From: Clostridia bacterium
GTDB taxonomy: Bacteria > Bacillota > Clostridia > Oscillospirales > CAG-272
Assembly (NCBI GenBank): GCA_017560565.1
Contig: JAFZET010000200.1
Location: 1 to 36,121 of the forward strand
Direction of reading: 5' to 3'
Length of the DNA: 36,121 nucleotides
Part shown: positions 1 through 36,121 of the stretch, in pieces
How positions within the stretch are numbered: position 1 is the stretch's first letter
Layout of the letters: the number at the start of each line of letters is the position of its first letter
Translations under genes and position numbers: made by a program
Notes under the pieces: generated by a model
Seen by the model: the letters and a program-made list of their open reading frames with translations, nothing else
Databases searched by the model: none
Told to the model about the DNA's origin: nothing

Positions 1-273
1 GCCAGGGAAGTGGCTCCGAAAATCCTGAAAAGCTATATGAGAAATCTGCAGGACAGGGACGGGCTGCACTTCCTGGAAGCCAGGATCACCGGGATGGACG
101 TGGAACGGATAAATACGGGAACGGCATCAGATCTTGCGATGTTTCGGATGGACTTTGCCCTTATATCCGAAGAGGTATTGGTCATTCCCGATGGCTGTAC
201 TGTGGAAGACGGCTGGATCACCGGAGAGATCTGGTGGAACAGCCCCAATCTGGTATTGAATGCAGTAGGATGA
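1..273 (+). CDS. 3' end of a hypothetical protein (truncated by window edge)
   Basis: Frame open from base 1 to TGA 271-273 (…EARITGMDVERINTGTA…EDGWITGE…); terminator-like hairpin follows at 341-377. Confidence 0.6.
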   Translation, partial: AREVAPKILKSYMRNLQDRDGLHFLEARITGMDVERINTGTASDLAMFRMDFALISEEVLVIPDGCTVEDGWITGEIWWNSPNLVLNAVG

Positions 274-340
274 AGGTGCCGGTACTGCCGGAATGTATGA
301 AACCGTCATCCAGCAGACCTGCGGCGAAAGGAACAAAGGG

Positions 341-377
341 AAAAGCCGTCTGCGGAAATTTTCTGCGGCGGCTTTTT
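341..377 (+). terminator. intrinsic terminator
   Basis: aaaagccgtctgcggaaa/ttttctgcggcggcttttt imperfect inverted repeat ending in a T tract. Confidence 0.65.
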
Positions 378-385
378 CGGATCCG

Positions 386-414
386 GGAACTTTTGGGAAT
401 ACAGATCGTCTTAT
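386..414 (+). promoter_or_regulatory. putative ECF sigma-factor promoter
   Basis: GGAAC(386-390)-N16-CGTC(407-410)TTAT, the AAC/CGT architecture of ECF promoters; lies between a terminator and the GGAGG RBS at 441. Confidence 0.55.
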
Positions 415-452
415 GGAATAAGGAAACAGAACTCCCAAAAGGAGGGTACAGT

Positions 453-2858
453 ATGAAAAGATATTTGATTCTGCTTTTGGCTTTACTGCTGCTGACAGGA
501 TGCCGTACAGCTGAAGTAAGAGAAACCGAAAGTCTTCCGGAAATCCGGACGAAAACGGAAACTCAGCCGGAAACCATACCGGAAACGGAGAGGAAAACCG
601 AGATCCCGGCGTCTGAAACAGAACCGCTGGAAACCGAGACGCCGGAAAGGGAAAAACCGAAACCGTTTGCACGGCTGGTGTCCGGAGAGGAGAATTTCGT
701 CCTGTCCACCGTGACCATACCGGGGGATTTCCGGATGTGCTGGGAATATGACGATACCCATATGCTGTACATGACCTGGACGCCGGTTGTTGTACGGCGG
801 AAAGCCTGCTGGGAGATGCAGCTGTATATGGTGGATCTGACTGCCGGAGCGATTATCGCCAGAGGATCCTGGACAGGGGATGTACTGTGGGATTCCCTGA
901 ATGGTAATATGATCTACCACTACCGGCTGGATCAGAGCACTGGGATCGCATATGCCGACAACCCCATGCTGCTGCATATCGGCGAAGACGGCACGATCAA
1001 CTTTCTTTCCGCCACCAGTACGGTTGCCTCTCCCCCGGTTCTGGAAGTACACCCTTACCCGTTTGTCAGTTCGGACATCACTTCTCCGGACGGACGCTAC
1101 CATGTCCAGCAGACAATCGATGATATGGCAGGCCACGGCGGGCTGGATCTGCTGTATTCGGATCTGACCACGGTACGCCTGTTTGAAGCCGTCATGCTGG
1201 ACGATACGATGGCAAACGGCAAAAAAGCCGGGATCCATGATGTGCGTATCTATAACCCCATCGGTTTTCTGGACGAAACACGGTTTGTGTACCGGATCGG
1301 CGGCTGGGAATGGACAGTCGGCTACGGCATCTGGGATCTTGTGACCGGACAGTATACGGAATATACCGGATTCGGGATTGCGGGGGTGCATGACGGTTAT
1401 CTGTACCTGACGGAAAACAGATCCACCCAGCAGTACATGGTCACCCACATTTATAAAGCCTCACCGGCGGGTGAAAAGACCCTGATCGCCTCAGCAGACA
1501 AGGAAGACGGGGTGTTCTGGATCGAAAATACGGATGAATATTTTTCTGTTCCCCGGTATGAAAGTGCTTACTGGATCACTTCGGTACCGACAGACCCGGA
1601 TCGTCCGGATATACAGCGATGCGCAATATGGTCGCCGGATCTGGAAAAGGAGCTTGCGGTGATGGAATCCCTGCAGGGGACGGACTGGTATCTCAGAGAG
1701 GGACAGATTACCGTTGTACTGTGTGAAGAAACGGAAACTGTACCGGATGAGAACCCCGTTACAGCACAGACCGGATTGCCGGAACCGTATATCCGCCTGA
1801 CAGCCGGTGCAGATACATTTACCGCTTCCATGGTGATCCTGCGGGGCGGCGAATGGGCGGACTGGTGGAAATGGGATGACACCCATATTCTCTGGATGAC
1901 CTACGACCGGATCGCCGGAGAGCATAACGAAACCCTGGGACACACCAACCGGTATCTGTCCATGCTGAATCTGGAAACGGGACAGATCACCGCTGTGCTT
2001 CCGCTGGATGGTACGGAAGAACTGAACGAAGTCACATGGGACGGGAAGGACATGATCCTGTACCATCTTGTGCTGGACAAAGCCACAACCACCTACACGG
2101 CTGAAAATGCCCTGCGGATCACCTATGAAAACGGGATTCTTTCGGCTGAACCGACGGAAATTGTTCCGTTTCCCGTGGTGACAAAGCAGATTCATTCTCC
2201 CGATGGGCAGTATACAGTCCGGCAGTATGTGGATGACGGCTGGGAAAGGGGGTACATGGATCTGGTATATCCGGACGGCAGCAGTGTGCGGCTGTTTACC
2301 GGTACTGTGCTGGATGATATCCTGCCGGACGGAAGAAGTGCGGGGATTGAGGATGTCCGTGGCTATACGCCGCTGGCATTTCTGGACGATACCCGTTTTG
2401 TATACACCATCGGCGGCTGGGAGCACTGCCGGGGCTATGGTATCTACGATCTGACCACCGGCACTTTTACGGAATTTACGGAGGATGTGGAGTATGTGTA
2501 CACCGTCCATGAAGGGTATATATACATGACATCCATAAAAAGATTGGAGGACAGGATGTGTACCGAGGTCTGGAAGGTCACACCGGCGGGAGAACGGACA
2601 CTGCTGGCATCCTCCGAAACCGATACAAGCCTTTTCCCGCTGCGGGAGCTGTATGACCCACTGTACTGTGCCGGTCCCTACTGGATCTATACCACCGAAG
2701 AGTCCCTGTTTTCCGGTTCCGTGGACGGCAAAGGAAAACCGAATATCTATCAGGTCTGGTCACCCGATATGGACAGCATACAGGCAGAGTTTATACTGGA
2801 CGGACATACCATGAACCGTGTCTTTTTCTGCGGAACACAGATCACTTACGTACCATAG
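453..2858 (+). CDS. 801-aa lipoprotein with two tandem ~360-aa homologous (beta-propeller-like) domains
   Basis: GGAGG at 441-445 before ATG 453; signal peptide with lipobox LLTG-C; E/T/P-rich linker; internal duplication (SPDG…FLD.TRFVY.IGGWE…GYGI.DL.TG occurs twice). Confidence 0.85.
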   Translation: MKRYLILLLALLLLTGCRTAEVRETESLPEIRTKTETQPETIPETERKTEIPASETEPLETETPEREKPKPFARLVSGEENFVLSTVTIPGDFRMCWEYDDTHMLYMTWTPVVVRRKACWEMQLYMVDLTAGAIIARGSWTGDVLWDSLNGNMIYHYRLDQSTGIAYADNPMLLHIGEDGTINFLSATSTVASPPVLEVHPYPFVSSDITSPDGRYHVQQTIDDMAGHGGLDLLYSDLTTVRLFEAVMLDDTMANGKKAGIHDVRIYNPIGFLDETRFVYRIGGWEWTVGYGIWDLVTGQYTEYTGFGIAGVHDGYLYLTENRSTQQYMVTHIYKASPAGEKTLIASADKEDGVFWIENTDEYFSVPRYESAYWITSVPTDPDRPDIQRCAIWSPDLEKELAVMESLQGTDWYLREGQITVVLCEETETVPDENPVTAQTGLPEPYIRLTAGADTFTASMVILRGGEWADWWKWDDTHILWMTYDRIAGEHNETLGHTNRYLSMLNLETGQITAVLPLDGTEELNEVTWDGKDMILYHLVLDKATTTYTAENALRITYENGILSAEPTEIVPFPVVTKQIHSPDGQYTVRQYVDDGWERGYMDLVYPDGSSVRLFTGTVLDDILPDGRSAGIEDVRGYTPLAFLDDTRFVYTIGGWEHCRGYGIYDLTTGTFTEFTEDVEYVYTVHEGYIYMTSIKRLEDRMCTEVWKVTPAGERTLLASSETDTSLFPLRELYDPLYCAGPYWIYTTEESLFSGSVDGKGKPNIYQVWSPDMDSIQAEFILDGHTMNRVFFCGTQITYVP

Positions 2859-2877
2859 TACAATAGGACAGTACAAT

Positions 2878-2912
2878 AAAACCGTCATGAGGACTTCCCC
2901 GTGACGGTTTTT
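2878..2912. terminator. bidirectional intrinsic terminator
   Basis: aaaaccgtcatgagg-actt-ccccgtgacggttttt between convergent genes. Confidence 0.75.
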
Positions 2913-2914
2913 GG

Positions 2915-4270
2915 TTATTTCCGGTATCCTTCTGTCAATGCCATCATCTCCGGCACATTTTCCGTTACAATCACTTCCGCACCGCTTTCCAGAGCCGCAC
3001 GTGCTTCCGCTTCCGTATCAGCATACATCACCCGCCGGTCATCTGCCGGAATCTCCGGGTACAGAACTGTCCACTGTTCCAGCAGGGCGGGATCATCGCA
3101 GGCAAACCGGCAATGACCGAGACAGTCGTACCGGTGTAGGAGCGCATGGAGCCTTGGCAGGATTTCCTCTCCGGAAGACTGTCCGTCCGTGTGCAGATGG
3201 AGAACCAGAATGGTGTGACAGGAGAATTTTGTGAGGATATCTTCCAGCCGTACAGAAGCATCGCTCTGCAGAACCAATACACCGTCATGGGTACAGCACA
3301 GATCCGCCTGAATTTCATGCACACCCAGTCCCACCGCCGCACCGATGGCTGCCATGGGATTTTCCGGAATGCCGTATCCTCCCACAGACCGGACTCTGGG
3401 ATATTTCATGAACCGGTCACCGGGGACAATGGCAAAGCCGCCGGGACGGTACTGCCACCCATGACGCCCGAATTCAATGTATTCATAGTGGGGTGCAGGC
3501 TTACCGCCGAATCCGGCAGGCTTGTAGTATTTTTCGTGGGGATCAAATTCCGCCGTTTCCAGACCCACACGGGATTTCATGTTCACAAGCATTTTCCCGG
3601 TAGGGGTGACGATCATGCTTGAGCCGCAGATATCGGGACTGCCGTCCAGGGAAACGGAGGCACGCACCACGTAGGCATTGGTATTGTAGGCAAGAAACCG
3701 GCCCATGATCTCCAGTGCTTCGTGGGTATCGCTCCGCTGCAGGGAACAGCCGATGATGATGTCCACGTTTTCACGGGCGATGGCGGCAAAGGCTTCGTAG
3801 AAATAGAAATCGTAGCAGGTCAGAAAAGCATAGCGGATCCCGTCGATGGTCAGTACATAGGGGACGGACGGCTCAAAGGTATAATCGGAATCCAGTGCCA
3901 CGGTGAACTGTTCGGATGGCGGCAGATGCTTTTTGTAGTATTTTCCGACTACAGTACCGCTGCGGTCAAAGGCGTATGTGGTGTTCCGGTATCCCGTGGG
4001 TGTCAGGTCGTAGGCGTTGACAAACAGCACCGCATGGCACCGTCTCGCCGTTTCCGCCGCTTTTTCCAGCAGCAGGAGGCGATACTTTTCGGAACAGGCA
4101 ATATTGTCTTCTCTTGTGAGGGCGGCGCAGGGCACATCGCTGTATTCCGGCAGCACGATCAGATCCATGGACGGATCGCAGGCATCCATCATCTCCAGTT
4201 TTTTCGCAAAATATGCATCGGAGAGGGACAGATCCATAGAGTAGGGCGGCTGAATCACGCAGGCTTTCAT
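2915..4270 (-). CDS. carbon-nitrogen hydrolase (nitrilase superfamily) fused to a degenerate glycerophosphodiester phosphodiesterase-like domain
   Basis: Glu-Lys-Cys triad motifs LPEY, YYKKHL, TCYD; C-terminal PEN..A..AA…G…EI.AD…T.DG pattern of the GDPD fold; AAGGAGG RBS. Confidence 0.85.
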   Translation of the reverse strand: MKACVIQPPYSMDLSLSDAYFAKKLEMMDACDPSMDLIVLPEYSDVPCAALTREDNIACSEKYRLLLLEKAAETARRCHAVLFVNAYDLTPTGYRNTTYAFDRSGTVVGKYYKKHLPPSEQFTVALDSDYTFEPSVPYVLTIDGIRYAFLTCYDFYFYEAFAAIARENVDIIIGCSLQRSDTHEALEIMGRFLAYNTNAYVVRASVSLDGSPDICGSSMIVTPTGKMLVNMKSRVGLETAEFDPHEKYYKPAGFGGKPAPHYEYIEFGRHGWQYRPGGFAIVPGDRFMKYPRVRSVGGYGIPENPMAAIGAAVGLGVHEIQADLCCTHDGVLVLQSDASVRLEDILTKFSCHTILVLHLHTDGQSSGEEILPRLHALLHRYDCLGHCRFACDDPALLEQWTVLYPEIPADDRRVMYADTEAEARAALESGAEVIVTENVPEMMALTEGYRK

Positions 4271-4303
4271 GGGAGAGACCTCCTTGTGTTCTTTTCAGGA
4301 TAT

Positions 4304-4332
4304 AGTATACCGTCCGGATGGTATGGTGTCAA
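4304..4332 (-). promoter_or_regulatory. sigma-A promoter of the nitrilase gene
   Basis: TTGACA-N17-TATACT on the minus strand. Confidence 0.75.
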
Positions 4333-4458
4333 GGGGGTCTGCTGTTCGTACTTCCGGGGGATATTCCGCATTTTTACGAAAAAGTTGGATGGATTTGACA
4401 TTTCATCGGATTTTTTCATGGATTTGCGGAAAATATATCAAATTTCCCCTGGATTTCG

Positions 4459-4486
4459 TTGACAGATGCAAAAATCATGTTATAAT
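4459..4486 (+). promoter_or_regulatory. sigma-A promoter of the AraC gene
   Basis: TTGACA-N16-TATAAT with TG extended -10. Confidence 0.75.
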
Positions 4487-4527
4487 AAATACAACACGGA
4501 TATCCTGCCGGAAAGGAGTGAGCACCG

Positions 4528-5364
4528 ATGGCTATCGAAGGACTGAGCCCGCCCGTATATGAGGACAGAGATTTCCCGATCGTGGTGGAGCAGAGGTATT
4601 ACAGAGAAGTACCCGATGGATGGCATGAGGATCTGGAAATCAAAATCAGCCGCTCCGACAGGATCCTGATCGCTCTGGATTCACAGATCCTGACGGCGCA
4701 GAACAATACGATCTTTTTTATCAATCCCTATCAGATCCATTCTGTGCCCAATATCACCGGTATGGATATGAACTACGATCTGATCATGATCAATCTGGAT
4801 TTCTTTTCCGTCACCGGCGTGCATTCCATATCCCTGCGGAAGATTTTCATGGAGGATCACATACGGTTCAACAACCACCTGAAAAATCCCCGGCTGACGG
4901 AGATTCTGGATAAAGTGATTGCCGTTTACGGAGAGCGGAAAGATCCCAGGGTACGTTTGATGATCCAGGGGCTTCTGATGGAGTTTTTCTCGATCCTGCT
5001 CATAGAAGAGGTGTCGGGAGAAAAAACGGAGATCGTCCAGGATGGCTCCCGGTATTACCATACCATTGCCCCGGCGCTGGAAGCCATTCACCGGAATTAC
5101 GACAGGAAAATCACCAGTGCGGAGCTGGCGGATATGTGCAAGCTGACCCAGAGCTATTTCTGTCGTCTGTTCCGGCAGGTCATGGGTGTGACCCCGGTGC
5201 AGTACCAGACCGAAAACCGTCTCCGGCTGGCGGATATTCTGCTGAAGGACGGCAGTTATTCCATTGGGGATATCGCCCGGATGACCGGTTTTGAGGACGA
5301 GACCTATTTCAGCCGCTGCTATAAGAAATACAGAGGCATTTCCCCCAGCAAATTCCAGAAATAG
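4528..5364 (+). CDS. AraC family transcriptional regulator
   Basis: N-terminal cupin-like WH.DLE…INPYQIH; C-terminal double HTH (LA..C.L..SYFCRLF…; IA..TGF.D..YFSR.YKKY.G.SP). Confidence 0.95.
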   Translation: MAIEGLSPPVYEDRDFPIVVEQRYYREVPDGWHEDLEIKISRSDRILIALDSQILTAQNNTIFFINPYQIHSVPNITGMDMNYDLIMINLDFFSVTGVHSISLRKIFMEDHIRFNNHLKNPRLTEILDKVIAVYGERKDPRVRLMIQGLLMEFFSILLIEEVSGEKTEIVQDGSRYYHTIAPALEAIHRNYDRKITSAELADMCKLTQSYFCRLFRQVMGVTPVQYQTENRLRLADILLKDGSYSIGDIARMTGFEDETYFSRCYKKYRGISPSKFQK

Positions 5365-5402
5365 GAAAAATCCCCCGCCGGTTGGGGCACGGAAAGGGAA
5401 AA

Positions 5403-5466
5403 GGCAAGATAGTCCAAATATACGGCAAAATTCTTTATGTACAAAAGGATAAACAGATGCTATAAT
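5403..5466 (+). promoter_or_regulatory. activator-dependent promoter with tandem AraC-like sites
   Basis: GGCAAGAT (5403) and GGCAAAAT (5424) 21 bp apart; poor -35 (TGTACA); TGcTATAAT at 5458-5466. Confidence 0.6.
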
Positions 5467-5488
5467 ACAAAAAGAAAGGATGTATGGA

Positions 5489-6388
5489 ATGGAAGCTTTT
5501 CGCAAAATCGACCTGCACGCGCATATTGTTGCGTTTCCCCAGTGGGTACCGGCCAATCCGGCAAGCGGCTACAGAATGCTCAGTCCGGAAGAAATGATTG
5601 AGATGTATGACCGGCTGGATATTGAAAGAGGGGTTCTGCTGCCTCTGATCGCACCGGAAGGACAGACCGTGGTCATGAGCAACGAAGGCTGTATCTATGC
5701 GGCGGAAAAGTATCCGGATCGGTTCTCCTGGTTCTGCAATCTGGATCCGAGAGCCATGAACAACAGCACTTCCACCGATCTTTCCTACCTGCTGGAACAT
5801 TATAAAAAGCTGGGAGCCAAAGGGGTGGGAGAAGTGACCTCCAATCTCTGGTTCGATGATCCCATGATGGACAACCTGTTCTCCCACTGTGAAGAAGCCG
5901 GTCTGCCTCTGCTGTTCCATATCTCTCCCGCTGTGGGGTTCTGTTATGGTGTGGCGGACGATCTGGGACTGCCCCGGCTGGAAAAAATGCTGAAAAAGCA
6001 TCCGAAGCTTCAGTTTATCGGTCATTCCCAGCCCTTCTGGAGCGAAATGTCCGCCGACAATACGGAACAGACCCGCAACGGGTATCCCACCGGCAAGGTA
6101 GCGCCCGGACGTCTGATTCATCTGATGCGGGAGTACGGCAACCTGACCTGCGATCTCTCGGCAGGCAGCGGCTCCAATGCACTGACCCGGGATCCGGAAA
6201 ACGCCGCAGCTTTCCTGACGGAATTCCAGGACCGGATCTATTACGGCTGTGACATCTGTGCTTCCTTCAATACCCACCAGTTCGTTTTCCGGGATTTCAT
6301 TGACGGACTTGCCGCTTCCGGTGCCATTTCCGAAACCGTATACCGGAAGGTCTGCCGTGACAATGCGGCAAAACTGCTGGGACTCTGA
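5489..6388 (+). CDS. amidohydrolase family protein (Amidohydro_2-like TIM barrel)
   Basis: HxH (DLHAH), GVGE, LFH, GHSQPFW, DLSAGSG, YGCD motifs; RBS AGAAAGGA favours ATG 5489. Confidence 0.9.
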   Translation: MEAFRKIDLHAHIVAFPQWVPANPASGYRMLSPEEMIEMYDRLDIERGVLLPLIAPEGQTVVMSNEGCIYAAEKYPDRFSWFCNLDPRAMNNSTSTDLSYLLEHYKKLGAKGVGEVTSNLWFDDPMMDNLFSHCEEAGLPLLFHISPAVGFCYGVADDLGLPRLEKMLKKHPKLQFIGHSQPFWSEMSADNTEQTRNGYPTGKVAPGRLIHLMREYGNLTCDLSAGSGSNALTRDPENAAAFLTEFQDRIYYGCDICASFNTHQFVFRDFIDGLAASGAISETVYRKVCRDNAAKLLGL

Positions 6389-6463
6389 GCACCGCACGAC
6401 AGATCCGCAAAACCATTTCTGAATAATACAAAATACTATAAAAAACTGACAGGAGACATTACT

Positions 6464-7792
6464 ATGGAAAAACTCGCACTGCTTGGCGGTACCCCCGTCA
6501 TTACCGAACAGCCCGGTGAGCTGTTCAAGTGGCCCATCATGGGTCAGGAAGATTACGATGCCGCTATGGAGGTTGTGTACAACAACAAGTTCTCCGGCAC
6601 CGACATTACCGAAAAGTTCCAGGAAGAATTTGCTGCATGGCAGGGTACTGAATATGCGATTGCATACTGCAACGGTACCATGGCACTGACCTCTGCGATG
6701 TTTGCTATCGGTCTGGGTAAAGGTGATGAAATCATCTGTCCCACCAAGACCTACTGGGGCAGCGTATCTCAGGCCATCAACTTCGGTGCATCCGCTGTAT
6801 TCTGCAACATCAATGATATGCTGAGCATGGATCCTGCCGATATCGAACGCTGCATCACCCCCCGCACCAAGGCGATCGTAGTGGTTCACTACTTTGCTTA
6901 CCCCTGCGATATGGATGCCATCATGGCCATTGCCAAGAAGCACAACCTGAAGGTTATCGAAGACGTTTCCCACGCACAGGGCGGTATGTACAAGGGTAAG
7001 AAGGTTGGTACCTTCGGTGACGTTGCCGCTATGTCTCTGATGAGCGGTAAGTCCTTCGCTGCAGGGGAACTGGGTATTCTGGTTACCAACAACCGTGAAG
7101 TATACGAACGTGCCATGGCCTTCGGTCACTACGAACGGAATAACAGCAACTACATCAAGGAAACCGACAATCTGAAGGATTACTTCCACATTGCTCTGGG
7201 CGGTGCCAAGGGTCGTGCAAACCAGGTTTGCTCTGCTATCGCAAGAGTACAGCTGAAGTATTACGATCAGCGCTGCGCGGAAATCCGTAAGGCTATGAAC
7301 TACTTCTGGGATCAGCTGGAAGGTCTGCCGGGAATTTATCCCATCCGTGTTGACGAATCCACTGGTTCCAACATGGCCGGCTGGTACAGTGCACAGGGTG
7401 GTTATCGTGCGGAAGAACTGGGTGGTCTGTCCGTTTCCAGATTCTGTGAAGCCATCCGTGCAGAAGGTTATGTCGGCTGCTGGAGCGGCGGTAACTTCTG
7501 CCTGCACAACCATCCCTTCTTCAAGACCTTTGACCTGCGTAACGAAGGTCAGCCGTCCCGTATCGTATTCAACGACCACGACGTAAGAGAAGAAGACAAT
7601 CTGTGTGCACCCTCTGAAGCGATCAACTGCTACAATGTGCCGTGGTTCAAGCATTTCGATAAGGAATGGATCGACAAGTATGTTGCTATCTTCCGCAAGG
7701 TTGTCGAAAACTACGAACAGCTGCTGGACAATGCCTCCGATACTCCCGATGAAGATGTCGGCGGTCGCTGGTACGGCACCGAAAACAAATAA
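6464..7792 (+). CDS. DegT/DnrJ/EryC1/StrS family PLP-dependent sugar aminotransferase
   Basis: LALLGG.P..WP N-terminus, NGT.AL, G.GDEII.P..TY, IEDVSHAQG, PLP lysine in SLMSGKSF..GE.G. Confidence 0.95.
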   Translation: MEKLALLGGTPVITEQPGELFKWPIMGQEDYDAAMEVVYNNKFSGTDITEKFQEEFAAWQGTEYAIAYCNGTMALTSAMFAIGLGKGDEIICPTKTYWGSVSQAINFGASAVFCNINDMLSMDPADIERCITPRTKAIVVVHYFAYPCDMDAIMAIAKKHNLKVIEDVSHAQGGMYKGKKVGTFGDVAAMSLMSGKSFAAGELGILVTNNREVYERAMAFGHYERNNSNYIKETDNLKDYFHIALGGAKGRANQVCSAIARVQLKYYDQRCAEIRKAMNYFWDQLEGLPGIYPIRVDESTGSNMAGWYSAQGGYRAEELGGLSVSRFCEAIRAEGYVGCWSGGNFCLHNHPFFKTFDLRNEGQPSRIVFNDHDVREEDNLCAPSEAINCYNVPWFKHFDKEWIDKYVAIFRKVVENYEQLLDNASDTPDEDVGGRWYGTENK

Positions 7793-7818
7793 GAAAACAG
7801 TAACGGCAGGAACAGCTG

Positions 7819-8829
7819 ATGTCTGAGAATAAAAAAGCCGCACTTATCGGCTGCGGTATGATTGCCGATACCCATCTGACAGCACTGCAGAATGCCGGTG
7901 CGGATGTGATCGGTGTGTATGACCGGAATCCCGGTGCCGCCGCCGCATTTGCCGGTGCCCGCGGTCTGAAGGTATATGATTCCCTGGAGGATTTGCTGGC
8001 AGATGAAACTGCGTTGGTATCGGTATGTACCCCCAGCGGGACCCATGGGGAGCTTGCCGAAGCTATCATGGAAAAGGGAAAGTATGCCATTGTGGAAAAG
8101 CCTATGGCACTTACCGTTCCCGAATGCAGACGGATCATGGAAACCGAGCAGAGAACCGGCAGATTCTGCGCTCCCATTTCCCAGCTCCGCTTTTCCCGGG
8201 TATACCGTGAGGTGAAAGCGGCGCTGGACGAAGGGCAGTTCGGCAGAATGATTGTGGGACTGCTGTCCATGAAATACTACAGAGCACCCTCCTATTATGC
8301 CGGCAGCTGGCGCGGTACCGTCAAAATGGACGGAGGCGGAGCCCTGATGAACCAGGGGATCCACGGCATCGATATGATGTGCGGTCTGCTGGGGTATCCG
8401 GTTTCCGTAAGCGGAAAGACCGCTACCTTGCTGCATGATATTGAGGTGGAAGACACCGCTGTGGCCAGCCTGGTGTTTCCCGACGGTACACTGGGTGTGA
8501 TCGACGGCAGTACAGCCATTACCCATGCCAAGGCACGGCGTCTGGAGCTGTGCGGGGCTAAAGCCAGTGTAACCATTGAGGAAGATGCCATCCGGAGTGC
8601 GGAAGGGATTACCCTGTCCTGTGAGGAAGGTTCCGGTTACAACAGCTACAGCGATCCCACCGCCATCAGTACCCTGCTGCACGAGAATCAGTTCCGGAAT
8701 ATTCTTGCCGCAGCCGCTGATGAGGAAGCACTGTATTACACTTCACGGGATGCCATGCGTACCGTGGCTGTGATCACTGCTGTGTATGAATCCTCAAAGA
8801 CGGGGACAGCCGCAGTACCGCTGCTGTGA
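7819..8829 (+). CDS. Gfo/Idh/MocA family NAD-dependent oxidoreductase
   Basis: IGCGMIA Rossmann motif, CTPSG.H, VEKPMA, WRGT…DGGGALMNQGIH.ID. Confidence 0.95.
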   Translation: MSENKKAALIGCGMIADTHLTALQNAGADVIGVYDRNPGAAAAFAGARGLKVYDSLEDLLADETALVSVCTPSGTHGELAEAIMEKGKYAIVEKPMALTVPECRRIMETEQRTGRFCAPISQLRFSRVYREVKAALDEGQFGRMIVGLLSMKYYRAPSYYAGSWRGTVKMDGGGALMNQGIHGIDMMCGLLGYPVSVSGKTATLLHDIEVEDTAVASLVFPDGTLGVIDGSTAITHAKARRLELCGAKASVTIEEDAIRSAEGITLSCEEGSGYNSYSDPTAISTLLHENQFRNILAAAADEEALYYTSRDAMRTVAVITAVYESSKTGTAAVPLL

Positions 8830-8853
8830 TGCAGGAATAAAAAATGACCAAGT

Positions 8854-8899
8854 ACAAAAAACGATCCGTGGTGTGAAATGAACCCGAATCGTTTTTTGT
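8854..8899. terminator. bidirectional terminator-like hairpin
   Basis: acaaaaaacgatccg…cgaatcgttttttgt inverted repeat between convergent genes. Confidence 0.6.
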
Positions 8900-8996
8900 T
8901 ATGGTTACGGAATTTCCGGATCAGCGGCTGCGATGGCATGGCTGTATCTATGGGAAAGAATAGAAATATTGCTTTTTTGCCGGTTCTGTTCAGATT

Positions 8997-10472
8997 TTAT
9001 GAATCCATCTGATCGAGAGTCTTCTGCACGGCGGCTTTGATGGCGTTTTCACGGGAACGCACGGTGGAAACCAGTGTGTTGGTACCGGTTGCCAGAACGG
9101 CAGAACCGATGTCGGTGGGGTTGCCCCACTGTTCATACATAACAAAGCTGGGATCGAAATAGATATTGTCCAGTGCCAGACGAACCATTTTCACGGATTC
9201 TTCGTCCCGTACCCAGCGGCTTTCCAGATAGGAGTTTACATATACATCCCGCACATCCACATGGGAAAGATAGGACATGGCGTCCAGCACGATTCCCATA
9301 TCCGCCGGATCGGCTTTGTAAACCTTGGGGATGCTGATGCAGGTGGTAAAGGTGAAGGAGGTCATGGTACGGTAGGATTCCTGATTGACATCAATCTTGG
9401 CCATGGGCAGGATGCCGTAATCGTCTTCCATTTCCACATAATCCAAAAGACCCACAGGACCGGTCAGCAGGAACAGACCTTCGCCTGCGGCATATTTGTT
9501 GACAAACCAGCCCCACTTGCTGTCTACATTTACAAGGTTGTTGTAGTACAGCACATGGTCGGCATCACTGAAGATATTGAACAGGTGGTCATAATAGGAT
9601 ACATTCTGTTCGTTCAGCAGAGAGAATACGGGAATATCGTTTTCATCCTTGATAAAATAGTCTACGCCCCCGGACATCATGGCATAGTCGATAAAGGACT
9701 TACCGCCCATGATCCCGGCAATATCGTACTGGTCCATGCTGCCGTCACCATTGGAGTCATAGGGCAGCTGGCATGCCATTTCATACATCAGATCATAGGT
9801 CCAGGTGCCTTCCAGAACGGCATCGTACGGCACATCCATACCGTAATCTTCACACAGATTCTTGTTGACCAGAATGAAATGGGCAACGGTGTCAGACTGG
9901 TGATTCAGAGCGGACATCACACAGTACCGGAAGCCCTGCAGGGTAAAGGCATTGTTGGCACTCTGGTTCCACCATTCTTTGTCCAGCTGCATATTGGACA
10001 CGGTATCCATATCCATCAGGCAGCCTTTGAGAAGCAGCTTGGCCACTTCGGTGGTAGTGGTGTCCACAAGGTCGTGGGCTGCATCGCCGGAGGTCACATT
10101 GTTTGTCACAATCTGGGCAACCTTATGGTTCTCGTCAAAGTCTGTCACGATCTTCACGTCCAGACGCTGTTCGATATCCAGATTCCGGTTGAACACGGCA
10201 TCGTTGTATCTGTCGCCGGTGAGTTCCTCCACTGCAATATCTTCAAAATTGGCTATGAATGTGATTTCCGTACCGGGAGCACTGATGGCGGGCAGAGCTT
10301 CAAAATAGGCGTTCTTGGCGGCAAGAGCTTCTTCCGCCGGGCTCAGGGTTTCTGCTTCAGTTACAGCTGTTGTGTCTGTGTCGGTCTGGGTGTCCTGTGT
10401 CGATTCCGAGCATCCGGTCACAGACTGGGCAAGCAGCAGAAGACAGACAAGCAGAGAAAGTTTCTTTTTCAT
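8997..10472 (-). CDS. extracellular solute-binding lipoprotein (sugar ABC SBP-like), paralog 1
   Basis: Lipobox VTG-C, T/E-rich linker, TGD..NDAV.NRN, WW, DSNGDG, YGILP.K, RDEES motifs. Confidence 0.85.
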   Translation of the reverse strand: MKKKLSLLVCLLLLAQSVTGCSESTQDTQTDTDTTAVTEAETLSPAEEALAAKNAYFEALPAISAPGTEITFIANFEDIAVEELTGDRYNDAVFNRNLDIEQRLDVKIVTDFDENHKVAQIVTNNVTSGDAAHDLVDTTTTEVAKLLLKGCLMDMDTVSNMQLDKEWWNQSANNAFTLQGFRYCVMSALNHQSDTVAHFILVNKNLCEDYGMDVPYDAVLEGTWTYDLMYEMACQLPYDSNGDGSMDQYDIAGIMGGKSFIDYAMMSGGVDYFIKDENDIPVFSLLNEQNVSYYDHLFNIFSDADHVLYYNNLVNVDSKWGWFVNKYAAGEGLFLLTGPVGLLDYVEMEDDYGILPMAKIDVNQESYRTMTSFTFTTCISIPKVYKADPADMGIVLDAMSYLSHVDVRDVYVNSYLESRWVRDEESVKMVRLALDNIYFDPSFVMYEQWGNPTDIGSAVLATGTNTLVSTVRSRENAIKAAVQKTLDQMDS

Positions 10473-10504
10473 GACGTACAGTCTCCTTATTTTTTTACCT
10501 GTTC

Positions 10505-10533
10505 ATTATAACCCCAACGGATATATAAGTCAA
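10505..10533 (-). promoter_or_regulatory. sigma-A promoter of SBP paralog 1
   Basis: TTGACT-N17-TATAAT on the minus strand. Confidence 0.75.
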
Positions 10534-10562
10534 TACTCTGCGGGGAAAAGAATATAAAAAAC

Positions 10563-10594
10563 AAAAAACCTCCAGGACTTCTCCTGAAGGTTTC
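10563..10594 (-). terminator. intrinsic terminator of the tRNA gene
   Basis: aaccttcagga-gaag-tcctggaggtt followed by a T run, directly after the CCA end. Confidence 0.8.
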
Positions 10595-10595
10595 A

Positions 10596-10671
10596 TGGCG
10601 CGCCACGCAGGATTCGAACCTGCGACCTACCGGTTCGTAGCCGGGCACTCTATCCACTGAGCTAGTAGCGC
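10596..10671 (-). tRNA. tRNA-Arg (anticodon ACG)
   Basis: 76-nt cloverleaf GCGCTAC…GTGGCGC-G-CCA, D-loop GG and A20, anticodon loop CT-ACG-AA, T-arm GCAGG-TTCGAAT-CCTGC. Confidence 0.97.
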
Positions 10672-10695
10672 ACACACTCTTTTCGGTGCCTGTAT

Positions 10696-10724
10696 ATGAT
10701 ACCACAACCGAACCGGTTTGTCAA
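10696..10724 (-). promoter_or_regulatory. sigma-A promoter of the tRNA
   Basis: TTGACA-N17-TATCAT with TG extension. Confidence 0.8.
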
Positions 10725-10769
10725 TAGGTTTTTTGAAAAAAATACAGGAATTTTTCGCTTATGTCCAAA

Positions 10770-10810
10770 AAACAGAAACCGCCCCCGAATGCACAGAGGC
10801 GGCTTTGTTT
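10770..10810 (-). terminator. probable terminator after the GH127-SBP operon
   Basis: aaacaaagccgcc…ggcggtttctgttt imperfect hairpin followed by Ts on the minus strand. Confidence 0.55.
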
Positions 10811-10822
10811 GGGTATATGGAT

Positions 10823-12271
10823 TTATTCCCCTCTGGCAGCGGCAATGGCAGCTTCGATGGCGGGGATCTTCTTGGTGGCTGTGGAAACGTATTCCCGTTT
10901 GTTGCCCTTGAACAGTGTGGAGAAAATCGGATCCTTGATGTGGTCACAGAACATGGTCATGCCGAGGTCATAGCAGATGGAATCCATGATCAGATCCAGC
11001 ATCTGGGCGGATACGCTGTCACGGCTGACCTTCTGCTTCAGTGTCACTTCATAATACGCAGGCATAACGTCTTTCCAGGACAGCCAGTGGAGGGTTTCCA
11101 GCACGGCACCGCTGAGCTCGGGTTTGGCTGCGGTGGTGGGCATGGTCATGGTACGGGTACCGGCTTCCACCATGACACCGTAGTTTTCCTGTTCCGCCGT
11201 GTACTTGGGGAAGGGAACGATACCGAAGTCGGATTCCATGTCACGCAGGGTGATGGTGCCGTAGAAGGTCAGGTCGGCAAAGAGTGCCTGGTCTTTCTGG
11301 AAGTAGTTGTCGGTGTGCCAGTAGGTGTTGGAGTCGGTGGACTTGGTATACCAGAACCCGGTTTCCCAGCACATATCGGACACTCTTGTAAAGATTTCTT
11401 CGATCAGGGGGTTGGTCAGCAGGCGGATCTCGATCTCCGCATCGCTGGACTTGTCAATGGTACGCTGTCTGGCGGCTGCCAGGAAGTTCACCGGCAGAGC
11501 GTTGGTGGCACCCACCATGCCGTAGATGTCCTCTTCCGCCCAGACACCATCCCCGTTCAGATCCTGCATGGCGGTGCTGCCCATTTCCTGCAGCTTGTCA
11601 ATGGTCCATGTTCCTTCCAGAACCAGATCGTAGGGAACTTCCAGATTCAGGTTGGTGATCATGTTCTTGTTGAAGCAGAGTACGTGGGTCATGTCGTACA
11701 GACCGATGTTGGCGGAGCCGTAGGTCAGATAGACCGCATCGGAGAAATTGATGGTTTCGTTCACATCCTGGAACCACCAGGGCTTGTCCAGATTTACATA
11801 CTCCAAAGTGGAGACATCGATGAAGTAGCCCTCGTGGGTCATGGCGAAGGCACGGCGTTCCAGCAGCATGGCCAGGTCATAGGCGGAATCTCCTGCCTGC
11901 ACGGAGTTGGTGAAGGCGGACAGGGCAGCATCAGAGGCGCCGGGCACATAGTCATCGTTGAACACGATGTTGTATTTTTCCGCAATGAACTGTGTCCGTT
12001 CATACATGGCGTCGTTGAGGATGTCGCCGGTCTGTTCGTTGATGGCGGTAATGGCGTGCTGTGTCTGGGTGGTACTGGTCAGGATGGTGAAGCCGTACCC
12101 TTCATAATCCATTTCCGGGATGTCGTCGGTCAGCTGGGTTTCGGTTTCTTCTGCGGCGGTTTCCTGTACAGCGGAAGTATCGGCTGTGGTTTCATCGGCA
12201 GCATTGCCGCAGGAGATCACAGAGGGGGCGGTCATCAGCAGAACGAGTAGAAGTGCAAGTGTCTTTTTCAT
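10823..12271 (-). CDS. extracellular solute-binding lipoprotein, paralog 2
   Basis: Start MKKTLALLL at 12271 after GAAAGGAA; lipobox VIS-C; TGDILNDAMYER, DKPWW, DLNGDG, FGIVPFPK, YY..TLK.K..RD. Confidence 0.85.
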   Translation of the reverse strand: MKKTLALLLVLLMTAPSVISCGNAADETTADTSAVQETAAEETETQLTDDIPEMDYEGYGFTILTSTTQTQHAITAINEQTGDILNDAMYERTQFIAEKYNIVFNDDYVPGASDAALSAFTNSVQAGDSAYDLAMLLERRAFAMTHEGYFIDVSTLEYVNLDKPWWFQDVNETINFSDAVYLTYGSANIGLYDMTHVLCFNKNMITNLNLEVPYDLVLEGTWTIDKLQEMGSTAMQDLNGDGVWAEEDIYGMVGATNALPVNFLAAARQRTIDKSSDAEIEIRLLTNPLIEEIFTRVSDMCWETGFWYTKSTDSNTYWHTDNYFQKDQALFADLTFYGTITLRDMESDFGIVPFPKYTAEQENYGVMVEAGTRTMTMPTTAAKPELSGAVLETLHWLSWKDVMPAYYEVTLKQKVSRDSVSAQMLDLIMDSICYDLGMTMFCDHIKDPIFSTLFKGNKREYVSTATKKIPAIEAAIAAARGE

Positions 12272-12293
12272 GACATTGTTCCTTTCTTTTGGT

Positions 12294-14309
12294 TTATTTT
12301 CCGTTTTTCGTGTCCTGTCTTTTCTTCCAGGTTTCGTAGCCATAGGGCATGGGGGCAAGGGGCAGCTTTGCACGGGGAATATAGGAGATGCGCAGGTTGG
12401 TGCAGCCGTAGGGAACCAGCTCGATTTCCTGTTCCCAGTGTACGTTCACGGGACCGGTGTACAGATCCATGGTTCGCTTGATATACGGCGGATAGGAGTA
12501 CAGTGCCTTGTATCCGGGAAGACGGAGCTTCAGCGGAGGATTTTCCCATACATAACCGTCCATTGGGCATTCTTCCACCTGTACGGCGGCGGGATCCGTG
12601 TCTTCCGCCATGGCAATGTTCCAGGTGATGTCAAACTTCCGCATTCCGTTGGATTCGTACTGATCGGCTTCTCTGTCATAGTCGAAATGGGCGGCAATTC
12701 CCCACCAGTTCCAGCCTTCCGGCAGAGGGGTTGTGGGATTGCCCTTTACGATGTGCCAGTATTCCGGTACCTGGAAAGCGAACAGCAGCGGGCCGTATTC
12801 CACTGCCATGGGGTATCTGGCGCAGGCGTCCCCGTCGTCTACCCGGGAGATATCCACAGTCATGGGCAGGGTCACGGTGATTACGTCTCCCTCGGCGAAA
12901 GTGCCGTTCACTGTGTACCAGGTACCCGCTTGGGCTTCCGCTTCGCATTTCTTTCCGTTGACGGCAAACTGTGCGTTCCGGCACCATCCGGGTACACGGA
13001 AGTGCAGAGGGGTGTTTCCTTCGGTCACCTCGGAAAGCGTGCAGGTGATGGTGTCCCGGAAGGGGTAAGCGGTATCCATTTTCAGCTTCATTTCTCCGAA
13101 GCGGATCACCGCAGGACCGTAGGCAGCCACATACAGACCGTCATCTCCCCGGAACGCCATATCCCGCAGGAAACCGGGGATCACCCAGGTGGAGGTCACA
13201 GGACAGCAGGCGATGGGGTACACCGGTGCATACAGCTGCATATCGCCGTGGAGATAGCCGGATTCGGCGGTGGCGTGGATCTGATTGGGAGAGGACATAT
13301 AGGCGATGGCCTTTTCGTCTTTCTTCCTGGCTCCCTGTGCGCCGTTGAATACGATCCGCTCGATCAGATCCATGTACTGCGGATCACCGGAGGCTGCTTC
13401 CAGATGGGAGAGGGAATGGTGCAGGAAAGCAAAATTACAGTATTCTGTTTCCACAGAGGCGGATACAGGTCCCAGATATTCCGCATTGCAGGGCATACCG
13501 CCGGTGCGCTGGATGGCACGGGGATACAGCTTGGCAACCCCCTTCACGGCTGCATCCAGGTTCTTTTCGTCCCCGCCTGCCAGATAAGCGGCTGCGTAGA
13601 TCCACAGATCGGCGGCATACCCGGCGGCATGGTGGGCGTTGTAGAGGATCGGTTCAAACCGCATGGCGTTCTGAGAGTAGCTGTACAGGTCGTTGCGGTT
13701 TCCGAAATCGATGTAATCGTTGATAAAATCCAGCAGTCTGGTGTCGCCGGTGTGCAGATAGCAGAGCATCATGGATTCCACCAGCGTCATGCCGCAGTAG
13801 CGGGTCTTTTTGTCGCCCGCCCAGTTCTCGCAGAACCAGAGCATACACCGGTGTACCGCTTCCAGCACATCCTCACGACCGGTGGCATCATAGTAAGCCA
13901 GCATGGCTTTCATGCCGCTGTTGGTACCCCAGGCGTTGTAGTCGTCCATTTTGTTGTCGGTATCGGTGTAGGTGCCCATGTATCCATCGGGATCCTGATT
14001 CTTCAGTACCCCTTCCACCCATGCGTGGGCTTTGTTCTTCAGGAATTCGTCGTCCAGACCGAATGCCAGCAGCATCAGTCCGTACCAGAAGTTGCCGGAG
14101 ATCTCCGCACCCCAGCCGGCCTTGGCACCGCCCCAGCCTTCGTTGGTCACTTTGTTCACATAAGGCAGTGCGATCATCTGGGGTTCCAGTTCATCGATGT
14201 GTCCGCCCATGCCGTCCCGGCTTCTCTCCAGCTGTTCTTTCAGCCAGCCTTCCGGGCGGATGGAACCGAGGGGCAGCGGTCTGAGTTTTCCGCAGGACTT
14301 TATTTTCAT
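12294..14309 (-). CDS. glycoside hydrolase family 127/146-like (beta-L-arabinofuranosidase-type)
   Basis: LPLG.I.P.GWL, QD.DGY, Zn-ligand motifs ETEYC and ACCP, DLIER..FN, T.YPF, RVP.W, YGPLLF, LVPYGCT.LRI. Confidence 0.88.
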   Translation of the reverse strand: MKIKSCGKLRPLPLGSIRPEGWLKEQLERSRDGMGGHIDELEPQMIALPYVNKVTNEGWGGAKAGWGAEISGNFWYGLMLLAFGLDDEFLKNKAHAWVEGVLKNQDPDGYMGTYTDTDNKMDDYNAWGTNSGMKAMLAYYDATGREDVLEAVHRCMLWFCENWAGDKKTRYCGMTLVESMMLCYLHTGDTRLLDFINDYIDFGNRNDLYSYSQNAMRFEPILYNAHHAAGYAADLWIYAAAYLAGGDEKNLDAAVKGVAKLYPRAIQRTGGMPCNAEYLGPVSASVETEYCNFAFLHHSLSHLEAASGDPQYMDLIERIVFNGAQGARKKDEKAIAYMSSPNQIHATAESGYLHGDMQLYAPVYPIACCPVTSTWVIPGFLRDMAFRGDDGLYVAAYGPAVIRFGEMKLKMDTAYPFRDTITCTLSEVTEGNTPLHFRVPGWCRNAQFAVNGKKCEAEAQAGTWYTVNGTFAEGDVITVTLPMTVDISRVDDGDACARYPMAVEYGPLLFAFQVPEYWHIVKGNPTTPLPEGWNWWGIAAHFDYDREADQYESNGMRKFDITWNIAMAEDTDPAAVQVEECPMDGYVWENPPLKLRLPGYKALYSYPPYIKRTMDLYTGPVNVHWEQEIELVPYGCTNLRISYIPRAKLPLAPMPYGYETWKKRQDTKNGK

Positions 14310-14349
14310 GATGCATATCTCCGTTTGTGGTTGGAATTGTCTTTATTCG

Positions 14350-14378
14350 ATTATAGCATAAAAATCTGAAGAAAACAA
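14350..14378 (-). promoter_or_regulatory. promoter of the GH127-SBP operon
   Basis: TTGTTT-N17-TATAAT with TG extension. Confidence 0.55.
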
Positions 14379-14414
14379 GGTTTTCTGTGTACTGCAGACT
14401 GTGATTTCTCCGGA

Positions 14415-14491
14415 TTTTCACACAATTTTCACACAGGATTCTGTTTTTTCACAGGATAAGAATTGCATTCCCGCCGGCTTTATGTTATAAT
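14415..14491 (+). promoter_or_regulatory. sigma-A promoter with three upstream TTTTCACA direct repeats
   Basis: TTTTCACA at 14415, 14426 and 14446; TTGCAT-N17-TATAAT at 14463-14491. Confidence 0.65.
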
Positions 14492-14539
14492 AATACGATT
14501 TCATATATATCTGCAATCGGAAAGGAGCATATTTCATCT

Positions 14540-16000
14540 ATGGATATGCAAAATACGCCGGTGGACACCCGGAAAGAAAAACGAAATGCCATACTGATCA
14601 CCATTGCTGTTGTGGTGGTTGCCGCCTGTGTGATCGGTCTGGTTGTGTACAACAACCTGGCGGACAGCGGCTATTTCATGCGCCGCACTGTGGCTGCCCA
14701 GAGCGAAAACTTCACCGTAAACGGCTCTGTGATGACCTATTATTTCTACACAAACTACTCTCAGTATGCCTCTACATTTGCGCAGATGGGGCTGAATACA
14801 TCCTATTCCCTGAAGTCCCAGTATGCGGATGAGGAAAACGGGATCACCTGGTTTGACTACATGGCTACACTGACCCAGTCCTATGTGGGCGAACTGCTGG
14901 CTCTGTGTGAAGCGGCAAAGGCAAACGGCGTGGAGCTGACTGCCGATGACCAGGCGTACATCGATGCCAGTCTCGATGCCATGGAAGAAGCCGCCAAAGA
15001 ATACGGCTACTCTCTGAATGCCTACCTGATCGCCATGTTCGGCGGCGGTGTCAAGGAGCAGGATGTCCGTGCCGGTATGGAGCTGTCTGCCCTGAGCAGC
15101 AAGTACTATGCCCAGTTCTACAGCGGGCTGAGCTATACCGATGCCGAATATGAAGCATACTACGAAGTCAACAAATCCTCTTTCCTGAATGTGGATCTGA
15201 TCACCTGCACCGTGCGGCAGAACGACTTTATTGCAACCGACGAAAACGGTAACCCCATCGGCAATATCACTGCCGCCGCAGCCGAAGCCAAGGAATATGC
15301 CGCTTCCATCGCCGCAGCCGATTCTGCGGAAGCTTTCAGGAATGCTGTGCTGGCATACAATACCGATGTTGTAGGTCTGAGCGCCGATGAAGCTGAAATG
15401 GTTCTGGCGGCAGGTACCATCACCGGTATGACCGCTACCCCCGGCAACACTGCCAGCGACTGGGCCTTCTCTGCAAAGAAGGGTGAAACCAAGGTGGTGG
15501 ATGCCAGCGGCGGTGCGACCTATGATGTATACTATCTGGTCAAGGCTGCCTACCGCAACGAAGATCCCACCAGAAATGTTCGTCATCTGCTGCTCTCCAC
15601 CGATACCTACGGTGCCGAAGCGGAATCTGCTGCAAAGACCATTTATGCCGAATGGGAAGCCACAGGTTTTGATCTGGATACCTTCGCCGCACTGGTATAC
15701 AACTTCAGCGAAGACACCGGATCCGTGCAGACCGGTGGGCTGTATGAAAACGTGTCCCAGGGCGAGATGGTGACGGAATTTGATGCATGGCTGTTTGATT
15801 CCTCCCGCAAGGAAGGGGATACCGGTATTGTGAACACCACCTACGGTACCCACATCATGTACTACGCCGGAGAAGCCGGACCTGCCTGGAAAAATGCAGC
15901 ACGTACCGCACTGGAAGACGAAGACTATACCGCTCTGATCGAACAGTATGCCGGCAGCATCGGTTTTGATCAGAATGTGATCTATCAGATCAACGCATAA
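14540..16000 (+). CDS. membrane-anchored foldase / parvulin-type peptidylprolyl isomerase (PrsA/SurA-like)
   Basis: Single N-terminal TM helix; C-terminal VRHLL…SED.GS…GGLY…GEMV.EF..W.F…T.YG.HI parvulin motifs. Confidence 0.88.
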   Translation: MDMQNTPVDTRKEKRNAILITIAVVVVAACVIGLVVYNNLADSGYFMRRTVAAQSENFTVNGSVMTYYFYTNYSQYASTFAQMGLNTSYSLKSQYADEENGITWFDYMATLTQSYVGELLALCEAAKANGVELTADDQAYIDASLDAMEEAAKEYGYSLNAYLIAMFGGGVKEQDVRAGMELSALSSKYYAQFYSGLSYTDAEYEAYYEVNKSSFLNVDLITCTVRQNDFIATDENGNPIGNITAAAAEAKEYAASIAAADSAEAFRNAVLAYNTDVVGLSADEAEMVLAAGTITGMTATPGNTASDWAFSAKKGETKVVDASGGATYDVYYLVKAAYRNEDPTRNVRHLLLSTDTYGAEAESAAKTIYAEWEATGFDLDTFAALVYNFSEDTGSVQTGGLYENVSQGEMVTEFDAWLFDSSRKEGDTGIVNTTYGTHIMYYAGEAGPAWKNAARTALEDEDYTALIEQYAGSIGFDQNVIYQINA

Positions 16001-16015
16001 AACCCATACAAAGCA

Positions 16016-16056
16016 AAAACCATCACGGATACCGAAACGGTGCTGTGATGGTTTTC
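16016..16056. terminator. bidirectional intrinsic terminator
   Basis: aaaaccatcacgg.taccg-aaa-cggtgctgtgatggtttt between the convergent PPIase genes. Confidence 0.75.
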
Positions 16057-16075
16057 TTTTGTCTGTGAATTGGAA

Positions 16076-16825
16076 TCAGAACTTGTCAACGGGGTACAGG
16101 ATCTTGAGCTGGTTGACCTTGCTCTGGTAAGCAGCCTGCTGCTTTTCTTCCTTCAGAGCGTTCAGCAGATCGTCCTTGACTTCTTCAAAGGCCATCTCGC
16201 CGCCTTCTTCCTTCTTGTTCAGCAGGATCAGGTGGAAGCCGAACTGGGTCTGTACGGGTTCGGAAATGGCACCCACTTCCATAGCGGCGCAGGCGTTCTC
16301 AAATTCCGGAACCATCTGACCCTGACCGAAGTCACCCAGGTTCCCGCCGTTCTTGCCGGAGGGGCAGGAGCTGTACTGTGCGGCGGCTTCTTCAAAGGTG
16401 ATCTCGCCTGCCTTGATCTGTGCAAGCAGGTCGTTTGCCTTGTCTTCGCTGTCCACCAGAATGTGGCTGGCGTTGAAGGTCAGACCGGATACAAACTGTG
16501 CCTTGTTTTCTTCATAGTACGCCTTGGCTTCGTCTTCGGTCACACGAACCTTTTCCAGAGCCTTCTGCATGGCGTAGCTGGTCAGCATATCTTCCTTTAC
16601 CCGGGTCAGCTGTTCCTTGAAAGCGGGTTCTCTTTCGTACAGGTTCCGCTGTGCGTCCATGAGAAAGAGCTTGCGGGAGATCAGCTGATCCAGGATCATG
16701 GCTCTGCCCTGAGGATTGTTGTAGTTCTGACCTCTCTGGCCCATCTGCATCAGTGCCATGGTCACGTCCTGTTCGGTGATGTTCTTGCCGCCAACGGTAG
16801 CGAGAACCTTGTTTTCCATATCCAT
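16076..16825 (-). CDS. PpiC/parvulin-type peptidylprolyl isomerase (cytoplasmic)
   Basis: ASHILV, FEEAA..YS.CPS…GG.LG.F..GQMVPEFE.A, PVQTQFGFHLI; no signal peptide; RBS favours ATG 16825. Confidence 0.93.
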   Translation of the reverse strand: MDMENKVLATVGGKNITEQDVTMALMQMGQRGQNYNNPQGRAMILDQLISRKLFLMDAQRNLYEREPAFKEQLTRVKEDMLTSYAMQKALEKVRVTEDEAKAYYEENKAQFVSGLTFNASHILVDSEDKANDLLAQIKAGEITFEEAAAQYSSCPSGKNGGNLGDFGQGQMVPEFENACAAMEVGAISEPVQTQFGFHLILLNKKEEGGEMAFEEVKDDLLNALKEEKQQAAYQSKVNQLKILYPVDKF

Positions 16826-16866
16826 TTTTGTTTGTTTCCTTTCGGTATAATACAATATCAGTCTGT

Positions 16867-16895
16867 ATTGTACCAGATTCCGGCTGCTTTTGCAA
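16867..16895 (-). promoter_or_regulatory. sigma-A promoter of the parvulin gene
   Basis: TTGCAA-N17-TACAAT with TG extension. Confidence 0.65.
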
Positions 16896-16934
16896 GGGGA
16901 AAGACGAAATATTCACGGGGAGAGGGAATAGTTC

Positions 16935-16963
16935 TTGACGGAAAAGGAAGAACCTGCTATAAT
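16935..16963 (+). promoter_or_regulatory. sigma-A promoter of the AAC(3)-like/azlCD operon
   Basis: TTGACG-N17-TATAAT with TG extension. Confidence 0.8.
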
Positions 16964-16999
16964 AAACGGGATCCATTACTTATTTTTCGGAGGACTGAT

Positions 17000-17779
17000 A
17001 TGCATACCTGTGAACAGCTTCGGCAGGATCTGTTGAATCTGGGTATTTATCCCGGTATGTCCCTGCTGATGCACTCATCCTATAAATCTCTCGGCGGCAT
17101 CGAAGGCGGTGCCGGTGCGTTCTTTGAAACCCTGCTGGATGTCATCACTCCTGAGGGGAATCTGATCGTTCCTTCCATGAGCTTTTCCACCGTTACCAGA
17201 GAAAATCCCTATTTCGATATCCGCACAACCCCTTCCTGTGTTGGGTATCTGACGGAGTACTTCCGTACCAGCGTACCCGGTGCCAAGCGGAGTTTCCACC
17301 CCACCCACTCCTGCTGTGCCATCGGTAAGGATGCGGACTGGCTCATCGAAGGGCATGAGCTTGACAACACCCCTGTAGGCGAACATTCCCCCTTCCACAA
17401 GCTGCCCAAGCTGAACGGCTGGATCCTGTTCCTGGGCTGCTCCTGGGACCGGAACACTTCCATGCACGGTGTGGAAGAAGTGGCAAAGCCCCCGTTCTTC
17501 CTGGATTACGACCATCCTCTGAAGTACACCATGACAAACTGGGACGGCAGTGAATACATCCAGCCCGCCTCTCTGCGTCACTATTTCCACAGAGCGGACA
17601 TCGACCATGTACAGTGCTACAGCCGTGTGGTGGATCTGCTGGAAGGCGAGGATGAAGTGCGCTTCGGCAAGATCCTGGATGCCGACTGTGCCCTGCTGTA
17701 CGCGCCTGCCGTATGGAAGAAGGGTACGGAAAAGATGATCGCGGAACCGTATTATTTCGTGGATGTTGTGATTCCGTAA
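17000..17779 (+). CDS. AAC(3) family N-acetyltransferase (aminoglycoside 3-N-acetyltransferase/YokD-like)
   Basis: GGAGG RBS before ATG 17000; LMHSS.KSLG, G.L.EYFR, RS.HPTHS..A.G, SPF.KL, LFLG, NTSMH..EE motifs. Confidence 0.9.
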   Translation: MHTCEQLRQDLLNLGIYPGMSLLMHSSYKSLGGIEGGAGAFFETLLDVITPEGNLIVPSMSFSTVTRENPYFDIRTTPSCVGYLTEYFRTSVPGAKRSFHPTHSCCAIGKDADWLIEGHELDNTPVGEHSPFHKLPKLNGWILFLGCSWDRNTSMHGVEEVAKPPFFLDYDHPLKYTMTNWDGSEYIQPASLRHYFHRADIDHVQCYSRVVDLLEGEDEVRFGKILDADCALLYAPAVWKKGTEKMIAEPYYFVDVVIP

Positions 17780-17790
17780 GAGGCTGAACC

Positions 17791-18516
17791 ATGGCAGAAC
17801 TGACAATCTGTGACTATACCAGGGGGCTGCGGCATGGAATCCCCATTGCGCTGGGATATCTTTCCGTGTCCTTCAGCTTCGGCATTGCCGCCGTGTCCCA
17901 GGGACTGGACTGGTGGGTGGCGGTGCTTATTTCCATGACCAACCTGACCTCCGCCGGACAGGTGGCGGGACTGGGTATTATCACAGCCGGCGGTACTTTC
18001 CTCGAAATGGCACTGGCGCAGTTTATCATCAATCTGCGGTATGCGCTGATGAGTCTGTCCCTGTCCCAGAAGCTGTCGGCAAAATATGCCACCCTCCATC
18101 GGGCGATCACTGCATTTGCCATGACGGACGAGATCTTCGCCGTGGCGTCCGGGGAGCCCGGGGAAGTGCGGCCTGCCTATATGTACGGTCTTGCCACGCT
18201 GCCCTTTGCGGGCTGGAGTTTGGGTACGCTGCTTGGCGGGCTTGCGGGAACGCTGCTGCCGGAGCTGCTCTGCGCCGTACTGGGGCTTGCCATCTACGGA
18301 ATGTTCATCGCTATCATCATTCCGCCCGCCAGAGATTCCGTGGGGGTCTGTGCGGTGGTAGTCCTTGCGGCTGCCATGAGCTGTGCCCTGCGGTACATAC
18401 CGGCGTTTTCCGGCATCTCTTCCGGTTTTTCCATCATCATCTGTGCGGTGCTGGCTTCTGCTGCCGGTGCACTGGTGTTTCCCCGGAAAAAGCAGGGTGA
18501 GGAGGCGGAACAATGA
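17791..18516 (+). CDS. azlC: AzlC family branched-chain amino acid exporter subunit
   Basis: G.PIALGY..VSF.FG, SAGQ, INLRY.LMS, TDEIFAVA, W.LGT.LG; multiple TM helices. Confidence 0.9.
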   Translation: MAELTICDYTRGLRHGIPIALGYLSVSFSFGIAAVSQGLDWWVAVLISMTNLTSAGQVAGLGIITAGGTFLEMALAQFIINLRYALMSLSLSQKLSAKYATLHRAITAFAMTDEIFAVASGEPGEVRPAYMYGLATLPFAGWSLGTLLGGLAGTLLPELLCAVLGLAIYGMFIAIIIPPARDSVGVCAVVVLAAAMSCALRYIPAFSGISSGFSIIICAVLASAAGALVFPRKKQGEEAEQ

Positions 18517-18824
18517 GACTGCTTGGCTATATTGCAGTGATGGCACTGGTGACCTATGCCATCCGTGCGATTCCCTTTGTGCTGTTCCGGAAGAAGATCA
18601 ACTCCCGGTTTGTGCAGGATTTTCTGTACTACGTCCCCTATGCAGTGCTCTCCGCCATGACGATTCCCGCTGTGCTGTATGCCACGGATCATATAGTCTC
18701 GGCAGCGGTAGGGGCGGCGGTGGCGGTGGTTCTGGCATTCTTCCGCAGAGGGCTTCTGACGGTGGCTCTGTCTGCCTGCGGTGCGGCTCTGGCTGTGGAG
18801 CTTGTGATGCTGTATCTGCTGTGA
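18513..18824 (+). CDS. azlD: AzlD family exporter small subunit
   Basis: MALVTY.IR.IPF…FL.YVPYAVL.AM..P; ATGA overlap with azlC. Confidence 0.9.
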   Translation: MRLLGYIAVMALVTYAIRAIPFVLFRKKINSRFVQDFLYYVPYAVLSAMTIPAVLYATDHIVSAAVGAAVAVVLAFFRRGLLTVALSACGAALAVELVMLYLL

Positions 18825-18871
18825 TCCGCAGCCGTGTATGCTGTATAGGATATTATAATATGAAAGATTTT

Positions 18872-18913
18872 AACGCTCCCGGCAGGTTTTTCCCTGTGCG
18901 GGAGTTCTTTTTT
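18872..18913 (+). terminator. intrinsic terminator
   Basis: ctcccg.cagg…cctg.gcgggag hairpin followed by ttctttttt. Confidence 0.65.
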
Positions 18914-18952
18914 GTGGGAGTTGCTGAAATTGTATTTTCCCGGAAAAACCCC

Positions 18953-18981
18953 TTGAAATTTGCAGGTTAATCGGATAAAAT
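18953..18981 (+). promoter_or_regulatory. sigma-A promoter of the Na/Pi cotransporter gene
   Basis: TTGAAA-N17-TAAAAT. Confidence 0.6.
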
Positions 18982-19045
18982 ATACGTTGGCGAGATATGA
19001 AAGAAAAGAAGAAAAGAAGAAAAAGAAAGAAAAAGGAGAATTCAC

Positions 19046-20794
19046 ATGGACATTTTTGACGTCCTCACCATGATTGGCGGTCTATGTCTGTTCCTGTTCG
19101 GGATGAACATTATGGGGCAGGCGCTGGAACGCTGTGCAGGGAACCGTCTGCAGGGTCTGCTGGGCAAGCTGACGACCAATAAATTCCTCGGTATGCTGAC
19201 CGGTCTTGCTGTAACTGCCGTGATCCAGTCCTCCTCCGCCACCACCGTAATGGTAGTTGGTTTTGTAAACTCCAGTCTGATGACCCTGAAGCAGGCCATC
19301 AACGTAATCATGGGTGCCAACGTAGGTACCACCGTAACCGCATGGATACTGTCCCTGAGCGGTATCGAAGGCGATAATGTTTTTGTACAGCTTCTTAAGC
19401 CGACCTCTTTCACCCCCATTCTGGCTCTGATCGGTGTTGTGCTGTATATGTTCCTGAACAACAGCAAGCGCAAGGATCTGGGTCTGATTTTCCTGGGTTT
19501 TGCCACTTTGATGTTCGGTATGGATACCATGTCTGACGCTGTTTCCGGTCTGAAGGATGTTCCTGCTTTCCAGCAGCTGTTCATCATGTTCAAGAACCCC
19601 ATTCTGGGTGTGCTGGCCGGTGCGATTCTGACCGCTATCATTCAGTCTTCCTCAGCATCTGTCGGTATTCTGCAGGCACTGTCTGCAACCGGGCAGGTTT
19701 CCTATGGTGCCGCTATCCCGATTATCATGGGTCAGCACATCGGTACCTGTATCACTGCGATCCTGTCCTCCATCGGTACCAACAAGAACGCCAAGCGTGC
19801 CGCTCTGGTGCATCTGAGTTTCAATGTGATCAGTACGGTCGTATATATGACGGTCTTCATGATCGTGAAGATGGTTTTTGCCCCCGTGTTCCTGGATATG
19901 GCGGCTGACTATTTGGGTATCGCTGTAGCGCATTCTGTACTGAGCATTCTGTCCGTTGCCCTGCTTCTGCCCATGGCCGGTCTTCTGGAAAAGCTGGTCT
20001 GCAAGCTGGTACCCGATGCACCCGGCAAGGAACCGGAAAAGAAAGTGGAACTGGACGAACGTCTGCTGGCCACTCCCACCGTTGCTCTGGAACAGTGCCA
20101 CAATGTTGCCATGGATATGGCGCAGAGTGCCGCCGCAGCCCTGCTGTCCGGTGTACGTTCCCTGAGCAATTACAGCGATGAGCTGGCACAGTATGCCCGT
20201 GACCACGAAGAAAAATCCGATATTTATGAAGACGTGATCGGTACCTATCTGGTAAAGCTGAGTACCCATCAGATCAGTGACCGTGACAGCGCAGAAGCTA
20301 CCAAGCTTTTGAAGATCATCGGGGACTTTGAACGAATCTCCGACCACGGTGTGGATCTGGTGATCTCCGCAGAAGAACTGCGAAACAAGAAGCTGAACCT
20401 GTCTGAAGCTGCTATGAAAGAGCTTTCCGTGCTGAGCGAAGCCATTCAGGAGATCATGTCCCTGACCCTGCGTGCGTTCACGGACAACGATCTGGAAGCC
20501 GCACAGTCTGTGGAACCTCTGGAACAGGTTATCGATGGTCTGAAAGAAACCATGCGTACCCGTCACATGATCCGTCTCCAGCAGGGCGGATGCAGCATCG
20601 AAACCGGTTTTGCCTGGTCCGATATGCTGACCAACCTGGAAAGAACCTCTGACCACTGTTCCAACATTGCAGCCTGCATCATTGACGTGGCGCAGAACAA
20701 CATGAACCTGCACCAGTCTACCAGAGAAGTCAAGGCTGACAGCGAAGACTTCCGCAAGCAGTTCAATGCATACGCCAAGAAGTATCAGATCTGA
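19046..20794 (+). CDS. Na+/phosphate cotransporter family protein with C-terminal PhoU-like domains
   Basis: Two QSSS repeats, GANVGTT/GQHIGT, and two ERI.DH/ERT.DH PhoU-type motifs. Confidence 0.95.
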   Translation: MDIFDVLTMIGGLCLFLFGMNIMGQALERCAGNRLQGLLGKLTTNKFLGMLTGLAVTAVIQSSSATTVMVVGFVNSSLMTLKQAINVIMGANVGTTVTAWILSLSGIEGDNVFVQLLKPTSFTPILALIGVVLYMFLNNSKRKDLGLIFLGFATLMFGMDTMSDAVSGLKDVPAFQQLFIMFKNPILGVLAGAILTAIIQSSSASVGILQALSATGQVSYGAAIPIIMGQHIGTCITAILSSIGTNKNAKRAALVHLSFNVISTVVYMTVFMIVKMVFAPVFLDMAADYLGIAVAHSVLSILSVALLLPMAGLLEKLVCKLVPDAPGKEPEKKVELDERLLATPTVALEQCHNVAMDMAQSAAAALLSGVRSLSNYSDELAQYARDHEEKSDIYEDVIGTYLVKLSTHQISDRDSAEATKLLKIIGDFERISDHGVDLVISAEELRNKKLNLSEAAMKELSVLSEAIQEIMSLTLRAFTDNDLEAAQSVEPLEQVIDGLKETMRTRHMIRLQQGGCSIETGFAWSDMLTNLERTSDHCSNIAACIIDVAQNNMNLHQSTREVKADSEDFRKQFNAYAKKYQI

Positions 20795-20827
20795 CAAAGC
20801 AATAGCTGCTCCATACCGCAGGACGAT

Positions 20828-20872
20828 AAAAAAACGGCGATACTTGGTTTTCAAAACCAGGTATCGCCTTTT
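20828..20872. terminator. bidirectional intrinsic terminator
   Basis: ggcgatacttggttt-tc-aaaaccaggtatcgcc flanked by A and T tracts. Confidence 0.8.
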
Positions 20873-20906
20873 CGTTTCCCTGAACGCTTTTTTCTGTTTA
20901 TGCGGC

Positions 20907-22256
20907 TCACGGATGGTTGACCACACCCATGAACAGAACCACGCCGTCCGTTCCGGTGAGGGCAAAGAGGAAGGGTCTGTCCAGAATGAAGTCCATTTCA
21001 TCTTCCGGAGGTCTTGCGGCACCTGCCATCATCATAGCCACATACGAGGCAGCCGTCACCCCTTCTTCATCGATCATCACCCGTACAGCGTGCTTTGCCT
21101 GAGACAGGCAGACATTCTTCACATCTGTCAGCGGTGTGAAATCGGCTGTGGCGGGATCAAACACATCGGTGATCCCCATGGCTGCCAGCCCTTTCTGCAT
21201 TTCCGTATCCGAGGAGACATCAAACTTGGGAATATACTGATGGATCTTCAGCGTTTTCTGGTCTTCCCAGACATAAGTGGGATCCAGCAGGCTGTACAGA
21301 GCCTCTTCTGTCAGAACTGTGTCCATCTCCATCCCTTCGTCCGGCAGAATGAACCACATCTGTCCCCCCTCTTCCATCCGTCTGGAAATAGCACCGAAAT
21401 GCTCGCTCCAGTAGTAAACGCCGTAGGTATCCGTCTGTTTCATGAAGGTGCATTCCACATCTCCGGAGGAACTGTGAAAGATCCGCTCTTCGTTGTTGTC
21501 TGCCTGAAATTCTTTGTCCCATTTTCCACGGTAGTACACAGTGGACGCCAGTGCCAGAATGGTGGCAGGATCCATGGTCAGATTCTGTACATACCCTTCC
21601 AGCAGACCGCCGGTCTGTTCGTTCAGCCAGTCCTGCAGCATCTTATCATACGCAGGATCGCCCATGGTACCCTGATACGCGGATGCACGGTACACGGACG
21701 ACAGCTGTTCCAGCGGTTCCATACGATAGGTCACATTCCGGTTCAGCCAAAGGGAGGACGCCAGCACACTGGTCAGTGCTCCGTCATTGCAGTAATTGGC
21801 GTTCCAGAGACTGTCCGCACGGCGCCGGAGAGTGTCCATGGAATCCGCACCCAGCGCAGTCAGGATCTGTTCTCTGCCATTTCCGTCCGTCACTTCCGCC
21901 AGCATCCCCAGTGCCAGATATACATTCAGCGGAGAAAACAGTACATTGTCTTCCGCACCGGTCAGAAAAGCCCGGGCAGCCTGCTTTGTGAATACACCGG
22001 TACCCTCTGTGTAACCCTCCGGCTGATTCCGGCGTTCGGCTCTGTCCTGCCGCCACGCATCGTAAACCGATGAAAATCCTTCCGAATCAAAGATGCCGCT
22101 TTTCCCGTCCACATATTCCTGTTCGTTTGGATACGCTGCCATTTCCGGGTAAGCCGGTGCGATCAGAAGTACCGCCGCCTCTCCTCCCCCGCAGCCGGTC
22201 AGGGTCAGAACCCCTGCAAGGATCAGTGCCATCTTTTGTATCCATGTATTTTTCAT
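20907..22256 (-). CDS. serpin family serine protease inhibitor, lipoprotein
   Basis: Lipobox LTG-C; N.LFSP..VY.AL.ML, W..EQT.G, YY.G.W…F, FILPDEG, IPKF, MGITDVF…ADF, DEEG hinge, DRPFLF, LFMG.V..P. Confidence 0.95.
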   Translation of the reverse strand: MKNTWIQKMALILAGVLTLTGCGGGEAAVLLIAPAYPEMAAYPNEQEYVDGKSGIFDSEGFSSVYDAWRQDRAERRNQPEGYTEGTGVFTKQAARAFLTGAEDNVLFSPLNVYLALGMLAEVTDGNGREQILTALGADSMDTLRRRADSLWNANYCNDGALTSVLASSLWLNRNVTYRMEPLEQLSSVYRASAYQGTMGDPAYDKMLQDWLNEQTGGLLEGYVQNLTMDPATILALASTVYYRGKWDKEFQADNNEERIFHSSSGDVECTFMKQTDTYGVYYWSEHFGAISRRMEEGGQMWFILPDEGMEMDTVLTEEALYSLLDPTYVWEDQKTLKIHQYIPKFDVSSDTEMQKGLAAMGITDVFDPATADFTPLTDVKNVCLSQAKHAVRVMIDEEGVTAASYVAMMMAGAARPPEDEMDFILDRPFLFALTGTDGVVLFMGVVNHP

Positions 22257-22296
22257 ATCGTCTCCCTATGTTGATTTTGCATGAATCTTTATATTT

Positions 22297-22325
22297 ATTT
22301 TAACACATTTTAACAAAAACGTCAA
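22297..22325 (-). promoter_or_regulatory. sigma-A promoter of the serpin gene
   Basis: TTGACG-N17-TAAAAT with TG extension; contains the tandem repeat TGTTAAAAT-G-TGTTAAAAT. Confidence 0.65.
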
Positions 22326-22333
22326 TACCCAAC

Positions 22334-22362
22334 TTGACATCATGCCGTGTGTGTGTTACAAT
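22334..22362 (+). promoter_or_regulatory. sigma-A promoter of the SBP pair
   Basis: TTGACA-N17-TACAAT with TG extension. Confidence 0.75.
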
Positions 22363-22404
22363 ATTCTCATATTCTTAAATTATATTTATGATTGAGGTAT
22401 AATT

Positions 22405-23886
22405 ATGAAAAAACTGTTTGCCATGCTGCTCGCAGCGCTTCTTTTGGCATCTTCCCTGACCGCCTGCGGTGATGCGGGATCCGGTGAAACCACCCCCTCT
22501 GAAACCACCGCCGATACCGTACCCGTGGAAACCGAAACGGAAAAACTGAAGCCCGATCTGCCGGACAAAGATTTCGGCGGCTACGATTTCGCCATCCTTA
22601 CCAGAGGCCAGTTCAACTCCCACTGGTGCAGCAAGGATGCCTTTGCGGAAGAGTTGACCGGCGAACCCATCAACGACGCCGTGTACAACCGGAATGCATC
22701 TATTGGTGAAAAGTTCAACTTCACCATCAAGGAAGAGATCGGTACTTCCGAAGACCCCTCCTCCTTTGTAACCAAGGCAGTACAGGCAGGGGACGATATT
22801 TACGATATGCTGATGATCGGCGGTTCCGCATCCGGGAATCTGGCCACCAACAAAATGCTGCTGCCGCTGGACGAAATGCCCTATATGGATCTGACGAGAC
22901 CCTGGTATGACCAGAGTGCCAACGCTTCTCTGTCCATTGGGAACAAGCTGTACATGACCGCAGGCGACATGAACATCATGGACAACAACGCCACCTGGAT
23001 CGTTCTGTTCTCCAAGACGCTGGCAGAGGAACTGATTGACGAAAACGTATACGATCTGGCTTCCGAAGGTCGTTGGACTCTGGATAAGATGAAAGAATAT
23101 GCTTCCAATGCTTCTCTGGATATAAACGGTGACGGCAAGCAGGATGAATTTGACCGCTGGGGTCTGTCCGGCGAAGGCTTCAACACCATGGCATTTATCG
23201 AAGGCTGCGGCGGCAAGGCTTTTGCCAAGGATGAAAACGACATGCCCTACATTGCCATGGGTGACGAATCCTTCTACGATATGTTTCTGCTGGCACATTC
23301 CATCAACGGCGATGACAACGTATGTCTGCAGGTGGACGATTACAACACCAAGTATTCCGGTGATGCCATCTGGAATGAATGTATCAACAAGGCATTCATT
23401 GAAGACCGTACCCTGTTCATGTGTACCGGTCTGAACCGTGTATCCATGCTCCGTGAAATGGAGTCCGACTTCGGTCTGCTGCCCATCCCCAAGTACACCG
23501 ATGAACAGGAAGACTACCACTGTCTGGTCAGCATCTGGGCCTCCAATATGATCTCCGTACCGATCTCCGCCGGGGACACCGAACGGACCGGCATCATCAT
23601 CGAAGCCCTGTCCGCTGAATCCAAGTATACCCTGACTCCCGCATATTATGACATTACCCTGAAGACCAAGTCTGCCCGTGACGAAGAATCCTCCGCCATG
23701 CTGGATCTGATCTTTGAAGGTCGTGCCTTTGAACTGGGCAACCAGTACGGCTGGGGCGGTCTGTTTGACATTGCTGCCGCCCTGACCAAGTCCGGCGGTA
23801 CCGACCTGGCTTCTCAGCTCAACTCCAAGATCAAGTCTGCCGAAGCTGCCATGCAGAAGACTGTAGATGCATTCCTCGGCGAATAA
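22405..23886 (+). CDS. extracellular solute-binding lipoprotein, paralog 3
   Basis: Lipobox LTA-C; DFGGY.F.IL, TGE.INDAVYNRN, DINGDG, FGLLPIPK, YY..TLK.K..RDEES..MLDLI. Confidence 0.85.
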   Translation: MKKLFAMLLAALLLASSLTACGDAGSGETTPSETTADTVPVETETEKLKPDLPDKDFGGYDFAILTRGQFNSHWCSKDAFAEELTGEPINDAVYNRNASIGEKFNFTIKEEIGTSEDPSSFVTKAVQAGDDIYDMLMIGGSASGNLATNKMLLPLDEMPYMDLTRPWYDQSANASLSIGNKLYMTAGDMNIMDNNATWIVLFSKTLAEELIDENVYDLASEGRWTLDKMKEYASNASLDINGDGKQDEFDRWGLSGEGFNTMAFIEGCGGKAFAKDENDMPYIAMGDESFYDMFLLAHSINGDDNVCLQVDDYNTKYSGDAIWNECINKAFIEDRTLFMCTGLNRVSMLREMESDFGLLPIPKYTDEQEDYHCLVSIWASNMISVPISAGDTERTGIIIEALSAESKYTLTPAYYDITLKTKSARDEESSAMLDLIFEGRAFELGNQYGWGGLFDIAAALTKSGGTDLASQLNSKIKSAEAAMQKTVDAFLGE

Positions 23887-23935
23887 GCCCCTTTATCTCT
23901 GAACATTCAAAAACAGAACCGGAAGGGAGATTGTC

Positions 23936-25381
23936 ATGTATACTTTCAAACGTATCCTGTCCCTTATGCTTTCCCTGCTTCTCAGTACCTCCGTACTGCT
24001 TTCCTGTGCTGCCGACAAGACGGAAGAAGCACCCGATACAGATGCTTCTGCGCAGACAGAGAATACCCCTGCGGAAACCGGACCTGCGCTTCCCATGGAT
24101 GATTTGGGCGATGCCGATTTCGAAGGTGCCTCCTACATCATCGGCGGAACCGGTGCCCGTACCACCACAGCCATCACCTCTGCCGAACTGAACGGGGAGG
24201 TCATCAACGATGCACAGTACAACTCTGCCCGTGCCGTGGAGGAACGGTTCAATGTAAAGATCTCCTACGAAGACCTGGCGGTGGATGACGCCGGCACAAC
24301 TACAGTCATCAAAGGACTGGTTGCAGGCAATGACGATACCTACGCCGTCACCTTCAATGTGGATACCGATCAGATCACCCTTGCTCTGTCCGGACATTAC
24401 ATGAATCTGAAAGCTGTTCCCCAGTTCAATTTCGACAAGCCCTGGTGGATCGATTCCACCGATACCATTTCCCTTGGGGATAAGGCGTATGTTGCTTCTT
24501 CCTACCTGTCCTACTACTGTCTGTACTATATCCGTGTTCTCACCATGAACAAGGATATGGCGGCAGATCTGGGAATTGAGGTTCCCTATGAGCAGGTTTT
24601 TGAAGGCGACTGGTACCTTGATGACCTGATTGAGCTTGCCTCTCTGGCTGCCATTGACCTCAACGGGGACGGCACCATGACCGCAGACGACCAGTACGGG
24701 CTTACCTATGAAGTGCTGTACACCATGCAGAGCTCCATGGGTATCAAAATCATCGACAAGGATAAAGATAATATCCCCTTCCTCGCCTTTGATATAGACA
24801 GAGCCACTACATACCTTGAAAAGATCGAAAATCTGTGTGATAACTACGGTTTCTATGAAGTGGGATACGGCGCCAATATGTTTGCCAACAATAAGTCCCT
24901 GTTCTGCTACTGCAACCTCCGGGAAATCTGCAACATCATCCGTGACTCTGAAATCAGTTACGGCTATCTGCCTGCTCCCAAACTGGATGAACAGCAGGAG
25001 GATTATATGACCGTAGCCACCGACGTATACTGGGGCATTCCGGTATCCGTGGCAGGCAAAATGGATATGGTCGGTACCATTACCGAAGCTCTGAGCTGTC
25101 AGCATTTCAACAATGTCCGTCCTGCATTCTTTGAAACCACCATGAAGTCCAAGCTGGCCGGTGACGAAAACGACATGAAGGTTCTGGATCTGGTGGCAGA
25201 ACGGCTGAGCATCGACTTTGCTTTCGCATACCAGAAGAGCCTGGGTTCTGTGACCTCTCTGGACGACCTGTACCGTGACAACATCAAATCCGGCAATGTG
25301 GCTTCCAAATACGAAAGCTTCCGCAGTGCCATCGAACAGAAGCTTGTCACACTGGTGGAAACATTCCAGGATCTCCCGTAA
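23936..25381 (+). CDS. extracellular solute-binding lipoprotein, paralog 4
   Basis: Lipobox LLS-C; NGEVINDA.YN, DKPWW, DLNGDG, YGYLP.PK. Confidence 0.85.
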   Translation: MYTFKRILSLMLSLLLSTSVLLSCAADKTEEAPDTDASAQTENTPAETGPALPMDDLGDADFEGASYIIGGTGARTTTAITSAELNGEVINDAQYNSARAVEERFNVKISYEDLAVDDAGTTTVIKGLVAGNDDTYAVTFNVDTDQITLALSGHYMNLKAVPQFNFDKPWWIDSTDTISLGDKAYVASSYLSYYCLYYIRVLTMNKDMAADLGIEVPYEQVFEGDWYLDDLIELASLAAIDLNGDGTMTADDQYGLTYEVLYTMQSSMGIKIIDKDKDNIPFLAFDIDRATTYLEKIENLCDNYGFYEVGYGANMFANNKSLFCYCNLREICNIIRDSEISYGYLPAPKLDEQQEDYMTVATDVYWGIPVSVAGKMDMVGTITEALSCQHFNNVRPAFFETTMKSKLAGDENDMKVLDLVAERLSIDFAFAYQKSLGSVTSLDDLYRDNIKSGNVASKYESFRSAIEQKLVTLVETFQDLP

Positions 25382-25423
25382 GAAACGGTATATCAGGCAT
25401 ATTGCATTCTTTCCAGCGATCCG

Positions 25424-25453
25424 AAAGCCTCGACACACTGCCGGGGCTTTTTT
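25424..25453 (+). terminator. intrinsic terminator
   Basis: aaagcctcgaca-cac-tgccggggctttttt. Confidence 0.7.
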
Positions 25454-25464
25454 CTATGGTTCCC

Positions 25465-25493
25465 TTGCAGCGGAAGGGAAAATATGGTATACT
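25465..25493 (+). promoter_or_regulatory. sigma-A promoter of recD2-comF
   Basis: TTGCAG-N17-TATACT with TG extension. Confidence 0.65.
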
Positions 25494-25546
25494 ATAGAAT
25501 AATAATATACTGGGGAGGTATCCCCATTTTCCATAAAGGAGAGACC

Positions 25547-27805
25547 ATGTACGAGAATCCTGCCGTTCCCGCCGAAGAAGAAGAAACCCTGGCCGGGATC
25601 GTTGACACCATCATATACCAGAACGGAGAAAACGGCTACGTGGTTTTCGGACTGGAAGCCACTGACGGCGCACTGATTACCGTTACCGGGGTGGTTCCTT
25701 ACCTGACCGAGGGAGATACCATCACCGTCCGGGGACAGTGGACGAACCACAATGTATACGGGAAACAGTTCAAGGCATCCTCCTATGACAAGCAGCTTCC
25801 GGCGGAGCTTTCGGACATTCTGCGTTACCTTTCCTCCGGTGCCGTCAAGGGGATCGGTCCGAAAACTGCCCAGAAAATCGTGGAACAGTTCGGCACGGAT
25901 GCTTTTGATGTTCTGGAAAACCACGCAGACTGGCTGGTGGACATTCCCGGGATCACGAAAAAAAAGGCACAGGAAATCAGCGAGAACTTCAAGTCCATTG
26001 CGGGGGCACGCTCCGTGATGCTGTTCTGCCGGGACTTCTTTCCCTCCGCCACCGCCATGCGGATCTACAAGAAATGGGGAGGCGCAGCAGTGGATCGGAT
26101 CAAGGACAATCCCTATGCCCTGTGCGAGCATTTCAACGGGATCAGCTTCCGCCGTGCAGACCAGATTGCCGCCCAGCTGGGAATGGATCCCGATTCCGAT
26201 GAGCGGGTTCTGCACGGGCTGTCCCATGTGCTGTCCACGGAATCCCAGCGGAACGGACACACCTGCCTGCCGGAAGAGGAACTGCTCCGCTGTGCTGTAG
26301 ATCTTCTTTTTGACGGCAATACTGCCTACCTGCCCCAGATCAAAACCCAGATGGATCGTGCCTATGCCGAATCCCGGCTGGTGGCGGTCAGCAGAAATGG
26401 GGTGCGGCTGGTGTATCTGCCCTATTTCTACCGGGCGGAAACATACGTTGCCAAAAAACTGATACAGCTCTCAAAGCTGTCTGCACGGATGGATACCTCC
26501 GACATTCCCCGTATGATCGAAAAAAGCGAAGCTGCCTGCGGGATTCCTTATGCAAAGCTGCAGAGGCAGGCCATTTCGGATGCGCTGTGTGATGGGGTCA
26601 TGATCCTGACCGGCGGTCCCGGTACGGGAAAAACCACCATCATCAAGGGGCTTCTGAACATTTTCTCCTCCATGGATCTGCAGATCTCTCTGGCTGCTCC
26701 CACGGGTCGTGCTGCCAAACGGATGAGCGAAGCCACTTCCCATGAAGCAAAAACCATCCACCGTCTGCTGGAAATGGATGCGGCATCCACCGGAGAAGAA
26801 GAGAGCGGTGCTTCCTTCATGCGGAACGAACAGAACCGCCTGGACGAAGATGTCCTGATCGTGGATGAAGCTTCCATGATCGACATTCTGCTGATGGAAG
26901 CACTGCTGCGTGCCATCAAACCCGGTGCCCGGCTGATCCTGATTGGAGATACTGACCAGCTTCCCTCTGTAGGAGCGGGCAATGTACTGCGGGATATCTG
27001 CGCTTCCGGTCAGTTCCGGGTAGTACGGCTGACTGAGGTTTTCCGTCAGTCTCAGGAGAGCTTTATCATCACCAACGCCCACCGGATCAACGAGGGGGAA
27101 ATGCCCGTTCCTTCCAAAGCGGACGGAGATTTCTTCTTCCTGCGCCGCCAAACGGAAGAGGCTGTTGCTGCCACCATTGTGGATCTGGTGCAGAACCGTT
27201 TGCCGAAAACCTACGGTGCCTCTGTGCTGGGACAGATACAGATCATTACTCCCTCCCGGAAAGGTATGTCCGGCACTGAAGCCCTGAACACCGCTCTGCA
27301 GACCGCACTGAATCCTCCCGCCCCCGGTAAGGCTGAACATAAAAGCCGGGATATGATCTTTCGGGTGGGGGATCGGGTCATGCAGACCAAGAATGACTAT
27401 ACTCTGGAATGGGAAACGGAAGACGGCAAGAACGGTATGGGTATCTTCAACGGAGACATCGGCGTGGTGACGGATATTGACGACCATGCGGAAGCCATCG
27501 AGATCACTTTTGACGACCGGAAATGCCTGTACGATTACTCCCAGCTGGACGAGCTGGATCATGCCTACGCCATTACGGTACACAAGAGCCAGGGCAGTGA
27601 ATATCCCGTGGTGATCCTGCCGCTGTTCGACTGTGCCTCCATGCTCCTGTCCCGGAATCTGCTGTATACGGCGGTGACAAGAGCCTCCCGGATGGTCATT
27701 CTGGTGGGAAAAACGTACATTCTGGAACAGATGATTGCCAACAACCACCAGGCGGGACGATGCTCCCTCCTGCAGGACTGGCTGGAAGATGGGGAGAGCG
27801 TATGA
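25547..27805 (+). CDS. recD2: ATP-dependent RecD2-like DNA helicase
   Basis: HhH KGIG.KTA, NPY.L, Walker A GGPGTGKT, APTGRAAKR, TIHRLL, DEASM, GD.DQLPSVG.G, AYA.TVHKSQGSE; AAGGAG RBS. Confidence 0.96.
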   Translation: MYENPAVPAEEEETLAGIVDTIIYQNGENGYVVFGLEATDGALITVTGVVPYLTEGDTITVRGQWTNHNVYGKQFKASSYDKQLPAELSDILRYLSSGAVKGIGPKTAQKIVEQFGTDAFDVLENHADWLVDIPGITKKKAQEISENFKSIAGARSVMLFCRDFFPSATAMRIYKKWGGAAVDRIKDNPYALCEHFNGISFRRADQIAAQLGMDPDSDERVLHGLSHVLSTESQRNGHTCLPEEELLRCAVDLLFDGNTAYLPQIKTQMDRAYAESRLVAVSRNGVRLVYLPYFYRAETYVAKKLIQLSKLSARMDTSDIPRMIEKSEAACGIPYAKLQRQAISDALCDGVMILTGGPGTGKTTIIKGLLNIFSSMDLQISLAAPTGRAAKRMSEATSHEAKTIHRLLEMDAASTGEEESGASFMRNEQNRLDEDVLIVDEASMIDILLMEALLRAIKPGARLILIGDTDQLPSVGAGNVLRDICASGQFRVVRLTEVFRQSQESFIITNAHRINEGEMPVPSKADGDFFFLRRQTEEAVAATIVDLVQNRLPKTYGASVLGQIQIITPSRKGMSGTEALNTALQTALNPPAPGKAEHKSRDMIFRVGDRVMQTKNDYTLEWETEDGKNGMGIFNGDIGVVTDIDDHAEAIEITFDDRKCLYDYSQLDELDHAYAITVHKSQGSEYPVVILPLFDCASMLLSRNLLYTAVTRASRMVILVGKTYILEQMIANNHQAGRCSLLQDWLEDGESV

Positions 27806-28554
27806 AAAACAGTTTTCGCCGGCTGCTGTATTCTCTGGCAGATGCCGTGGGCGATCGGTGCTGTCCCCTGTGCTGTGAACCGCTTGCCGGTACAGCGTCC
27901 ATTTGCCCATCCTGTCTGACCCGGCTGGATAAAGAAGCGGTGATCCCATGCGGAGACTGCGGACAGCCGGCATCCTCCTGCCGTTGTCCGGCAAGCGGTC
28001 TTTCTCCACTGCCCACCTTTCTTGACGGACGGAGCTGGCTGGCGCACACATGGTATTTTCATGTCGACAGCGATCGTCTGACCGAAGCTCTTCTGCTGTC
28101 CTGCAAACGGAAATACAGTCCTGCACTCTCCGGATATATTGCCGGGGTCATGGCAGAGGAACTTGCCGCCGTTCTGCCGGAGAATACACGGAAAGGCTGG
28201 ATTCTGACCTATGCTCCCCGTTCTGTCAAAGGATTCACAGACTACGGTTTTGACCAATGCGAAGAGATCGTCCGGCAGATGGGCAGAGCTCTGCACATAC
28301 CGGTACGGCGGATGCTTGTCCGTGTGAGCGGGGAAGAACAGAAGCGCATGGAAAGTGCTGACCATCGTATAAGCAACATTGCCGGAGCCTTTGCACCGGT
28401 ACGGGTTCCTGCCGGATGCCGCATTCTGCTGTTTGATGACATTATTACCACCGGAGCTACCATGCGGGAAGCCGGTCGGGTACTGGCAGATGCGGGAGCG
28501 GCGGCTGTATTCCCCGTTGCTTTCGCCAAAACCGTGTATACACGAAGGAGATGA
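27802..28554 (+). CDS. comF: ComF family protein (zinc ribbon + phosphoribosyltransferase domain)
   Basis: CPLC/CPSC/CGDC cysteine pairs, GFDQ, LLFDDIITTGAT; ATGA overlap with recD2. Confidence 0.85.
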   Translation: MKNSFRRLLYSLADAVGDRCCPLCCEPLAGTASICPSCLTRLDKEAVIPCGDCGQPASSCRCPASGLSPLPTFLDGRSWLAHTWYFHVDSDRLTEALLLSCKRKYSPALSGYIAGVMAEELAAVLPENTRKGWILTYAPRSVKGFTDYGFDQCEEIVRQMGRALHIPVRRMLVRVSGEEQKRMESADHRISNIAGAFAPVRVPAGCRILLFDDIITTGATMREAGRVLADAGAAAVFPVAFAKTVYTRRR

Positions 28555-28560
28555 GAAGCA

Positions 28561-28995
28561 ATGAAAAAATGTCCCACCTGCCGGATGATTGTGAATGAAC
28601 CATACGAGTGTCCCTATTGTCAGACCACGCTGACCTATGAGGAGCCGGTGATGACCAACCGGGAAAAGCTGCGCTGCAACCGGTATTTCTGGCTCTATCA
28701 GCTGAAGAACTGCTGGTTCTCCCTGCTCTGCGTAATCATCACGGCAGTCACCATGCTTCTGGCAGAGCCGTATGCGGTACAGGTACATACCGCATTGTTC
28801 GCTCTGTGTTTCATTCTGCTGCTGGAAGCCTTTTTCCAGAGGCAGATCGCCGGGCTTGCGTTTCTGCAGAACCATTTGGGGTTCCACGCAGTCACAGAGG
28901 AATGGCTGACCTATCGGCTGAAAGTTGCTCAGTATGCGCTCGGCGGTTTTTTTACAGCCGCTTCCGTAGTAATGTATTTCATTCTGTCCCGCTGA
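28561..28995 (+). CDS. hypothetical membrane protein with N-terminal zinc ribbon
   Basis: CPTC…CPYC followed by about 3 hydrophobic helices; GGAG upstream, 6 nt after the comF stop. Confidence 0.7.
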   Translation: MKKCPTCRMIVNEPYECPYCQTTLTYEEPVMTNREKLRCNRYFWLYQLKNCWFSLLCVIITAVTMLLAEPYAVQVHTALFALCFILLLEAFFQRQIAGLAFLQNHLGFHAVTEEWLTYRLKVAQYALGGFFTAASVVMYFILSR

Positions 28996-29000
28996 ACATC

Positions 29001-29044
29001 AAAAAGGTGCAAACCCGATTTTTTCGAGTCTGCACCTTCTTTTT
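29001..29044. terminator. bidirectional intrinsic terminator
   Basis: aaaaaggtgcaaacccga…tcgagtctgcaccttcttttt. Confidence 0.7.
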
Positions 29045-29052
29045 ATGCTGTT

Positions 29053-30081
29053 TTACTGTGCCGCATAGGCAAGAATGGCATCTGCCACATCATCCGCTGC
29101 GGTATATACAATGGTGGAACCCTTGGGGCTGTAGTATGTCTGTCCGTTCTCGGATGTGCCGAACAGGATCACATAGTTTGCGTCCACTTTGGTGGTCTGA
29201 CCGGAGGATTCTGTCGTGTTTGTGCCGCTGTTTACGGCAACGGATTTCTTATAGTTCAGGGTCAGGCTGCGGGTACCGTCGATGCCGTAGACCTCTGCCA
29301 TTTCCGTACTGTCGGCATAGTAGTCCGCCCAGGACAGCAGATCCAGTTCACAGAACATACCGTACAGATCGGTTACGTCCTGGCTGTATACCGTGGATAC
29401 CGTTCCGTCTTCGGCGGTCACTTCTTCGGCAGTCTGCTTCCATTCCGCAGAAGCGTCACCGTCTGTAATCGTGAAGCTGTTGATATCCGCATCCGTCAGT
29501 GTGGTCATTGCCGTATCCAGAACGATCATGTCTTCTGTCGTGGTCTGGAAATAGGTCAGAAGCCCGGAGGCGATCATATACACTGCACCGTCGTCATTCC
29601 GGAAATAGTATGCATTATTGAAGCTGTTCCGGTCGCCGATGGCGTATTTGTACGTAGTACCTGCACCATAGCTGACATGGATCTCACATACGGGGTTGTC
29701 CAGACCGAACATGGAAGCATCTCCGTCCTCTACAGACCGCATGGCGCCGATGGAAGCAATAGCCGCTCCCAGACCTGCCGCTGTCTGCTGATCCAGAGGA
29801 AACTTCGGATCTTCCGCCAGTGTCCAGACCCCGCCGGACTGGTTCAGGGTGATCCAGTCCCCGCCGTCCGTGCGGTATTTCAGTTCGGTGATCTGTGTAT
29901 AATCCTGCTCCGCCAGCATGATGGTGGTATCTGCGGCAGCGGCGGCGGCGGCTTCGGCTTCTCTGCGGTCATTGGCAGCAGCCAGCCCGAAGTATGCGGC
30001 AGCCATCACACACATGATCCCCGCCAGCACCAGCAGAGGCAGTGCTTTATTTTTCTTTTTTCGTTTCGGTGTATTCTGCAA
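29053..30081 (-). CDS. DUF4340-like membrane-anchored accessory protein of the Gld-like ABC system
   Basis: N-terminal TM helix, W.L…FPLDQ, FGLD.P, IGD.N…YY; probable TTG start 8 nt after AAGGAG. Confidence 0.75.
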   Translation of the reverse strand: MQNTPKRKKKNKALPLLVLAGIMCVMAAAYFGLAAANDRREAEAAAAAAADTTIMLAEQDYTQITELKYRTDGGDWITLNQSGGVWTLAEDPKFPLDQQTAAGLGAAIASIGAMRSVEDGDASMFGLDNPVCEIHVSYGAGTTYKYAIGDRNSFNNAYYFRNDDGAVYMIASGLLTYFQTTTEDMIVLDTAMTTLTDADINSFTITDGDASAEWKQTAEEVTAEDGTVSTVYSQDVTDLYGMFCELDLLSWADYYADSTEMAEVYGIDGTRSLTLNYKKSVAVNSGTNTTESSGQTTKVDANYVILFGTSENGQTYYSPKGSTIVYTAADDVADAILAYAAQ

Positions 30082-30103
30082 GGTTTTCACTCCTTACCAA
30101 AAG

Positions 30104-31591
30104 TTAGCGTTTCCGTCTGCGGATCCAGACTACAAAACCGGCTGCCAGCATGGCAAGCGGGAGGATGAAGATCACGATAATGGACCACAGACTGCTCTGG
30201 GCTGCGGTCAGTGTCAGTGCTTCCACCTGAAGCTGTTTTGCCAGAATGGACAGGGAGATCTGGTTTTCTGCCATCCAGCTTACAGAGCCCATAAACACAG
30301 CGGAGTTGCCGCCGGAAATATAGCTGTCATCGGAAGAGCTGGTGATGGAGGGGGAAGCATACCATACAAAACGGTAATCCGCCTCTCTGGTACCGTCCGC
30401 TGTACCGGTGACTGCCGCCGCCAGATAGAACTGCCCGGACAGGTCGCCGTCTTCTTTATCCATGGTGTTGAAGGAACCGGAGGCAGGTACTGCCTTCACG
30501 TAAGCACCGGAAGAAGTGGACAGCATGGGGATCACGGAGCCTTCGCCCTTGCCATTGGCAATGATACCGTGGGAAGCGTGCATCAGAGCGTACCGGGTAT
30601 TTTCGCTGACCAGTGCCATGGGACCGGTGGAACCGAATCCGGGCAGCAGAGAATAGGGATACCCGGTGTAATGGTTGCGATCGGTTTCAAACACGATACC
30701 GTCTGCCGGTTCCAGACCCAGCTCAGCCGCCAGTGCGGACAGGTTGGGCATGCCCAGTTCACTGTAATTGGCGTAGCTGGTCACCAGAATGATGCTGCCG
30801 CCTTCCGCCAGATACTGCCGGAGCATATTCAGCTCGTCACCGTTGATATCGCCGGTGGGATTGTTGATCAGGATTATGGAACAGTCGGCGGGAATCACAT
30901 CGACCGTCAGCAGGGACAGCGTATTCATACCTACATTTTCAGCCGTGATATATGTCTGATAGGTGGCATCCAGTGCGGTTTCGCCATGTCCCTCCAGCTC
31001 GTACAGAACCGGCAGGTCTTCTCTGGTCACATAGTCCACTGCCGTGGTGAATGCCAGCTCACCGTTGAAGTACGTAGTGCCGGTGGGCATTACGCCGTAG
31101 TACATATAGTTGTAATAATCTTCTTCGGAATACTGGGTGGTGTAGATTTCATAATAATCCAGCACATAATGACGCAGGTCACTGGTCACGATGACGCTGT
31201 TGGAAGAAAGCTGCTCTTCCGTATACTGGGAAATAAAAGCAGGATTGATGGCAGGGTCGATGACGGATACCTTTACGTGTTTGCTCAGGGATTCATACCG
31301 TTCCAGCAGGTTGACGATGGTGGAATCCTCAGTCCCCCGTTCAGCCAGTACATAGAAGTACACATCTCTGTCCACGCCTGCCAGCACACCTTCGGTTTCT
31401 TCTCCTACGGTGTACAGCTGCAGGGAACTGGTATCCAGCATGGTGAATGCACCGGGCAGTTCTCCCACAAACAGGTTAACAAGCACGGCGATCACGATCA
31501 CCACAGCGGTAACGGTCACATTGAAGGAACCGATTTTCAGCATTTTTCTGTTCCGGGAGCCGGAAGTTTTGGTTTTCTTTTCGGTATTCAT
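30104..31591 (-). CDS. GldG-like ABC transporter auxiliary membrane protein
   Basis: N- and C-terminal TM helices, D.S…LYT, LL.RY, IDP..NP, GE..FT.A, GHGE, P..DI…E…L..YL..GG, ending W.RRRKR. Confidence 0.85.
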   Translation of the reverse strand: MNTEKKTKTSGSRNRKMLKIGSFNVTVTAVVIVIAVLVNLFVGELPGAFTMLDTSSLQLYTVGEETEGVLAGVDRDVYFYVLAERGTEDSTIVNLLERYESLSKHVKVSVIDPAINPAFISQYTEEQLSSNSVIVTSDLRHYVLDYYEIYTTQYSEEDYYNYMYYGVMPTGTTYFNGELAFTTAVDYVTREDLPVLYELEGHGETALDATYQTYITAENVGMNTLSLLTVDVIPADCSIILINNPTGDINGDELNMLRQYLAEGGSIILVTSYANYSELGMPNLSALAAELGLEPADGIVFETDRNHYTGYPYSLLPGFGSTGPMALVSENTRYALMHASHGIIANGKGEGSVIPMLSTSSGAYVKAVPASGSFNTMDKEDGDLSGQFYLAAAVTGTADGTREADYRFVWYASPSITSSSDDSYISGGNSAVFMGSVSWMAENQISLSILAKQLQVEALTLTAAQSSLWSIIVIFILPLAMLAAGFVVWIRRRKR

Positions 31592-31605
31592 TGTCTTCCC
31601 TCCCC

Positions 31606-32469
31606 TCAGGACCAGCGTTTTTTATCCATGGACTGCACGGTCAGATACACAAACAGTGCCGCCACGGTCAGATAGTATACGATTGCGGTCAGATCAAAAA
31701 TGCCGTTGGTGAAAGAATACAGCCGGTCAAACAGTGCCAGTGCTTCCAGCAGATCCGGCAGTGCACCTGTGAACAGATCTTCCTTGATGAAATACAGCAC
31801 AGATACGATGGCCACCAGCACAGCAGTCACGCCCATGGATACTGTACTGTTCTTCACCATGACCTGCACCACAACACCGATCAGTACAGCGATCACCAGA
31901 AAACCGGCGAAAGAAGCTCCGGTGGATTCCGGAATCATTCCGGCAAGCCCCGCCATCAGATAGGTCAGCAGCAGCACGCCCACGCTGACAACAGCGGCGA
32001 TCACCTGGCTCTCCGTCAGGGAAGAGATGAACATCCCCACAGCGATCAGGGCACAGCCCAGCAGGAAGAACGCCAGAATGGAACCGTAGGCACTGGCAAA
32101 CCCGATGGTACCGTACCGGTTCAGGATCAGGGGATACACGCACATCACACCGGTGGGAACTGCCAGCACCGTGACCATAGCCAGATACTTGGCCAGTACA
32201 ACGGATGTCAGGCTTACCGGCAGGGCATACAGAAGCTGGTCGGTCTTTGCGTGTTTTTCTTCCGCCAGCGACCGCATGGTCAGCACGGGTACTGCAATCA
32301 GGAACACAAAGCTGACACCGGACAGAGCCGCTTCAAAGCCCGGATATCCGCCCATCAGATTGTATACCGTCATGTAGATACCGGTCATCAGCAGCAGAAA
32401 TGCCACAAAAATGGGAGCAGTCATACCGCAGAAATAGGAGTGCAGTTCTCTTTTGTAAATCGCAGACAT
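31606..32469 (-). CDS. ABC-2 type permease (GldF-like)
   Basis: M.AIYKREL.SYF, P.LTMR..AEE…TDQLL..LP, VLAKYLA, FISSLTESQVIAA. Confidence 0.9.
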   Translation of the reverse strand: MSAIYKRELHSYFCGMTAPIFVAFLLLMTGIYMTVYNLMGGYPGFEAALSGVSFVFLIAVPVLTMRSLAEEKHAKTDQLLYALPVSLTSVVLAKYLAMVTVLAVPTGVMCVYPLILNRYGTIGFASAYGSILAFFLLGCALIAVGMFISSLTESQVIAAVVSVGVLLLTYLMAGLAGMIPESTGASFAGFLVIAVLIGVVVQVMVKNSTVSMGVTAVLVAIVSVLYFIKEDLFTGALPDLLEALALFDRLYSFTNGIFDLTAIVYYLTVAALFVYLTVQSMDKKRWS

Positions 32470-32484
32470 GATTCACTCCTCCTT

Positions 32485-33621
32485 TCAGTTGCCGCCGAAC
32501 AGCGGTTTGTAATCGTCATTATCGTTTCCGGCTTCAGCGGCGGGCTTTTCAGCGGGAGCGGTTTCTTCGGCAGGCGTTTCCGGTGCAGATGTCTCCTGTT
32601 CCGCCGCCTGTCTTTCTCCGATCTGTCCGAAAATATCCTCCGCACGGATCCGGGTGTCTTCCGGCGTTTCCGCTTCTTCCGCTCTGTTCCGCTTCTGGGA
32701 TTCGGTCAGGGCAAGGAATACCTTTTCCAGGGTCACTTCCTCATACTGCATGGCAATGATGGGCAGACGCCGTTCCGCAAAGGTGAAGAACACATGATCC
32801 CGGATGTCCTCTTTACCGGGAACCTCCAGACGCAGGTGGGTGCTGTTTTCTCCTGCCTGTACTTCGATTCCGCCAACACCTTCCAGTGTACCGGCGGCTG
32901 CTTTCACCGCATCTTCCGAACCGCGGACGTCCATATCAATGTAGCTCTTGCCTTCGTTGAGCTTGGTCAGGTTTTCGATGGTATCACTGGCCACGATCTT
33001 CCCGGCGGCAATGATGATGACATAGTCACACACGGCACTGATTTCGGTCAGAATATGGCTGGACAGGATCACGGTATGGTCTTTGCCCAGTTCACGGATC
33101 AGATCCCGGATTTCTATAATCTGCAGGGGGTCAAGACCAACGGTGGGCTCGTCCAGAATGATGATCTCCGGATCTCCCAGAATGGCCTGTGCGATCCCCA
33201 CACGCTGCCGGTACCCCTTGGACAGGTTCTTGATCAGCCGGGAGCGCATGGGTGTCAGCGATGTCTTTGCGATCACCCGATCCACACCGTCATCCAGTGC
33301 TTTTCCCTTCAGACCCTTGGCTCTGCCCACAAAATACAGATATTCCTCCGGGGACATATCGGTGTACAGGGGCGGCAGTTCCGGCAGGTATCCGATGCAG
33401 GACTTGGCTTCCACCGGATCTTCGTAAATGTCGTAACCGTTGATGGTCACTTCTCCCTCCGTGGCGGCCAGACATCCCGTAATGATATTCATAGTGGTGG
33501 ATTTCCCCGCACCGTTGGGACCAAGGAACCCGTAGATCCGTCCCTTTTCCACGGTAAAGCTCACATCACGGACAGCTTCAAAGTCCCCGTACCGCTTTAC
33601 CAGATGTTTTACTTCGATCAA
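32485..33621 (-). CDS. ABC transporter ATP-binding protein (GldA-like) with acidic C-terminal tail
   Basis: GPNGAGKST, LSKGYRQRVG, ILDEPT.GLDP, SSHIL; TTG start after AAGGAGG. Confidence 0.95.
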   Translation of the reverse strand: MIEVKHLVKRYGDFEAVRDVSFTVEKGRIYGFLGPNGAGKSTTMNIITGCLAATEGEVTINGYDIYEDPVEAKSCIGYLPELPPLYTDMSPEEYLYFVGRAKGLKGKALDDGVDRVIAKTSLTPMRSRLIKNLSKGYRQRVGIAQAILGDPEIIILDEPTVGLDPLQIIEIRDLIRELGKDHTVILSSHILTEISAVCDYVIIIAAGKIVASDTIENLTKLNEGKSYIDMDVRGSEDAVKAAAGTLEGVGGIEVQAGENSTHLRLEVPGKEDIRDHVFFTFAERRLPIIAMQYEEVTLEKVFLALTESQKRNRAEEAETPEDTRIRAEDIFGQIGERQAAEQETSAPETPAEETAPAEKPAAEAGNDNDDYKPLFGGN

Positions 33622-33811
33622 GATTATATTTCCTCCTTGCGGCAAAATTTCGCAGAATTGCATGGAATAAAAATATTATACCACATCTTGGTGAAGAATT
33701 GTTGAACATTTTTTGGTGGGTGTCTGAATAATATTCAAACAGTAGAGTAAAACGAAGAAAAACGATGGAATAAAGAGAAAAACAAAATTTGGTTTTGTCA
33801 GGGAACTGAAT

Positions 33812-34651
33812 TTACAGCAGATCTTCTGTTTTTTTCCAGATATCCAGGGTGTGATGGCTTGCGCCTGCCAGATCCGGACGTTCGCAGATGGTGTTGTGGT
33901 ATGCCAGATACAGCCGGAAGGTCTCCTCGTCCATGGTGTCAATGTTTTCCTGCATATACTTTGTCCCCATATCTGTGCCGATAAAGTGAAGCCTTTCTGC
34001 CTGCGGGGCAAAATGGGCAAGAAGCCGGTCTGCATCATCCCTGCGGATCAGCTCAAACAGCTCTGCCGGAGTGGAATACAGCCGGAAATCATTGTCTACC
34101 AGTCCCCGCCGCATCAGATCATGGATCCGGTAACTCCCGCTTTCGTCCCGCTGGAAGCAGTACTGGAAGACTGTGGCATCTGCCATACAGTAGGCAATCC
34201 CGATGATCCCGCCGGATCGCGTCAGCCGCAGTGCTTCGGTGAGTGCGGTGATCTTGTCCTGGCTTTCGTACAGGTGGTACATGGGTCCCAGCACCAGAAC
34301 CATGTCGTATGCTCCCTCCGGCAGGAACGACAGATCCAGTGCATTCCCCTGATGGGTGGAAATACGCATCTCCGGTGTGATCTTTTCCCGCAGAAGAGCG
34401 AGATTGTGCGGGATCAGCTCCACTGCGGTCACCTCGTATCCTTCCGATGCCAGCGCAAGGGAATACCGTCCGGTGCCTGCGCCGATCTCCAGAATCCTTG
34501 TCCCCGGTGTCAGATACCGGTGAATGTACCGCATGGTTGTGAGGTATTCCACCTGTCCGTGGCGGGAGAGAAGCCGTCCTTCTTCATCATAGCGGCTGTA
34601 GTAGGCGTTCAGGGCATCGTAGGTTTCGGTTTGCCGTTTTTGGCTGTTCAT
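33812..34651 (-). CDS. class I SAM-dependent methyltransferase
   Basis: ILEIGAGTGRY, VTAVEL, GNA.DLS, YD.VL.LGPMYHL; GAGGAGG RBS. Confidence 0.93.
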   Translation of the reverse strand: MNSQKRQTETYDALNAYYSRYDEEGRLLSRHGQVEYLTTMRYIHRYLTPGTRILEIGAGTGRYSLALASEGYEVTAVELIPHNLALLREKITPEMRISTHQGNALDLSFLPEGAYDMVLVLGPMYHLYESQDKITALTEALRLTRSGGIIGIAYCMADATVFQYCFQRDESGSYRIHDLMRRGLVDNDFRLYSTPAELFELIRRDDADRLLAHFAPQAERLHFIGTDMGTKYMQENIDTMDEETFRLYLAYHNTICERPDLAGASHHTLDIWKKTEDLL

Positions 34652-34674
34652 ACAGTTTTCCTCCTCATAAAAAT

Positions 34675-34725
34675 AAAAAAGGCAGACGGTGTGCGGATGG
34701 AAAATCCGGTTCTCGTCTGCCTTTT
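34675..34725 (-). terminator. attenuator (premature intrinsic terminator) in the methyltransferase leader
   Basis: AAAAGGCAGACG…CGGAT-tttcc-ATCCG…CGTCTGCCTTTTTT located just upstream of the RBS. Confidence 0.8.
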
Positions 34726-34747
34726 GTGGTTTATAGAAATATTCCTG

Positions 34748-34840
34748 TCAGAATACAAAATCTCCACGACAAAGCAGACCTTGGGTATACGCATACCAAG
34801 GCCAACCGAAAGTATAGGCATTCATACAAACCCGTGCCAT
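34748..34840 (-). CDS. putative 30-aa leader peptide MARVCMNAYTFGWPWYAYTQGLLCRGDFVF
   Basis: AGGAG 9 nt before the ATG; lies between a promoter and a terminator; encodes the antiterminator strand. Confidence 0.7.
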   Translation of the reverse strand: MARVCMNAYTFGWPWYAYTQGLLCRGDFVF

Positions 34841-34874
34841 ACTTACCTGCTCCTGTCCAATGAAAATTTGCATC

Positions 34875-34903
34875 ATTATAGCACAATATATGCGCCATGG
34901 CAA
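34875..34903 (-). promoter_or_regulatory. sigma-A promoter of the leader-methyltransferase transcript
   Basis: TTGCCA-N17-TATAAT with TG extension. Confidence 0.8.
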
Positions 34904-34953
34904 TAGAAAAACACATTTTGTGCCGTTGCTTCTTACTTCTGACCTCTTACCTC

Positions 34954-35808
34954 TTACATATCCCACACCAGTGTGCCGCCCGCTTCCTTCACGGGAATAA
35001 AGACCGGCGTTTCCGTCCGTCCGTCGGCGGGATTGTTGGGGGAATGAAGGGAGAGATACATCTGCCCGTCCGTGTCGGTGAAGAACATCCCATGACCGCC
35101 GTCGTATTCACCCGTCATGTTTTTTGAGTACAGCAGCACATCCTCCTGTGTCCACTTTCCGTCCACCTGACCGTCTGCGGAGCGTGCGATGCCCACACAA
35201 TACCCTGCGTCATCCCAGTTGGACCAGATCATCAGAAGCTGTCCGTCCGCTGTGCGGTATAGGAAACAGCCGTCTGTCACCTTGCCTTTCGCCCAGGCAG
35301 GCGCATCCGCCCGGAACAGTTCCACCGGCTCGGAGATAAAGTGCGTCAGATCATCCGACAGCTTTGCCGCATCCATCCGTCCGCATCCGTCTTCCGTGCA
35401 GGTCCATTCATGCACAAATACCATCCACGGCTGTCCGTCCGGGTCAACGTAGAACGTACCGTCAATGCAGTCCCAGTCACGGGGCGTGATGTGTCCGGCG
35501 GTGATCTGGACAAAAGGTCCTTCCGGGGCGGCGGATTCCAGAATGGTGCATCCCCTGTGACCGGTTTCACCGGAGAGATAGGTGGTGAACATATAGAACT
35601 TTCCTTTGTACCGGTGTACTTCCGGTGCCCAGCGGCATCCCTCCACATGAGGCGGATCCACGACCACCTGCCCGAGGCATTCCCAGTTTCCGGCAAGGGA
35701 ACCACTGGTGTTTCTGTAGCAGACCCAGCCGGTGCCGTAAGCGTAGTACACGCCGTTTTCCACAACAATAAACGGGTCACGGAGCTGTTTGATTTTAGAT
35801 ACGATCAT
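34954..35808 (-). CDS. glycoside hydrolase family 43 protein (cytoplasmic)
   Basis: RDPF (base), WAPEV, PEGPF, CIDGT (pKa modulator), HEW, TDG.F, DGGHGM.F. Confidence 0.9.
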   Translation of the reverse strand: MIVSKIKQLRDPFIVVENGVYYAYGTGWVCYRNTSGSLAGNWECLGQVVVDPPHVEGCRWAPEVHRYKGKFYMFTTYLSGETGHRGCTILESAAPEGPFVQITAGHITPRDWDCIDGTFYVDPDGQPWMVFVHEWTCTEDGCGRMDAAKLSDDLTHFISEPVELFRADAPAWAKGKVTDGCFLYRTADGQLLMIWSNWDDAGYCVGIARSADGQVDGKWTQEDVLLYSKNMTGEYDGGHGMFFTDTDGQMYLSLHSPNNPADGRTETPVFIPVKEAGGTLVWDM

Positions 35809-35844
35809 ATAGCGAGTACCTCCGAAACAGAGTATTCTGACACC

Positions 35845-35873
35845 AGTATACCAAATCCGTCTTCCGCTGTCAA
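35845..35873 (-). promoter_or_regulatory. sigma-A promoter of the GH43 gene
   Basis: TTGACA-N17-TATACT with TG extension. Confidence 0.75.
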
Positions 35874-35901
35874 GAATACCGGCATATTTTCAGACCTGCA
35901 C

Positions 35902-35931
35902 TTGACAAAACTATGATTGTCATGATATAGT
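35902..35931 (+). promoter_or_regulatory. sigma-A promoter with a palindrome in its spacer
   Basis: TTGACA-N18-TATAGT with TG extension; ATGA-TTG-TCAT dyad in the spacer. Confidence 0.6.
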
Positions 35932-35966
35932 AATCCATATCATTGTGCAGAGGGGGAGAAACATAT

Positions 35967-36121
35967 ATGAACACTTGCAGTGGACATGGTAAGAAGATTT
36001 TTCTCTGTGTTCTGATCCTGATTTTTGCAGTAGGATGCGTCACCGGCGTGATTTTATCCCAGCGGAGTGCAAAGAGCTACACATACATTTATGTGAGGGA
36101 GACCACATCAGGCGAAACAGA
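35967..36121 (+). CDS. 5' end of a membrane-anchored or secreted hypothetical protein (truncated by window edge)
   Basis: GGGGGAG RBS, ATG 35967, MNTCSGHGKKIFLCVLILIFAVGCVTGVILSQ…; frame open to the end of the window. Confidence 0.65.
   Translation, partial: MNTCSGHGKKIFLCVLILIFAVGCVTGVILSQRSAKSYTYIYVRETTSGET

Follow-up and report, generated by a model that had tools for sequence, protein, structure and literature searches.

A candidate leader-peptide transcription attenuator upstream of a class I SAM-dependent methyltransferase gene in uncultured Clostridia

Described leader systems and the layout of the locus

In the trp, phe and his leaders (trpL, pheL), the position of the ribosome within a short ORF selects among an anti-antiterminator, an antiterminator and a terminator. 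Leaders of the ermC/ermB and cat/cmlA types precede recognised resistance genes and act mainly by translational attenuation, in which the Shine-Dalgarno (SD) sequence is unmasked. TnaC acts on Rho-dependent termination and needs residues W12, D16 and P24. Both Pfam-A and NCBIfam contain leader-peptide families. In B. subtilis, tlrB (yxjB), which encodes a 23S rRNA methyltransferase, is subject to tylosin-dependent leader-peptide attenuation; its leader consists of nine amino acids, MIIQFIRYR, and stalling takes place at a C-terminal R/K-X-R/K (PMC6851288). An artificial arrest peptide of the form FXXYXIWPPP, exemplified by FQKYGIWPPP, has also been described (PMC11669330).

The window analysed here (the whole stretch of 36,121 nt from a Clostridia bacterium) carries the following predicted features, all on the minus strand and given in the direction of transcription:

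34875..34903, minus strand: sigma-70-type promoter, with -35 TTGCCA (34903-34898), a 17-nt spacer, -10 TATAAT (34880-34875) and a TG preceding the -10
34850..34854, minus strand: SD of the upstream ORF (uORF), AGGAG, with the ATG at 34840, 9 nt downstream
34748..34840, minus strand: uORF, MARVCMNAYTFGWPWYAYTQGLLCRGDFVF, 30 codons, stop TGA
34810..34844, minus strand: start-codon hairpin, in which the start-codon region (AAGUAUGGCA) pairs with codons 8-11 (UGCCUAUACUU)
34777..34803, minus strand: internal hairpin P1, GGCCUUGGUAU / AUACCCAAGGUC, spanning codons 13-22
34764..34779, minus strand: antiterminator 5' strand, GUCUGCUUUGUCGUGG, codons 21-26
34715..34729, minus strand: antiterminator partner, CCACAAAAGGCAGAC, the terminator 5' arm plus four bases upstream
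34675..34729, minus strand: intrinsic terminator, stem 34725-34714 / 34688-34677, AAAAGGCAGACG...CGUCUGCCUUUUUU (34725-34675), with a U6 run to 34675
34660..34666, minus strand: methyltransferase SD, GAGGAGG, before the ATG at 34651
33812..34651, minus strand: class I SAM-dependent methyltransferase (279 aa), the gene proposed to be regulated

Three further copies are known, in the same-genus genomes G002 and G028 and on the metagenome contig L063, and all comparisons below are drawn from these four sequences of one narrow clade, with correspondingly low statistical power. On balance, we favour reading the unit as a ribosome-dependent (leader-peptide) transcription attenuator gating the downstream class I SAM methyltransferase gene. 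The type of control is already known, and the leader peptide itself is probably undescribed. The promoter, SD, uORF, internal hairpin, antiterminator strand, terminator and methyltransferase ribosome-binding site were each found where the original prediction had placed them, and the 30-codon uORF does encode the eight aromatic residues counted there (Y9, F11, W13, W15, Y16, Y18, F28 and F30). Counted from the translations, aromatic residues make up 8/30 in the window, 7/30 in G002, 5/29 in L063 and 7/29 in G028.

A precedent, with a regulated gene of the same class, is tlrB. The locus resembles it, as far as tlrB is described in the source cited above, in that a SAM methyltransferase gene is preceded by an intrinsic terminator and a short leader ORF with its own SD, in the proposal that a stalled ribosome blocks termination, and in a finished leader structure that masks the leader's own translation start. 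However, the stalled ribosome of tlrB is described as covering the base of the terminator, whereas the candidate would use a separate antiterminator helix. The candidate ORF also has 29-30 codons, compared with 9 aa in tlrB, and the R/K-X-R/K macrolide arrest motif was found in 0/4 leader peptides. The methyltransferase does not match the Erm model at its cut-off: the score with model NF000499 was 26.1 bits, where 212 would be required, and derived from the SAM-binding motif only. This also separates the locus from the ermC/ermB and cat/cmlA leaders, with which it has in common a uORF before a methyltransferase gene; theirs encode drug-sensing peptides before methyltransferase or other resistance genes. 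Of the marks of leaders of macrolide-inducible rRNA methyltransferases, neither an Erm gene nor R/K-X-R/K, nor an RlmA(II) gene among the best 25 of 34 family matches, was found at the locus. The uORF peptides gave no match in Pfam-A (0), NCBIfam (0; both at E up to 10) or the ESM Atlas.

As in TnaC, the nascent chain of the candidate would be rich in aromatic residues, with Trp-Pro where the ribosome stalls, but W12, D16 and P24 have no counterpart in its peptide. The four-segment layout is that of trpL and pheL, and two Trp codons stand at the proposed stall site. No known arrest motif is present in the uORF peptide. The aromatic-Gly-(x)-Trp-Pro pattern that YTFGWPWY of the window has in common with the artificial peptide FQKYGIWPPP, as published, is a lead rather than a test; the register is off by one residue and the candidate has a single Pro in place of PPP.

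Conservation of the leader unit and its predicted folds

The unit of promoter, SD, uORF, antiterminator and terminator is present in 4/4 known copies, once per genome, with a GH43 gene upstream each time. Judged by the 4-fold sites of this flanking gene, at which pairwise identity is 0.49-0.68 and 40/113 sites are invariant in all four, the neutral background among the four sequences is well diverged. The leader promoter scored 11/12 in a consensus scan, which listed three promoter-like sites for the region, whereas shuffles gave 1.5 +/- 1.3; its -35, 17-nt spacing and TGTGnTA-type -10 are common to 4/4 sequences. ACAGGAG is likewise identical in all four, and the distance between SD and ATG is 6-10 nt despite spacers of differing sequence and length.

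The terminator hairpin has a predicted energy of -22.5 kcal/mol in the window (-22.5 to -26.1 across the four) and was not listed by a simple terminator scan because its loop is longer than 8 nt. The methyltransferase ATG lies just ~25 nt beyond the U-run, and since the promoter scan found no promoter-like site after the terminator, transcription of the methyltransferase gene must pass it. A methyltransferase start within about 25-30 nt of the terminator and without a promoter of its own was found in 3/4 copies. G028 has an intact promoter, 29-codon ORF and terminator, and a convergent gene, whose end lies 35 nt past the terminator, separates the latter from a GNAT-methyltransferase gene 2.1 kb beyond.

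The persistence of the unit in G028 despite the convergent next gene would suit a stand-alone small gene for an sRNA of ~190 nt, a 30-aa peptide or both. Such a gene would have a promoter to itself and a terminator in common with GH43, and the methyltransferase would be reached by leaky readthrough. The position of the unit 3' of GH43 in 4/4 copies is consistent with this explanation, as is the result of the terminator scan, limited to loops of at most 8 nt, which listed no terminator-like site from the GH43 stop codon to the leader promoter. sRNAs derived from attenuators have been recorded, as have leader peptides with independent functions (PMC7968998). We nevertheless regard a small gene as improbable. 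The proximity of the methyltransferase start to the terminator in 3/4 copies argues against it, as do the presence of one copy per genome and of a peptide without a protein-family match, and the best-conserved part of the unit is the very segment complementary to the terminator 5' arm. In G028, this complementarity is reduced to ~10 bp (-14.5 kcal/mol), as would be expected if the switch were disused there.

The original prediction had proposed that a uORF segment pairs with the terminator 5' arm, and the best duplex between that arm and the 5'UTR plus uORF does fall on this strand. Of 1000 dinucleotide shuffles per sequence, 3 equalled or beat it in the window, 44 in G002, 0 in L063 and 3 in G028, with duplex energies of -14.5 to -21.8 kcal/mol across the four sequences; 50/60 antiterminator cells are paired, against 42-54% in slid registers. 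Codons 21-24 have undergone no base change among the four, and codon 25 only a first-position change (CGT to TGT in L063). The case for the antiterminator is one of conservation, because none of its 15 pairs changes on both sides among the four sequences and nine never vary. In the terminator stem, two pairs show compensatory changes (A4 alignment columns 155/204 and 157/202). The antiterminator strand has alternative partners in the 5'UTR/SD region and the early ORF, with either of which it could form an anti-antiterminator.

For the 222-nt leader, the predicted folding energy is -70.7 kcal/mol (z = -3.68), a value matched in 1/200 dinucleotide shuffles. This fold, the antiterminator duplex relative to shuffles and the conservation in four related sequences place the leader unit beyond chance. 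For the leader domain, the fold of minimum energy combines, in 3/4 sequences, an outer helix, formed by the 5'UTR including the SD with codons 21-29, with the start-codon hairpin (-8.2 to -10.1 kcal/mol across 4/4) and P1 (-12.4 kcal/mol in the window), which has 8 of 11 predicted pairs invariant and a loop of differing length and sequence. On our reading of the aligned sequences, codon 10 at its third position co-varies with the base preceding GUAUG in the start-codon hairpin (A-U in the window, G-C in both L063 and G028, C/U and unpaired in G002). Inspection by eye revealed no conserved NusG-type pause motif between the uORF stop and the terminator.

The alternative folds depend on ribosome position. 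When a ribosome was simulated on transcripts cut just past the terminator 5' arm, P(antiterminator) in the four sequences was 0.33, 0.41, 0.77 and 0.15 without a ribosome. Placing the P-site at codon 14 gave 0.99, 0.73, 0.99 and 1.00, and moving it to codon 15 gave 0.99-1.00. Over P-site codons 13-16 it was 0.99-1.00 in the window and 0.52-1.00 in all four, and from codon 17-18 to about codon 26 it was 0.00. With the full-length leader at equilibrium, the terminator was preferred at every ribosome position (P = 0.99-1.00). Ribosome-masked equilibrium folds of this length are uninformative, since the terminator forms in every case, and any switch must therefore be kinetic.

We infer from these elements that the uORF is translated, that ribosomes stall at codons 13-16 and that readthrough follows. 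The strong promoter would yield a leader of ~190 nt, with a ribosome loading at AGGAG/AUG while the leader is being transcribed. By default, the ribosome would reach the stop codon or never load; the strand of codons 21-26 would then be hidden by the ribosome or paired with the 5'UTR or early ORF, and the terminator arms would pair, stopping transcription at about 34675. Under induction, a ribosome would stall with its P-site at about codons 13-16 and a nascent chain ending in ...NAYTFGWPW(Y), thereby opening P1 and the enclosing helix, with its leading edge just short of the antiterminator strand. Upon emergence of the terminator 5' arm, this strand would capture it, and RNA polymerase would read through into the methyltransferase gene.

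Apparent peptide and RNA constraint in the uORF

The uORF has 29-30 codons in 4/4 copies. Its single indel (codon 17, 3 nt) is in frame, and its stop occupies the same alignment column in all four though the last four codons differ. No other frame is open in all four sequences, stops being present in 3/4 and 1/4 for the other two. Summed over the six pairs, codons 7-16 have a pS of 0.455 and a pN of 0.102 in the uORF frame, a pN/pS of 0.22, against 3.12 and 0.92 for the two alternative frames; these values come from few events (Sd = 15, Nd = 15) in non-independent pairs. At codons 18-26, pS is 0.07.

From this substitution pattern, codons 7-16 (NAYTFGWPWY) look peptide-constrained, and at codons 18-26 the constraint appears to lie on the RNA, since these supply the antiterminator strand. 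Much of the apparent peptide conservation at codons 18-26 is, on the same evidence, explained by RNA constraint. RNA pairing alone could suffice for the conservation of codons 8-10 and 13-26, and one nominally synonymous change at codon 10 has a compensating counterpart in the start-codon hairpin. For the logic of ribosome-dependent attenuation that the original prediction had put forward, the conserved parts, the sole open frame, the low pN/pS and the masked folds speak in favour; the 0/15 covariation in the antiterminator does not.

The nearly frozen synonymous sites of codons 18-26 would also fit a conditional terminator that works at the RNA level only, either like a riboswitch or through binding of a protein or sRNA, with a three-way junction and an incidental ORF. 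The outer helix, whose 3' strand is shared with the antiterminator, has the usual layout of an aptamer and its expression platform, the three-part minimum-energy fold recurs in 3/4 sequences, and the aligned sequences can be read as matching the antiterminator-strand C-to-U of L063 with a G-to-A in the 5'UTR strand (alifold helix columns 49/104). However, such a switch needs no SD, no ATG at 6-10 nt from it, no in-frame indel or aligned stop and no frame-specific pN/pS. A permissive scan of Rfam 15 gave five matches (E 0.31-7.6), all below gathering, the best with 20.4 bits against a threshold of 63. The single-clade distribution would be unusual for a metabolite riboswitch: among 151 family genomes, covariance model R1 gave matches of at most 33 bits in 11 besides the window's own, and in the R1 alignments inspected (n=4) the terminator was matched and nothing more. 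We consider an RNA-only switch unlikely.

In the favoured leader-peptide attenuator, stalling could be triggered by a small molecule or antibiotic that binds in the tunnel, or by a shortage of Trp or other aromatic aminoacyl-tRNA. The latter would make the same attenuator a sensor of tRNA supply by the logic of trpL and pheL rather than by peptide-specific arrest. The peptides are rich in aromatic residues, Trp codons 13 and 15 are unchanged in 4/4 sequences, and with either of them occupying the A site (P-site at codon 12 or 14) P(antiterminator) is 0.34-1.00. Unlike in trpL-type leaders, which are marked by a codon run and downstream biosynthesis genes, the Trp codons are not tandem, being split by a Pro, and the regulated gene encodes a methyltransferase or GNAT-methyltransferase and not a protein of aromatic amino-acid biosynthesis or transport. 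The residues around the Trp codons appear peptide-selected, and in particular N7-G12 look peptide-constrained, a feature that starvation sensing does not require. Sensing of tRNA supply thus seems distinctly unlikely, and as to the type of stall we lean towards one that depends on the peptide.

A more specific, and speculative, reading is that NAYTFGWPW(Y) is an undescribed arrest peptide that senses a small aromatic molecule in the ribosomal tunnel, much as TnaC does with tryptophan, and switches on a GNAT-methyltransferase modifying that compound or the translation apparatus; we rate this as doubtful. The sensed molecule could be a gut or rumen metabolite (for example, an aromatic amine) or a ribosome-targeting antibiotic, and the same 90 nucleotides would be doubly encoded, with a sensor peptide in the first half and an RNA switch in the second.

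The methyltransferase, the distribution of the leader and its significance

By sequence comparison, the methyltransferase is a generic class I enzyme, often GNAT-fused, and is not Erm-like. It has at least 7135 homologues at E <= 1e-20, and in the closest of them a GNAT acetyltransferase is frequently fused to the enzyme or encoded next to it. In fold, it is most similar to TM1389 and CmoM rather than to Erm, and no RlmA model is among the best 25 of the 34 families matching it. The inducible detoxification or resistance enzyme envisaged in the original prediction is unsupported because the methyltransferase is not Erm-like, either in model score or in fold.

Weak, sub-threshold likeness to the methyltransferases of daptide (36.2 bits against a cut-off of 175) and cypemycin (N-terminal methyltransferase chain, E 1.2e-05) would fit a uORF that encodes a RiPP-type precursor, with the GNAT/methyltransferase as its tailoring enzyme and the hairpin setting the ratio of precursor to enzyme. 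In lantibiotic operons, a small ORF is followed by a hairpin and then by an enzyme gene, an order which the locus resembles. Such a role is nevertheless very improbable, as no cyclase, protease or dedicated exporter is found at the locus and the peptide matches no family. The downstream ABC system forms a unit of four genes with ABC_tran, ABC-2 membrane, ABC_transp_aux and DUF4340 domains; an extended -10-like sequence, TGGTATAAT, precedes it and suggests a promoter of its own, at a place where the promoter scan lists no site. Furthermore, no uORF like that of the window was present at 54 other loci of methyltransferase homologues (37-55% identity).

The leader itself appears confined to one narrow clade, contrary to the expectation that its core would be conserved throughout Clostridia, ahead of resistance-type genes. 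A DNA search of 61 relatives and all 53 genomes of the genus gave extended matches in G002 and G028 only, besides the genome of the window, and the remaining matches were pieces of 23-39 nt from the promoter or terminator. An nhmmer profile and a WPW small-ORF scan over 98 loci, including 29 family loci (L070-L098), retrieved the known copies only. No similar uORF or leader was detected upstream of 25 distant methyltransferase loci (L009-L033), for which the full 450 nt were available in 20/25 (195 nt for L030, 61 for L031, 55 for L033 and 3 each for L010 and L022), and a search with protein P0012 for methyltransferase relatives at 68-72% identity returned one unrelated locus.

In a peptide-pattern scan of genome contigs, 14 stretches matched and three were confirmed, the third of them covering residues 17-30 only. 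L060 and L061 added no new copies, their profile scores being equal to those of L002 and L003. In metagenomes, 94 stretches matched and three were confirmed, with L063 as the only full copy; L064 and L065 match over 8-10 residues (in the profile search, E = 0.11 for L064, and L065 was not listed). A DNA pattern scan gave five matches, two of them known copies and three chance matches in unrelated phyla. Of 20 sequencing runs, four (X4, X5, X7 and X10) were compared with the window, and the DNA runs X4 and X7 contained G002-like variants of the leader. RNA was represented in 2 of the 20 runs, at shares of 0.06-0.08, with contigs on methyltransferase-internal or GH43 parts only and none on the leader.

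To our knowledge, almost no regulatory leaders have been characterised in uncultured gut and rumen Clostridia. Should the stall not be real, the locus would be one more predicted attenuator of narrow distribution. Should it be real, these bacteria would provide a new nascent-peptide sensor whose W-P-W core is unusual, and the identity of its inducer would give a first functional handle on a very large methyltransferase family. The uORF, as one short ORF split into peptide-constrained and RNA-constrained halves, would be a useful small example of overlapping codes.

Architecture of the leader

The leader lies on the minus strand of the window, 5' of the methyltransferase gene, with the following features.

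34954-35808, minus strand: GH43 glycosidase gene (Pfam Glyco_hydro_43, E 8.1e-33), whose stop precedes the leader
34903-34875, minus strand: near-consensus promoter, TTGCCA, 17-nt spacer and TATAAT, scored 11/12, with TG before the -10
34854-34850, minus strand: Shine-Dalgarno (SD) sequence AGGAG of the uORF, the ATG 9 nt further on
Stop at 34750-34748, minus strand: uORF of 30 codons, peptide MARVCMNAYTFGWPWYAYTQGLLCRGDFVF, by direct reading
19 nt, minus strand: spacer between uORF stop and terminator
34725-34675, minus strand: long intrinsic terminator AAAAGGCAGACG...CGUCUGCCUUUUUU, -22.5 kcal/mol
ATG at 34651, minus strand: class I SAM methyltransferase of 279 aa, preceded by the SD GAGGAGG

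The observation behind the original prediction, an unannotated leader-peptide attenuator, was itself confirmed. Direct reading and a scan placed promoter, SD, uORF, terminator and methyltransferase ribosome-binding site on the minus strand in the predicted order, and the coordinates of the internal hairpin P1 (34803-34777) and of the antiterminator strands (34779-34764, pairing with 34729-34715) proved exact. The leader folds at -70.7 kcal/mol over 222 nt (z = -3.68), a value equalled by one of 200 shuffles. Rfam gave no credible family, the best of five matches reaching 20.4 bits (gathering score, 63). The terminator loop (34696-34713, minus strand) carries a conserved GAACCGGAUUUUCC-like stretch, with a small inner hairpin in four of four relatives, for whose conservation we offer no explanation beyond stabilisation of the long stem.

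Distribution and conservation

Extended DNA matches outside the window's own genome were confined to two genomes of the same genus, G002 (85% across 236 nt) and G028 (75% across 122 nt), among 61 relatives searched and also among all 53 genomes of the genus. A peptide-pattern scan of species-representative genomes retrieved the same two plus one spurious partial match, and a metagenome scan added one full copy, on contig L063. No further copy was found by a DNA pattern scan, by a covariance model across 151 family genomes or by a profile and motif scan of 54 loci of more distant methyltransferase homologues (37-55% identity). The leader is therefore known in four sequences, as a single copy per genome and always with the GH43 gene on its upstream side; conservation beyond close relatives, sought as support for the original prediction, did not emerge from the DNA, peptide, covariance and profile searches. 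Two animal-gut metagenome DNA runs (X4 and X7) hold additional G002-like leader variants.

All four sequences retain the -35 box, the 17-nt spacing, the extended -10, ACAGGAG, the uORF ATG, TGGCCTTGGT, AAGGTCTGCTTTGT and both terminator arms. Sequence diverges freely in the spacers, in the first five and last four codons and from stop to terminator. The flanking GH43 genes show 81-86% nucleotide identity but 49-68% at 4-fold sites, 40 of 113 of which are invariant across all four. Invariant runs of 14-23 nt occur in GH43 too, so the conservation of the leader is roughly that of a coding gene and does not exceed it.

In G028 the leader is complete (promoter, 29-codon ORF, terminator), and a convergent gene of lipoprotein type ends 35 nt past it. 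The GNAT-methyltransferase gene of this genome is 2.1 kb downstream with its own intergenic region, its methyltransferase part being 81% identical. The convergent gene (L003 1699-3084, minus strand; L067 1-883, minus strand; both loci of G028) has a lipoprotein-type signal sequence, MKRNISVLLLLVLLLSGCGG, by DNA reading; from its size and signal, we would guess a solute-binding protein. The A-run/U-run terminator may serve both directions. This leader may have a function in its own right, or it may have been orphaned recently. Of the four, it has the shortest complementarity to the terminator arm (about 10 bp), which fits the orphan reading but is a single case. We consider it unlikely that the unit is an independent gene for an sRNA or small peptide, with leaky readthrough.

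The methyltransferase and its neighbours

The original prediction had allowed for an inducible detoxification or resistance enzyme, but nothing identifies such a role, which is speculation: Pfam matches are limited to generic methyltransferase domains, and every NCBIfam score is below its cut-off (top CpaM, 54.4 bits vs 180; Erm, 26.1 vs 212). The structure model is confident (pLDDT 95.1) and resembles the uncharacterised TM1389 (2avn) and Escherichia coli CmoM/SmtA (4htf, 8joz), with TM 0.66-0.71 at 13-20% identity. One RNA-library contig (run X5, 217 nt, 1 mismatch) overlaps the coding region at 34300-34452, which is not in itself proof of transcription.

Of the 15 database homologues closest to it, 11 are fusions with an N-terminal GNAT domain (427-440 aa), and such fusions occur likewise in G002 (locus L002 215-1498, minus strand) and G028 (L067 1030-2313, plus strand), at 427 aa in both. 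In the window (33812-34651, minus strand) and L063 (1625-1694, plus strand) the protein begins at the methyltransferase part, with differing N-terminal junctions (MNSQKRQTETYD... vs MQSETYT..., respectively). More than one loss of the GNAT domain is suggested. Several distant homologues have an apparent GNAT-type gene just upstream, judged by eye from C-terminal translations.

On the 3' side of the methyltransferase lies a four-gene ABC unit (29053-33663, minus strand), comprising an ABC_tran ATPase (392 aa), an ABC-2 permease, an ABC_transp_aux/DUF7088 protein and a DUF4340 protein. An extended -10-like TGGTATAAT was seen by eye ahead of it at about 33680, where the promoter scan lists no site. 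G002 has a 387-aa ORF (locus L099 2999-4162, minus strand) at a similar distance downstream of its methyltransferase.

Peptide, RNA structure and ribosome position

Translation of the predicted frame is favoured by SD-ATG spacing that holds at 6-10 nt despite a changing spacer, by a sole indel of 3 nt (codon 17), by a stop (TGA or TAA) in one shared column despite differences in the four codons before it, and by stops in the other two frames in 3/4 and 1/4 sequences. Codons 7-16 (NAYTFGWPWY) gave pS 0.455, near the neutral level, pN 0.102 and pN/pS 0.22 (3.12 and 0.92 in the other frames), from Nei-Gojobori-type sums with small counts (Sd = 15, Nd = 15) over six non-independent pairs. Codons 18-26 show the reverse (pS 0.07, pN 0.109): codons 21-24 have no base change in four sequences, third positions included, and codon 25 has one, CGT to TGT in L063, which alters the first base. 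The antiterminator strand (codons 21-26) occupies this stretch. By this substitution pattern, coding and RNA signals are both present, each in its own half of the uORF. Codons 8-11 are predicted to pair with the start-codon region in 4/4, and an ACU to ACC change at codon 10 coincides with an A to G change at the facing position of that hairpin, so RNA constraint extends into the 'peptide' half too. A switch made of RNA only is, in our view, improbable.

The leader peptides had no family match in Pfam, NCBIfam or Atlas. FGWPW, GWPWY and AYTFGW were not found in a full-text literature search, and WPWY, among the matches listed, only in SARS-CoV-2 work. A RiPP-type precursor is very unlikely.

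In the terminator stem, two pairs have compensatory changes (leader alignment A4, columns 155/204 and 157/202). The antiterminator duplex reaches -19.8 (window), -15.6 (G002), -21.8 (L063) and -14.5 (G028) kcal/mol, matched by 3, 44, 0 and 3 per 1000 dinucleotide shuffles, respectively. On A4, 50 of 60 cells are paired vs 42-54% in slid registers; across its four sequences, none of the 15 pairs shows a two-sided change and nine are invariant. Alone, the leader domain is a predicted three-way junction of outer helix, start-codon hairpin and P1. The outer helix pairs the 5'UTR/SD region with codons 21-29 in three of four minimum-energy folds; the G002 fold and RNAalifold favour the early ORF as partner instead. 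This helix would act as an anti-antiterminator and, after leader completion, would also conceal SD and AUG. Such masking is described for the Bacillus subtilis tlrB leader (PMC6851288). In the literature searched, the tlrB/yxjB leader is the closest working precedent.

Because the terminator wins at equilibrium on the complete leader under any mask (P = 0.99-1.00), any switch must, in this model, be kinetic. For masked folding, the transcript was ended just past the terminator 5' arm and 27 nt were blocked around each P-site in turn.

Predicted antiterminator probability by ribosome position
Ribosome absent: window 0.33, G002 0.41, L063 0.77, G028 0.15
P-site codon 14: window 0.99, G002 0.73, L063 0.99, G028 1.00
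P-site codon 15: 0.99-1.00 in 4/4
P-site codons 13-16: window 0.99-1.00; all four 0.52-1.00
P-site codon 17-18 to about 26: 0.00

In these folds, the final P-site positions that leave the antiterminator strand unobstructed are the W-P-W(-Y) codons; a ribosome there would hold the peptide-constrained residues in the upper exit tunnel. The proposal that a stall near YTFGWPW permits the antiterminator agrees with the masked folds, but in part this agreement is geometric and would hold for any uORF lying immediately 5' of such a strand. An artificial arrest peptide, FXXYXIWPPP (PMC11669330), resembles the uORF peptide in its aromatic-Gly-x-Trp-Pro look but differs in register and in its PPP.

The same attenuator might sense tRNA supply, which seems quite unlikely. 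With moderate confidence, we take ribosome-stall-dependent transcription attenuation as the most likely mechanism. Attenuation is an already known kind of control, with a narrow distribution here.
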